From positions 1-52,287 of IMG/VR virus record IMGVR_UViG_3300035659_000020: DNA of 52,287 bases; one strand, 5' to 3'. Source of the stretch: a virus (Duplodnaviria > Caudoviricetes). The notes beneath the pieces are model-generated. The model ran no database searches and had not been told where the DNA came from. It saw only the letters and a list, made by a program, of their open reading frames with translations. The number at the start of each line of letters is the position of its first letter. Within the stretch, counting starts at the first letter, position 1. Below, piece by piece: positions 1-52,287 of the stretch. The position numbers and the translations under genes are program-made.

Positions 1-845
1 AACAGCGGGACTTCACCACATGGATTAGTAGCATCTAAACTTCCCACATATGGAACAAGATTAAATTCATTGGCTCTATCTATAAAGTAAATTCCTGGGT
101 CTCCACTCAACCATGCATTAGTAGCTACAGCATTAAATATTTTATCATCTTTATTTTTCATGAATTCATCTGTGATAGCAACAGAGATATTAAAGTGGGT
201 TAATTGATTATTAGATAATATCTGTTGAACCATCTCAGCATCTTGTACCTTCATCATCTCTGGTAAAATTTCATTGAAAATTCTTTTATTTCTAGTATTC
301 AAAGCGTTCTTATGTTGAATAAATTTCATAATATCTGGATGGTCTACATTTAGTATGCCCATCTGAGCACCACGCCTAGATGCCTGAGAAATTACCTCTC
401 CTGTAGTATCAAACAACTCCATGAAACTAACAGGCCCACTTGCAAATCCACCTGTAGTTTTTACTGGTGTTCCTTCTGCTCTTATATTAGAGAAGTTATA
501 TCCTATCCCACCACCCCATGCAAATATCTCAGCAGCTTTCTTTAGTGTATCATAGATACTTTCTCTGCTATCTTCTATAGGCATCACAAAACAATTAAAA
601 AGATTCTTTATCCCTGTTCCAGAATTAGCTAAAATTCTGCCACCAGGGATAAAGACTCTATCAATAATAAGTTTAGTAAAATCAGCCATGTATTGAAGAT
701 AATCATTTTCATTATCCTCTGCTCTAGCTACATACTCTCCCACTCTAGCAGATGTTTGTTCCCACTCCTCTAAATTACCATTGGGAAGTTTTTTGGCATA
801 TTTCTTTTTAAAAATTTTTTCAGCGGTCTTAGATAGGTCACTCAT
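1..845 (-). CDS. nrdJ: Class II (B12-dependent) ribonucleotide reductase, N-terminal part (runs off window edge)
   Basis: Absent from ORF track; manual translation from ATG at 845: MSDLSKTAEKIF...FIPGGRILAN...NCFV...GGGIGYNFSNIR...ASGPVSFM...RRGAQMG...HPDI...FNISV...GDPG...ATNPCGEVPL (catalytic NPCGE). Confidence 0.9.
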   Translation of the reverse strand, partial: MSDLSKTAEKIFKKKYAKKLPNGNLEEWEQTSARVGEYVARAEDNENDYLQYMADFTKLIIDRVFIPGGRILANSGTGIKNLFNCFVMPIEDSRESIYDTLKKAAEIFAWGGGIGYNFSNIRAEGTPVKTTGGFASGPVSFMELFDTTGEVISQASRRGAQMGILNVDHPDIMKFIQHKNALNTRNKRIFNEILPEMMKVQDAEMVQQILSNNQLTHFNISVAITDEFMKNKDDKIFNAVATNAWLSGDPGIYFIDRANEFNLVPYVGSLDATNPCGEVPL

Positions 846-1191
846 GTTCTACTTCTTTCAGGGGTAATTGTTTGTATGTATTAATAGCTTCTATTTTTTT
901 ATTAATCTTAGTAACTAAAGATGATAAAGGATTTACTCCCTCTACTATACCAGCTACCATTAACATCATAATTACATCCCCTAACTCAGTTGACAATCTT
1001 TCTTTATCAAACTCAGGTTTAGCATCTGGATTATTTCTAACCCACCCACCTTCCCTTGCCAAATCTATCTCATATACTTCACCAACCTCAGTCAATGCAA
1101 ACTTCATAGCATCATCAAAGTCAGGCCATTTTAGACCACGTTTCTTATAATATTCAATTATTAGGTTCCAAATTTCCCATTGTTCTTGCAT
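838..1191 (-). CDS. MazG-like NTP pyrophosphohydrolase
   Basis: EVGEVYE and ELGDV acidic motifs of the all-alpha NTP-PPase fold. Confidence 0.75.
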   Translation of the reverse strand: MQEQWEIWNLIIEYYKKRGLKWPDFDDAMKFALTEVGEVYEIDLAREGGWVRNNPDAKPEFDKERLSTELGDVIMMLMVAGIVEGVNPLSSLVTKINKKIEAINTYKQLPLKEVEHE

Positions 1192-1216
1192 AATATTCTC
1201 CTTATATTTAGATTAG

Positions 1217-1293
1217 AGCGGGTAGTGGGTCTCGAACCCACATTCTCATTCCATTACGGTGTCTAATTTCGAGGACTAGCCCGATATACCCGC
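1217..1293 (-). tRNA. Atypical D-armless tRNA-like gene (anticodon TCG/Arg or CGA/Ser depending on register)
   Basis: Acceptor GCGGGTA/TACCCGC, T arm GTGGG-TTCGAGA-CCCAC, anticodon arm CTAGT-CCTCGAA-ATTAG, only 7 nt where the D arm should be. Confidence 0.65.
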
Positions 1294-1655
1294 TAATGTC
1301 CAAGATGTTGAAAGATAATATTTCTAGGTACATGTGAAATAGTTATATCACCATTCAACTCTTCTCTAATCTTATCTCTTATAACTTTCAAATGTTTATA
1401 ATTACAATTCCAATTACCTTCAACTTGTTCTTTGACTAAAGATGAGTCAGTTAATATAGTAACTGGCTCACCTTCAGTCATCATTTGTTTACCTTTACGA
1501 ATTGCCATTAACATAGTTAAATATTCTGCTTCATTTGAGGTTTTCTCTCCCCAAACAATCTGCTTATGTTCCATTAATATACCAGACGCAGTATATATTT
1601 TATATGAACCATAAGCAACTCCACCTCTTTTACCACCATCACAAATTATTACCAT
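1293..1655 (-). CDS. RNase HI-like protein
   Basis: CDGG, TSNEAEY, TDSSLVKEQVEGNW, HVPR motifs; start placed at MVIICD. Confidence 0.8.
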   Translation of the reverse strand: MVIICDGGKRGGVAYGSYKIYTASGILMEHKQIVWGEKTSNEAEYLTMLMAIRKGKQMMTEGEPVTILTDSSLVKEQVEGNWNCNYKHLKVIRDKIREELNGDITISHVPRNIIFQHLGH

Positions 1656-1998
1656 TATAACCCCATAAATCTTCACTCTTTATCATAATCTCATCAGCTA
1701 ACCAGCATTTACCTTTAGTAGAATGTTCTTTTAATCTAATATTACCTCTTACATAACACTTTACTACATATCTATTATCTTTAATCCTAAACATTCTACT
1801 AAAGAAATTGATAGCATCTTCTTTTGAAGGAAGAAAGTGCCAGCCAGCATCATAATATCTATTATTACTCCCATCTCTAACTAATTTTATATTAGCTTTA
1901 TGCCATCTATCCAAAGGAATAATCCTACTCCCATCTGTTCCATGAAATAGTGACATAACCTTCCCATCCTTTATTTCTACAATTCTGTATCCTACCAT
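1639..1998 (-). CDS. Hypothetical phage protein
   Basis: Tightly packed ORF in minus-strand operon. Confidence 0.6.
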   Translation of the reverse strand: MVGYRIVEIKDGKVMSLFHGTDGSRIIPLDRWHKANIKLVRDGSNNRYYDAGWHFLPSKEDAINFFSRMFRIKDNRYVVKCYVRGNIRLKEHSTKGKCWLADEIMIKSEDLWGYNGNNL

Positions 1999-2286
1999 TT
2001 ACCCTTCCCAATACTGATGTTCACCATAACCATCAAAATCATTGTCATCTACTTCATCATCATCTTCATCGTCTTCATCTAACTCTGCATCATAGTAATC
2101 ATCAACTATTGCCGCGATATTATTACCCATACTACGGTAAATATGTTTCTCATTCTCCGAAAGGTGTGCAAAATCTCCTATTGCTATTATGATTTTGGCA
2201 TCACGTAAGTTCCTAAAAATAGAATCAGCAATCAAATCAACTAATTCATCGTCATACATTTTATCCAATCTCCTTCTCAAGAACAT
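1999..2286 (-). CDS. Hypothetical protein with acidic C-terminus
   Basis: Packed ORF, D/E-rich tail. Confidence 0.55.
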   Translation of the reverse strand: MFLRRRLDKMYDDELVDLIADSIFRNLRDAKIIIAIGDFAHLSENEKHIYRSMGNNIAAIVDDYYDAELDEDDEDDDEVDDNDFDGYGEHQYWEG

Positions 2287-2449
2287 CTAAAACTTTTAAA
2301 GCATAATCATCTGATAATTTTTTTAGTTCTTCATTATCTTTTAAAGGTATATCGAATACTAAATTTGTTCCCTTTGTAGTTATACAAAGTGCTCTGAATT
2401 TATCTACATCTACAATTACTTTAACTACTTGTCTTAATGTTTTTCTCAT
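2261..2449 (-). CDS. Hypothetical protein
   Basis: Packed ORF overlapping neighbours. Confidence 0.5.
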   Translation of the reverse strand: MRKTLRQVVKVIVDVDKFRALCITTKGTNLVFDIPLKDNEELKKLSDDYALKVLDVLEKEIG

Positions 2450-3296
2450 GTAATTCTCTCCATTCAGTAATCAATCCATTATAAGGGTCTTCACCATTCT
2501 TTAATCTATAGGCAGAAAGCATAGCAATATCTATATATTCTTGATATAATTCAAAACCTATAAAGTGTCTTTTTAATTTCATACACTCAATATAGGTTGT
2601 TCCAATCCCCATCATGGGGTCTAATACTGTATCACCTTCTTGTGTATATGCTCTGATTGCCCAATTAGCTAGAGCAGGAGACATGGGGGCGGGGTGAGGT
2701 CTTTTACTATAATCCTGTGGTAGTATTAAATAGTTAGGTGGAGTTGCCCCACCAGCATTAGGTTCTACCTTTTTATACTTAGGCTCACCATATTCACCAT
2801 TCAAATCTGCAGATAACTTACCCACCTTATACTTCATCCTACTAAGAGTAGCTGGGGCATATGGTCTACGTACATTATCTCTATAAAATTTTACTTGGTC
2901 TGGTTGTTGTGAGAATAGAAAATTATGTTCCCATGCAGGATAAGGTCTATTCTTTATGTTCTTAGGTGGGGCTGATGTCTTTATCCAAGGAATATCATCT
3001 ATTAAATAAACTCTATTACTTTCACAGTCTAAAATCATGCTATATATAGCTGTCATTTTCTTGAAATCTTTATACCCCGAACCTGTATTCCACCAAACTA
3101 TATCAGCATAATTACTTAATAAAGTTACTGCATTAGCACACCAAGCTGACCATACATATTCATTGTTGAATATAGGCTTATTATTATAGTTTCTAGCATT
3201 GAAATATGGAGGACTAGTTAATACCATCTTTACTTTTGGTATAGCATACTCATCTATATTATTAAAATCAGAGTGTATTATCCTGTTGAATTCCAT
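2421..3296 (-). CDS. Beta-class DNA amino-methyltransferase (probably N4-cytosine)
   Basis: TSPPY catalytic motif N-terminal to HPAPM and VLDPMMGIGTT SAM-binding motif. Confidence 0.9.
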   Translation of the reverse strand: MEFNRIIHSDFNNIDEYAIPKVKMVLTSPPYFNARNYNNKPIFNNEYVWSAWCANAVTLLSNYADIVWWNTGSGYKDFKKMTAIYSMILDCESNRVYLIDDIPWIKTSAPPKNIKNRPYPAWEHNFLFSQQPDQVKFYRDNVRRPYAPATLSRMKYKVGKLSADLNGEYGEPKYKKVEPNAGGATPPNYLILPQDYSKRPHPAPMSPALANWAIRAYTQEGDTVLDPMMGIGTTYIECMKLKRHFIGFELYQEYIDIAMLSAYRLKNGEDPYNGLITEWRELHEKNIKTSS

Positions 3297-4152
3297 ATTT
3301 ACTTTCCTTTTCTAAAAGATGCATGAAGTCATCCCTTGTTCCACCATTCTTAAAGTAATCTGTTATGTCGTATTTAGGTAACTGTCCTTCAAAATTATAT
3401 ACCTTTGCTCTTCTTCCCCATTGATATGCTACTTTATTAGCATAAAATATGCCAGCTTCATCATTATCATACACTACATAAATTCTTTTCTTAGTAGCAA
3501 ATAAAGGATTCCAATTTCTATCCCAATGACCAGAGCCTCCAGTTTGACTTACTGCTGGTATGTTATTTTGTCTAAGCATGATTGCATCCACTGGGCCTTC
3601 TGTGATAACCACCCAATTAGTGAGTTTAAGAATGGAGAAGTTAAACGAATGTGGGCCCACCCCGACATACCAGTGTTTGATAATCTTTGGAGTCTCTTTT
3701 CTAGCTTGAAAATTAACAAACTTCCCATTCTCAAAAATTGGGATTGTATACCAAACTCCTGTGTATCCCAATTTAAATTCAGCAATTGTATTGTCAGTAT
3801 ATCCACGTTTAGTGTGCCAGTAATTGCCATGTTTTTTTCCATATTCATAGAATATTTCTACTAGTGGTGAGTATTGTACAACTTCTTCATGTTCTTTTTC
3901 TTCTACATTAACAAACAAAAAAGGATTCTCATCAACACTTTTCATTATTTGTAGGGCATCTACTTTAGTAAGTCCTCTAACTTTTGTTAGATAACAATAC
4001 ACACTGCCTACTATATTTTTGCTATTCCAGTAGAAGATATTTTTTTCTCTATCTAATACCAAACTACTGTGTTGCTGTGTCTTTGAAAATCTTTTATCTA
4101 CATTTAGTAGTGTAAAGTCTTCGCTTATTAAATTTTCTAGTATGCTTGGCAT
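3268..4152 (-). CDS. DNA primase (TOPRIM)
   Basis: ITEGPVDA, YDNDEAG and KYDITDY motifs. Confidence 0.85.
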   Translation of the reverse strand: MPSILENLISEDFTLLNVDKRFSKTQQHSSLVLDREKNIFYWNSKNIVGSVYCYLTKVRGLTKVDALQIMKSVDENPFLFVNVEEKEHEEVVQYSPLVEIFYEYGKKHGNYWHTKRGYTDNTIAEFKLGYTGVWYTIPIFENGKFVNFQARKETPKIIKHWYVGVGPHSFNFSILKLTNWVVITEGPVDAIMLRQNNIPAVSQTGGSGHWDRNWNPLFATKKRIYVVYDNDEAGIFYANKVAYQWGRRAKVYNFEGQLPKYDITDYFKNGGTRDDFMHLLEKESKYGIQQDNTL

Positions 4153-4173
4153 AATCCTTTTACAATACTCCTA

Positions 4174-4247
4174 TACCTCCAATGAGACTCGGACTCATAA
4201 CCTACTGTTTAAGAGACAGTTGCTCTTACCAATTGAGCTATAGAGGT
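4174..4247 (-). tRNA. tRNA-Lys(CTT)
   Basis: Cloverleaf; ACTGT-CTCTTAA-ACAGT; T loop TCCGAGT. Confidence 0.9.
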
Positions 4248-4250
4248 TGG

Positions 4251-4325
4251 ATGCACAGGCTGGACTTTCACCAACATCTTCTATCTGTAAGGGATAGAAT
4301 ATCCTAATAATTAGACGACCATGCC
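4251..4325 (-). tRNA. Atypical tRNA-like gene, 7-bp anticodon stem, loop CCTTACA (TTA centred; possibly degenerate Val TAC)
   Basis: Weak acceptor GGCATGG/CTGTGCA, T arm GTTGG-TGAAAGT-CCAGC, stem TTCTATC/GATAGAA. Confidence 0.55.
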
Positions 4326-4331
4326 ATACAG

Positions 4332-4403
4332 TGGAGCTTAAGAGAATTGCACTCTTATTTGGTGGATGCAAATCACCTGTTCTACTAATTGGACTAAAGC
4401 CCC
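4332..4403 (-). tRNA. tRNA-Ala(TGC)
   Basis: GGGGCTT/AAGCTCC with G3:U70; loop TTTGCAT. Confidence 0.9.
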
Positions 4404-4524
4404 AAGTTATTACTTACATATTATACTGTACTTTTTCTAAAATAACATTAACACTTTATGAGTATTTTCTCATCCCATTTTAATCTAATGTTTGAGATTT
4501 TATGTTATTAAAAAAAACCAGAAG

Positions 4525-4597
4525 AGCGTCTAAAGGGATTCGCACCCTTACCCGATGGTTGGAAGCCACACATGCTACTGTTGAACACCATAGACGC
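4525..4597 (-). tRNA. tRNA-Gly(TCC)
   Basis: GCGTCTA/TAGACGC-T; loop CTTCCAA. Confidence 0.9.
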
Positions 4598-4601
4598 ATA
4601 A

Positions 4602-4684
4602 GGCAAGGCTCGATTCGCATTTCGCTCAATTACAGCCGATATTGTTGCCTACCCGCCGCGACTTGATAGGCTAGACACCTTGCC
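4602..4684 (-). ncRNA. Unclassified structured RNA closed by a 7-bp acceptor-like stem
   Basis: GGCAAGG/CCTTGCC ends, internal GCCTATC/GGTAGGC hairpin; lies between tRNA-Lys(TTT) and tRNA-Gly with 3-4 nt spacers. Confidence 0.45.
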
Positions 4685-4687
4685 ATG

Positions 4688-4758
4688 TACTCCTGACTGG
4701 ACTCGAACCAGCCTTGGCAGATTAAAAGTCTGCTGCTCAACCTCTGAGCCACAGGAGT
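4688..4758 (-). tRNA. tRNA-Lys(TTT)
   Basis: GCAGA-CTTTTAA-TCTGC; T loop TTCGAGT. Confidence 0.92.
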
Positions 4759-4831
4759 ATTTATTTAGTTATTATGGGTGCAGGCTGTAGGATTACCTAC
4801 AAAATCTGTACCTTTAGTTTCATATATTCTC

Positions 4832-5416
4832 CTAGAGGCAAGCACCAGAGTCGAACTGGTTACTGGTCACTTTTGCAGAGTGCTCCCTTACCGTTTGGGA
4901 TGCAAGCCTAAAATCAACAATTGGTTTTAATGTTGCCATTTTTTTCTTTACTTCTTCTAAAGATAAAGGATAGAAATTCCAGCAATCAACTCCAACATCA
5001 AATGATAATCCATATGGAACAAGCATTCCGTGATGATGACCATATAAATGCCAACTAGCATAATGAGAAAGTTCCCAGGAACGCATGGCATAATGACATA
5101 GAGTAATAGATATTTGATTACCATATTCATCTAATAAACCATCAGGCTTAATCACAAGCATTCGTGGTTCTTTTATATCATGGTCATGACTACCCTTGAT
5201 ACGGATAATATTTCCGTTGAGTCTATTCAAATATTTATTTGGATTAACAAAAGAAAAATCTCCTAAATCATAAACAGTATCTTCTGGCTTTACTTTTGAA
5301 TTAAAATAATTAATGAGTTTTCCATCCATTTCATCTATTGACTTGAATGGTCTATTAGAAAACCTGATTATATTCTTATGTCCTAAGTGCATATCCGCTG
5401 TAAAATAGATTGTCAT
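4832..5416 (-). CDS. Calcineurin-like metallophosphoesterase
   Basis: DMHLGH, LGDF, GSHD, CHYA, GHHH, DVGVD motifs. Confidence 0.88.
   Translation of the reverse strand: MTIYFTADMHLGHKNIIRFSNRPFKSIDEMDGKLINYFNSKVKPEDTVYDLGDFSFVNPNKYLNRLNGNIIRIKGSHDHDIKEPRMLVIKPDGLLDEYGNQISITLCHYAMRSWELSHYASWHLYGHHHGMLVPYGLSFDVGVDCWNFYPLSLEEVKKKMATLKPIVDFRLASQTVREHSAKVTSNQFDSGACL
4836..4908 (-). tRNA. tRNA-Cys(GCA)
   Basis: CACT-CTGCAAA-AGTG, U73; two U-U mismatches in acceptor; inside the 3' end of the upstream CDS. Confidence 0.8.
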
Positions 5417-5439
5417 TCTTATTCCTTACCATTTAATAT

Positions 5440-6426
5440 CTAAGCCAATTTTTTGACGCTACCTGTGCCTGTTTCTACCCAAGCAGCGTTCTTCTGCAAT
5501 TCTTTTATATTACCAGCATTGAGATATGTAAAAGCACTTCTCATGCCCCAAATATATTCTGATATTAAATCTGCTAACAAAATATCTTTTACTACTTCTT
5601 TCTCCAAACCTTCTACAGATTTTACGGAATGATAATATTCTTCTTGTAATTTTCTAGATGCTTGTCCATATATTATACCATTGTTTGCAGATTCATATGT
5701 TCTAGCAAAAGGTGTTCCCATCATAAGAACATCTGCACCCATAGCTAATGCCTTGACAGCATCTCCTGAATTTCTAATACCACCATCACATACTATAATA
5801 GCATCTACATCTTTGCAATTATCAATAGCAGTTAGTTGTGGAACACCTACACCAGTAACATTTCTAGTTGTACATAAAGTACCATTCCCTATGCCCACTC
5901 TAATCATATCTGCACCAGCATTTGCAAGAATTTTTGCAGAATCATATGTAGCTACATTTCCTACCATAAGTAAAGTCCTAAATTGATTATGTTTTATAAT
6001 AAATTTTACAGTCTTTACCCATTTACTTACTGATTCAAGATTACCATTAGCTACGTCTATACATATAATTGAAGGATTATATTCTAGAATGCCCAAGCCA
6101 TCCATATCATCTAATCCTATTGATACACCATAATTTCTACACTCAGGCATAATTTCTAATATAATTTTCTTAGCTTGTTTTAAATTTTCTTTATGGTCAT
6201 CATTATTAAAAAATCTATGCAAAATTCCTATCCCACCCATTTTAGATATTCCAATCATTAATTCGGGTGAGATAATTCCTTTCATTGGTGATGCTATAAA
6301 TGGTATAGATAGCTTTAGATTAGAACCAAGTCTAGTTCCTAAACAAACAATATCTCTACTATTTACAGTAGATGGTCTTGGAACTAATAGTAAATCATCA
6401 AAATCATAACCTTTTGTTACTTTCAT
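5440..6426 (-). CDS. GMP reductase / IMPDH family protein without CBS domains
   Basis: DFDDLLLVP, ASPM, GGIGILHR, IDVANG, GNVAT, RVGIGNGTLCTTR, DGGIRNSGDAVKALAMGAD. Confidence 0.88.
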   Translation of the reverse strand: MKVTKGYDFDDLLLVPRPSTVNSRDIVCLGTRLGSNLKLSIPFIASPMKGIISPELMIGISKMGGIGILHRFFNNDDHKENLKQAKKIILEIMPECRNYGVSIGLDDMDGLGILEYNPSIICIDVANGNLESVSKWVKTVKFIIKHNQFRTLLMVGNVATYDSAKILANAGADMIRVGIGNGTLCTTRNVTGVGVPQLTAIDNCKDVDAIIVCDGGIRNSGDAVKALAMGADVLMMGTPFARTYESANNGIIYGQASRKLQEEYYHSVKSVEGLEKEVVKDILLADLISEYIWGMRSAFTYLNAGNIKELQKNAAWVETGTGSVKKLA

Positions 6427-6932
6427 AATCCAACTTCCTGCCAATTATTTATTCTAAAAGGCCAATACCAATTTACATTCCAGGGTTGTGTAAAGATATA
6501 TCCTACTCCACCAAATGTTCTAACATTATCAATATTATCATCTATTAAATACTCTGCTCTAATCAATGACTTGTCTGAGCATTCTACATAATCTTGTATT
6601 CTAGTAATAAAATTATATTTCTTTAACCAGTTATATTTGACACCTGAGACTTCTATAGGGGTTGTAGTTACATATATAATTCTATATTTTTTAGATAATT
6701 TTTTTATAGTTTCTAGAGCATCTGGAATTGGTTTAATATTTTCATAAAGAGTTGGGTCTTTTAGATATTCATATATTTTTATTCCACACACTGGTTTTAC
6801 CAGCATATGAATATCCCAAGTTGTCCAATCATCTTTAGTCATAGTGTCATTATAATCTTTATTATAACGTCTTAACCATTCTACATGATTGGCAGCAATT
6901 ACACCATCTACATCAACTGCTAGTATTTTCAT
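6423..6932 (-). CDS. 5'(3')-deoxyribonucleotidase (HAD, NT5C family)
   Basis: DVDGV, KYNWLKKY, LIDDN, PWN motifs; start after AAGGAG-like RBS. Confidence 0.88.
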   Translation of the reverse strand: MKILAVDVDGVIAANHVEWLRRYNKDYNDTMTKDDWTTWDIHMLVKPVCGIKIYEYLKDPTLYENIKPIPDALETIKKLSKKYRIIYVTTTPIEVSGVKYNWLKKYNFITRIQDYVECSDKSLIRAEYLIDDNIDNVRTFGGVGYIFTQPWNVNWYWPFRINNWQEVGL

Positions 6933-6951
6933 CCTTTTGTTTCTCCTTAAG

Positions 6952-7036
6952 AGGAACAGGTAGGGATTGCACCTACGCACCCTGCAGGGTGGCTACTGTT
7001 TAGCAAACAGGCACATTACTACTCTGTCACTATTCC
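6952..7036 (-). tRNA. tRNA-Ser(GCT)
   Basis: Loop TTGCTAA, long variable arm ACCCTGCAGGGT. Confidence 0.88.
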
Positions 7037-7128
7037 TTGTCATTTTTATTATTTCTATATATTATACATACCCATATAATTAATATAAATGTTAATATAA
7101 CTGTAGCATGTGACATATATAACTCCTG

Positions 7129-7203
7129 TACCACCTCTTGGAATTGCACCAAGGCCTTCTGTTCTTCAGACAGACGCACAATAACTACCTATGCAAAAGT
7201 GGC
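7129..7203 (-). tRNA. tRNA-Phe(GAA)
   Basis: TCTGT-CTGAAGA-ACAGA. Confidence 0.85.
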
Positions 7204-7207
7204 GTAG

Positions 7208-7278
7208 TGGGGATGACAGGAGTCGAACCCGTCTTCTGTGGTCGAAAGCCACGAGTACTGCCGATATACGACATCCCC
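7208..7278 (-). tRNA. tRNA-Glu(TTC)
   Basis: GTGG-CTTTCGA-CCAC; GGGGATG/CATCCCC. Confidence 0.9.
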
Positions 7279-7282
7279 AAGG

Positions 7283-7363
7283 TGGAAGTGGTTGGATTTG
7301 CACCAGCAAAGCCGAGGCACCTGTTCTACAGACAGGCGGTAGTCCTGCCCTACCATCACTTCC
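7283..7363 (-). tRNA. tRNA-Tyr(GTA)
   Basis: CCTGT-CTGTAGA-ACAGG; variable arm; 5-bp D stem GGTAG/CTACC. Confidence 0.85.
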
Positions 7364-7370
7364 ATATTAC

Positions 7371-8441
7371 TTATTTCAAATAATATACTTCTACTCCAGC
7401 CCAACCATTAGCATCAGAGTAACAAGTAGCAATCTTATACTCATTACCATCTGGATATACTCCATAAGGTAAGAAAACTCTTCTTACTACAACAAAAGTA
7501 TAATTATTTATAATTACTGTATCTCCAACTTCAATATGAAGCCAACCAGTTTTCCAAAGTCTATGAACCCACATAGTATTTTGATAAACAGATGCTCCAT
7601 AAGTAGTAGATGGTAATAATAATGTTCCATTAGCATCTGACATGCCACTATAAAGTATGAAATGAACACCATCTATAACTGCTGTACCTAAGTAATCACC
7701 TGTAAAATCCACCTCATCAATTACATAAGCTGGAGATGGGGGCTTAGGTGTAGCTGTTAAAGTATTTATTGGTGTAACTGTCGGAACCACAGTCGAAGTC
7801 TCAGTAGGGTCAACCGTATTTGTTGGAGTCGAAGTTTCCGTTGTAACTGGTGTGCTAGTCTGAGTTGGTGTTTGAGTTCTTGTTGCTGTTGCCGTACTCG
7901 TTGATTGAGTTCCTGTAGATGTGATAGTAGGTGTATTTGTAACATACGTAGCCGTCCTTGTGGGGGTATTCATTGGTGTATTTGTTAATGTACTAGTTGG
8001 TGTAATAACAGTAGGTGTTTTTGTCGGAGTATTAGTAGGTGTTTCTGTATAAACATCTGTAGATGTTGAAGTAGGAAATGGTGTATCTGTAGGAGTACCA
8101 TCAATACAATGACTTAACTTCAAAAACCCTTCTCCCAAATCACCAATGTAATCAGCATAAACACTGGTATTATTATTTACATAACCTTCACTATCTGCTG
8201 ACCAAGAACCTCCACCACTTTGATGCATAGCACCGTTCCAAGAACCAACAGTTAAACTAGCACCAGTTATATTTAAACTATTACCAGATAAAACCCAATG
8301 TGTTCCATACTGGCAGGGTTCTGTATATCCTTGCCCATCCCAATACACACGCCCATCCCATGCTAGGGCAGATGATACAGTTATAAGTAATATTCCTATA
8401 ACTCCAAACATGGCTGCAATAAAAATTAACATTTTTTTCAT
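7371..8441 (-). CDS. Secreted protein: signal peptide, small N-terminal domain, Thr/Pro linker, C-terminal sortase-like domain
   Basis: [12 protein letters not shown]...SSALA signal; TPT repeats; WVHR...EVGDTVII...KIATCY resembles the sortase His and TLxTC layout. Confidence 0.65.
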
Positions 8442-8457
8442 ATATTTTCCTTTCAGG

Positions 8458-8528
8458 TGGGAATGAGGAGATTCAAACTCCTGTGATGTGGTCGAGAGCC
8501 ACATATCCTGTCTCTAGATTACATTCCC
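8458..8528 (-). tRNA. tRNA-Glu(CTC)
   Basis: TGTGG-CTCTCGA-CCACA. Confidence 0.88.
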
Positions 8529-8532
8529 AAAG

Positions 8533-8604
8533 TTGAGGGAGAGAGAGTCGAACTCCCACGAAACACGTTATAAGCATGTAGACATTCCAAGTGTCATTCC
8601 CTCA
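8533..8604 (-). tRNA. tRNA-Ile(TAT)
   Basis: ACATG-CTTATAA-CGTGT; TGAGGGA/TCCCTCA; similar body to the Ile(GAT) gene. Confidence 0.85.
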
Positions 8605-8612
8605 GTTTATAT

Positions 8613-8641
8613 ATTATATCATATTGTTAAGGTTCTGTCAA
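8613..8641 (-). promoter_or_regulatory. Consensus sigma70/sigmaA promoter with extended -10
   Basis: TTGACA-17 nt-TATAAT preceded by TG, just upstream of tRNA-Ile(TAT). Confidence 0.9.
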
Positions 8642-8647
8642 GAGATG

Positions 8648-8793
8648 AATCAATCTGGTATTCAGGTCGCTCAATTGTGTAATGCACTTCCTCTCTCGAT
8701 TTATACCAGTTCGGAGAGTGAGGGGGTTGTCTGACCCACCGCCCTACACTTACGTCTTAGTGACGCGTTGCCCAAGATTATACCAGATTGATT
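8648..8793 (-). ncRNA. Unclassified ~146-nt structured RNA
   Basis: Terminal inverted repeat AATCAATCTGGTA/TACCAGATTGATT, nested stems, GC-rich, directly after tRNA-Met. Confidence 0.6.
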
Positions 8794-8796
8794 AGG

Positions 8797-8869
8797 TAGC
8801 AGAACTGGGATTCGAACCCAGGATGTGAGTTTATGAGGCTCATGACGTAGGCCACTGGTCTATTCTGCT
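8797..8869 (-). tRNA. tRNA-Met(CAT)
   Basis: TGAGC-CTCATAA-ACTCA; T arm CTGGG-TTCGAAT-CCCAG. Confidence 0.88.
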
Positions 8870-8962
8870 ATGTCGTATTTCATTCTCAACAATTCTATCC
8901 ATTCTTTTCTTTTTGCAAGAGTTTCTTTTACATAAATATATTTATTCATATTGTCTCCGCAG

Positions 8963-9034
8963 TTGAGGAAGAGAGAGTTGCACTCCCATGTGTCGCCGTA
9001 TCAGGACGATGGCTTTCTGGTTGCCTATTCCTCA
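8963..9034 (-). tRNA. tRNA-Ile(GAT)
   Basis: TCGTC-CTGATAC-GGCGA. Confidence 0.85.
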
Positions 9035-9250
9035 CTAATCCATACTGAAATATACAAATGCTGTATTATCATCATTCCATACCACATTGTTTAATAAGAT
9101 TGACCAACCTTTAAAGAATTTCTTTCCATGTTCTTTAGCTATAGTTTCAGCATCATGTCTATTATAAGTTCTACATAGTCTGATTTCTTTATCACTACAT
9201 CCCATTACACAAGGTCTTTCATAAATTATAATAAATAATTCTTCTTCCAT
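9035..9250 (-). CDS. Hypothetical protein
   Basis: AAGGAG RBS before MEEELF; the longer track ORF runs through tRNA-Val. Confidence 0.6.
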   Translation of the reverse strand: MEEELFIIIYERPCVMGCSDKEIRLCRTYNRHDAETIAKEHGKKFFKGWSILLNNVVWNDDNTAFVYFSMD

Positions 9251-9266
9251 ATGTTTCTCCTTTAGG

Positions 9267-9340
9267 TGGACTTGGCAAGGCTCGAACTTGCGACTTCTTT
9301 CTTGTAGGGGAAGTGTACTCACCAACTATACGACAAGTCC
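9267..9340 (-). tRNA. tRNA-Val(TAC)
   Basis: GGACTTG/CAAGTCC-A; loop CCTACAA (C33). Confidence 0.85.
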
Positions 9341-9412
9341 TGGGTGCGGTTTATCTAGTGCACTAGGAGATACTCCACCCAACCACCAAGTCTTTTTAGT
9401 ATCTCTGTAAGG

Positions 9413-9485
9413 TTGCAGAAGTGAGATTTGAACTCACGCCACATGCTTCCAACGCACGGATGCTACCAGACTACAACATTCCGCA
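9413..9485 (-). tRNA. tRNA-Pro(TGG)
   Basis: CGTGC-GTTGGAA-GCATG. Confidence 0.85.
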
Positions 9486-9486
9486 G

Positions 9487-9560
9487 AGTCTCCAGCGAGA
9501 GTCGGACTCGCAACCTTTAGCTTAGAAGGCTATTGCTCTATTCCATTGAGCTATGGAGAC
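9487..9560 (-). tRNA. tRNA-Arg(TCT)
   Basis: TAGC-CTTCTAA-GCTA; T loop TCCGACT. Confidence 0.9.
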
Positions 9561-9565
9561 ATAGG

Positions 9566-9639
9566 TGCTCTTGAGAGGAGTCGAACCTCCAGAATATTGG
9601 GTCTAAACCAATTGCATATGCCAATTCTGCTACAAGAGC
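9566..9639 (-). tRNA. tRNA-Leu(TAG), short variable loop
   Basis: ATTGG-TTTAGAC-CCAAT. Confidence 0.88.
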
Positions 9640-9642
9640 ATG

Positions 9643-9716
9643 TGCTGGTAACTGGAGTCGAACCAGTAAAATTCTATGTTTGAGATAGACACATATGCCA
9701 ATTCTGTTATACCAGC
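9643..9716 (-). tRNA. tRNA-Leu(CAA), short variable loop
   Basis: TCTAT-CTCAAAC-ATAGA. Confidence 0.88.
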
Positions 9717-9720
9717 AAGG

Positions 9721-9794
9721 TGCTCCTGAGTGGAGTCGAACCACCAAACACATTATCTTAAGTAATGCGGATATGCCAATTCTCCTACAAGAGC
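9721..9794 (-). tRNA. tRNA-Leu(TAA), short variable loop
   Basis: CATTA-CTTAAGA-TAATG. Confidence 0.88.
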
Positions 9795-9953
9795 ATTTAT
9801 TTCTTTTTATTCTTCTTAGATTCTACCACAGGTACATTAAAATAACATGAATAGAACATTAGAGATTTGTGGTAATAAACATAATCAGCCGTATCAATAG
9901 GGATTTTGCTAGTTACCGTTCTAAACGAAGTATTTCTAGGCAGATTGGAAAGT

Positions 9954-10124
9954 TTAGTTAGAAGTATCATCAACCTCCAAACCATGTAGAGGGCAATCAG
10001 AAGTTATCCAAAATTCAGGCTTACCATTTTTATCAATGTATGCACCTTTACCATACTCATTATCCAATACTGGGCAAGTACAACCTAAATCTTGTGCTTC
10101 TTTACTACCAGGGTTTGGTATCAT
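9954..10124 (-). CDS. Small Cys/His (probable Zn-binding) phage protein, 56 aa
   Basis: Below track cutoff; AAGGAG RBS; MIPNPGSKEAQDLGCTCPVLDNEYGKG...FWITSDCPLHG. Confidence 0.7.
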   Translation of the reverse strand: MIPNPGSKEAQDLGCTCPVLDNEYGKGAYIDKNGKPEFWITSDCPLHGLEVDDTSN

Positions 10125-10138
10125 TTGATTCTCCTTAG

Positions 10139-10210
10139 AGCCTCTTCTCAGATTTGCGCTGAGTTTTTCACGTTACAAGGGTGACACATCGCTATCAATG
10201 CTTAAGAGGC
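10139..10210 (-). tRNA. tRNA-Thr(TGT)
   Basis: GCCTCTT/AAGAGGC; loop CTTGTAA. Confidence 0.85.
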
Positions 10211-10215
10211 AGAGG

Positions 10216-10287
10216 CTGGCACGACTAGACTCGGACTAATACTAAGTGATTCAAAGTCACTTGTGCTACCGATTACACCACATGCCA
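10216..10287 (-). tRNA. tRNA-Gln(TTG)
   Basis: U1-A72; AGTGA-CTTTGAA-TCACT; T loop TCCGAGT. Confidence 0.88.
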
Positions 10288-10292
10288 ATAAG

Positions 10293-10375
10293 AGGAAGAT
10301 AACTGAATTGCACAGTCACCCTTTCGGATGGTCTAGTTTTCAAGACTAGTTAGGAACTATTTCCTACTATCTTCC
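10293..10375 (-). tRNA. tRNA-Ser(TGA)
   Basis: CTAGT-CTTGAAA-ACTAG; long variable arm with GAAA loop; D arm TAGGA/TCCTA without GG loop. Confidence 0.85.
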
Positions 10376-10376
10376 A

Positions 10377-10691
10377 TTATAAAATATAATTCTTTAGTTG
10401 TTTTTGATGACAATTAGCACAACGTAACTCAAATTTATCTAAATCTTCTTTACCAATAATTATTCTATCTGTAAGTCTAGCACCACTATCAAGACTACCA
10501 TAATTACTATCTTTACGAGTACGTAAAACAGGTATCTTATGGTCTATTTGTAAAACTCTTACATCAGAGTTTCCACAATCTATACATTTTCCACCTAACA
10601 AATCAATCACAGTCTGTCTACGTTTAACAATCTGTTCTCTTCTCCATAGACGTTGAAATTCTTTTTGTTTTTGTATATCTTTATATGGCAT
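10377..10691 (-). CDS. HNH endonuclease
   Basis: CIDCG...LQIDH...CANCH. Confidence 0.85.
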   Translation of the reverse strand: MPYKDIQKQKEFQRLWRREQIVKRRQTVIDLLGGKCIDCGNSDVRVLQIDHKIPVLRTRKDSNYGSLDSGARLTDRIIIGKEDLDKFELRCANCHQKQLKNYIL

Positions 10692-10713
10692 TATGTAACC
10701 TCACATTCTTAGG

Positions 10714-10794
10714 TGGAGCTGGCGGGGAGTCGAACCCCGCGTATCCAGTAATAGTAGTAATAATATACACCACACGGCGAACCCGTACAGCCCC
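10714..10794 (-). ncRNA. Mini-tmRNA: tRNA-like domain only, no tag reading frame or pseudoknots
   Basis: 5' GGGGCTGTACGGGTTCG and 3' ACGCGGGGTTCGACTCCCCGCCAGCTCCA-CC match tmRNA ends; G3:U70; no D stem; about 30-nt hairpin between the ends. Confidence 0.75.
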
Positions 10795-10871
10795 AAACGT
10801 TTGTTTTCTACGCAGTAAATTACCCTATGAAAACATACAGTCTCTCAGTGATAGAGCAGTGACCCACTAGG

Positions 10872-10942
10872 CGGAGACAGCGAATCTCGAAATCGCACCA
10901 ACACTTCGACAAAGTGCCATTCTTCCTTTAAACTATGCCTCC
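10872..10942 (-). tRNA. tRNA-Asp(GTC)
   Basis: GCACT-TTGTCGA-AGTGT; G73. Confidence 0.87.
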
Positions 10943-11009
10943 AATAAAGACAAGGATAAGGTCTGATTGTCCTCTACATCTTATATCTGCTATAAAGCCT
11001 TGTCTATAG

Positions 11010-11083
11010 AGTGCCCGACAGGATTTGAACCTGTATTTATCTTGATTCACAGTCAAGTGCCTTACCAGTTAGGCTACGGGTAC
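11010..11083 (-). tRNA. tRNA-His(GTG)
   Basis: CTTGA-CTGTGAA-TCAAG. Confidence 0.88.
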
Positions 11084-11089
11084 ACTATT

Positions 11090-11326
11090 TTATTCTTTAG
11101 TACTATCAACAGCTTCTATTTCAACATCATAGAAGTTGTAATCTAATACAGCTTTTAGCTCTTTCTTTACTTTATCAAATTGTATAAGGATATCTTTATT
11201 GGCTTCAAAGGCATCTTTATTTTGTACAACTACAGCTTTCATCAAGTCCATATCCTCAATATATTTCTTGACAGTTTTAATCATAAAGTTTCTAATTGCA
11301 TGTACGTTTCCAGCTTTTTCTTCCAT
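11090..11326 (-). CDS. Hypothetical helical protein
   Basis: AAGGAG RBS; ORF between tRNAs. Confidence 0.6.
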   Translation of the reverse strand: MEEKAGNVHAIRNFMIKTVKKYIEDMDLMKAVVVQNKDAFEANKDILIQFDKVKKELKAVLDYNFYDVEIEAVDSTKE

Positions 11327-11345
11327 GTTTTATTTCTCCTTCAGG

Positions 11346-11416
11346 CAGGTCGGGAGCGACTTGAACGCTCAATAAATGTTTTGGAGACACCCAGTTTACC
11401 ATTAGCTTACCAACCT
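11346..11416 (-). tRNA. tRNA-Trp(CCA)
   Basis: AGGTTGG/CCGACCT-G; loop CTCCAAA. Confidence 0.88.
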
Positions 11417-11421
11417 ACAGG

Positions 11422-11494
11422 CGGGTGAGGAAGGGATTGCACCTCCAACCTTACGGTTAACAGCCGTCTGCTCTGACTGTTGAGCTACACACCC
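11422..11494 (-). tRNA. tRNA-Asn(GTT)
   Basis: ACGG-CTGTTAA-CCGT; G73. Confidence 0.88.
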
Positions 11495-11506
11495 ACTTAT
11501 TACTAT

Positions 11507-11534
11507 ATTATACCACAACTTAGGATTTTGTCAA
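11507..11534 (-). promoter_or_regulatory. sigma70/sigmaA promoter at the head of the tRNA array
   Basis: TTGACA-16 nt-TATAAT with TG, 12 nt upstream of tRNA-Asn. Confidence 0.85.
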
Positions 11535-11753
11535 GGGTTTAGCAGTTATCTTTTGACCTTTTGGCAACAGATTACCACCATTCATCAAATAAATAGGGGC
11601 TATTTTACCCCATAATCCTTGTGGAACAAGCATCTTACCTCTGTTCTTCCCAAATATAGGAAATTTTAATCCTATTAAAGATTTAAATTTATTATCTGTA
11701 CACTGTTTATAAAATAATATTACTCTTGTATCATCTATTATTTTATAGTTCAT
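11520..11753 (-). CDS. Hypothetical protein
   Basis: Start overlaps upstream stop. Confidence 0.45.
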   Translation of the reverse strand: MNYKIIDDTRVILFYKQCTDNKFKSLIGLKFPIFGKNRGKMLVPQGLWGKIAPIYLMNGGNLLPKGQKITAKPLTKS

Positions 11754-12016
11754 TATATAATTATTCCTGTTACAGATTCTACTTCAATTATCTCTGCTTT
11801 AGTTTCAAAGACAGCTTTCTTAACCTTAGCTACTTCTTCTGGAGGTTTACAAAGTTCACATATAGGATACTTGTTTAACCTAGCATCTGACACTTGAACA
11901 AATGCTTTGGCATCAATTCCACAAGCGGTCATACCATCCGAACAAACATGTAAAAGTTGTTTCTCATCTAGTAAATAATAAAAGGTCTTGCCTACTTCTT
12001 TATTCATTTTTTTCAC
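11753..12016 (-). CDS. Hypothetical protein, possible Zn finger
   Basis: H..C...TACG...CELC. Confidence 0.55.
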   Translation of the reverse strand: MKKMNKEVGKTFYYLLDEKQLLHVCSDGMTACGIDAKAFVQVSDARLNKYPICELCKPPEEVAKVKKAVFETKAEIIEVESVTGIII

Positions 12017-12225
12017 TCCGTATGTACTTCTTCTAATAAACCCTCTATAATTTTAGGGTTTACTAAATTATTTTTCATCATGTAGTTCAATAATACTACT
12101 AAAGTATCCTTACCGATGATTATAGAATCATCGGTAAGTATGAACACTCTAGAATCTCTGTTCTTTCTTATTACCAGAGTATCTGTTCCTGGTAATGCCG
12201 TAATAGAAATAGTATCTTTATTCAT
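12013..12225 (-). CDS. Hypothetical protein
   Basis: Coupled ORF. Confidence 0.55.
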   Translation of the reverse strand: MNKDTISITALPGTDTLVIRKNRDSRVFILTDDSIIIGKDTLVVLLNYMMKNNLVNPKIIEGLLEEVHTE

Positions 12226-12589
12226 TAGTTCCTGGTACTAAAATCGCAGGAAAATTTTCTTCTTCTCCTAAGGATTGTTCCATTCTTGTCCCCATCTCAA
12301 TTACAAATTCAGGAGAATTAATATAGTTATTAAGGGCTATCATAACAGTAGCCAAAGCAGAATCAGAATTAATATCATAGCCTTTTACATTCATAGCAAC
12401 TTCTCCCCAATGCTTTCCATCTGCTGAAGAACCTACTTGCATAGTACCATTAGCTTTCCACATATTATCAGGCTCTTTAGCAGTATGAATAGTCAATTGC
12501 ATATAATGTGATTGTATATCTCTTAACATAGCACCATATTTATCTATCATGGTTTCATCAACTTTTTCTACAGACTTCTTTTGTCCCAT
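12218..12589 (-). CDS. Hypothetical protein
   Basis: Coupled ORF. Confidence 0.55.
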   Translation of the reverse strand: MGQKKSVEKVDETMIDKYGAMLRDIQSHYMQLTIHTAKEPDNMWKANGTMQVGSSADGKHWGEVAMNVKGYDINSDSALATVMIALNNYINSPEFVIEMGTRMEQSLGEEENFPAILVPGTNE

Positions 12590-13200
12590 TTTGTGTACTC
12601 CTCAATTCTATTGTGTAACTTTTCTAATATGATTACATCTTCTTCATTGTGAGATAAGACTTCTTTTAGTGCTTTCTTATCTCCATATTGTGCTAGAAAC
12701 CATACTGCGGGGTCTAGGTTATTCTTACCATCTATCCCTAAGAATTCAGTTACAACTCCTAGAGATTTTCTATGTAGAGAAAATAATCTCTTTGCCTTGA
12801 AATACAAATCCCAATGATATATCTGACCAAATTTTGGAAAAGGTAATCTCCATCTTTCTGAACGTGTTCGTAAGAATGGTATATCAAAACCTGTTCCATA
12901 GTAAGTAACTACAATATCTACACTTTCTAATAAATCTAGTAACTCTTTCACTATTCTTTTATCAAACGTACCACTACTTATATCTTTCTGTGTTATAACT
13001 TCTGAATAAATATGTTTATCATCTTTAAACTTCACACACCATGTTAATACTATTCCAAAATTTGCTTTCAAATCACTTGTTTCTATATCCAGATAAGCTA
13101 TCTTTTTATCAGACCACCAATCATATTTTATTAAACCTTTTCTAAAGCAATTCGGATGAGTTCTTATGGTGTGTCTATGTATACATCTTTGTTCACTCAT
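12568..13200 (-). CDS. DEDD-superfamily 3'-5' exonuclease (YprB/RNase_H_2-like)
   Basis: LDIET, TYYGTGFDIPFL, HWDL, HNEEDV. Confidence 0.85.
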   Translation of the reverse strand: MSEQRCIHRHTIRTHPNCFRKGLIKYDWWSDKKIAYLDIETSDLKANFGIVLTWCVKFKDDKHIYSEVITQKDISSGTFDKRIVKELLDLLESVDIVVTYYGTGFDIPFLRTRSERWRLPFPKFGQIYHWDLYFKAKRLFSLHRKSLGVVTEFLGIDGKNNLDPAVWFLAQYGDKKALKEVLSHNEEDVIILEKLHNRIEEYTKWDKRSL

Positions 13201-13582
13201 TTTTTATTATTCCCTTTTTCTTGAATATCTCTTGCACATCTTTAGCTCGTATATTACTATTCAGGGATTGTACTCTATCCAAAAAGGAAGCATCAGAAAA
13301 TTCACCTCCTAAAATATAAGCTATCCTATCGGTAACTTTATCAAATGCCATTGACACAGTTTGCCTATTTATGTTCAAGAGTTTAGAAATCTCAGCATAA
13401 TTAAATCCAGTGTATACAGCAGATAAAACATCCTTCTCTAATTCAGAAAGCAAGTCTGACTTCTGTAAGTCATCTATACATTTTTGAATAAGGAGACAGT
13501 CGTTGTAATCATCTGCATCAATGTTACCATTCTCTAATATGAATGGCATCTGCCGTATGTATTCCTCGATTACCCAACTCAT
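13193..13582 (-). CDS. HTH protein resembling sigma70 region 4
   Basis: LSELEKDVL...GFNYAEISKLLNINRQTV. Confidence 0.7.
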   Translation of the reverse strand: MSWVIEEYIRQMPFILENGNIDADDYNDCLLIQKCIDDLQKSDLLSELEKDVLSAVYTGFNYAEISKLLNINRQTVSMAFDKVTDRIAYILGGEFSDASFLDRVQSLNSNIRAKDVQEIFKKKGIIKNE

Positions 13583-13608
13583 GCAAACATGCTCCTTTAC
13601 TGTTCTCT

Positions 13609-13637
13609 ATTATACCACATAACTCTAGTTTTGTCAA
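13609..13637 (-). promoter_or_regulatory. Consensus sigma70/sigmaA promoter
   Basis: TTGACA-17 nt-TATAAT with TG, followed by AAGGAG RBS of the HTH gene. Confidence 0.9.
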
Positions 13638-14014
13638 GAATCAAGGTATGCTTTACGCTCACTGGCACTTTGAGTTCTCCATACATCTATCATTTCTTCA
13701 TTAACCCTGAACAACAACTCATCAGCTCTCAAATCACCAGTAAGAACAGCTATCTCAGTCTTAAGTACAGCGAGTGTTCCTTTAGTAGAATCACTTATGC
13801 CCAATATATGATAAGTACTTATAATATGTGCATTACTGGGTGGTTTATCTCCTACCCAATACTTCTTATCCTTGGTAACTATATCTGTAATCTCTGCTTG
13901 TACTAAATCTAAATTAGCTTCACTTAACATAATCTTAGTTTTCTTATTTCCAATCTCAGATGCTAATTTAATCATATCATCAAAATCGGGTAACTCAATC
14001 TTTTTCATTATCAT
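13634..14014 (-). CDS. Helical protein, possibly UvsY-like recombination mediator
   Basis: Size, coiled-coil character, C-terminal IDVWRTQSASER, RecA/SSB context (inference). Confidence 0.45.
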   Translation of the reverse strand: MIMKKIELPDFDDMIKLASEIGNKKTKIMLSEANLDLVQAEITDIVTKDKKYWVGDKPPSNAHIISTYHILGISDSTKGTLAVLKTEIAVLTGDLRADELLFRVNEEMIDVWRTQSASERKAYLDS

Positions 14015-14474
14015 ACTCCTCTAAAAATTCTATAAAGCTATAGTACTTTTCTATATTATTTACAATAGCTTTCTCACCTGTTGTTGTAATAGGTGTTGGT
14101 AATATCTCATTGATATACGCTCCTAATTCTTCTGGTGACATCCCATCTTTATATATTAGTAATGGATTAAAATCAAGGGTAGAATCTAATATAGACATTC
14201 CCCAAGTCTTAGCCACTGAATACACATATAAAGATGATACTGATAATCTATTAGATATACTTGACGCAGAGAGTCCTTCTGCAATCAATTTGATTACATC
14301 TAAGTCAGCCTTCAGTGTTAGATAATGCACATCATATCCAGATGATTCTGATAACACTTTAGAAATTATCTCCCAACTGGTAAAAGACTTCTCAGGATAC
14401 TTTTCCAATAACTCATCTGCTTTGGAAAGAAATACCACTTTAAATTTATTCAATTCCTCCTTGTTGTTTTTCAT
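13995..14474 (-). CDS. Hypothetical protein with possible HTH
   Basis: LIAEGLSASSISNRLSVS. Confidence 0.55.
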   Translation of the reverse strand: MKNNKEELNKFKVVFLSKADELLEKYPEKSFTSWEIISKVLSESSGYDVHYLTLKADLDVIKLIAEGLSASSISNRLSVSSLYVYSVAKTWGMSILDSTLDFNPLLIYKDGMSPEELGAYINEILPTPITTTGEKAIVNNIEKYYSFIEFLEEYDNEKD

Positions 14475-14886
14475 ATAATCCTAATAACTCCTCATGCATA
14501 TTTTCTACAAATTCCATTAGTTTATCCCATGTCTCAAAGTCCATAGCTATGACATGTCTAACTCCTGTTTTTGATTTTTCAAATTTTAGTAACACTACAG
14601 GCAGAGCAAAGTTTTGGTCAGCTTCCATCTTTATCTTATCAAACCATTCTTTACGTACCTGCATTTGTGTACCACCATATCCTACCTTAGCCTCTGCTAC
14701 AAAAGTTGTAGGCAGAAATTCGTAGTCTCCTACTAAATCTCCTTTGAGAATTGGCATATCCAAAATGGTTCCCAACGCTCCCGAACCAGGATTCCTTCTC
14801 CAAGTAGACGGAAACTGTTGATTGAGCAACAGAACCGCATCTCTCTCCCATCTACTACCCTTATCCTTATTTTTATTTTCTGACAT
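14446..14886 (-). CDS. PD-(D/E)XK nuclease, Holliday junction resolvase-like
   Basis: KGSRWER...PGSGA...GDL...EAK. Confidence 0.8.
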   Translation of the reverse strand: MSENKNKDKGSRWERDAVLLLNQQFPSTWRRNPGSGALGTILDMPILKGDLVGDYEFLPTTFVAEAKVGYGGTQMQVRKEWFDKIKMEADQNFALPVVLLKFEKSKTGVRHVIAMDFETWDKLMEFVENMHEELLGLYEKQQGGIE

Positions 14887-15307
14887 AATTGTTATATCTC
14901 TCTAAATAATCAATGGTATTTTTTAGTAAATCAATATTATCATGTGCCATTCCTAATATTGTATTACAACTATAACAAAGTAATCCTCTTACTTTACCCG
15001 TTTCATGGTCATGGTCAACAAATAATGATTTTTTAAATTCACTTTGATGTCTACCACAAATAGAACAACATCCTTTTTGTATTATAAACAACTCATTATA
15101 TTGTTCTTTACTAATACCATAAAAATATCTTAATAATCTATCTTTTTCATAGCCAGGATTATTTTTTCTATAATCTCTTCTTTGTTTACTAATTTTTTCT
15201 TTATGAGTTTTTCTATATTCTCTTTTATATTCTGCAAGTGCAGCTTTACGTTCTGCACTAAGTCCTCTTTCATGTCTTCTTCTATCTTCTGCATTTTTAT
15301 ATGGCAT
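14873..15307 (-). CDS. Endonuclease VII-family (HNH) nuclease
   Basis: CSICG...VDHDHETGKVRGLLCYSCNTILG. Confidence 0.9.
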   Translation of the reverse strand: MPYKNAEDRRRHERGLSAERKAALAEYKREYRKTHKEKISKQRRDYRKNNPGYEKDRLLRYFYGISKEQYNELFIIQKGCCSICGRHQSEFKKSLFVDHDHETGKVRGLLCYSCNTILGMAHDNIDLLKNTIDYLERYNNYVRK

Positions 15308-16616
15308 TTTCTTTATCTTTCCATTCTAAAGGCGGGTTCTCATCATCATAGATTGTAACCGTAGCACCATCAAAGTTCAACGTATATGTTTCTGGAGTAC
15401 TATTTCTCGCCTTTCTAACTATAAATTCTACCTTACCCGCGTCAGGAGAATTAGCACGATAGAATTCATCTCTATATAACCCTACCATATAATCTCCATC
15501 TTCTTCTAGATAACCAGCCTGCCTCAAGTCATACATCTGAGGCCTTTTATCTGGTCTTTCTTCTAATTTTCTATTGAGTTGAGATAGAACAATAGTAGTT
15601 ATCCCCAACTCACCAGACAATAACTTTAAGCTTCTTGATAATCTACCCAATTCTTGTAAACTTTCATCAGAACGTGGAACAAGAAGTTGAATGTAATCTA
15701 TACCCACAATCCTTATTTTCTTTAGCTGATTATATTTTCTTATAGTAGATAGTAAATAATTTTCATCCCCTGTCCAGTTGTTATCTATGTATATAGGTAA
15801 CTCCTGTAAATATTTACTACATACTTCGAGTCTAGGCATTTCTCCATCAGCTAAGAAACCACTTCTGATATTAAAAAATGGTACTCTACTCATTACAGCT
15901 AAAAGTCTCTCAGTTACATTATTCAAATACATTTCTCTATTTACTAATAGAACAGGTGTTCCACGTTTAGCAATCTCTAACAAACTACGATGTAAGAAGG
16001 TGGTCTTACCCATTGAAGGTCTAGCACCAATATACCACAACTCTCCAGCACAGTATCCTGTAGTAGTTCTATCAATAGTAGGAAAACCTGTAGTAATCCC
16101 TTGAACACCTGGGTTCTTTGTTCTCTCTCTGATTTGGTTTATGGTGGTATCAACTATATCCCCTATATACACTACTTCTTCATGAGAACCTATAATAGAT
16201 AGGTTATCTAAGAATTTAGATGTCCTTGAGATTACTACAGATGGGTCATTCTTCTCAACAAGTTTTCCAATTTTACTTCCTAACTTTATTAATTCTCTAG
16301 ATTTATAACTATCTGAAATTGAATTCACATACTCAAATAGGTGGTTCTCATCAGACTCTTTCATCATTAATTCATTAATGTATTCTTCCCCACCAATAGC
16401 TAGATAGTTACCTTCTTTTATTAATTCATTTTTCACTAGAAGTTTGGAAGGCTCTATTCCTCTCTTAGCTAACTTAAGCATTGTTCTCAAAATAATCTGA
16501 TTACTTTCCCCTATCAGCATGGGAGGTATAATCTTATCTGTAATAGAATAGATTAATATTCCATTCTTTAGTAGTAAAGATAATAGAGCCTCATCAACTT
16601 CTTCGTTATTAATCAT
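15297..16616 (-). CDS. dnaB: Replicative DNA helicase
   Basis: GARPSMGKT, IDYIQL, LSQLNR, RPQMYDLRQAG, KARN. Confidence 0.95.
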   Translation of the reverse strand: MINNEEVDEALLSLLLKNGILIYSITDKIIPPMLIGESNQIILRTMLKLAKRGIEPSKLLVKNELIKEGNYLAIGGEEYINELMMKESDENHLFEYVNSISDSYKSRELIKLGSKIGKLVEKNDPSVVISRTSKFLDNLSIIGSHEEVVYIGDIVDTTINQIRERTKNPGVQGITTGFPTIDRTTTGYCAGELWYIGARPSMGKTTFLHRSLLEIAKRGTPVLLVNREMYLNNVTERLLAVMSRVPFFNIRSGFLADGEMPRLEVCSKYLQELPIYIDNNWTGDENYLLSTIRKYNQLKKIRIVGIDYIQLLVPRSDESLQELGRLSRSLKLLSGELGITTIVLSQLNRKLEERPDKRPQMYDLRQAGYLEEDGDYMVGLYRDEFYRANSPDAGKVEFIVRKARNSTPETYTLNFDGATVTIYDDENPPLEWKDKENAI

Positions 16617-16833
16617 TTTTAGATTTCAAATACAGTTCTATATCTGCGGCTTGAGTTAATACAGCATCATAAATACTCTTTTGCATAAAACTAAATCCTG
16701 CCATAGCCTCTAACATAGCTTGTAAAACTTCATCGGCAGTAAGTAATCCTTTCTTACATCTATAAGTAACTTCTGAAATATCACCCATTCCGTTTGAATA
16801 TATACAAGTTAAATATGCGTGTTCTTCTTCCAT
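16609..16833 (-). CDS. Hypothetical protein
   Basis: Coupled to dnaB. Confidence 0.5.
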   Translation of the reverse strand: MEEEHAYLTCIYSNGMGDISEVTYRCKKGLLTADEVLQAMLEAMAGFSFMQKSIYDAVLTQAADIELYLKSKND

Positions 16834-16854
16834 TTTCTTTATCCTTTTATTTAG

Positions 16855-16936
16855 TGGAGTGGGGTATGGAGATTCTCCAGTTTCTTACTTCCTCTGGTCT
16901 TAGACCTCGGGTTACGCCTATCACGCTCCCACTCCA
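16855..16936 (-). ncRNA. Intergenic structured RNA element with acceptor-like closing stem
   Basis: TGGAGTGGG/CCCACTCCA ends; internal GGTCT/AGACC and TGGAG/CTCCA inverted repeats. Confidence 0.45.
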
Positions 16937-16945
16937 AGTTTTTAA

Positions 16946-17776
16946 TTATATATCCATACCTTCAAACAAATCTTCAACGGTATCTTCTACATCTCTTGAT
17001 ACACTACTGGCAATATCTTCTAACTCACTATCTTCTTTGGTGGTTGATTTTCTTGCCTCAAAAATATCTTGTAGAGCTACACCATTCAAGACTTTGATTA
17101 ACTCATCCTCAGATAACTTCATGGGGACTTTTTCTAAATCATACAGGTCTTCACTATTCAATTCAATTACATCATTGAATTGAGGTTGAGCTACTGCACT
17201 AAGTGTCATTTGTCTTCCCTTACCTGATGCAGTAAGAATAATATCAAAGTTTGTTAGACCAATTCTATTGCCTTCTTCATCCCTAACAGTATCATAGATA
17301 CCGTTCAGTTGGCTGAATAGAGTAGAGCCTCTTTCCAATACTTCAATTGTATTTTGAGGAGTTGCTTTGATACCAGTTAAATCTTCACCAGTTTCAGGAT
17401 GTTGATTGGGGAATTTACCATCTGACCCTGCATAGACAACATGCTCAGTTGGAGTAGTTTTAACTTTTGTTCTATTCAATACATTTACTAAGAACCTATT
17501 TTGTTTGTTTATGATTCCAGGGATATCACTATATGTTACACCTGGATTTGCTAATGCTAATTTTCTATTATTGGCACAGATTGGACAATTTTCTTCAAGA
17601 CATACAATACTAATTCTTTGCTTAGGTAAGTAATGTTTAGCTACTCTATAAGCACCTTTGTTTAATACTCTAATTTTAACAGGATAACCAGAGATAATTT
17701 TTGTAAATTTTACTTTCTTAAAATCACCTTTGGTGTCATCATATACAGGTATATCAGCAAATAATTCGTCAGTCAT
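16946..17776 (-). CDS. Phage single-stranded DNA-binding protein (gp32-like)
   Basis: H...C..ENCPIC Zn site, acidic C-terminal tail, position between recA and dnaB. Confidence 0.7.
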   Translation of the reverse strand: MTDELFADIPVYDDTKGDFKKVKFTKIISGYPVKIRVLNKGAYRVAKHYLPKQRISIVCLEENCPICANNRKLALANPGVTYSDIPGIINKQNRFLVNVLNRTKVKTTPTEHVVYAGSDGKFPNQHPETGEDLTGIKATPQNTIEVLERGSTLFSQLNGIYDTVRDEEGNRIGLTNFDIILTASGKGRQMTLSAVAQPQFNDVIELNSEDLYDLEKVPMKLSEDELIKVLNGVALQDIFEARKSTTKEDSELEDIASSVSRDVEDTVEDLFEGMDI

Positions 17777-18119
17777 TTTGTTTTCTCGCTTTCTTTAGTG
17801 GGAGTGGTTGTGAGGAAGCCTCAGCAATTGCTACCCCGTTCATTATAATTTTTAGTTTTTTCAACTCTTCTTCTCTTATTTTTTCAAGTTGTTCCAATGC
17901 TTTATCCAAGTCCATATTAGGGGGAACAGTGGATGCCAGCTTTATATATTTACGGTAAGCTATTTCAAATCCTACTAACTGTAAATATCTTACGGAAGAT
18001 GTAAACTCAGGATTAAGCATAAGAGTACCTGGTACATCCCCAATTATATCTTCTAAGGTTGCATATTTATATTCTCCTAGTGTATAACGTCTATCCGTCT
18101 TGATTATCCCGTTCATCAA
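17769..18119 (-). CDS. Hypothetical protein
   Basis: Coupled ORF. Confidence 0.55.
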   Translation of the reverse strand: MMNGIIKTDRRYTLGEYKYATLEDIIGDVPGTLMLNPEFTSSVRYLQLVGFEIAYRKYIKLASTVPPNMDLDKALEQLEKIREEELKKLKIIMNGVAIAEASSQPLPLKKARKQND

Positions 18120-19122
18120 CTTCCTTCCTTTCCACTCTCACAGGTGGGTATTGAACTCCAACTACATTATAACATACTTCTGTTATTTTGTCAAGTACTT
18201 CTGGATTTTGTGCTAAGAATTCGATTGACTTAGTTCTACCTTGACCCAAAGTAGTCTCTTCAAAAGCAAAGTAAGGGCCTCTGCTCTTGGTGACTCCTAA
18301 AAGTGTGCTGAATTTCAATACATCCATATAATAGTCTATTCCTTTGCCATATATAATATTAGTTTCAGCCTGTCTATAAGGTATACCCAATTTGTTTTTC
18401 TTTATAACAAAATTAATAAAATTTCCTACAACTTTTTCACCCTCTTCAATAGACTGTCCTTTTGATAAGTATATCCTCAATGAAGTATAATGTTTCAAAG
18501 CGTAACCAGCAGGAGTAGTATACCCCCCTACATATGCTCCAATATTAGCCCTAATTTGATTAGTAATAACAAACACAACTTCTTTCTCACGTATCTTAGC
18601 TTTGGTTTTCTTTAAGAATTGGTTGGTTAATCTTGGACTAAGCCCAATAGATTGTTTACCATAGTCTTTATCCATCTCTTCCTCAGGTGCAATTGAAGCT
18701 ACCGAATCAAAGATGATACATCTATAATTGTTATCTATACCTGTCTCTGCAATATCAAATGCATCTTCAGCAGTAACAGGTTGAACAATCAATATATTCT
18801 TGGGGTCATATAAATCTCCTATAACCGATTTAGCATAAGGGAAATCAACACTATTCTCTACATCTACATATAGCACAGGTAAACCCAATGCCAATGCATT
18901 TTTACAGATTGTCAAACAAAGTGTAGTCTTTCCTCCAGCCTCAGGCCCATATACCTCAGTATATCTTCCTACAGGTATACCACCTACTCCTGTAGAAACA
19001 TCAATAGCTAATGACCCAGTAGGTATAACAGGGTGTCCTTGTGGGTACTCTCGAATTAGTATATCATCCCCATACTTATCTTGTAATTCTTGTAATAAAT
19101 CTTTACTCTTTTTGGTTGTCAT
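18091..19122 (-). CDS. recA: RecA recombinase
   Basis: IPTGSLAID...GVGGIP.GR, GPEAGGKTT, FDSVA, NQIR, GYALK, KKNK. Confidence 0.93.
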   Translation of the reverse strand: MTTKKSKDLLQELQDKYGDDILIREYPQGHPVIPTGSLAIDVSTGVGGIPVGRYTEVYGPEAGGKTTLCLTICKNALALGLPVLYVDVENSVDFPYAKSVIGDLYDPKNILIVQPVTAEDAFDIAETGIDNNYRCIIFDSVASIAPEEEMDKDYGKQSIGLSPRLTNQFLKKTKAKIREKEVVFVITNQIRANIGAYVGGYTTPAGYALKHYTSLRIYLSKGQSIEEGEKVVGNFINFVIKKNKLGIPYRQAETNIIYGKGIDYYMDVLKFSTLLGVTKSRGPYFAFEETTLGQGRTKSIEFLAQNPEVLDKITEVCYNVVGVQYPPVRVERKEVDERDNQDG

Positions 19123-21000
19123 TTATTTACTCCAGTGTGTATCAATTGTTACTTCGTGTGCTTCTGGTACTATCTTTAGATAATCCTCTCCAGATTTCTT
19201 TAGGCAATAATTAATAAACTCTAATGCTTTATCTTTTATTTCTTCCTTAAACTCTACCACAATCTCATCATGTACAGTTATCAATGGTCTTAGATTTTCA
19301 TACCCAAATGGATTTTCATAGTACAAATACACTAATGCTTTCTTAATCATATCAGCAGATGTACCTTGTGGTAGATGATTTACAGCTTGCCTTCTAGCTC
19401 TATTCAATTCCTTATACTGGTCTTGACTTTTAGGGTCAATCATAAAAGATAGAAATCTTTTTCTTTTACCTAGTGTAATACTGTAGCCCTTCTTCAAACA
19501 GATAGCACCAAATCTATTAATAAACGACTTGAGAACATTATACTGTTCAAAAAATCTGGTTAAGTATATCTTAGCTTCTTCTAAAGGCATCCTGAAATTG
19601 AATACCATACCCTGAGCAGATGTTCCATACAACACAGCAAAATTTAAATGTTTACCAACTGCTCTTTGTGTCTTAGTGACTTCATCATAAGATACTTGAT
19701 AGATAATGGTAGCAGTAACCTTATGTAAATCCTGCCCATTCTTGAAAGCATCTACAAACTTGGGTTCTCTACTAGCTTCCCCCATAATCCTCAATTCAAT
19801 GTTAGAATAGTCAGCAGTAGCTAATAGATATCCAGGTCTAGCCACAAAGGGAGAACGATAAGATTCATCTGCTACAATATTTTGTAGGTTGGGATTTTCA
19901 GAACTAAATCTACCTGTAGCTGTACCCAATTGGTTGAATTGTGTATGTATAGCACCAGTTTCAGGCCGAACATGCTTAAGAAATTCATCTCCAAAGGATG
20001 TTACTCTCTTAACAGATTCTCTAAAGTCTAATAGATATTTTATAATATCATGACTATCTTTATAAGCAATCATTTCCTTAGCATTGGTGGTCTTTACAGG
20101 TACACCTAATCTATTCAATACATATCCAGCTTGCTTATAACTACCAAAATTAATCAAAGGGATAACTTCAGACTTGATTTCATCCTTAGTAATAATAGAC
20201 TTTAATCTTTCCTTCTCAGCCTTTAGAAATGCAGTTTTTACAGGGTAATGTATATTAACAAGTACATCATAAGCACAATTATATTTTCCAGCATACTTAT
20301 CAAAATTCTTCTCAAGTAGCATCATCATATCAGCTTTAGCATTATCTACATTCAACTTGGCTAGGTTAGTTGCATCATTCCATTTATGTATATCTAAAGA
20401 TATTCCAGTATATTCCATTAGAGTAATTACAGGTTCTAGTTGCATCTCTAATTCCCAAGGAATATCTTGCCCTCTTTTATGCAATAATTCTTGCATTTTA
20501 GAATGCAATTGAAGTAATATCTTAGCATCTTTTTCCGCATATTCAATCTGCTCATCCGTAAATTCATAATCCATCTTGTTAATAAAGGTTTCACGAATAT
20601 CTTTATCTAATGCTATGCTTAGATATTTCTTAGCTAATGTCTGTAAAGAAACATAGATGGAACCCACTCCAATATAGGATAGAATTTCAGCTAACATAGT
20701 ATCAAATACATTAGTGAAAATAACCCCATAGTTATGATAGATGAACTTCATATCAAACTTCAGGTTATGACCAATGACTAATAGATTTCTATCCTTGATT
20801 AAATTGAGAATATACTTTACCATCCGTTCATCATCTGTTCCTACATTTATGGTAAATACTTTATCTCTCATAGCTAATTGTAACAGTAGTAATCTATCTG
20901 AGAATACATTTAGACCACTAGTTTCAGTATCTAACCCCACTTCAGTTGTATCTTTACTTTGTGTATAGGTTATCAGTTCCTTGAAATCTGTTGTTCTCAT
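19123..21000 (-). CDS. polA: Family A DNA polymerase with 3'-5' exonuclease domain (no 5' nuclease)
   Basis: LDTET, HNLKFD, TATGRFSSENPNLQN, DYSNIELR, R...K.LNFAVLYG, QGTSAD, VHDEI. Confidence 0.95.
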   Translation of the reverse strand: MRTTDFKELITYTQSKDTTEVGLDTETSGLNVFSDRLLLLQLAMRDKVFTINVGTDDERMVKYILNLIKDRNLLVIGHNLKFDMKFIYHNYGVIFTNVFDTMLAEILSYIGVGSIYVSLQTLAKKYLSIALDKDIRETFINKMDYEFTDEQIEYAEKDAKILLQLHSKMQELLHKRGQDIPWELEMQLEPVITLMEYTGISLDIHKWNDATNLAKLNVDNAKADMMMLLEKNFDKYAGKYNCAYDVLVNIHYPVKTAFLKAEKERLKSIITKDEIKSEVIPLINFGSYKQAGYVLNRLGVPVKTTNAKEMIAYKDSHDIIKYLLDFRESVKRVTSFGDEFLKHVRPETGAIHTQFNQLGTATGRFSSENPNLQNIVADESYRSPFVARPGYLLATADYSNIELRIMGEASREPKFVDAFKNGQDLHKVTATIIYQVSYDEVTKTQRAVGKHLNFAVLYGTSAQGMVFNFRMPLEEAKIYLTRFFEQYNVLKSFINRFGAICLKKGYSITLGKRKRFLSFMIDPKSQDQYKELNRARRQAVNHLPQGTSADMIKKALVYLYYENPFGYENLRPLITVHDEIVVEFKEEIKDKALEFINYCLKKSGEDYLKIVPEAHEVTIDTHWSK

Positions 21001-21047
21001 AGTTGTTAAGTCCTGTTAAGTTCTCCTTTCAGTCGGCTGGCTTCTCT

Positions 21048-21076
21048 ATTATATCATTAAACTAAGAAACTGTCAA
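21048..21076 (-). promoter_or_regulatory. Consensus promoter for the replication arm
   Basis: TTGACA-17 nt-TATAAT with TG. Confidence 0.9.
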
Positions 21077-21149
21077 TGGTATTTGGTGAGTATTTGATTA
21101 GAAGAAGATGAGAGTTTCTGAATTTCCTGTATTTCATCCTTAAATCCTC

Positions 21150-21178
21150 TTGACATCCTCACAGAAATATGATATAAT
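21150..21178 (+). promoter_or_regulatory. Consensus promoter for the rightward arm
   Basis: TTGACA-17 nt-TATAAT with TG, followed by AAGGAG RBS. Confidence 0.9.
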
Positions 21179-21203
21179 TAGTATAGTTATTAAGGAGAAA
21201 CAT

Positions 21204-21398
21204 ATGGGAAAATTTGAAAAATATCTGTTGAACAAAAGACAACACCTTGTTGATATGCTTAAAATTATTCATGATGAACAAACTAAATTATATCTACAGC
21301 TTGAGCTTTCTACTGTAGAAGATATTATACACTATTTCAATGTTCTTGTCAAGGGGGAGATGTCAAGTGGACTGGGGCTAGGAGTAGAAGATGAGTGA
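21204..21398 (+). CDS. Hypothetical protein
   Basis: TAAGGAG RBS before MGKFEKY. Confidence 0.6.
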   Translation: MGKFEKYLLNKRQHLVDMLKIIHDEQTKLYLQLELSTVEDIIHYFNVLVKGEMSSGLGLGVEDE

Positions 21399-21594
21399 AG
21401 AAGACGCGATTGCATCTAGTAACAAATGGATAAATATAGATGGTATGGTAGGATATTTAAACTTTGAAGCAGCTAATTTTCTAGTAGGAACTGGAAAATG
21501 GGAATGGCATCAGTCAGGATGGATGGGCTATGTAGTTAGAAAACGTATGCCTGATGGTTATTGGTGGGAGAAGATGCATAAAAATGAAGAATAA
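21391..21594 (+). CDS. Hypothetical Trp-rich protein
   Basis: AGGAG RBS, coupled. Confidence 0.55.
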   Translation: MSEEDAIASSNKWINIDGMVGYLNFEAANFLVGTGKWEWHQSGWMGYVVRKRMPDGYWWEKMHKNEE

Positions 21595-21802
21595 ACTACG
21601 ATGTTATTACTGTGGAAAGTTGTATGCTGCTGAGAAAAAAGCCAGAGATTGCGAAAACAACCATGATGTTGTTTTCGTTCCTATTCTACGAGAAGACTTG
21701 AATAGATTAGTAAACTTTATAGCTACGGGGGATAGAAGTTTATTATCTGAAAGATTATCCAGAACTTTATTTAAATACTTTAGAAGTGCACCACCAGAAT
21801 AA
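21584..21802 (+). CDS. Small Zn-finger protein
   Basis: CYYCGKLY...ARDCENNH. Confidence 0.6.
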   Translation: MKNKLRCYYCGKLYAAEKKARDCENNHDVVFVPILREDLNRLVNFIATGDRSLLSERLSRTLFKYFRSAPPE

Positions 21803-21843
21803 ACAATAATTTATAGTATATGATACAATTATAGGAGAAAAGT

Positions 21844-22020
21844 ATGGATTTACATGAAAATTATTATGAAATTCCAGAAAAACCTGTACAGTTAACTACT
21901 GATATACAGGTACCAGCAGAAATTACTGCCGAGTCGTGTCCCGAATGTGGAACTGAAATAGTTAGAAATGGTAGATGTAAAACATGTTATACATGTGGTT
22001 GGAGTAGTTGTGACTTATAA
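21844..22020 (+). CDS. 58-aa Zn-ribbon protein
   Basis: Below track cutoff; AGGAG RBS; CPECG...GRCKTCYTCGWSSC. Confidence 0.7.
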   Translation: MDLHENYYEIPEKPVQLTTDIQVPAEITAESCPECGTEIVRNGRCKTCYTCGWSSCDL

Positions 22021-22691
22021 TGGGAAATAGAAGATTTTATATACCTAGCAAAAAGAGAGCCAGAAATTTAAAACAAAATCAAAAAATGTCAGATGAAGAA
22101 TTTGACGAGTTTTGGAATGAAGAATATGGAGAAAATACTGAGGATGATGAAGAAATCCTTGCAGAACTAAAAGCTAGAACCCAAGAAAAATTAGCAGAAC
22201 TGGAGAAAGATTATGACTTCAGTGATATGAAGGCTAATGATATGACACAACTAGAGTCACTAATTTTAGCTATGTTGCAATTAGATGACATCGAAAAAGA
22301 GGTTTATAAACGAAGAAACAACCTTACAGACACAAACATCTTAGCTCTAGAGAAGTTTAATAAGATATTATCACAATTACGTTCCGACATATCCACCATT
22401 TCTACAGATTTACAACTAACAAAAAAAATTAGAAACAAAAGTAAAGATATAAGCATAGTCCAAAGATGGGAAGAGTTATCTAAAAAGGCATCTCAGTTTT
22501 ATGAACAAAAAATGTTATATATTTTTTGTCCTGACTGTAGAACATTACTAAGTACCCTTTGGTTATTGTACCCACATGGAGAGAGGAATAAGATAATTCT
22601 TTACTGTGAAAGGTGTAATACTAAACATGAAATATTATTATCAGAGCTATATGAAACAGGTAATAAAAACCTACCTGATGTGGTTATATAG
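22020..22691 (+). CDS. Coiled-coil protein with C-terminal Zn ribbon; candidate terminase small subunit
   Basis: CPDC...CERC; function inferred from position only. Confidence 0.5.
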   Translation: MGNRRFYIPSKKRARNLKQNQKMSDEEFDEFWNEEYGENTEDDEEILAELKARTQEKLAELEKDYDFSDMKANDMTQLESLILAMLQLDDIEKEVYKRRNNLTDTNILALEKFNKILSQLRSDISTISTDLQLTKKIRNKSKDISIVQRWEELSKKASQFYEQKMLYIFCPDCRTLLSTLWLLYPHGERNKIILYCERCNTKHEILLSELYETGNKNLPDVVI

Positions 22692-22803
22692 TGTATAATT
22701 ATGTTTATAGAGACTTATAGCTTAGAAAAACTTACTTTATATTGGAATATATGTTTTATTCCATATGATTTCTATATAACTTATTCAATTTAGGAGAATA
22801 TAA

Positions 22804-23400
22804 ATGGCTACTTTTACTTGGGAAACTTATAGAGATACCCCTGGTTGGAAAGATGTTTCAACCAATACATTTGTTTTTGCGGGGAGTGCAACAGATTTAA
22901 CTGTACCTATTACGGTAGGTGAATATAATACAGGAACCCACATTGGAAATGGAGACCCTGGAACAGACCAATGTGGTACTAACCACTCTAGAAACATGAA
23001 ATTTATTGCATTAACACAGACTGATATAGGTGGTGGCACAGTTACACTTAATACTACCAATGTAGCAGATACTCAAATGACTATGCGTGTAGTATTTACA
23101 GATGCTTCATCTGTAGCTACATCAGCAGCTAGATTCTATAGCTTTGATGGTGCTGTTACTACTAATGAAGCCGTTGGTGTTGTTGCTTATGCTGTTGAAC
23201 GTGTAACAGGCATGTCTACTTGGACAATCATAAATGATGACACTAACAACACTGGTGGAGATAATACTGGTGAAAGACTAGCATTATCTGACCAAACTAC
23301 TGCAACATCCCATACATTCTATATTGGTGTTACAGCTAGACCTGAATCAGTGGGTGCTAAAACCAGCTTTGATTTTGGGGTCGCTCTAACTTATTCATAA
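22804..23400 (+). CDS. Probable virion structural protein (T/G-rich beta protein)
   Basis: Strong RBS, MAT start, composition. Confidence 0.55.
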   Translation: MATFTWETYRDTPGWKDVSTNTFVFAGSATDLTVPITVGEYNTGTHIGNGDPGTDQCGTNHSRNMKFIALTQTDIGGGTVTLNTTNVADTQMTMRVVFTDASSVATSAARFYSFDGAVTTNEAVGVVAYAVERVTGMSTWTIINDDTNNTGGDNTGERLALSDQTTATSHTFYIGVTARPESVGAKTSFDFGVALTYS

Positions 23401-23418
23401 TCTTGAAAGGATTATAAC

Positions 23419-24864
23419 ATGGAGATAGGACAAGGGAATGGAAAAATCTATCTAGGGATACCTAGAGAAAGATTTTATTTTAATGAGTTTACAGACAATC
23501 GGGATAGTATTCTAGAAAGTTTGCAAAGAGATGGTTTAGCGTGTGGATTTTATCAGGCTTCTGGGCATAGAGTGGACAGAAATAGAGATAGAATCTGCGA
23601 TGGATTTTTGAGTCTTAAAAATAAACCTGAGTGGCTGCTCATGGTGGATTCAGATATGGAACATGTTCCTACAATTGGACAACGCCTTGCCAAACACAAG
23701 AAACCAATAGTAGGTTGTCTATATTTTCATCGTGGGGACTCACATGACCCTTTAGTTTTTCGCAGAGCTGTGAATGGTAAAGATAAGTGGGGTAGACCAA
23801 ATAAACTTTGGGCACCACTCAGGGATGAAGTTTATGATTTCTTAGTAAAATCTGGAGTACCAAGGTATGATGGAGCAGTAGGAATCAATGGTATGGAAGA
23901 AGAAGGATTAATATATGTTGATGCCGTTGGAACAGGTGGAATATTACTTCATCGAAGTGTACTTGAAACTATACCTGGGCCTTGGTTTGAATATGAAGAT
24001 GGGATGGTTTCTGAAGATTTATCATTTTGTGATAAAGCTAAATTTCAATATAAAATTCCAGTTTATTGTGATTTGAGTACCATTAGTGGACACTATAAAT
24101 TATCCGCTATGGGGCAAACACAATTCAGAATGAAGTATGAATATCGTGGTATGCAATACAGTAGTTATTCTGATAAAGATGCTGTAACATGGACATCAGA
24201 TTTTCTAAAGATACCATATAAAAAAGTAGAAAAACTTTTTATAAATGGTTTGGGAAATGAATTTGGTGAATATTGGAAAACCTTGAATATAGATACTGCT
24301 GAAAAAGAACGTCAAGCCTATCGTGACCCACAATCTGCTTTGCCTTATATGGTAGAACTACTAAAATGGAATTCTACTATCAATCATATTGAAATGCGTA
24401 AAGAATATATGGGCATAAGAAATTCTAATGTTCTTGATTTAGGTGCTGGTGTTGGAACACTTGCAATACAATTAGCAATACAACATAACAATGTAACTGC
24501 AATTGAAGTAAATCCAGTGTTACAAGAATTTATAAAATATAGATATAATATAGCAAAAAATAGTATAGAAACTTATGTTAATCCAATCACTATTATGAGT
24601 GATGAATGGCTAACATCGGATACAAAAAATATTGAGTATGCCTTTGCGTTAGATGTATTTGAACATCTATTGCCTGAGGACTTGCAAAGAATACTCACTA
24701 AATTAGCAGAAGTAATGATATCTGGTGGAAAATTATTCTACCATGCAACTTTTGACCAACAAGAAAATTTTCCTATGCACCATGATTATAGTAATATTTG
24801 GAAACAATTACTTCTTGACTCAGGATTTTATCCACTAGCAGATACTATAGCACAAAGGATGTAA
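23419..24864 (+). CDS. GT-A glycosyltransferase fused to class I SAM methyltransferase
   Basis: WLLMVDSD, AVGTGGILL, SEDLSFC; C-terminal VLDLGAGVG and DVFEHL. Confidence 0.85.
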   Translation: MEIGQGNGKIYLGIPRERFYFNEFTDNRDSILESLQRDGLACGFYQASGHRVDRNRDRICDGFLSLKNKPEWLLMVDSDMEHVPTIGQRLAKHKKPIVGCLYFHRGDSHDPLVFRRAVNGKDKWGRPNKLWAPLRDEVYDFLVKSGVPRYDGAVGINGMEEEGLIYVDAVGTGGILLHRSVLETIPGPWFEYEDGMVSEDLSFCDKAKFQYKIPVYCDLSTISGHYKLSAMGQTQFRMKYEYRGMQYSSYSDKDAVTWTSDFLKIPYKKVEKLFINGLGNEFGEYWKTLNIDTAEKERQAYRDPQSALPYMVELLKWNSTINHIEMRKEYMGIRNSNVLDLGAGVGTLAIQLAIQHNNVTAIEVNPVLQEFIKYRYNIAKNSIETYVNPITIMSDEWLTSDTKNIEYAFALDVFEHLLPEDLQRILTKLAEVMISGGKLFYHATFDQQENFPMHHDYSNIWKQLLLDSGFYPLADTIAQRM

Positions 24865-24865
24865 A

Positions 24866-25252
24866 ATGGACAATACAATATTTCAGGGATGGACTGCAAC
24901 TCTCTCAAACGGAGAAAACGCTTGGGAACAGTCACCAGTTGCAGATGAAAAAACTTCGTGGCAAAAATTAATAGATAGATTAAATAAAAATAATTTAAAA
25001 ATTACTAGCTTACGTGTACAACGTAATGGAATAACTCTACATGCATTATCCGCTAAACAATGTGATGGATACTTTCAAGGATATGAAAAACATTCTATGA
25101 TGATTAGTGGAAAAGAATTTATACAACAAGGTTGTGGTTCAGTAGTAGGGGATAAAGTATTTATTCAATGGATAGATGATAATAATAATATCCATGCAGA
25201 AGTACGTTCACTTTCAGAAGCAAAATTTGCTACTACATTACGTGACAGCTAA
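24866..25252 (+). CDS. Hypothetical protein
   Basis: Coupled ORF. Confidence 0.6.
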   Translation: MDNTIFQGWTATLSNGENAWEQSPVADEKTSWQKLIDRLNKNNLKITSLRVQRNGITLHALSAKQCDGYFQGYEKHSMMISGKEFIQQGCGSVVGDKVFIQWIDDNNNIHAEVRSLSEAKFATTLRDS

Positions 25253-25379
25253 ATAATTTTTAGTTACAATTAAATACTTAACCTCGCTAGAAATAGTGCT
25301 CTGGTTTATTTATACCTCCATGTCGGATAGTTAATGTGCTATCTGTAGTGGGGGTAAAACTTTAGGAGATACAAGAAAT

Positions 25380-26774
25380 ATGACAATAAGATATGTAGGT
25401 ATAGGTGGAAATAATGGTAATAATGGTCTTTCTTGGGATACAAGAAAATTAACTTTAAATGGTGTTGAAGACACTCCTGTAGTGGCAGGCGATATTGTTT
25501 ATGTTGGTGCAGGTGTATATAGAGAAATGTTAACTCTAGATGTATCAGGAACAAATGATAGCACTAGAGTTACTTATATAGGGGATGTTACAGGAGAAAA
25601 TACAGACCATATTGGAGGTACAGTTCGTATAACTACAAGTGATGATGATATAACAAATACTAGAGATAATTGTATTACTGATGGAGGTAATAGTAGAAGT
25701 TATCGTACTTTTAGAGGATTTAGTATGGGAGCAGCTCCCATTACTGCTTCTTATCATCCATTTACATTAACATCAAGTACTAGTGATTATGTAATTGTTG
25801 AAGATTGTTCATTCCATGAAACGGGATTTGCTAATGCATATGGATTTTATATAAGTAGTAGAAATTGTATTGTCAGACGTTGTTATTTTCAAGGCATTGG
25901 GGCTGCTTGGTTTGGTAGTGCTAGTAGAATGACAGCTTGTAATAATTTAGTAGAAAATTGTATAATAATTGGTGGAAATGTTGGAGTAGGAGTTGTTTGG
26001 CAAGAAGGTAATTATACTAAAAATTGTACTATAGTTTCTTGTACATATGGATTTTATATAGTTAATGGTACAGCTTCAAATGTACAATTAACAGTAACAA
26101 ATTCAATTATTACCCTTTGTAGAACAGATATACATATTGATTATGCGTATCAACTTTCAGAAAATTATAATAATTCTAGTGATATTACTGCTACAAGAGC
26201 ATTTTCGGGTGCAAATGATAATGATTATACCCCCATATTTCAATCTTCTATTTTATACCCTGGTATTAGTTATGGTATCACTAACTTTGTTGAATTATCA
26301 GAATATTCTCCATTGAAAGCTATAGTTGGTACAAATGAAGCAACTACTGATTTCTATGGAATGACTCGTCCTACTACTTCAGGTAAAAAATCTTGGGGTG
26401 CAATTCAATATGATAATGTAGTAAAAGATGGAACTACAAAATATTCTGGAAATTATAGTCTTAAATTTAAAGATGCAGGAAGAAAACAACTTATTATCAC
26501 AGGTACTTCTGCAATAACTACTGTTACAAGTATTAAAGTGTATAGAGATTCTAACTATACAGGAACTTACCCTCAAATGATTATAAAACAACCTGGGCAA
26601 TCTGATAGAACAACAACAGATACAGGTAGTTCTGGAACTTGGAATACACTTACAGATAGTTTTACCCCTGCCACATATCCTCCTTATATTATTGTAGAAT
26701 TGGTAAGTAATAACACCGCTACTTCAGGTAGTTATGCAGTATATTTTGATAGTTTAAGTTCAGGAGGTTCTTAA
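25380..26774 (+). CDS. Parallel beta-helix (pectin lyase-like) virion protein, paralog 1
   Basis: AGDIVYVGAGVYRE, repeated EDC/RRC/ENC/KNCT rungs, C-terminal beta-sandwich-like region. Confidence 0.75.
   Translation: MTIRYVGIGGNNGNNGLSWDTRKLTLNGVEDTPVVAGDIVYVGAGVYREMLTLDVSGTNDSTRVTYIGDVTGENTDHIGGTVRITTSDDDITNTRDNCITDGGNSRSYRTFRGFSMGAAPITASYHPFTLTSSTSDYVIVEDCSFHETGFANAYGFYISSRNCIVRRCYFQGIGAAWFGSASRMTACNNLVENCIIIGGNVGVGVVWQEGNYTKNCTIVSCTYGFYIVNGTASNVQLTVTNSIITLCRTDIHIDYAYQLSENYNNSSDITATRAFSGANDNDYTPIFQSSILYPGISYGITNFVELSEYSPLKAIVGTNEATTDFYGMTRPTTSGKKSWGAIQYDNVVKDGTTKYSGNYSLKFKDAGRKQLIITGTSAITTVTSIKVYRDSNYTGTYPQMIIKQPGQSDRTTTDTGSSGTWNTLTDSFTPATYPPYIIVELVSNNTATSGSYAVYFDSLSSGGS
26544..26671 (+). 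repeat. ~128-bp direct repeat, copy 1
   Basis: AGAGATTCTAACTATACAGG...TTTTACCCCTGC identical by eye to 27915-28042. Confidence 0.85.
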
Positions 26775-28145
26775 ATGACAGTACGTTATGTAGGCCCTGG
26801 AGGTAATAATGGTAATAATGGTCTTTCTTGGGATAATCGTAAACTAACTTTAGATGGTGTAGAAGACACTCCAGTTGTAGCTGGTGATATTGTTTATGTA
26901 GGCCCTGGAGTTTATAGAGAACAATTAACTGTTGATGTATCAGGAACAAGTGATGTAGCAAGAATTACTTACATAGGAGATGTTACAGGAGAAAATACAG
27001 ATGGTATTGGGGGAATAATAAGAATTACTGGTAGTAATAATGATACTACATCAACTAGAAATTATTGTATTTATGGACAAACAAATAATTATCGTACTTT
27101 TAGAGGATTTACTCTAGACTTTGCTGTATATCAAGAAATTGGACTACAAAATGCTCCAACAAATTGGATTATTGAATATTGTGATATCCGTATAGGAGGT
27201 AGTAATAGTCTAATTTATATAGGAGGTTCTTCAAATATAATAATTAGAAATTGTATTTTATATGGTAGTACTTCAAATTCTGGAATTACTATATATAATA
27301 CAGTTGCTTCCAATATATTAATTGAAAATTGTTTACTTGGAGGATGTAGAAATGAAGTTGTACTTAGTAGCTCAACAGGAGTAATGATTAAGAATTGTAC
27401 TTTTATTGGAAATGGAATGTTTTGGTCAGCAGATGGTGGTATATATATATCCACTGCTACAGGAGGTGGATACCAAGTATCTGTATATAATTGTATTTTC
27501 GCTGGTGGTTATAGTTGTTTTTATGCAACTGGTGTAAATGATATTGATGAAAATTATAATTGTATTTGTGGTGAAAGTGTGCCTAGAACAAATACAAATA
27601 CAGGTGCAAATTCTAATATATATTCTCCTATATTTGAAAGTCCTATTTTAGTAAATACATTTAAATTCCCATATCGTTTTTTTGAACTATCTATAGATTC
27701 TCCAGTAAGAGCTATTACTGGAACAAGTACAGCTACTAATGATTTTTATGGATTAGCTAGACCAACTACAGAATCTAAAAAAAGTTGGGGGATGATTCAA
27801 GCTTCTTCTATATCTACAACAGATGCTATTGTTATAACTTTTGAGGACGCAGGGCGTAAACAAATTCTTATTCCTAAATCACTTATTACATCAGGAATTA
27901 GTGTCAAATGTAAAAGAGATTCTAACTATACAGGAACTTACCCTCAAATGATTATAAAACAACCTGGGCAATCTGATAGAACAACAACAGATACAGGTAG
28001 TTCTGGAACTTGGAATACACTTACAGATAGTTTTACCCCTGCTTTAAGTCCTTGGTATGTAATGGTAGAATTGGTAAGTAATAATACTGATACATCTAAT
28101 CCAACCACAAACAATGCATATTTTAAAGATTTAACGGTGGGATAA
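26775..28145 (+). CDS. Parallel beta-helix virion protein, paralog 2
   Basis: Near-identical N-terminus to paralog 1; IRNC/IENC/IKNCT rungs. Confidence 0.75.
   Translation: MTVRYVGPGGNNGNNGLSWDNRKLTLDGVEDTPVVAGDIVYVGPGVYREQLTVDVSGTSDVARITYIGDVTGENTDGIGGIIRITGSNNDTTSTRNYCIYGQTNNYRTFRGFTLDFAVYQEIGLQNAPTNWIIEYCDIRIGGSNSLIYIGGSSNIIIRNCILYGSTSNSGITIYNTVASNILIENCLLGGCRNEVVLSSSTGVMIKNCTFIGNGMFWSADGGIYISTATGGGYQVSVYNCIFAGGYSCFYATGVNDIDENYNCICGESVPRTNTNTGANSNIYSPIFESPILVNTFKFPYRFFELSIDSPVRAITGTSTATNDFYGLARPTTESKKSWGMIQASSISTTDAIVITFEDAGRKQILIPKSLITSGISVKCKRDSNYTGTYPQMIIKQPGQSDRTTTDTGSSGTWNTLTDSFTPALSPWYVMVELVSNNTDTSNPTTNNAYFKDLTVG
27915..28042 (+). repeat. ~128-bp direct repeat, copy 2
   Basis: Encodes the same RDSNYTGTYPQMIIKQPGQSDRTTTDTGSSGTWNTLTDSFTPA peptide. 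Confidence 0.85.
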
Positions 28146-28717
28146 TGGCTATTATATGGATTGGTAATCAACCACAGACTATATTTTCTAGCACAGTTGC
28201 AGGTGGATTTGAAAATTGGTTAACAAATTATATTTGTATTGATATACAAGCATTTGGAACTACTGTATTTTCAGGGATTTCATATAAATCAGTTTATATT
28301 GAAGGTACTGCTCAAATACTTCTTCCCGATAGTGATATTACAGTAGGGTCTTGGAAAAATGAATCTAGTGGTTCTGTATTATATCCATCTTTAGAGGATA
28401 ACAGTGATTCTACTTATGCTTGGTATAACCATGCTGTAGTTAATGATTATTTTGAGGTTAGTTTAGATAATCCACCAAGTACACCCTCTGCAACAGCACA
28501 TACAATATTATGGAGAGCTTATAAGAAAGCAGGAATTCAAACTGTAACTCTGAAATGTGAGCTTAGACAAGGTGCATCTACTGTAATTGCTTCTGATACA
28601 CAAACGATGACAACCAGTGTAGTCGAATTTCATAAAGCATTAACATCTGGGGAAATATCTAATATTAGTAATTACAATGATTTACGTATTCGCGTAACGA
28701 TAATGTCAGTGACATAA
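28145..28717 (+). CDS. Virion protein homologous to the C-terminal domain of the 1402-aa protein
   Basis: Shared P.SDIT.GSWKNE..GS.LYPSL.D.SDS.YAWY...WRAYKK.GIQ.VTLKCE..QG...DLR.RVTI. Confidence 0.75.
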   Translation: MAIIWIGNQPQTIFSSTVAGGFENWLTNYICIDIQAFGTTVFSGISYKSVYIEGTAQILLPDSDITVGSWKNESSGSVLYPSLEDNSDSTYAWYNHAVVNDYFEVSLDNPPSTPSATAHTILWRAYKKAGIQTVTLKCELRQGASTVIASDTQTMTTSVVEFHKALTSGEISNISNYNDLRIRVTIMSVT

Positions 28718-31700
28718 TGGCTACTAGATTTTATCTTCCTTCTACGGGTACTGCCCCTGCTTCACCAGCCTATAATACAGCTTGGGAAGTAACGGCTCAG
28801 GCTGCTAGATACCCTGCTTACACAGTTAAGCAATCTAGTAGCATGACTACAGTATCCAGAACGGGAGATGCTGACAAAACCCTTCAGGATGTATTATTGT
28901 GTCAGTATGTATCTCAGCCCCTAATTGCACAGACAATTGCAGCACAAAACGTCACCTTTGTTATTCGTGCCTTAGAAACTAATGCATCAAATAATCTATA
29001 TATAAGTATTAGTATCCGTTCTTGGAGTGGCTCAGCATTTCAAGACCTTTTCTCTACAACAATTACATTAGACACTCTTGAAGTACCAATAACCACTCTT
29101 ACTAATCGTACTATGACTGTTGCTACTACAGCTAGAACAGTCGCATTAAACGACAGACTTGTAATTGAAATCGGTTTATCTGGAGACCCTGCTCAAAGTG
29201 GTTCTGATTATCACAATGGTAGTCTACGTATTGGTGACAATTCTGGTTCAGACCTTGTTAACAACGATACTGATACCAATGATTACTGTCCTTGGATAGA
29301 ATTTGCTACTGGTGTTTCTTTAGCTCTTCCCGCTAGTACCAGTAAAAGTGCTTATCTTAGGGGTGAAATAAAGGTTGTTACTAGTAAATCTTCTTATCTA
29401 AAAGGTGGTACACCAGTCTCTAGTAGCAAATCCGCATACCTAACTGCTATTGCAAGTGCTGACCCAACTGTAACTTATGTAGCTCTTTATGTACCTCCAA
29501 TTTCTGGAACTTCTGCAAGTACAAATAAAAGTGCTTATCTAAAAGGATTATCTACCACTTTAGGTTCTAAAAGTGCTTATACTAAAGGTGGAATAAAAGT
29601 ATCTGCTAGTAAATCATCTTATTTAAAAGGTGGTACAGGTATTGTTACATCAAAAAGTAGTTACCTTAAAGGTTCTATTAATGTTGTAACATTTAAAAGT
29701 GCTTATCTTCGTGGTGGAATAAAGGTAGTTACTAATAAAGCTGCATATTTAAAGGGTAAGAACACAGGTGTAACTAATAAAGCTGCATATTTAAAGGGAC
29801 AAAGTACTGGTGTAAGTTCTAAATCTTCTTATTTGAAAGGTTCTGCAACATCAGTAAGTTCTAAATACGCCTATTTGAAGGGTGGTATAAAAGTTACCAC
29901 TTCTAAATATGGTTATATAAAAGGTAAGAATATAAGTTCAAGTAATAAGCCAGCCTATATGCGTGGTGGTGTAACAGCCCCCACAAATAAGGCTGCTTTC
30001 TTAAAAGGACAATCTACTGGTATAACTTCTAAATCAGTCTATCTACTCGGCGGAATAAAAGTTGTTACATCTAAGCCTGTCTACCTAAAAGGTAGTGCTG
30101 TAGGAACAGTCTCTAGGTCTGCATATATAAAAGGTTCTGCACTCGCTGTAACTAATAAACCAGCATATACAAAGGGACAATCCTCAGGAGTAAGTAGTAA
30201 ACCTGCTTACACTAAAGGTGGCATTACTTCTACTAGTAGTAAATATTCTTATTTAAAAGGTGGAGTTACTTCTACTACAAGTAAACCAGCTTTTATTAAG
30301 GGTGGTATAACTGCTACTACTAACAAAGCTGTATACTTAAAAGGTTCAGCACCAACAGTAAGTAGTAAGCCAGCATACACTAAAGGTCAATCCGCCATAA
30401 TAACTAACAAGTCTGCTTATACTAAAGGTTCTGCACTAGCAATTAGTAATAAGTCAGCCTATCTACGTGGGGGCATCAAAGTTGTTACTAGTAAAGCTTC
30501 TTATATAAAGGGTTTTTCTACTGGAGTTAGTTCTAAAGCCGCTTATTTGAACGGTCAAGCAGGGCAGGGGATAACTTCTAAATCTGCCTATTTGAAAGGG
30601 CAATCTAGTGTAGTTAGTTCTAAATCTGCCTATATTAAAGGTCTTCTAACTACAGTAACTTCTAAAGCAGCCTATCTAAATGGGTATGTTCCAGTAGTAA
30701 GTACAGTTGCTCATGCCTATATCAGCGGTAAAAATACTATAGTAACAAATAAATCAGCCTATCTACGTGGTGGAATAAACGTTACTACGAGTAAGGCTGC
30801 TTTCTTAAAGGGACAATCATTAACATCTACATCTAAAACTGTGTACTTGAGAGGTGGAGTTACAGCAACTACTTCTAAATATATCTATTTGAAGGGGCAA
30901 GCTCTTGTTGTATCTAATAAGCCAGCCTACCTACGTGGTGGAATTTCTACTTCTAAGCCAGCATACTTAAAAGGTGGAATAAAAGTATCTTCTAGTAAGC
31001 CAGCATATTTGAAAGGCTCTGCTAGTGGTATAACTTCTAAGTCAGCTTACATAAGAGGCAGTTCAACTGCTATTACAAGTCGTACAGCTTACTTAAAGGG
31101 TCAATCTACACAAGTTACTTCAAAATTTGCATACTTAAAGGGTAGTACTAACACTGTTTCAAATAAGTCTGCTTATTTGAGAGGTAGTTTAGTAGTTACA
31201 ACTTCTAAACCAGCATATATTAGAGGTGGAGTTTCAAGTTCTAAACCAGCTTACTTGGCTGGTGGTATCAAAGTTTCTACTTCTAAACCTGCCTATATTA
31301 AAGGTTCAACAAGTGGTGTAACTTCTAAATATGCATACACTAGAGGTCAATTAACTTCTATTGCATCTAAAGCAGCATATACAAAAGGTAAAAGTGATTG
31401 GCTAACACAAAAACCTGCCTATACTTCTGGTAAGAATACATCAGTAACATCTAAATCTGCATACATTAGAGGACAATTAAGTACATCTGATTCTAGACAT
31501 GCCTACATGTCTACTGATGCAAAGGTTAATTCTTATAAACATGCTTATCTATTAGGTCTTCTACCAAACTCTACTGCAATTCAGGCATATACAAGAGGTC
31601 AAGCATTTACTGTTACAAGCAAACATGCTTATCTTATAGGTGGAGTTGCTTCTAATAAACAAGCATATCTAAGAGGTGGAGTAAATCCAACTACACTTGC

Positions 31701-32925
31701 TCATGCTTATATTAGAGGCCAAAGTACAACAATAAATAATAAACCTGCTTATATTAGAGGTTCTATATCTGTAGTAACATCTAAGAGTGCTTACCTTAAA
31801 GGTCAATCTCAGGTCAATGCACAAAAGTATGCTTATCTAAAAGGTAAAGATACTAGTGTATCAAGTAAACATGTTTATCTAGCTGGTGGTATAAAGACAA
31901 TAACTTCAAAGGCAGCCTATATTAAAGGATTGTCTCTTGGAGTTACTTCAAAGTCTGCCTATCTTGTAGGTCAATCAGGGCAAGGTATAACATTAACACA
32001 TGCTTATTTAAAAGGTCAGTCTACTTCAAGTAGTAATAAATCAGCTTACCTTGCTGGTGGAATAAAAACTTCTTCAAGTAAGTCTGCATATATAAAAGGC
32101 CAATCAACTAGTAACACATCTAAATATGCTTACCTAAATGGGTGGTCTAGTAATACTACAGTAATTCATGCGTATATAAAAGGACAATCTACATGGGTCA
32201 CTTCAAAGTTCGCATATTTGAGAGGGTCTTCTACAGGTTTATCATCTAAAAGTGCTTATTTACGTGGTAGTGCATCTGCAATAACTAGTAAATCTGGTTA
32301 TATTAAAGGCTCTGCACCAGCAATTAGTAATAAATCTGCTTATATGCAGGGGTGGTTGTCAATTTCTACCAATAAGGCAGCATATTTACAAGGTAAACAG
32401 CTTACACAAACTAATAAATATGCATATCTAGTTGGTGGAATAAAAGTAACAACCAACAAATATGCTTATCTTAATGCACAAGCTATAATTACTTCCAGCA
32501 AAGCAGCATATCTAGAAGGAACTGGTCAATTCTTAGTTCCTGTTTCTGATATTACTACTGGTAGTTGGAAGAATGAACTGAATGGTTCTGAATTATATCC
32601 ATCACTGGCTGACCCAAGTGATTCTGATTACGCTTGGTATGAAAATTCATTAGTGGGTGCTTACTTTGAAGAGAGATTAATTATTCCATCTACTCCAGGC
32701 TTAGGAAATTATTATATAAAGTGGAGAGCATATAAAAAAGATGGTATTCAATCTGTAACTTTGAAGTGTGAAATAAAACAAGGTACTTCTATAATTGCAA
32801 CTGATATCCAAACTCTAACTAGTAGTGTAGTTGAATATACTTATCAACTTACATCAGGAGAGATAGCTTTGATTACAGATTATACAGACTTACGTGTACG
32901 TGTAACTATTATTCAAATAATTTAG
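28717..32925 (+). CDS. 1402-aa fibre-like protein with roughly 75 copies of a 14-aa SKxAY(L/I)KG repeat
   Basis: ~200-aa N-terminal domain, repeat shaft, ~135-aa C-terminal domain. Confidence 0.8.
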   Translation: MATRFYLPSTGTAPASPAYNTAWEVTAQAARYPAYTVKQSSSMTTVSRTGDADKTLQDVLLCQYVSQPLIAQTIAAQNVTFVIRALETNASNNLYISISIRSWSGSAFQDLFSTTITLDTLEVPITTLTNRTMTVATTARTVALNDRLVIEIGLSGDPAQSGSDYHNGSLRIGDNSGSDLVNNDTDTNDYCPWIEFATGVSLALPASTSKSAYLRGEIKVVTSKSSYLKGGTPVSSSKSAYLTAIASADPTVTYVALYVPPISGTSASTNKSAYLKGLSTTLGSKSAYTKGGIKVSASKSSYLKGGTGIVTSKSSYLKGSINVVTFKSAYLRGGIKVVTNKAAYLKGKNTGVTNKAAYLKGQSTGVSSKSSYLKGSATSVSSKYAYLKGGIKVTTSKYGYIKGKNISSSNKPAYMRGGVTAPTNKAAFLKGQSTGITSKSVYLLGGIKVVTSKPVYLKGSAVGTVSRSAYIKGSALAVTNKPAYTKGQSSGVSSKPAYTKGGITSTSSKYSYLKGGVTSTTSKPAFIKGGITATTNKAVYLKGSAPTVSSKPAYTKGQSAIITNKSAYTKGSALAISNKSAYLRGGIKVVTSKASYIKGFSTGVSSKAAYLNGQAGQGITSKSAYLKGQSSVVSSKSAYIKGLLTTVTSKAAYLNGYVPVVSTVAHAYISGKNTIVTNKSAYLRGGINVTTSKAAFLKGQSLTSTSKTVYLRGGVTATTSKYIYLKGQALVVSNKPAYLRGGISTSKPAYLKGGIKVSSSKPAYLKGSASGITSKSAYIRGSSTAITSRTAYLKGQSTQVTSKFAYLKGSTNTVSNKSAYLRGSLVVTTSKPAYIRGGVSSSKPAYLAGGIKVSTSKPAYIKGSTSGVTSKYAYTRGQLTSIASKAAYTKGKSDWLTQKPAYTSGKNTSVTSKSAYIRGQLSTSDSRHAYMSTDAKVNSYKHAYLLGLLPNSTAIQAYTRGQAFTVTSKHAYLIGGVASNKQAYLRGGVNPTTLAHAYIRGQSTTINNKPAYIRGSISVVTSKSAYLKGQSQVNAQKYAYLKGKDTSVSSKHVYLAGGIKTITSKAAYIKGLSLGVTSKSAYLVGQSGQGITLTHAYLKGQSTSSSNKSAYLAGGIKTSSSKSAYIKGQSTSNTSKYAYLNGWSSNTTVIHAYIKGQSTWVTSKFAYLRGSSTGLSSKSAYLRGSASAITSKSGYIKGSAPAISNKSAYMQGWLSISTNKAAYLQGKQLTQTNKYAYLVGGIKVTTNKYAYLNAQAIITSSKAAYLEGTGQFLVPVSDITTGSWKNELNGSELYPSLADPSDSDYAWYENSLVGAYFEERLIIPSTPGLGNYYIKWRAYKKDGIQSVTLKCEIKQGTSIIATDIQTLTSSVVEYTYQLTSGEIALITDYTDLRVRVTIIQII

Positions 32926-32935
32926 GAGAAATATT

Positions 32936-33835
32936 ATGTCACTTATTACTGGGGTAAACTATGACCCTTCTGGTGCTGTCTCAAAATCTGCTGCATCTCG
33001 TTTAGTTATGACCGCATTTGATACTACCAATCTTAGACTAACCTTTACTGCTCCAAGTAATGGCTATGTCTTATGTAGGATGCGTACCAATCTATCGGGT
33101 AATACTACCTTTCCAACTATTCTGCTTGGTATTCTGGAAAGTACTACTGTTGTTGCACGTATAGCCCCTATGGGTGGTATGCCTGGTACGGCATTGGCTA
33201 CGACTAATGTTACTCAAGAAGCCTTGTTTGTTGTTCCTGGTGTATCATCGGGAAGTCATACATGGGATGCGGCTTATGGGGTAGAGATATTACTAGCTTC
33301 AACTAATATCCATTATGGTGGACCTGATGATATAACTGCTAACAATGCTTGGGGTGGTTTCCAGTATGAGTTATGGACTTGTCCTAATATTCTAGGTGCT
33401 AAACTATATGACCCTGCTAGTGCCGTATCTAAAGTCACGACTTCTGCTTTAGCTATGACAGCTTTTGATACTACTAATCTGCGTATCACATTTACAGCCC
33501 CTAGTTCTGGTAATGTGTTAGTTAGAATTAGATGCCCTGTGCATGGTGCCACTACCTTTCCACAAGTGCTATTTGGGGTACTAAATGGCTCAACAGTTAT
33601 AGCTAGAACAGCTCCTATTGGTGGTCTAAAGACTACTGCGGTAGCCACAGCACTACTTACATTAGAAAGCGAGGCAATCGTAACAGGTCTTACCCCTAGC
33701 GGTAGTTACACATGGGATGCAGCTTACGGAGTTGAGACAGTTGCGGCTTCCACAGGTCTAAAATATGGGGGTCCTGACAACACTACTACCGATGATGCTA
33801 GAGGTGCCATAACCTACGAGATTTGGGCTATCTAG
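32936..33835 (+). CDS. Internally duplicated (2 x ~150 aa) probable virion protein
   Basis: YDP..AVSK...MTAFDTTNLR.TFTAPS.G.VL.R.R...TTFP...TWDAAYGVE...YGGPD occurs twice. Confidence 0.75.
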   Translation: MSLITGVNYDPSGAVSKSAASRLVMTAFDTTNLRLTFTAPSNGYVLCRMRTNLSGNTTFPTILLGILESTTVVARIAPMGGMPGTALATTNVTQEALFVVPGVSSGSHTWDAAYGVEILLASTNIHYGGPDDITANNAWGGFQYELWTCPNILGAKLYDPASAVSKVTTSALAMTAFDTTNLRITFTAPSSGNVLVRIRCPVHGATTFPQVLFGVLNGSTVIARTAPIGGLKTTAVATALLTLESEAIVTGLTPSGSYTWDAAYGVETVAASTGLKYGGPDNTTTDDARGAITYEIWAI

Positions 33836-33844
33836 GAGGATTAG

Positions 33845-36487
33845 ATGCCTGTTGGCGAGCTTGTTCTACTTCAGCTAAATGATACGGCAGTTGCCAGCCA
33901 TAAATCTGGCTATATTGCTGGTCTTTCTACGGCAGTAACGAGTAAATCTGCCTATCTACGTGGTGGTATTATACCTACACCATCTAGTAAGGCCGCGTAT
34001 CTAAAAGGTTCGTCAACAAGTGAATCAAGCAAATCAGCATATCTAAAGGGGGCTAGTACTGCAATAACTAGTAATTCCGCTTATGTAAAAGGTGGAATCA
34101 CTTCTACTTCAAGCAAATCTGCTTATCTAAAAGGCAGTTCTACAGAGGTTACACAAAACTCTGCTTATTTGCAAGGAAGTTCAATAGCTATTACAAATAA
34201 GCCTGCTTATATAAAGGGGCAAAATTATACAACTTCCTTTAAGTCTGCCTATCTAATTGGTAAAAATACTTCTGTAACTTCTAACTATGCTTATTTGAAA
34301 GGATTATCATTATCTATTTCAAATAAATCAGCATATTTAAAAGGACAAAGTTATGGTATTACTAGTCGTTCTGCTTATGTCAGGGGTCAATCTACTGCTA
34401 GTACAAATAAATCTTCTTATTTAGTTGGAAAATCTACAAGTGAATCAAGTAAACATGCATACTTAGTTGGTCGTATTTCAACAACTACCAGTATTTCTGC
34501 TTATATACAAGGTGCTTTAACAGGAACAGAAACATCATCTCAAGTTTCTGCATATATGATAGGTGCTGGAGATATTGATTCTGTAGTTACTTATATTACA
34601 TTCATAATTCCAGGTAAACCTGGAAAAACAGCAGTTACAAGTGTTCATGCTTACTTATCAGGCCCAGTTAGTGCTGTAGGTTCTATTCATGCTTACTTAA
34701 AAGGTGGAGTAGTTTCTACAACTTCTGCCCATGTATATCTAAAAGGTCAATTAACAGGTAATACATCTAAGCCTGCATATCTAATAGGACAGTCTATTAG
34801 CATTACTTCCAAGTCTGCATATTTACGTGGACAGTCTAGTGAAGTAAGTTCAAAAAGTGCTTATCTACGCGGTGCATCTTCAACAGCCACTTCTAAACCA
34901 GCATACTTAATTGGGGGAATAAAAGTTTCAGTAGGTCAACCAGCCTATACTAAAGGTCTTTCAGTTGTAACTACATCTAAAACTGCCTACTTAGTTGGTT
35001 ATGCTACTAATGTAAGTACAGTTCATGCATATACAAATGGTAAGGCTTATGGTATATCTAACAAAGCAGCTTATTTATCTGGTGGTTTGAAAGTATCTAC
35101 ATCAAAACCAGCCTATATAGTAGGAAAAACCTTTGTTGTAGATAGTAAACATGCTTATCTATCTGGTGGACTAAAGGTATCTACAACTAAGTCAGCATAT
35201 ATCAAGGGTAAAGATTATGGAGTTTCATCTAAGTCAGCATTTATTCAAGGATATGCTATCAATGTTACGGTTGTACATGCTTATATAAAAGGTAAAGATT
35301 TTGGAGTATCTAGTAAGCACGCTTATATAGAAGGTATTGTTAGAACTGTTACCCATGCCTACTTACGTGGTGGGGTTATTACAATTACTCAGAAGTCTGC
35401 TTATATAAAAGGCAGAGATTATTCAGTAACTAACAAGCCTGCATATATTCGTGGGTCAACTCCTGTTACAAGTAGTAAATCTGCTTATTTACGTGGTAAA
35501 AGTGATATACAAACTGTAGCCCATGCCTATATTAGAGGACAATCTAGTAGTGTAACAAGTAAATCTGCATTTATTAGTGGTAAGAGTCTAACTACTTCTA
35601 GCAAATCTGCTTATATAGCTGGTAAGATAAATGTATCTACTTCTAAACCAGCATACATGGTTACAAATGCAGTTACACAATCAGTTGTACATGCTTACAC
35701 AGTTGGTTATTCTGCAAATAGAACCACTGCTCCTGCTTATTTACGTGGGCGAGCGTTTGGTGTAACAAGTAAGCCAGCCTTTATCAGCGGTATTATACGG
35801 TCAACTAAACATGCTTACTTATCTGGTAAATCATTAGTATCTTCTAATAAATCAGCATACTTAAAAGGTAAAGATACTGCAAATAGTTCTAAATCTGCTT
35901 ACTTAGCAGGTAAATCTTTACTAATTACATCTAAATCAGCCTATCTACGTGGTCAATCAACTACTAGTAGCAGTAAACATGCATACTTAGCAGGGAAAAT
36001 CAGCAGTATTTCTTCAAAATCTGCTTATTTATCTGGTAAATCAAGCATTAATTCTACAAAAAGTGCTTATTTATCTGGAAAAACTTTAATAAATTCAAAT
36101 ATTCATGCTTACCTAAATGGTGGTATAATTGTAAGTAGTCAAATACCAGCATTTGTAGCTGGATATGCAGTTATAAGTACATACGTACATGCTTATCTAG
36201 CAGGATTTTCAGCTAATGTAACTTATGCTAATGCTTACATGTATGGTGTAGTAGGAGCAAAAAGTTCTACACATGCTTATCTAGCAGGCACAGTTCCACA
36301 TGTAATTCATAAGATAGAATGTAAGACAGTAATAAATACCAAGATACAATTTAGAACTATTATAAATAAAGAAATAAAATTCAATACAACAATTGCCACA
36401 CATGCAGCATTTATTACAAGGGTAGATACAACTGTAGATGAAGTGGTTAATATAAATTCAAAAATAAAAAGGATTGTAAAAATATGA
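33845..36487 (+). CDS. 880-aa fibre-like protein with roughly 55 copies of the same 14-aa repeat
   Basis: SKSAYLKG/HAYLxG repeats; C-terminal ~10-aa periodic KIxFxTxIN segment. Confidence 0.8.
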   Translation: MPVGELVLLQLNDTAVASHKSGYIAGLSTAVTSKSAYLRGGIIPTPSSKAAYLKGSSTSESSKSAYLKGASTAITSNSAYVKGGITSTSSKSAYLKGSSTEVTQNSAYLQGSSIAITNKPAYIKGQNYTTSFKSAYLIGKNTSVTSNYAYLKGLSLSISNKSAYLKGQSYGITSRSAYVRGQSTASTNKSSYLVGKSTSESSKHAYLVGRISTTTSISAYIQGALTGTETSSQVSAYMIGAGDIDSVVTYITFIIPGKPGKTAVTSVHAYLSGPVSAVGSIHAYLKGGVVSTTSAHVYLKGQLTGNTSKPAYLIGQSISITSKSAYLRGQSSEVSSKSAYLRGASSTATSKPAYLIGGIKVSVGQPAYTKGLSVVTTSKTAYLVGYATNVSTVHAYTNGKAYGISNKAAYLSGGLKVSTSKPAYIVGKTFVVDSKHAYLSGGLKVSTTKSAYIKGKDYGVSSKSAFIQGYAINVTVVHAYIKGKDFGVSSKHAYIEGIVRTVTHAYLRGGVITITQKSAYIKGRDYSVTNKPAYIRGSTPVTSSKSAYLRGKSDIQTVAHAYIRGQSSSVTSKSAFISGKSLTTSSKSAYIAGKINVSTSKPAYMVTNAVTQSVVHAYTVGYSANRTTAPAYLRGRAFGVTSKPAFISGIIRSTKHAYLSGKSLVSSNKSAYLKGKDTANSSKSAYLAGKSLLITSKSAYLRGQSTTSSSKHAYLAGKISSISSKSAYLSGKSSINSTKSAYLSGKTLINSNIHAYLNGGIIVSSQIPAFVAGYAVISTYVHAYLAGFSANVTYANAYMYGVVGAKSSTHAYLAGTVPHVIHKIECKTVINTKIQFRTIINKEIKFNTTIATHAAFITRVDTTVDEVVNINSKIKRIVKI

Positions 36488-36804
36488 GCCATGTACATAT
36501 ATTCAGAACAGATTATGGGCATCTCTTAGAAGTTCAAGTTAATGAGATTGATGAATTAACTGAAATAGAATCTCCAGCAAATTTATCATTATATTCATCT
36601 ATAACTGTTATTGCTAGAAAACCTGATGATACAATTGTATATTTACCAGCCACTGCTAGTGGCATATATGTAAATGCACTTATACCATCTGGATTTTTCT
36701 CAGAATCAGGACATTATTTATTTGATACTTTATTAGAAAATGCATTACAAAGATTTCACTCAACAGAATTTGGTTTAGATATAGTAATACCAATGGAGGA
36801 ATAA
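36484..36804 (+). CDS. Small beta-sandwich protein, BppU N-terminal-like
   Basis: DYG...NLS....V.ARKPDDT...F.ESGHY pattern (recognition from memory). Confidence 0.5.
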   Translation: MSHVHIFRTDYGHLLEVQVNEIDELTEIESPANLSLYSSITVIARKPDDTIVYLPATASGIYVNALIPSGFFSESGHYLFDTLLENALQRFHSTEFGLDIVIPMEE

Positions 36805-36807
36805 GGT

Positions 36808-38064
36808 ATGGATTACACGGTGCAAGAATCATGCAGGATTTGTAAAGGAAGTTTGAAAAATGTTTTTAGTTTAGGAGATATATATCCATCTGGATTTGTA
36901 GATAAGACTGAAGGAAAACCAATTCCACTATCTCTGGTAGAATGTGAAAATTGTCATCTTGTTCAAGAGAAATATAATGTTCCGCTAGATAATATGTATA
37001 GAACTTATTTCTATCAGTCCGCTATCAATCCATCAATGGTATCATCTCTACAAGAGATTGTTACAGAAATTGAAAGTACAGTAGAAATAAAGGATGATGA
37101 TGTATTAGTAGACATTGGGTGTAATGATGGTACATTATTTACTCTGTATAAAAACCAAAATTCATTAAAGGTTGGATTTGACCCTGCCTTGAACTTAGCA
37201 GATAAAGCTAAATCTCATTGTGATTTCTTTATCAATGATTACTTTCAAGACAATTATCCTGTTACGTTGGGAAAGGCTAAAGTTATTACAGCCATAGCTA
37301 TGTTCTATGACTTACCAGACCCAAATAAGTTCATGGATGATATAGATAAAATCATAGCAGATGATGGAATTTTTGTTGTTCAATTTACAGATTTAGCATC
37401 TATGCTGAAAATTAATGCCTTTGATAATATCTGTCATGAACATCTAGAGTATTATAAATTAGCAGATATAGTAGATTTATTCTATAAGCATAACCTTACT
37501 GTTTTTAGAGTATCTTATAATCAAGTAAATGGTGGAAGTATTAGAATATTTGCTAGTAAACTTTCTACATTTCCAATTGAAAAAAGTGTTACACCATCTA
37601 TAATGGGTGAAAGAATTTATCTAGATAGTGCTGAGGGTTCTATGAAGGCATTTTCAGCTAGAATAAAGAATGTAAAACATATTGTTTTAGAATTTCTACA
37701 AAGAAGCAGAGATGGAGGACTTGTAATATATGGATTGGGAGCATCAACAAAGGGGAATGTAGTATTGCAATATTTTGGAATAAATAAAAATCTACTTAAA
37801 GCAATAGGAGAATTAAATAAAGATAAGTTTGGCAAAGTTACGGTAGGAACTGAAATTCCAATAATTTCAGAAGAAGATGTTTTTAAAGAATATCCAGATT
37901 TACTGCTTCTATTGCCCTGGCACTTTCTTGATACTTTTATAAATAAAAATATAAAGTTTTTAATGGATGGGGGTGCTTTTATAGTTACTATGCCCCTACC
38001 TATGATATATTATATGGAAGAAAATAAAATAAAAGGAACTCCTTTAGAGGAAGTACTGCCATGA
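36808..38064 (+). CDS. NDP-hexose C3-methyltransferase family protein
   Basis: CRIC...CENCHLVQ Zn site, DIGCNDG, AMFYDL, FDNICHEHLEYY, NGGSIR, GASTKGN, PWHF. Confidence 0.9.
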   Translation: MDYTVQESCRICKGSLKNVFSLGDIYPSGFVDKTEGKPIPLSLVECENCHLVQEKYNVPLDNMYRTYFYQSAINPSMVSSLQEIVTEIESTVEIKDDDVLVDIGCNDGTLFTLYKNQNSLKVGFDPALNLADKAKSHCDFFINDYFQDNYPVTLGKAKVITAIAMFYDLPDPNKFMDDIDKIIADDGIFVVQFTDLASMLKINAFDNICHEHLEYYKLADIVDLFYKHNLTVFRVSYNQVNGGSIRIFASKLSTFPIEKSVTPSIMGERIYLDSAEGSMKAFSARIKNVKHIVLEFLQRSRDGGLVIYGLGASTKGNVVLQYFGINKNLLKAIGELNKDKFGKVTVGTEIPIISEEDVFKEYPDLLLLLPWHFLDTFINKNIKFLMDGGAFIVTMPLPMIYYMEENKIKGTPLEEVLP

Positions 38065-38852
38065 AAAAAGATTTAATTGGAAAAAGATTTGGTAGATTAA
38101 TTGTTTTATCAAAATCAGAAAAAACAGATAAAGCGGGTAATTATTATTTGAATTGTAAATGTGATTGTGGAAATGAAAAAGAAATATGTTGGATAAGTTT
38201 GGTATATGGAAGAACAATTAGTTGTGGTTGTTTTAGAAAAGAACAGGCACTGCAGGCTACTAAAAAACTAGATTCTGGTGTAGCTGCGGATTTACTATAC
38301 TTAAAATATAAACATCAGGCAACCAGACGTGGTATTTTCTTCAATTTAACAAAAGAAGAATTTACTAATCTTGTTTTTAGTAATTGTTATTATTGTAATG
38401 AACTTCCATCCAATTCATTTAATAATTATAGAAGAAAAAATCATGCTAAACATCTAATTATTTTATATAATGGTATTGATAGATTAGATTCTACAAAAGG
38501 ATATGAAAAAGGAAATGTAGTATCTTGTTGTAAAATATGTAATTATGCAAAGAGGTCTTTATCAGAAGAACAATTTAAGAGTTGGATAAAACGTGTATAT
38601 ACAAATCTATATCATAAAGTTACTGATAGAACACCTGGAGAATTGGTAGATTCTTTAATCACAGCAGATATAAAATGTTTTCTAGCACAAGAAGATATGC
38701 TAAAAGAAAATCTTTCTGATGAAGAACGTGTAATTGCTGGTGAAAAATCACAACGTTATAATGCAAAAAGAAATTCTTTAATATCTTCCATAAATAAAGT
38801 ATTAGATTATTCAGACGATAGAATTATAGAAAAGACCTACGAAAACAAATGA
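38061..38852 (+). CDS. HNH endonuclease fused to a C-terminal helical domain
   Basis: DLIGKRFGRL, CKCDCG, SCGC, CYYC, NGIDRLDS, CCKICNYAK, then TPGELVDSL...NAKRNSLI. Confidence 0.8.
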   Translation: MKKDLIGKRFGRLIVLSKSEKTDKAGNYYLNCKCDCGNEKEICWISLVYGRTISCGCFRKEQALQATKKLDSGVAADLLYLKYKHQATRRGIFFNLTKEEFTNLVFSNCYYCNELPSNSFNNYRRKNHAKHLIILYNGIDRLDSTKGYEKGNVVSCCKICNYAKRSLSEEQFKSWIKRVYTNLYHKVTDRTPGELVDSLITADIKCFLAQEDMLKENLSDEERVIAGEKSQRYNAKRNSLISSINKVLDYSDDRIIEKTYENK

Positions 38853-39460
38853 CATACTATGGACAATTTTACCCACCTACAGATGAAATTATAGAGCAAT
38901 ATTTCCCAAAAGAATATATTGGAGTGGCAGTTGAGATAGGAGCAGCACAAGGAATAGCCGCATCAAATACACTTCATTTTGAACAGCTCGGTTGGAAATG
39001 CTTATGTATAGAACCTAATCTAAGATTATATAAACAACTTGTAATGAACAGACAACATGTTCTAAATTATGCAATTTCAGACCGTAACGAAGATAATGTA
39101 GATTTTTATGCTGTTGGATTTGATGGTGATGAAACTGCTGTAAGTTCTTTACATTTAAATCAAGGATTAATGGAACAAGAGAAAAGTACACACAGAAATG
39201 CTATAGTTCGTACAGTAAAAGTTAATATTAGAACATTAGATTTTTGTTTAAAAGATTTTTCTCCTACTATAGATTTTGTATCCATAGATACTGAAGGAAC
39301 TGAATTAGATGTATTAAAAGGATTTAGTATTTCTAAATATCAACCAAAGTTATTGATTATTGAAAATAATTTTGAAACTCCAGATATAGAAGAATATCTA
39401 AGTCATTTTGGATATATAAAAACAGCAAGGCATGAAATAAATGATTTCTATACCAAATAA
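38849..39460 (+). CDS. FkbM-family methyltransferase
   Basis: VEIGAAQG...SNT, IEPN, IDFVSIDTEGTELDVLKG. Confidence 0.9.
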   Translation: MTYYGQFYPPTDEIIEQYFPKEYIGVAVEIGAAQGIAASNTLHFEQLGWKCLCIEPNLRLYKQLVMNRQHVLNYAISDRNEDNVDFYAVGFDGDETAVSSLHLNQGLMEQEKSTHRNAIVRTVKVNIRTLDFCLKDFSPTIDFVSIDTEGTELDVLKGFSISKYQPKLLIIENNFETPDIEEYLSHFGYIKTARHEINDFYTK

Positions 39461-40031
39461 TTATTTTACAGAAGGGGCTGCTGAATATCTTTTAACTTTA
39501 TTTTATAAAGATTTTAAAGGTATTATAGTAGATATAGGTGCTCATAGTAACTATAGAAGTAATAGTTTACTTCTGGAAGTAGGTGGTTGGAAAGTATTTT
39601 GTGTAGAGCCTAATCCACACTGTATAAATAAATTGATAGATAGAAAACATTTTCATCAATTAGCTATTGGAGCAGAAAATAAAGATAATGTAGATTTTTA
39701 TATATATCATGAAGAAGATGAACAGTCGTGGACTGGACTTACTAATTATATAGGTATATCTCTAAAAGAAATAGTAAAAGTGAGAATGGTAACTTTAGAT
39801 TACTTCTTAGAATCAGTAGCAAAAGTAGACCATGTGGATATACTATCTATAGATGTTGAAGGATGGGAAATGGAAGTATTAAAGGGAGTAGATTTAGATA
39901 AATGGAAAGTCAAAGTTATTTGTATAGAAAATTGGGAAGATTTACCAGAACAAAATTTTTATCTATTAAGTAAAGGATATAAAAAACTTAATAGAATATT
40001 ATTTAATAATTTTTGGATAAAAGATTTATGA
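39441..40031 (+). CDS. FkbM-family methyltransferase
   Basis: VDIGAH, VEPNP, DILSIDVEGWEMEVLKG. Confidence 0.9.
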   Translation: MISIPNNYFTEGAAEYLLTLFYKDFKGIIVDIGAHSNYRSNSLLLEVGGWKVFCVEPNPHCINKLIDRKHFHQLAIGAENKDNVDFYIYHEEDEQSWTGLTNYIGISLKEIVKVRMVTLDYFLESVAKVDHVDILSIDVEGWEMEVLKGVDLDKWKVKVICIENWEDLPEQNFYLLSKGYKKLNRILFNNFWIKDL

Positions 40032-40600
40032 AAGTAACATTTATAACACCATTAACAAGACCCTATAATATAAAACTAATGCATAATTCTATTATGGCAA
40101 GTGTAACTAAGGATGTTGATTGGGATTGGATTATAGTTGAAGATGGAGATTCATTACTTGATGCTGGTGACTGTCTTGGTACTAAATATATATCATACCC
40201 CAGTAATGATAAAGGTTTATCTGGAAATCCACAAAGAAATATTGCACTAGACCATGTAGATTGTGGCAGATATGTTTACTTCTTAGACGATGATAATATC
40301 ATACACTCTAATTTATTTATTCGTGCCACTAAGATATTAGGAAATTCTAATAAAGCATTAATCTTTTCACAGGTATATAAAATAGGAGTACCAAGATTAG
40401 TTCCTCAGTCTGATAGAATAGTACCTTGTCACATAGATACTGCCCAATTTTTGATACCAAGAGATTTAATAGGTGATTTGAAATGGGAACCTTGGAACTA
40501 CTGTGGTGATGGTACTTTTTTTAGTACTCTTTATAATCAACATAAGGAGAGGTTTATAATAACTAATGAAATATTATGTTATTATAACTATCTAAAATGA
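40028..40600 (+). CDS. GT2-like glycosyltransferase
   Basis: FITP, WIIVED, QRNIALD, YFLDDDN, IDTAQ, GDG. Confidence 0.85.
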   Translation: MKVTFITPLTRPYNIKLMHNSIMASVTKDVDWDWIIVEDGDSLLDAGDCLGTKYISYPSNDKGLSGNPQRNIALDHVDCGRYVYFLDDDNIIHSNLFIRATKILGNSNKALIFSQVYKIGVPRLVPQSDRIVPCHIDTAQFLIPRDLIGDLKWEPWNYCGDGTFFSTLYNQHKERFIITNEILCYYNYLK

Positions 40601-41358
40601 TTTTAAATCTTTGGGGTTCACTCGGGGACCATGTAATTATGACAGGTATACCAGAGGCTTATTTTCATGTCTTTGGAGAAAAAACTAAAATAAGAAATAA
40701 ACTTAGTGAATTATTTTGGGATAATAATCCATATGTAACAGAAGAAAGTATAGGAAAAGATTGTTATTTCAACGCTAATACTGTAGATACTTATAAATTT
40801 TACTACCCACAAAGAGTATTTTATGATATTACAGGGCTGTGGATAGATAGAGAAGATGTTCAACCTAATTTATATATACCTAGAAAAACTGTTCCAAAAC
40901 TTGTAATAATGAATGACCAAGCAGGCTGGCCTTCTAGAAGAGGTTATAGATATCTTACTAACTTATCCAGACGATTAATGGAGAGTGGATATACAGTAGT
41001 GTATCTAAGAAATAATGGATTTAAAGATTGTACAAATAAAATATCAGCAGGCCAAATATGGAGTTCTCACTACACATTGGAAGATTTACCAATGGTACAA
41101 TTAATAGATAAAATGTCAGAAGCGGCTCTTTATATAGGATATGATAGTGGTCTATCAGCATTGGCAGGAGCATTGAAGATACCATACATAACTTTTTATG
41201 GTAGTATACCAGCAATAAATACAACACATTTTACCTGTATCTACGCCATAGATGAATGTGACCACTGTTGCACAGACCAATGCAATAAAAATTGTTTAAC
41301 CTTATATGAGGATAAGACAGATAAAATAATGGAAAGGATTAAAACACATGGAATTTAA
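40597..41358 (+). CDS. GT9-like (heptosyltransferase-fold) glycosyltransferase
   Basis: SLGDHVI, NNPYV, YIGYDSGLSALAGALKIPYITFYG. Confidence 0.8.
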   Translation: MILNLWGSLGDHVIMTGIPEAYFHVFGEKTKIRNKLSELFWDNNPYVTEESIGKDCYFNANTVDTYKFYYPQRVFYDITGLWIDREDVQPNLYIPRKTVPKLVIMNDQAGWPSRRGYRYLTNLSRRLMESGYTVVYLRNNGFKDCTNKISAGQIWSSHYTLEDLPMVQLIDKMSEAALYIGYDSGLSALAGALKIPYITFYGSIPAINTTHFTCIYAIDECDHCCTDQCNKNCLTLYEDKTDKIMERIKTHGI

Positions 41359-42034
41359 TTTATGTATACCAACACTAAATAGGTATGATTTATTAATAAG
41401 ATGTTTAGAATCAGCGGAAGCTGGAACACTAAAACCTACAGCTTATTATATAATTGACAATGGAATGAATTTAGATTTGAATACTATACCAAAAGAATTT
41501 GGAAATAGAGTTTATATAGCAAAAGTAAAATATAATTTAGGAGTAGCTAGAAGTTGGAACTGGTTTATTGATAATATAAAAGACCATATTATTTTTTGTA
41601 ATGATGATATAGAATTCTATGAAGATTCTATTGAAAAATTAATGAGTGGTTATGATGAAAATTTTGCAATTTATCCTGCAATTGGCTCAACATCATTCTC
41701 TTTAATACAATTTCCTAGAAAGATATTTGAAGATGTAGGATATTTTGATGAGGGTATATCCCCCTTTTATGCCTATTTTGAAGATAATGATTATCACTAT
41801 AGAATGAAATTAAAAGGATATGATATAAAATCTATAAATGGTTGTAAAGTAAAACATGTGGGAAGTGCTACCATTAAAAAATTTACCATTCTAGAGCAAA
41901 ATATGCATCACGGTAAATTTGAGGCAGCAAAATATAGATATCTTATAAAGTGGGGTGGAATTCCTGGTAAGGAAAAATTCACAGAACCATTTGATGGGAA
42001 AGAAAATGGCATTACAAGAAAAGATAACTCCTGA
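41348..42034 (+). CDS. GT2-like glycosyltransferase
   Basis: IPTLNR, IIDNG, NLGVARSWN, NDDI, GYFDE, YFEDNDY, HVGSAT. Confidence 0.88.
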   Translation: MEFNLCIPTLNRYDLLIRCLESAEAGTLKPTAYYIIDNGMNLDLNTIPKEFGNRVYIAKVKYNLGVARSWNWFIDNIKDHIIFCNDDIEFYEDSIEKLMSGYDENFAIYPAIGSTSFSLIQFPRKIFEDVGYFDEGISPFYAYFEDNDYHYRMKLKGYDIKSINGCKVKHVGSATIKKFTILEQNMHHGKFEAAKYRYLIKWGGIPGKEKFTEPFDGKENGITRKDNS

Positions 42035-43550
42035 AGAATGGCATCTATATGAACTTTTAAAACATCCAGTTTTATTTGGGGAGTTTTATAGAAATCTAGA
42101 TACACCAGCATATGCAACTAAAAAATTTGAATACTCTGGGTATCAGAAAGAATATTTATGTGATTTTAGTCATTACGTATCTCTTTGTTGTGGTAGAGCA
42201 GTAGGTAAAACTGTAACTCTAACAGATTATATCTTATGGATACTTATAAATAATTTCTTTCCAAATGAATATATCTTATATACAGTCCCAAATAAAGTTC
42301 ATTTAGAGCCTGTATTTACAAATCTAATAAAATATTTAAGAAGTAATACACTTCTGAAAAATTTTATAGAACCAAAACGAGGAATTAATTCATCCAGTTA
42401 TTCAATTACATTGTTGAATAATGCACAATTATTATGTAGAATTGCTGGACAATCAGGAACGGGTGCAAATGTAATTGGTACTCATACACCAATTATTATC
42501 CTAGATGAATCTGGATACTACCCTTGGGGAACTTGGTTGGAATTACAACCTGTTCTAAATACATGGGCAGATGGATTCAAATTATGGGTATCAGGTGTTC
42601 CTACAGGACTGAGAGAGAATTGCGTTATCTATTTGGCTGATGAGATTATGGATGAATATTCTCATCATAGAACTTCTGCTCATGAAAATCCAAGATATAC
42701 AGAAGAAGATGAAGTAAAGAATATAAAACAATATGGAGGGCCTGATAGTGAAGACTATATCCATATTGTTTTAGGAAGACATGGTTCTCCAACTTTTGCA
42801 GTATTTGATAGAAGATTAATGAACATAGCTGAATATGCTACTTATAAAATTAGTATGTCTGGTATAGACCATACTTACACAGAAATTATAAATCGTATGG
42901 CACTTATTCCACCCCTACCTCCACATGATATAGCAGTAATGGGAATTGACTTAGGATACACAGAACCCACTTCAATTATGATACTTTATGAGAAAAATGG
43001 TATAATAAAAGAACATGCTAGAATTAATTTTTATAAAGTTGCATATCCAGTACAAGAAAAAATAATTGACTACCTGGATACTAAATTTGGAAGACTAGAA
43101 GTTATTGGTGTAGATGTTGGTAATGAAAAAGGTTTAGTACAACATTTATTAGAAGATGATAACTATCTTCATAAAAATTATGCTAAAAGATTATTTCCAG
43201 TTTCCTTTGGTGCTTGGATAAGTCTGGGAGAAAACTCAGAAGGAGAGGAAATAAAAGTAAAAGTCAAACCTCATAGTGTATCACTACTTCAAGAGTATAC
43301 TAATACACATAAAATCATATATTCATCAACAGATTTTGAATTGATAACAGAACTTGAAAGAATGACATATACTAAAACACCTACAGGAGAAGTTGTTTAT
43401 AAGACACTTACACCTAAAGGTGGTAAACGAGGTGAAGACCATAATACTGCAGCTATGTTATGTGCTATGATGGCATATTATATGTTAATTATAGGATTGT
43501 TATTTTCTAAAGAACAGAAACGATTAGCTAAAAGTAGATGGGTAGTTTAA
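42006..43550 (+). CDS. terL: Terminase large subunit
   Basis: Walker A GRAVGKT, Walker B IILDE, GVPTG, nuclease GIDLGY, C-terminal EDH. Confidence 0.88.
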   Translation: MALQEKITPEEWHLYELLKHPVLFGEFYRNLDTPAYATKKFEYSGYQKEYLCDFSHYVSLCCGRAVGKTVTLTDYILWILINNFFPNEYILYTVPNKVHLEPVFTNLIKYLRSNTLLKNFIEPKRGINSSSYSITLLNNAQLLCRIAGQSGTGANVIGTHTPIIILDESGYYPWGTWLELQPVLNTWADGFKLWVSGVPTGLRENCVIYLADEIMDEYSHHRTSAHENPRYTEEDEVKNIKQYGGPDSEDYIHIVLGRHGSPTFAVFDRRLMNIAEYATYKISMSGIDHTYTEIINRMALIPPLPPHDIAVMGIDLGYTEPTSIMILYEKNGIIKEHARINFYKVAYPVQEKIIDYLDTKFGRLEVIGVDVGNEKGLVQHLLEDDNYLHKNYAKRLFPVSFGAWISLGENSEGEEIKVKVKPHSVSLLQEYTNTHKIIYSSTDFELITELERMTYTKTPTGEVVYKTLTPKGGKRGEDHNTAAMLCAMMAYYMLIIGLLFSKEQKRLAKSRWVV

Positions 43551-43557
43551 AAATAAC

Positions 43558-45117
43558 ATGGAGAATATTATGGACAATAATAAAAGTAATAGACTAGCAA
43601 AGACAGCATCAGCAACATTTTTTATGCCACAGTCTAGTTACCCAAGTGATATAGGCGTATGGGGTTCCAATCAAGTAGATAAACTTTCATTTGAAGACCA
43701 TGACACCTTTGTTAAGATTGTAAAGGATTGTAGATTTTTCTTTAGACACGAACCTATTGCTACTACTGTGGTAACAAAGATGGTTAGTCTAGCTATTAAT
43801 GATATTATTGTTCCAGAAAATAGTATCCCTAAAACTGATTACCAAATATATGAATCTCTAAAGAAAGACATCATACGATTTTTAAGAAAGGCTGCTTTAG
43901 AGTTTTTAACTACTGGATTAGTAGTTCCAGAAATAACTTTAACGAACTTAAATAGAAAACAATTGAGAGAAAAAGGAATTCAAAGACTGGATAATTTACT
44001 TTATCCTACTAGTATGTGGTTAAGAAATGCACAAGATATAGTAATCAAAAGACCTTTTATTACTGATGAAGAATCTTATTTCTTAGTAGTTCCTGACGAA
44101 GTGATAAATTTCTTACAGAATAAAGGTACATATAATGATGGTTCTAAAGATATAGAATTATATCAAACCATAGTCACACAATATCCAGAATTTGTATCTA
44201 AAGTTTTATCAGGAGAAACAAAAATTTTACTTGATAATCCTCTTATAGTAAAATCAACTATGTTAGCCGATGCTGAGTATCCAATTCCTTATCTATACCC
44301 AGGATTGGAATCTTATAAACATAAGAGAAATCTTAGAAGAATGGATTATTCAATTGCATCTAGAGTTATTAGTGCTATTTTACATGTAAAAGCGGGAAGT
44401 GATGAATTTCCATTAACAGAAGACCAGCAAGATGTTTTAGATGATTTGGAAGATAAGTTTCATTGGAGAGAAGGAATTAGTCCCAGTGATGTAGAAAGAG
44501 TATTCACATTATTTACTAATCATACTATAGAATTAAATTGGGTATTTCCTGATGTAGAAGCATTATTGAATGATAAGAAATATGATGCAGTTAATAAAGA
44601 TATAATCTTAGCATTAGGATTTCCTAGAATTCTAATTACTGGTGAAACAGAACGGTCATTTACTTCTGACCCAGAGATAGCTACACTGTCTCCAGAGAGT
44701 ACAATGAATGTAATGAGAGATGAACTTTTCCCCATTATATATAAAGTATTCTATGAAGTAAAAGAAAGAAATAATCTTAAAGGAGAATTACCTGAAGTAA
44801 AATTCAAACCTATAAACTTATTAGGATTGAGATTATTCTATGAAGGTGTACAAAAATTATACGATACTGGTAACTTATCTAGAAAATCATTTGCTGAATC
44901 TTATGGATTTGACTTAGCAGAAGAACTAAATCATAAGGTAGAAGAAAAAGAAATGATGAAAGAGTTGGGGCTAGATTTACCAACAGCAGGAGAACCACCT
45001 CCAGTAGTACCAGGAGCACCTGGGAAACCAACTACAAAACCAGCAGCACCCAAACCTGCACCCAAACCAAAGCCAAAAGCAGGTGCACCACCTGGAAATG
45101 ACAATGGTAAGCAATAA
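43558..45117 (+). CDS. Portal protein
   Basis: Follows terL, ~520 aa, ALGFPRIL motif, low-complexity Pro/Lys tail. Confidence 0.8.
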   Translation: MENIMDNNKSNRLAKTASATFFMPQSSYPSDIGVWGSNQVDKLSFEDHDTFVKIVKDCRFFFRHEPIATTVVTKMVSLAINDIIVPENSIPKTDYQIYESLKKDIIRFLRKAALEFLTTGLVVPEITLTNLNRKQLREKGIQRLDNLLYPTSMWLRNAQDIVIKRPFITDEESYFLVVPDEVINFLQNKGTYNDGSKDIELYQTIVTQYPEFVSKVLSGETKILLDNPLIVKSTMLADAEYPIPYLYPGLESYKHKRNLRRMDYSIASRVISAILHVKAGSDEFPLTEDQQDVLDDLEDKFHWREGISPSDVERVFTLFTNHTIELNWVFPDVEALLNDKKYDAVNKDIILALGFPRILITGETERSFTSDPEIATLSPESTMNVMRDELFPIIYKVFYEVKERNNLKGELPEVKFKPINLLGLRLFYEGVQKLYDTGNLSRKSFAESYGFDLAEELNHKVEEKEMMKELGLDLPTAGEPPPVVPGAPGKPTTKPAAPKPAPKPKPKAGAPPGNDNGKQ

Positions 45118-45133
45118 AAGAGGCTAAAATATT

Positions 45134-46135
45134 ATGAAAACAATCACATTAATGGCATCTGATGTACAATTGTTAATAGATAAGTTAGAAATAGATGAGA
45201 TGGCGGCTTCGGCTTCAATCTCTCTAAACCCTAACGTTGCTTGGATGAAGTTTTTGTTAACAGATGACCAACATAATGCTAATAAACAGAGAATTCCTAG
45301 AGAAGAATTTGCTAATGTTTTAAGAACAGGCTTATTCATGCCCCTAAAAATGGCATACGGAGAAGTATCTGAAGGACATGATGATACATTTCCATTAGGT
45401 GTTATGACACATTTGAAAACAGAAGGCAATTCAATCCAAGCATTAGCGGCTCTATGGGATAGAGAAAGACATGAAGATGTAGAATTCTTGAGAAACAGAT
45501 ACTCCGAGGGAAAAGGTATTGATATTTCTTGGGAATTAACTTATACAGACGAAGATGTTGAAGAAGAAGGTGTAGCATTGAAAAATGTCTCCATGAACGC
45601 AGCAACCATCGTAGGTATGCCTGCGTACCAAGGAAGAACAACTGCACTAGCATTATCTTCAGTCGAAAAAGAAGGAGATTTAATGGATACGATTGAAAAA
45701 ACCGAACATGAAAGACTCTTGAATGAGCAAAAAGGACAGTTTGAAGCTCAAATTGCAGAACTTCAAGCTAGTTTAACTACTGTTCAAACAGAGTTAGATG
45801 CGTTAAAACCTCAATATGAGGAATTAGCAAATTATAAACAAACTATTGAAGAAGCAGAAGCAAAGAAAACCAAGCTGACTTCAATTAAAAATAAATTTAA
45901 AGATGCAGGTCTTGATATTACTGATGAATACTTTACTGAAAAAGAAGAGGCACTTGCTGGAATGACGGATGAACAACTTGAGTTCTTTATTCAAGAACTT
46001 GTAGCTGCTTTCAAACCCGCCGAAGAAGGTCAAGCGTCAATTTCTATTACTTCACAAGGTGTTCCCGCAATTCGTGGTAAAGAGACTACAACCATTACAC
46101 AAAAAGATATGGTCGAATATCTTAATAAAAACTAA
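45134..46135 (+). CDS. Prohead protease/scaffold protein
   Basis: NANKQRI, ISWEL, PAY protease-like domain plus coiled-coil C-terminus; position. Confidence 0.75.
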   Translation: MKTITLMASDVQLLIDKLEIDEMAASASISLNPNVAWMKFLLTDDQHNANKQRIPREEFANVLRTGLFMPLKMAYGEVSEGHDDTFPLGVMTHLKTEGNSIQALAALWDRERHEDVEFLRNRYSEGKGIDISWELTYTDEDVEEEGVALKNVSMNAATIVGMPAYQGRTTALALSSVEKEGDLMDTIEKTEHERLLNEQKGQFEAQIAELQASLTTVQTELDALKPQYEELANYKQTIEEAEAKKTKLTSIKNKFKDAGLDITDEYFTEKEEALAGMTDEQLEFFIQELVAAFKPAEEGQASISITSQGVPAIRGKETTTITQKDMVEYLNKN

Positions 46136-46149
46136 GGAGTATAGTAACT

Positions 46150-46725
46150 ATGGAAATCAATAAATATACAGATATTATCGGTGTTGTAGTGTGTGGCGAC
46201 ATCGTTGAAGGCAGAATGGTTCAATTAACCAGCCAAAGTTCTAGTCATCTTTGGGGGAGCAGAGAAGACTTAATGGGAGTAAGACTTCCAAGAACTGACG
46301 CGGAAGCTCAATTAGCTAAGTACATTGTTACTTGGCCTGTAAATAACTCTCAAGTAGATGACAATATTAAAATGTTAGTGCCATTCCCACACTATGATTG
46401 GTCACTAAGACGAGGTGCTTTTGAGCAAGCAGGAAATGTTCCATTCACCTCTGAAATTTACATGACTTACCCTGGAAATCAAAATGGGGTAACAATCCCT
46501 TCAGGTTACTTAGCATTAGCCTTTGATAGAGGCGTTTTCACTGTTCCTTCAGGTGGATTTGTATTCTCAGCTAATATTATGGCTGCTGGTGCACCACTAG
46601 AAGTATTAAATATCAATGATGACACAACTAATGCTGGTAAATTAGCTTACGCAGGCGGTGGTACTATCGCTATAGTTGAGCGGTTCAATTCTGATGATGG
46701 TTCCTTAACCTTCAGAACACTATAA
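46150..46725 (+). CDS. Probable head decoration/cement protein
   Basis: Position between scaffold and capsid. Confidence 0.55.
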   Translation: MEINKYTDIIGVVVCGDIVEGRMVQLTSQSSSHLWGSREDLMGVRLPRTDAEAQLAKYIVTWPVNNSQVDDNIKMLVPFPHYDWSLRRGAFEQAGNVPFTSEIYMTYPGNQNGVTIPSGYLALAFDRGVFTVPSGGFVFSANIMAAGAPLEVLNINDDTTNAGKLAYAGGGTIAIVERFNSDDGSLTFRTL

Positions 46726-46746
46726 ATATAAAGGAGAGTACTTATT

Positions 46747-47667
46747 ATGGCTGATGAAAAACAAATTCAAGAAGCAATTGCTTCTATGGTGAAAGATAGA
46801 AACCAAAGAGAAGCGTTGTCACAAATTATCGTGGAATACGTTCAGCCTAATCATTTAACAGGAGAATTTGTTGGAAATCTTTTGACTACGAGAGCCTTAA
46901 AACCAGGCGATAGCCTTGTTAAGAAAGTTAGAAAAGGCATCAGAGTTAGAACCCTGGTTCCTGGTGCAGTTCACTTAGCTGCTGAAATTACGCAATCAGA
47001 AAGAATCAACTTCGTGTTAGATGGTGCTGACGTAAAAGTTACTTATAATGAATGGGAAATGGAGAGTGGTGAAATTGGAACTCTTCAAGAAATTAAGTCA
47101 GAAATGTCTGCAAAGTTGAAAGACTTTTATTACAATAAAATTTTCTCTGCTTTGGGAAGTATCTGGTCTGGTTCAAATACCCCTGATAACTATGTATCTA
47201 TAGGTCATGCTATTGATGCAACTGCTCTAGAAGCAGCTATCAATAGAATTAACCAAACAACTACAGGTGCAAAGGCCATCGTTGGTCTTCGTTCAGTAGT
47301 TACCCCTATTTCCAAGTTCGCTGCATTTTGGGATGATGGTGGTGGTACAAACGTTGGGATATCACAAGATAAAATCAATGAAGTTTTGAATACTGGTAAA
47401 ATTGGTAGATACTATGGTGTTCCTATCGTAGCAATTGACCAAGTTTATGACAGCCCTGATACCTATAAACCACTTTATCCATCCAACTTCATTTTAGTTG
47501 TTGGTGAGGGTATTGGTGAATTTATTACCTATGGTGAGGTAAAATCAAAACAATGGTCAGATATGAATCCTACTCCTCCACAATGGATGATTGAAATTTA
47601 TCAACAATTCGGAATGATTATTGATAATGCTCAAGGGATTTATATGTTAGATGATGTAACTGTATAA
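46747..47667 (+). CDS. Major capsid protein
   Basis: Size, strong RBS, GKIGRYYGVPIV segment, position, downstream hairpin. Confidence 0.8.
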   Translation: MADEKQIQEAIASMVKDRNQREALSQIIVEYVQPNHLTGEFVGNLLTTRALKPGDSLVKKVRKGIRVRTLVPGAVHLAAEITQSERINFVLDGADVKVTYNEWEMESGEIGTLQEIKSEMSAKLKDFYYNKIFSALGSIWSGSNTPDNYVSIGHAIDATALEAAINRINQTTTGAKAIVGLRSVVTPISKFAAFWDDGGGTNVGISQDKINEVLNTGKIGRYYGVPIVAIDQVYDSPDTYKPLYPSNFILVVGEGIGEFITYGEVKSKQWSDMNPTPPQWMIEIYQQFGMIIDNAQGIYMLDDVTV

Positions 47668-47674
47668 TAAAATA

Positions 47675-47710
47675 ATATGGGGGAGAGTAAACCTCTCCCC
47701 CTTACCATAT
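47675..47710 (+). promoter_or_regulatory. Strong hairpin after the capsid gene (terminator/stabiliser; overlaps HNH start)
   Basis: GGGGAGAG-TAAAC-CTCTCCCC, extendable by ATATGG/CCATAT; no clear U tract. Confidence 0.65.
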
Positions 47711-47978
47711 GGCTAATACTACTCTCAAATATCAAAAAAGAATAATTCGTAATAGAAAGATTGTTGCAGATTATAAGAGTACACATCCATGTACAATATG
47801 TGGAGAAACTAGATTGCCATGTTTAGATTTTCATCATCCCAATGATGATAAATCTAGAACTGTATGTTGGCTTACTGAAAAAGGTAGAAGTAAAAAACAA
47901 TTACTTGAAGAAATGGCTAAATGTATTATAGTTTGTGCAAATTGCCACCGTATAATACATTGGGATGAACAACATTAA
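47709..47978 (+). CDS. Small HNH endonuclease
   Basis: CTICG...LDFHH...KCIIVCANCHRIIH. Confidence 0.88.
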   Translation: MANTTLKYQKRIIRNRKIVADYKSTHPCTICGETRLPCLDFHHPNDDKSRTVCWLTEKGRSKKQLLEEMAKCIIVCANCHRIIHWDEQH

Positions 47979-48006
47979 AACTTAAAATTAAAAAAGGAGT
48001 AATGAT

Positions 48007-48483
48007 ATGTCTGATTATGATGTATTTTCAGCTATGCAGGCGGGGGCAGAACCTCTTGCAAGATATAGAAAAACTATTGTAGGAAAGGTGCATGTAATTG
48101 CGCTCAACCCCTTTTCGGAACAACCAGAAGGGGTTCTTCTTGAAGGTGACGGAATAGGTTCTTATATAGAACTTTGGGATGCAAAACAACAGGTATTTTT
48201 TGAAAGAATGAATAAAAGTCATCTAGATGCTGGTAGACTTATAAAGATGGAGAAGTTACCAGAACCACCACCTCCTTCCCCTAATCAGTTAACAGATGAT
48301 GAAATTGATAAACTTCTAGAAGGAAGATTTCCAACCTTAAAGGCTAAAGTAGATAAATTTACTGATACTGCCCCAGCTCTTAGAATTCTAAACAGAGCTA
48401 GAGAATTAGAGAAATCAGAAAAGATTGTAAAATATCTAGAAGAAAAGATTGCCAAACTTGAATTAGAAAAATACGAGCAATAA
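48007..48483 (+). CDS. Hypothetical head-region protein
   Basis: AAGGAG RBS; position. Confidence 0.6.
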   Translation: MSDYDVFSAMQAGAEPLARYRKTIVGKVHVIALNPFSEQPEGVLLEGDGIGSYIELWDAKQQVFFERMNKSHLDAGRLIKMEKLPEPPPPSPNQLTDDEIDKLLEGRFPTLKAKVDKFTDTAPALRILNRARELEKSEKIVKYLEEKIAKLELEKYEQ

Positions 48484-48974
48484 TGGCTACAGATTTAAAT
48501 TACCTTACACCAAGATTAAGATTAAAGTTAGGAGATTTAACTCCTCCCTACAAATATATGGATGAGTGGTTACATCTATCTTTGGTAGCATCGGTAGATG
48601 CATTACAACGCTGGTGGAATGACAAATATCAAGTAGATATAAATAACAGAGTTTCTCCAGCTATTCTAAGAAGAGATATTCAACCTATTATTTTAATGGC
48701 ATCTATTATTCTAAAGAGTGGTAGTCTAGAAAACTTTTCATGGAATGTAGGTTCTTGGAGAGATGCTGAAATTTCTTTTTCCAATATTGAGGGGAGTAGA
48801 GGTAAACAAGATTCATTAAAACAAGATTGGGATGAATTAAATAGAATATTAACTTCACCAAATAAAAAATTAGTAGGCTCAGTTAAAGGACATTTGCCTG
48901 GATATACAGGAAATCAAATTGAAATGGGTCAGGGTGATGAGTACAAAACATTTATAGATACTGATAACGAATAA
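48483..48974 (+). CDS. Probable head-tail adaptor
   Basis: RLRLKLGD start, size and position. Confidence 0.6.
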   Translation: MATDLNYLTPRLRLKLGDLTPPYKYMDEWLHLSLVASVDALQRWWNDKYQVDINNRVSPAILRRDIQPIILMASIILKSGSLENFSWNVGSWRDAEISFSNIEGSRGKQDSLKQDWDELNRILTSPNKKLVGSVKGHLPGYTGNQIEMGQGDEYKTFIDTDNE

Positions 48975-48989
48975 AAAGGAAAGGGTTTT

Positions 48990-50189
48990 ATGAATAAAAT
49001 AAAAGGATTATTTATCGCTGATGCGGTTGCTTCAACAGGTTTTGCTAGAGTTGCACACTCTATTATTGATAATTTACCAGAAAAATATGAAATACACCAC
49101 TTAGGAATCAATTATTTTGGTGACCCACATCCATATAAAAATAATATTTATCCAGCCAGTTTAGGTGGGGATGTTTATGGAATAGGAAGACTCATGCCAT
49201 TAATTTCTGCTACTAAGCCAGATTTTATATTCATGATAAATGACCCTTGGATTATTTCCATGTATTTACAAGAATTGGAAAAATTAAAGTTAAAGGCACT
49301 CCCCCCTATTATAGTATATTTCCCAGTGGATGCTATAGAGCATAGCCCAAGTTTTTACAGTAGATTTAACTTAGTTAATAAAATCTGTGTCTATACACAA
49401 TTTGGAAAGAAAGTAATTTTATCAGTAAATTCTCCAGATGTTACAGAGGATAAAATTCATGTCATTCCTCATGGGATTTCTACAAAGACTTTTTATCCCA
49501 TAAATTCTACTTTTGCTAAACAGACATTATATCCTAAAGATAAAACAGAAGAATTTCTAAATTCCTTTATAGTGTTCAATGGAAATAGAAATCAACCTAG
49601 AAAAAGAATGGATATAACAATGTGGGCCTTTAGAGAATTCCAAAGGAATAAACCAGATGTAAAATTGTATCTGCATATGGGAGTACTAGATTTGGGGGTT
49701 AATGTGGCAGAGCTGGCTATGCGATATGGATTTGATAGCAAACTGGTTCTTTCTACAATGGAGAATAGAATTCCAACTGTATCAGACGAGAAACTTAACA
49801 TTATTTATAATGCTACCGATGTAGGCATAAATACATCAATAGGTGAGGGTTGGGGGTTGGTTAACTGGGAACATGCTGCAACAGGTAAACCACAAATTGT
49901 ACCTAATCATTCTGCTTTAACAGAAATTTGGCAAGGAAGTGCTAAACTAATTCCCATAATTATGCCACAGATGATTGAAAGAGTAAATACTGTTGGAATG
50001 GTACCTGATTTAAGAGCACTTATAAGTATACTAGAGTGGGCATACCATGATTGGAAATACGAAGATGGAAAAGAATTAAAAGCATTAGGTCAAAAGGGAT
50101 ATGAACTTACACAACAAGAAAAATTTACTTGGCAATCTGTGACTAAAGAATTTGATAAAGCAATTCAAGAAATGTTAAAGGAAAAATAA
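48990..50189 (+). CDS. GT4-family (GT-B) glycosyltransferase
   Basis: TGFARV, IPHG, NRNQPRKRMD, IYNATD, GEGWGL..WEHAATGKPQI. Confidence 0.9.
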   Translation: MNKIKGLFIADAVASTGFARVAHSIIDNLPEKYEIHHLGINYFGDPHPYKNNIYPASLGGDVYGIGRLMPLISATKPDFIFMINDPWIISMYLQELEKLKLKALPPIIVYFPVDAIEHSPSFYSRFNLVNKICVYTQFGKKVILSVNSPDVTEDKIHVIPHGISTKTFYPINSTFAKQTLYPKDKTEEFLNSFIVFNGNRNQPRKRMDITMWAFREFQRNKPDVKLYLHMGVLDLGVNVAELAMRYGFDSKLVLSTMENRIPTVSDEKLNIIYNATDVGINTSIGEGWGLVNWEHAATGKPQIVPNHSALTEIWQGSAKLIPIIMPQMIERVNTVGMVPDLRALISILEWAYHDWKYEDGKELKALGQKGYELTQQEKFTWQSVTKEFDKAIQEMLKEK

Positions 50190-50629
50190 TGACTATTTTT
50201 TGGCCTACTAATACTGCGGATATTACTGATGAAATTAGAAATGCAATTGGAAGAGACATAACTATTTTAGTCACAATATCTGGAATTGCATGTACAGTAT
50301 GTAGTTTAAATCCAGTTTCAAATCTATCTACCAATCCATTTTGTCCTGTATGTGGTGGAACATATTGGACAAGTACAGCATCAGGTTATGTTGTAAATTC
50401 TCATGTAACTATAGGTGAAATAGATTTACCTTGGAGAATAGCTGGTGGATATATTGAAAGAGGAGAAGCAGTTGTACAAATAAAATATACCCCTGACAAT
50501 TTGTATGCAGTTGAACATGCAGCACATTACATTGTGGATGGGAAAACTTATTTACAGGATGACATCTCTTATCGAGGTGTTCCTGAGATAAACAGAATGG
50601 TTATAACCCTTAAAGAACAAGAGGGATAA
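50189..50629 (+). CDS. Probable head-closure protein
   Basis: CTVC...CPVCGGT insertion in a beta protein; position. Confidence 0.55.
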   Translation: MTIFWPTNTADITDEIRNAIGRDITILVTISGIACTVCSLNPVSNLSTNPFCPVCGGTYWTSTASGYVVNSHVTIGEIDLPWRIAGGYIERGEAVVQIKYTPDNLYAVEHAAHYIVDGKTYLQDDISYRGVPEINRMVITLKEQEG

Positions 50630-50645
50630 AGAGAGGAAGGTTAAC

Positions 50646-50879
50646 ATGGCAGGAGAAATAATTATACAGGGCTTAGACATGGTTGATGCCCTTAACGTGA
50701 TTGAAAATAAGAAAGATAAGTTTGTTGCGATTATGTTAAGTGATATAGAACTTCAGTTTCCTAAAGGAAGCAAGGAATTCAAATACATCCGAAAGGTAAT
50801 ACTAGATGGAATGAATGATTATACTCGTTCTTATCTAAGGATTCTTTTTGGAGATATTGAAGGACTAGTAATGAAATAA
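50646..50879 (+). CDS. Hypothetical protein
   Basis: IRKVILDGMND; RBS present. Confidence 0.55.
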   Translation: MAGEIIIQGLDMVDALNVIENKKDKFVAIMLSDIELQFPKGSKEFKYIRKVILDGMNDYTRSYLRILFGDIEGLVMK

Positions 50880-50880
50880 A

Positions 50881-51762
50881 ATGACTGATTTTTTTGGCTC
50901 TAGTAATATGGGCAAATTATCAAGAAAAGCTCAACAGGGTAGAAGAGAATATGAAGAAATTTTGAAATATGAACAAAGGGCAGAAGATAAAAAGCAGATT
51001 GACTTTAATATTAAAGATTTGCAACTACAGATAATAGAAGAAAAAAAAGATTTTTATAGAAATATATTTTTAGAATCTTTAGAACAAGCTGTAGAAGATA
51101 CGGGAGAATATGATAGAAAAAGAATATTCTCTGAAAACATAGAAGTAATACTTACACAAAATATAATGGACTTTTTAGCTGCAATTGTAACATATGGAGC
51201 ATATGGTGTTTATGACATAATGGATGAAACAGCAGGAGATATAGGTGATTTTTGGGAGGGTGTAGAAAATGCTAGAGAATTACTAGATGTAAGTAGAGGT
51301 GATAAAGGAAGAGCAGCAAGATTTTGGGAGAACAAAGTTTGGCCTAGTGATGAAATGTACGATGATACCATAGCTTTAAGATTTCAAGTATGGGGGGATA
51401 AAGCACCTTATTGGTATTTTCTTGAGCATGGTAATTATGCAAGCACTTATGCACATCCTAAATTTACACAAACAAATTTTTTATCTCATTCTGCTTATAG
51501 AATTATTGAGGACTTGGAAATAGAAGTAGCAAAAAGAAAAGAAGCGTCTGAAGAAGAAAGTCCAGAAGAAGAGGAAATCAATAGAGATTATTCTCAAAAA
51601 GAAATAAATCTATTTGATAATGCACAGGCAGAATTTTTATCAAATCCAGATTCATACCAGCCTGGGTACGTATTTAATAAATATAGAAGTCTTGAAGATG
51701 AATGTGAATATAAAATTTATCTTACAAAGACTAAACAAATTGGTAGGAGAAAGATTAGATGA
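50881..51762 (+). CDS. Probable neck/tail-completion protein
   Basis: APYWYFLEHG motif typical of HK97 gp10-like proteins; position. Confidence 0.5.
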   Translation: MTDFFGSSNMGKLSRKAQQGRREYEEILKYEQRAEDKKQIDFNIKDLQLQIIEEKKDFYRNIFLESLEQAVEDTGEYDRKRIFSENIEVILTQNIMDFLAAIVTYGAYGVYDIMDETAGDIGDFWEGVENARELLDVSRGDKGRAARFWENKVWPSDEMYDDTIALRFQVWGDKAPYWYFLEHGNYASTYAHPKFTQTNFLSHSAYRIIEDLEIEVAKRKEASEEESPEEEEINRDYSQKEINLFDNAQAEFLSNPDSYQPGYVFNKYRSLEDECEYKIYLTKTKQIGRRKIR

Positions 51763-52214
51763 ACTTAGACATAAAACAGAATTTAAGTGTATACTATTAT
51801 GTAAGAGAAGTTTTATCTGGCTATCCTACCATTCATGTAACAGATGACTATCCCAATACTGAACTGGTACTTCCCTCGGTATCAGTTGTAGGTAATGATA
51901 TATATACAGAACCGCTAGAACTAGGTAATAGACATGGAATTAGAAACAGAGCCTGGGATATAGAAGTTTTTGGTGCTAATAAAAACCAAAGAGATGAGAT
52001 AACATATGTCTTAATGGACAGTATAGAAGACTATATTCCAGTTTATGACTATGACCAAGGTTTTCCTCCTAGTGGAGTCCCCATGATTGGGGTACTCGAA
52101 TTGAAACCACGTACGTTAGTAGCTACCCCCACTAGAGTTTTTCCTGAACTAGTAGAAAGACTTTATTGGAGAACAAGCATAAAATTTTTAACAGAATACG
52201 AGAGTATTATTTAG
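51759..52214 (+). CDS. Probable tail terminator
   Basis: LPSVSV...DIEVFGANKNQRDEI; position before tail gene. Confidence 0.6.
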   Translation: MNLDIKQNLSVYYYVREVLSGYPTIHVTDDYPNTELVLPSVSVVGNDIYTEPLELGNRHGIRNRAWDIEVFGANKNQRDEITYVLMDSIEDYIPVYDYDQGFPPSGVPMIGVLELKPRTLVATPTRVFPELVERLYWRTSIKFLTEYESII

Positions 52215-52226
52215 GAGGTCTTTATA

Positions 52227-52287
52227 ATGGCTAGAAGAATAGCAATTCCATCAAAGGCTGTAGAGCTAAAAGTTGTAGGCCCAAAGG
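52227..52287 (+). CDS. Start of probable major tail protein (truncated by window edge)
   Basis: AGGAGG RBS, MARRIAIPSKAVELKVVGPK; function by position only. Confidence 0.4.
   Translation, partial: MARRIAIPSKAVELKVVGPK

What the first reader, a model, noticed from the sequence alone, without database searches (positions are those of the whole stretch)
10714..10794. Tag-less mini-tmRNA (tRNA-like domain only) in the phage tRNA array
Seen: the minus strand reads GGGGCTG TACGGGTTCG CCGTGTGGTGTA TATTAT TACTACTATTACTGG ATAC GCGGGG TTCGACT CCCCGC CAGCTCC A-CC. It has an Ala acceptor with G3:U70 and A73, an unpaired D-loop-like segment, a short connector and an intact T arm (6 bp rather than 5). Established: this is the layout of tmRNA 5' and 3' ends, where SmpB binds; normal tmRNA carries ~270 nt of pseudoknots and tag frame between them, and tag-less tmRNAs are known from some protist mitochondria. 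Here only a ~30-nt hairpin joins the ends, and a normal tRNA-Ala exists separately at 4332. Inference: an alanylated SmpB decoy that blocks host trans-translation, or a rescue RNA that frees stalled ribosomes without a degradation tag. Either could help against defences that cut tRNA or mRNA.
Basis: partly seen in the sequence, partly recalled or inferred. Interest (0 to 1): 0.88.

Follow-up and report, generated by a model that had tools for sequence, protein, structure and literature searches.

The report
Phage tag-less mini-tmRNA gene
This is an 83-base phage RNA gene that keeps only the tRNA-like end of the bacterial ribosome-rescue RNA (tmRNA); one mycobacteriophage is already known to carry such a gene, here it proves common in uncultured phages, and it probably interferes with the host's rescue-and-tagging system.

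Summary
On the minus strand, 10794-10712 holds a 7-bp acceptor stem with G3:U70 and A73, a tmRNA-type D-loop, a 33-nt bulged hairpin and a T arm. There is no tag frame and no pseudoknot. Rfam's tmRNA model matches both ends (41.3 bits; gathering score 47), and 35 nt stand where 326 model positions should be.

It is not a one-off deletion. A syntenic relative phage and two further metagenome variants carry the same kind of gene with compensatory base changes. Their structure covaries strongly: 97% of cells paired against 68% in shuffles.

A model built only from those viral sequences scores the published "TLD only" tmRNA of mycobacteriophage DS6A at 65 bits and this element at 36 bits. So the kind is already known; this is a new and divergent member. 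It alone among 85 has a 6-bp T stem.

None of 45 carrier records encodes SmpB. The most likely role is competition with host tmRNA for SmpB, and perhaps for stalled ribosomes. Citing papers report that a similar RNA inhibits tmRNA in E. coli. Tag-free rescue remains a live rival. Expression, charging and binding are untested.

The parts
10712..10794 (-). Mini-tmRNA gene (tRNA-like domain only): 81 nt from G1 to discriminator A (10714), plus encoded CC (10713-10712); the next base is T, so CCA is incomplete
   Evidence: Sequence. RF00023 23.0 bits and 41.3 bits. Family model R1 36.0 bits, E 2.9e-6, against 26.8 bits for the best tRNA in the window.
10788..10794 (-). Acceptor stem, 5' strand GGGGCUG (G3 at 10792)
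   Evidence: Pairs 7 of 7 with 10715-10721. G3:U70 is present in 85 of 85 family sequences.
10778..10787 (-). D-loop-like segment UACGGGUUCG (tmRNA-type deformed D arm, no D stem)
   Evidence: Aligned to the GGaUUCG D-loop block of RF00023. GGNUUCG is invariant in the family, but the search pattern imposed it.
10745..10777 (-). Central hairpin in the place of helix 2 plus the whole mRNA-like/pseudoknot body: 12 bp with three 1-nt bulges, loop UAUUAU, AT-rich
   Evidence: Constrained fold. The equivalent helix covaries at 7 of 7 pairs in the family. In this element the sequence is unlike that of its sisters.
10741..10744 (-). Linker AUAC (most of the core family GAC, sisters AAC)
   Evidence: Alignments.
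10722..10740 (-). T arm GCGGGG-UUCGACU-CCCCGC: 6-bp stem, 7-nt T loop
   Evidence: A 6-bp stem occurs in 1 of 85 family sequences, this one.
10715..10721 (-). Acceptor stem, 3' strand CAGCUCC (U70 at 10717)
11507..11534 (-). Promoter-like site TTGACA-16 nt-TATAAT (12 of 12, TG extension) ahead of tRNA-Asn; the likely start of the transcript that runs through Asn, Trp, a 78-aa ORF, His, Asp and the mini-tmRNA
   Evidence: This is a consensus match only; 11 sites were found against 8.1 expected in shuffles, and this is the only 12-of-12 site.
10870..10942 (-). tRNA-Asp, the next gene upstream on the same strand (75-nt spacer)
10377..10691 (-). HNH endonuclease ORF (104 aa); its start codon lies 20 nt after the encoded CC (10712)
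   Evidence: Pfam PF01844, E 2.5e-5.
4331..4403 (-). Ordinary tRNA-Ala(UGC) of the same array, so the element is not the phage's tRNA-Ala

Best explanation
The element is a functional gene for a tRNA-like-domain-only tmRNA, the same kind of RNA as the 'TLD only' tmRNA of mycobacteriophage DS6A.

How it is probably made (inferred): it is transcribed with the phage tRNA operon and cut out by the tRNA-processing enzymes. Its 3' end is completed to CCA, as it must be for the 20 ARAGORN-called tRNAs of the array, none of which encodes a full CCA.

How it probably acts (inferred): host AlaRS charges it with alanine through G3:U70 and A73. Its open D-loop and T-arm elbow bind the host's SmpB, since the phage fragment encodes none. 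Having no resume codon, tag frame or pseudoknots, it cannot tag proteins. By occupying SmpB, and probably also EF-Tu and the empty A site of stalled ribosomes, it competes with the host tmRNA. That lowers ssrA tagging and the degradation that follows during infection.

Shown here: the anatomy, homology, conservation and covariation, and the absence of SmpB genes. Inferred: expression, charging, SmpB binding and the effect on the host.
For: (1) RF00023 matches both ends only.

(2) It is conserved, not a one-off. The syntenic relative L005 (exonuclease 79% aa identity) has a 78-nt homologue scoring 47.9 bits, over gathering. It lies between the same flanking ORF homologues. Metagenome contigs add two more variants, L198 (= L207) and L232, and an identical copy, L197. 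Among these, acceptor pair 5-68 is C-G, G-C or A-U. The second T-stem pair is C-G, U-A or A-U. The helix-2 base is CCGCU/AGCGG or CCGUA/UACGG.

(3) It belongs to a large viral family. On the 86-row alignment, 97.2% of cells pair, against 68.0% in shuffles (0 of 500 shuffles reach it) and 43-54% when partners are slid. 16 of 22 pairs show double changes, and helix 2 covaries at 7 of 7 pairs.

(4) Model R1, built only from 27 viral sequences, scores DS6A's published element at 65.1 bits and this one at 36.0 bits. The best tRNA in the window scores 26.8.

(5) Alanine identity is kept. U70 occurs in 85 of 85 and A73 in 85 of 85, and my pattern imposed neither. C72 and C71 are each 86 of 86 rows, and position 69 is C in 79 and U in 7.

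(6) No SmpB gene passes Pfam's cut-off in 0 of 45 carrier records, or in 0 of 14 records that are at least 90% complete.

(7) Literature, passages read. SmpB binds the TLD through the deformed D arm, and a 63-nt synthetic TLD hairpin co-crystallised with SmpB (PMC3985003). A molecule like DS6A's 'strongly' inhibits tmRNA in E. coli, 'perhaps acting by titrating SmpB' (PMC4131195; PMC11915505).

(8) Context: it sits in the tRNA array, downstream of a perfect consensus promoter and in the same orientation. Its tail A-CC-U has the same form (N73-CC-T) as 10 of the 20 tRNAs. The element's GC is 56% in a 33.9% GC window.
Against: Nothing here shows transcription, alanylation or SmpB binding.

This element is the weakest member of the set. 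It scores 36.0 bits, the lowest of 85 minis, and it is below Rfam's gathering score (41.3 against 47).

The junction motifs common in the family (UUCGAC...GGAC) read UUCGCC...AUAC here. The unconstrained MFE fold pairs the D-loop region, and the tmRNA-like fold is 3.9 kcal/mol worse.

The 6-bp T stem makes a 13-bp acceptor/T stack. It is unique among the 85 and could disturb binding of EF-Tu or SmpB.

Strict retention of G3:U70 and A73 is not needed for a pure SmpB sponge. The citing paper says the inhibition held 'whether or not chargeable'. So the RNA probably goes further along the pathway than simple titration.

2 of 45 carrier records also encode a full-length tmRNA (376 and 392 nt). 3 of 5 bacterial genomes with a mini also have a normal tmRNA. 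That fits poorly with a simple 'switch tagging off' role.

The host is unknown.
Confidence: 0.6

Rival explanations
1. Tag-free ribosome rescue. The alanyl mini-tmRNA, with host SmpB and EF-Tu, enters ribosomes stalled on broken mRNAs (for example after attack by host RNases) and accepts the nascent chain. Because it has no reading frame, the peptidyl-Ala-RNA is then released by another factor or by drop-off. Ribosomes are freed without marking phage proteins for proteolysis.
For: Alanine identity elements are kept in 85 of 85 sequences, although a sponge would not need them. [quoted passage not shown] Tag-less mitochondrial tmRNAs co-occur with SmpB and are thought still to help with incomplete mRNAs (PMC11915505). 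In 9 of 85 representative loci the mini lies between the prohead protease and major capsid genes on the same strand, that is, in the most heavily translated late operon.
Against: No release factor-like (PF00472) or peptidyl-tRNA hydrolase (PF01195) gene was found in this record or its sister: 0 of 2, both fragments. No recurrent partner gene lies next to minis across the family; the largest neighbour cluster covers 9 of 85 loci and is structural. The review PMC3985003 argues that RNAs lacking a tag region cannot perform bacterial-type trans-translation. The only experiment I found reported describes inhibition, not rescue.
Confidence: 0.25
2. A tRNA-like element with a job unrelated to trans-translation. 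It could be a processing signal for RNase P or RNase Z that separates the tRNAs from the downstream HNH mRNA. It could instead be a decoy for host nucleases or other tRNA-binding defence proteins.
For: It lies directly between tRNA-Asp and an ORF whose start codon is 20 nt after the encoded CC. 18 of 85 family representatives have a tRNA within 500 nt. Phage proteins are known to use tRNA and tmRNA fragments against defence nucleases (AcrIIIA1, PMC11662646; passages read).
Against: A mere processing signal would not need the tmRNA-specific D-loop block, G3:U70 and A73, which are held in 85 of 85. It would not need a covarying helix 2 either. 67 of 85 representatives have no tRNA in the stored locus. 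The element scores higher on tmRNA-based models than any tRNA in the window does.
Confidence: 0.08
3. An inert remnant: a decayed tmRNA or tRNA-Ala gene, a fragment picked up from a host ssrA attachment site, or an assembly artefact with an internal deletion.
For: It is below Rfam's gathering score. The tmRNA database curators reject 'large internal deletions' in metagenome assemblies as artefacts (PMC11915505). tmRNA genes are common integration sites (same paper).
Against: The identical 84 nt occur in an independent metagenome contig (L197). Sister phages keep the fold through compensatory changes. The family shows strong covariation. An attachment-site fragment would carry only the 3' part, not a joined and folded 5' end. 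The element sits in a tRNA operon of a phage fragment in which the calls made here found no integrase, although not every ORF was annotated.
Confidence: 0.05

Closest known systems
'TLD only' tmRNA of Mycobacterium phage DS6A (tmRNA Website entry; JN698994 28478-28560)
   Same: Phage-encoded and about 80 nt. It has an acceptor stem with G3:U70 and A73, an open tmRNA-type D-loop, a single hairpin in place of the mRNA-like body, and a T arm, with no tag frame. It is recognised by the same family model (65.1 bits for DS6A, 36.0 bits here) and by RF00023 at a similar sub-threshold score (43.2 against 41.3 bits).
   Different: DS6A's element has the family's conserved inner hairpin (AAAACC-GCACG-CGG type) and a 5-bp T stem. 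It stands alone between two protein genes in a GC-rich temperate phage that has an integrase. The window's element has an AT-rich bulged hairpin, a 6-bp T stem and a UUCGCC junction. It lies inside a 22-tRNA array of a 34% GC phage with no close cultured relative: the best PolA match in the phage collection is 31% identity.
Standard bacterial tmRNA (Rfam RF00023), including the full-length or two-piece tmRNAs of phages (Bxz1-type mycobacteriophages, phage G, Melnitz, Lacusarx, PA_L9)
   Same: The 5' and 3' ends are homologous: acceptor, D-loop block, T arm and discriminator.
   Different: It lacks the resume codon, tag reading frame and pseudoknots: 35 nt stand in place of 326 model positions. 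ARAGORN does not call it.
Tag-less tmRNAs of jakobid and oomycete mitochondria and of some plastids (about 65 nt in Mallomonadaceae)
   Same: Natural tmRNA derivatives without a tag frame, which act, if they act, with an SmpB encoded elsewhere (PMC11915505 and PMC3985003; passages read).
   Different: Those are organellar, usually permuted two-piece genes, and they are the organelle's only tmRNA. Here the gene is viral, one-piece, and would act alongside the host's intact tmRNA.
Synthetic TLD fragments used for SmpB co-crystals (T. thermophilus: 5' 25 and 3' 34 residues joined by a UUCG loop)
   Same: The same design, with the two tmRNA ends joined by a capped helix 2. This shows that such an RNA suffices to bind SmpB (PMC3985003 figure legend).
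   Different: It is an artificial construct lacking the CCA end. No binding data exist for this natural sequence.
tRNA-Ala
   Same: G3:U70, A73, a 7-bp acceptor stem and a canonical T loop.
   Different: It has no D stem and no anticodon arm. Neither ARAGORN nor Rfam's gathering-score search calls a tRNA here, and the array has its own tRNA-Ala at 4331-4403.

Membership tests
tmRNA tRNA-like domain (ends of Rfam RF00023) | 7-bp acceptor stem with G3:U70 and discriminator A73 (AlaRS identity) | tested here: met
   GGGGCUG/CAGCUCC followed by A. That G-U at the third pair is completely conserved in tmRNA comes from PMC3985003.
tmRNA tRNA-like domain (ends of Rfam RF00023) | Deformed D arm: a conserved GGaUUCG-type loop without a D stem | tested here: met
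   ACGGGUUCG aligns to that block of the model. Caveat: the unconstrained MFE fold pairs ACGG with CCGU.
tmRNA tRNA-like domain (ends of Rfam RF00023) | T arm with a GGUUCGANUCC loop consensus, stacked on the acceptor stem | tested here: met
   GCGGGG-UUCGACU-CCCCGC. The stem is 6 bp rather than 5, found in 1 of 85.
tmRNA tRNA-like domain (ends of Rfam RF00023) | Score at or above Rfam's gathering threshold (47 bits) | tested here: not met
   41.3 bits and 23.0 bits. The published DS6A element is also below threshold (43.2), while 41 of 45 carrier records have a match above it.
Complete (tagging) tmRNA | Resume codon, tag reading frame ending in a stop codon, and pseudoknots | tested here: not met
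   35 nt stand in place of 326 model positions. There is no stop codon in the central 33 nt and no ARAGORN tmRNA call. It is therefore not filed as a complete tmRNA.
DS6A-type TLD-only tmRNA (family model R1 built here) | End-to-end match to the family covariance model, scoring above tRNAs | tested here: met
   36.0 bits, E 2.9e-6, model 1-82 of 82. The best tRNA in the window scores 26.8 bits. It is the lowest of the 85 minis.
DS6A-type TLD-only tmRNA (family model R1 built here) | Helix 2 closed by a short conserved inner hairpin (AAAACC-GCAUG-CGG type) and a GAC linker | tested here: not met
   The inner hairpin is absent. It is replaced by an AT-rich 12-bp bulged hairpin, and the linker is AUAC. 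The sisters L005, L198 and L232 have yet another inner hairpin (UGGGUUCAUCCA). This is why I describe the element as a divergent sub-branch.
DS6A-type TLD-only tmRNA (family model R1 built here) | Conserved in related phages, with compensatory changes | tested here: met
   L005 (= L172), L198 (= L207) and L232.
Functional tmRNA-SmpB partner | Binds SmpB, is charged by AlaRS and is delivered by EF-Tu | not testable with these tools
   No RNA-protein prediction or assay was available. No SmpB gene was found in 45 carrier records, so a host partner would be needed.
Canonical tRNA (RF00005) | Cloverleaf with a D stem and an anticodon arm | tested here: not met
   Not called by ARAGORN or by Rfam at gathering score. 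The central hairpin loop has 6 or 8 nt, not a 7-nt anticodon loop.

The most novel reading that the evidence does not exclude
TLD-only tmRNAs are not a curiosity of one mycobacteriophage. They would be a widespread, selectively maintained class of phage RNA that must be alanine-charged to work. With host SmpB they would enter stalled ribosomes and redirect rescue away from ssrA tagging, protecting phage proteins when host defences or heavy late translation break mRNAs. The window's sub-branch, with its 13-bp acceptor/T stack, would be a variant tuned to hold SmpB or AlaRS while avoiding normal EF-Tu delivery. That last idea comes from recalled knowledge of tRNA-Sec geometry and was not tested.
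Probability: 0.3. Interest if true: 0.75.

Novelty: new member of a known kind. Interest (0 to 1): 0.5.

Why it matters
Trans-translation is the main ribosome-rescue and protein-quality system of bacteria. How phages deal with it is known only in fragments.

A single phage example of a tag-less tmRNA has been in the tmRNA database since at least 2014, with one inhibition experiment attributed to Mao et al. 2009.
- The window's element is a real, conserved gene of that kind.
- A simple scan recovers at least 83 further distinct genes of the design from uncultured viral contigs, with textbook covariation and invariant alanine identity.
- None of the 45 carrier records searched brings its own SmpB.

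That turns a database footnote into a testable question: do many phages reprogramme host ribosome rescue with an 80-nt RNA, and do they do it by titration or by tag-free rescue? The seven literature searches found no paper describing such a family. The tmRNA database paper counts only 9 'Standard, no CDS' sequences in all, but I could not open its supplementary tables.

Tried and rejected
Searches for close DNA relatives among cultured phages found little.
- Megablast of 10400-11100 gave no match.
- Distant blastn of 10650-10870 gave three 32-nt partial matches. Two fell in Streptomyces phage HNH genes. One fell on the 3' end of an unannotated permuted tmRNA of Pseudomonas phage PA_L9.
- blastn with a marine-type mini (L014) found nothing, and blastn with DS6A's element found only DS6A records. 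BLAST is too insensitive for this family, so how many cultured phages carry minis remains unknown.

Pattern scans that gave little:
- (strict acceptor pattern) returned one GC-rich candidate, L003. It scores 26.4 bits on R1 and has no RF00023 match at E <= 1. I left it out of all counts.
- One search returned nothing because my pattern fixed 7 nt between the T loop and CUCCA, which excludes 5-bp T stems. That scan was wasted.
- (sub-branch pattern in IMG/VR) returned 5 stretches, and only the L005 contig is a mini.

Sequences dropped before counts:
- 11 of the 119 stretches lacked a perfect 7-bp acceptor stem at offset 3 or 4, or were cut by a locus end: L015, L018, L022, L026, L037, L041, L043, L049, L068, L079, L085.
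- L051 was dropped as a tRNA-Met preceded by a chance 5' match.
- Alignment A3 still contains one tRNA-like row (L062:1831-1904) among its 86 rows.

The MAFFT alignment A1 misplaced the 5' acceptor strand, so I did not use it for pair counts.

Expression: for window:9000-12500 no RNA holder was listed. This is no evidence either way.

The best PolA match is 31% identity. The Atlas's nearest clusters for the GMP-reductase-like protein are labelled mostly Ignavibacteriota, which is a weak lead only.

The 100% identity of the element between the window and L197 says nothing about selection, because the adjacent 75-nt spacer is also 75 of 75 identical.

Mao et al. 2009 is not held. What I say about it comes from passages in PMC4131195 and PMC11915505. 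The supplementary tables of PMC11915505 could not be seen; they would list the phage and 'no CDS' entries.

Papers: of all cited papers I read only the passages returned by 'find', never whole texts.
Full report
WHAT IS THERE

In RNA numbering (window coordinate = 10795 minus position) the parts are:
- 1-7 pair with 74-80 (GGGGCUG/CAGCUCC, with G3:U70).
- A81 is the discriminator. CC follows and then U, so CCA is not fully encoded.
- 8-17 (UACGGGUUCG) is the open, D-loop-like stretch.
- 18-50 is a hairpin.
- 51-54 (AUAC) is a linker.
- 55-73 is a T arm with a 6-bp stem and a canonical 7-nt loop.

ARAGORN finds 20 tRNAs in the array (4174-11494, all on the minus strand) and Rfam finds 20. Their union is 22, and neither calls this element a tRNA.

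Rfam's tmRNA model aligns to it from end to end, with 35 nt where the model has 326 positions. It scores 23.0 bits (E 8.1e-8) in the local search and 41.3 bits (E 8.6e-17) in the whole-record search. The gathering score is 47.

The window is a linear IMG/VR virus record, estimated 59% complete. It has 33.9% GC, while the element has 56%.

IT IS NOT A ONE-OFF DELETION

The exonuclease gene at 12568-13200 led to a related viral contig, L005, with 79% amino-acid identity. That contig has a 78-nt homologue at L005:12803-12880. It scores 47.9 bits on RF00023, above gathering. In both phages the RNA lies between homologues of the same two small ORFs: a 78- or 80-aa ORF upstream and a 56- or 55-aa ORF downstream.

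After filtering these included:
- an identical copy of the window's element (L197);
- an identical copy of L005's element (L172);
- two further variants, L198 (= L207) and L232.

In the model-based alignment of these the fold is kept by compensatory changes:
- Acceptor pair 5-68 is C-G, G-C or A-U.
- The second T-stem pair is C-G, U-A or A-U.
- The base of helix 2 is CCGCU/AGCGG or CCGUA/UACGG.

The central hairpin is not conserved in sequence. The three sister variants share an inner hairpin with a T-loop-like motif (UGGGUUCAUCCA). The window's element has an AT-rich 12-bp hairpin with three single-base bulges instead.

A LARGE VIRAL FAMILY

I scanned IMG/VR with a pattern that asks only for three things: GGGG..G, a GGNUUCG block, and a T-loop block 28-58 nt further on.

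108 of the 119 have a perfect 7-bp acceptor stem at the right distance. These give 84 distinct sequences, or 83 after removing one tRNA-Met artefact. With the window's element and L005 that makes 85.

Across the 85:
- Lengths run from 69 to 95 nt, median 79.
- U70 opposite G3 is present in 85 of 85 and discriminator A in 85 of 85. The pattern imposed neither.
- A full CCA is encoded in 25 of 85.
- A 5-bp T stem occurs in 84 of 85. The window's element is the single one with 6 bp.

RNAalifold on 27 core sequences predicts the acceptor stem, a 7-bp helix 2, a 3-bp distal stem and the T stem. 14 of its 24 pairs show compensatory changes.

I built covariance model R1 from those 27 sequences and aligned all members to it. 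On that alignment:
- 97.2% of cells are paired, against 68.0% in shuffles; 0 of 500 shuffles reach the observed value.
- When partners are slid by 1-3 columns, only 43-54% pair.
- 16 of 22 pairs have double changes.
- Helix 2 covaries at 7 of 7 pairs.

Three caveats apply. The alignment is fitted to the model. Acceptor pairing was my inclusion filter. The two inner T-stem pairs and the 5' GGGG were imposed by the pattern.

LINK TO THE PUBLISHED PRECEDENT

Passages in PMC4131195 list 'Mycobacterium phage DS6A (TLD only)'. [quoted passage not shown] They add that a similar molecule, chargeable or not, strongly inhibits tmRNA, perhaps by titrating SmpB (Mao et al. 2009).

PMC11915505 repeats this. 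It counts 79 bacteriophage tmRNA sequences and 9 'Standard, no CDS' sequences in the whole database.

I fetched the DS6A record. R1, which contains no DS6A sequence, finds one strong match at 28478-28560 with 65.1 bits. No feature is annotated there. It has the family's helix 2 and inner hairpin.

The viral family is therefore the DS6A type. The window's element matches the same model at 36.0 bits (E 2.9e-6), above every tRNA in the window; the best tRNA scores 26.8. It is nevertheless the lowest-scoring of the 85 minis. On RF00023 it scores much as DS6A does: 41.3 against 43.2 bits.

CONTEXT

A 12-of-12 consensus promoter with a TG extension lies at 11534-11507 on the same strand, just ahead of tRNA-Asn. 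The element is about 720 nt downstream of it. Between the two lie tRNA-Asn, tRNA-Trp, a 78-aa ORF, tRNA-His and tRNA-Asp.

An HNH endonuclease ORF starts 20 nt after the encoded CC.

None of the 20 ARAGORN tRNAs encodes a full CCA, and 10 of 20 end N73-CC-T just as the element does. The incomplete CCA is therefore normal for this array.

Across the family there is no universal neighbour.
- Clustering ORFs within 2.5 kb of 85 representatives gave largest clusters covering 9 loci each.
- In those nine loci, a prohead serine protease gene lies upstream and an HK97-type major capsid gene downstream, on the same strand as the mini (Pfam).
- 18 of 85 representatives have a tRNA within 500 nt. A few sit in large arrays of up to 17 tRNAs, and the window's array has 20.

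Searches of carrier records for partner genes:
- No SmpB gene passes Pfam's cut-off in any of 45 carrier records (44 viral records plus DS6A). That includes 0 of the 14 records that are at least 90% complete.
- Release-factor/ArfB-like, CCA-adding and peptidyl-tRNA hydrolase domains are absent from this record and its sister: 0 of 2, both fragments.
- 2 of the 45 records also carry a full-length tmRNA.

In GTDB genomes the same pattern mostly hits chance sequence. Of five such genomes checked, three also have a normal tmRNA.

HOW IT MOST LIKELY WORKS

Established, from passages in the review PMC3985003:
- SmpB binds the TLD through the deformed D arm. It protects tmRNA and enhances its alanylation.
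- G3:U70 is the AlaRS determinant.
- A 63-nt synthetic RNA made of the two tmRNA ends joined by a loop co-crystallises with SmpB.
- ArfA expression is held down by trans-translation.

From PMC3895274 (one passage): peptidyl transfer to a TLD-only tmRNA has been measured in vitro.

Inference. The phage RNA is processed like a tRNA, charged with alanine, and bound by host SmpB. Because it carries no message, it competes with host tmRNA and lowers tagging. I put this at about 0.6.

The invariance of the alanine identity set across a family that has diverged at most other paired positions argues that charging matters. That pushes towards action on the ribosome and keeps tag-free rescue alive, at about 0.25. 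Co-occurrence with full-length tmRNA in two viral records and three bacterial genomes argues against a crude 'off switch'.

The unique 6-bp T stem gives a 13-bp acceptor/T stack. From recalled knowledge of tRNA-Sec, such a stack can disfavour EF-Tu. Whether it matters here is open.

VERDICT

This is a real, conserved gene for a tag-less, TLD-only tmRNA. The kind is already in print for one phage, so I call this a new member of a known kind, belonging to a divergent sub-branch.

What I did not find in print in seven searches is how common the kind is in uncultured phages, or how strictly alanine identity is kept. The function remains untested.

Noticed in passing
They show strong covariation, and G3:U70 and A73 are invariant. 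41 of 45 carrier records have a match above Rfam's tmRNA gathering score, so pipelines may be labelling these as ordinary tmRNA.
   Followed up: yes
L130:538-4093, L014 and seven other loci: In 9 of 85 representative loci the mini-tmRNA sits between a prohead serine protease gene (Peptidase_S78) and an HK97-type major capsid gene on the same strand, that is, inside the late structural operon.
   Followed up: partly
Viral records G006 (88065-88440 and 41861-41933) and G009 (77588-77979 and 46486-46567): Two viral records carry both a full-length tmRNA (376 and 392 nt; 128 and 94 bits) and a mini-tmRNA.
   Followed up: no
L257, L262, L285, L355 (Candidatus Poribacteria MAGs); L270 (Saccharibacteria); L277 (Butyrivibrio); L309 (Nostoc): A few bacterial genomes carry mini-tmRNA-like genes. 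An 82-nt form (81 nt in L355) is nearly identical in three Poribacteria assemblies, and a fourth, untitled locus (L355) carries a close variant. Two of those assemblies, and the Butyrivibrio genome, also have a normal full-length tmRNA. In one Poribacteria MAG and in the 0.6-Mb Saccharibacteria MAG only the mini was detected.
   Followed up: partly
L364 (JN698994) 28478-28560: The published TLD-only tmRNA of phage DS6A has no feature annotated in the GenBank or RefSeq records. The same phage encodes an RtcB-like RNA ligase (gp76).
   Followed up: partly
L004 (PP869205, Pseudomonas phage PA_L9) 1435-1855: ARAGORN calls a permuted (two-piece) tmRNA with tag ANDTSFDVRLAA in a stretch that the record leaves unannotated.
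   Followed up: no
window 4174-11494, minus strand: The array holds 22 tRNA genes (20 from ARAGORN, plus 6952-7036 and 4525-4597 from Rfam only). They are interleaved with small ORFs, an HNH endonuclease, a GMP-reductase-like gene (5440-6444) and a 377-aa ORF (7371-8504) with a Pro/Thr-rich middle section. None of the 20 ARAGORN tRNAs encodes a full CCA, and 10 of them end N73-CC-T.
   Followed up: partly
L005:12803-12880, L198:2629-2707, L232:699-776: The sister mini-tmRNAs carry a second T-loop-like motif (UGGGUUCAUCCA) at the tip of their central hairpin. The window's element has replaced it with an AT-rich hairpin.
   Followed up: no
L197:1-3745 against window 8520-11709: A metagenome contig is about 89% identical to the tRNA array but differs in tRNA content. 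It has tRNA-Ile(GAT), and its tRNA-His and tRNA-Leu(TAA) are only 60% identical. The stretch from tRNA-Asp through the mini-tmRNA is almost unchanged, which suggests mosaic exchange within the array.
   Followed up: partly
L153 and L162 (metagenome contigs): An 83-nt tRNA-like sequence with acceptor stem UGUCAAU/AUUGACA, a GGGUUCG block and a T arm, but no G3:U70. It may be another kind of anticodon-less tRNA-like RNA.
   Followed up: no
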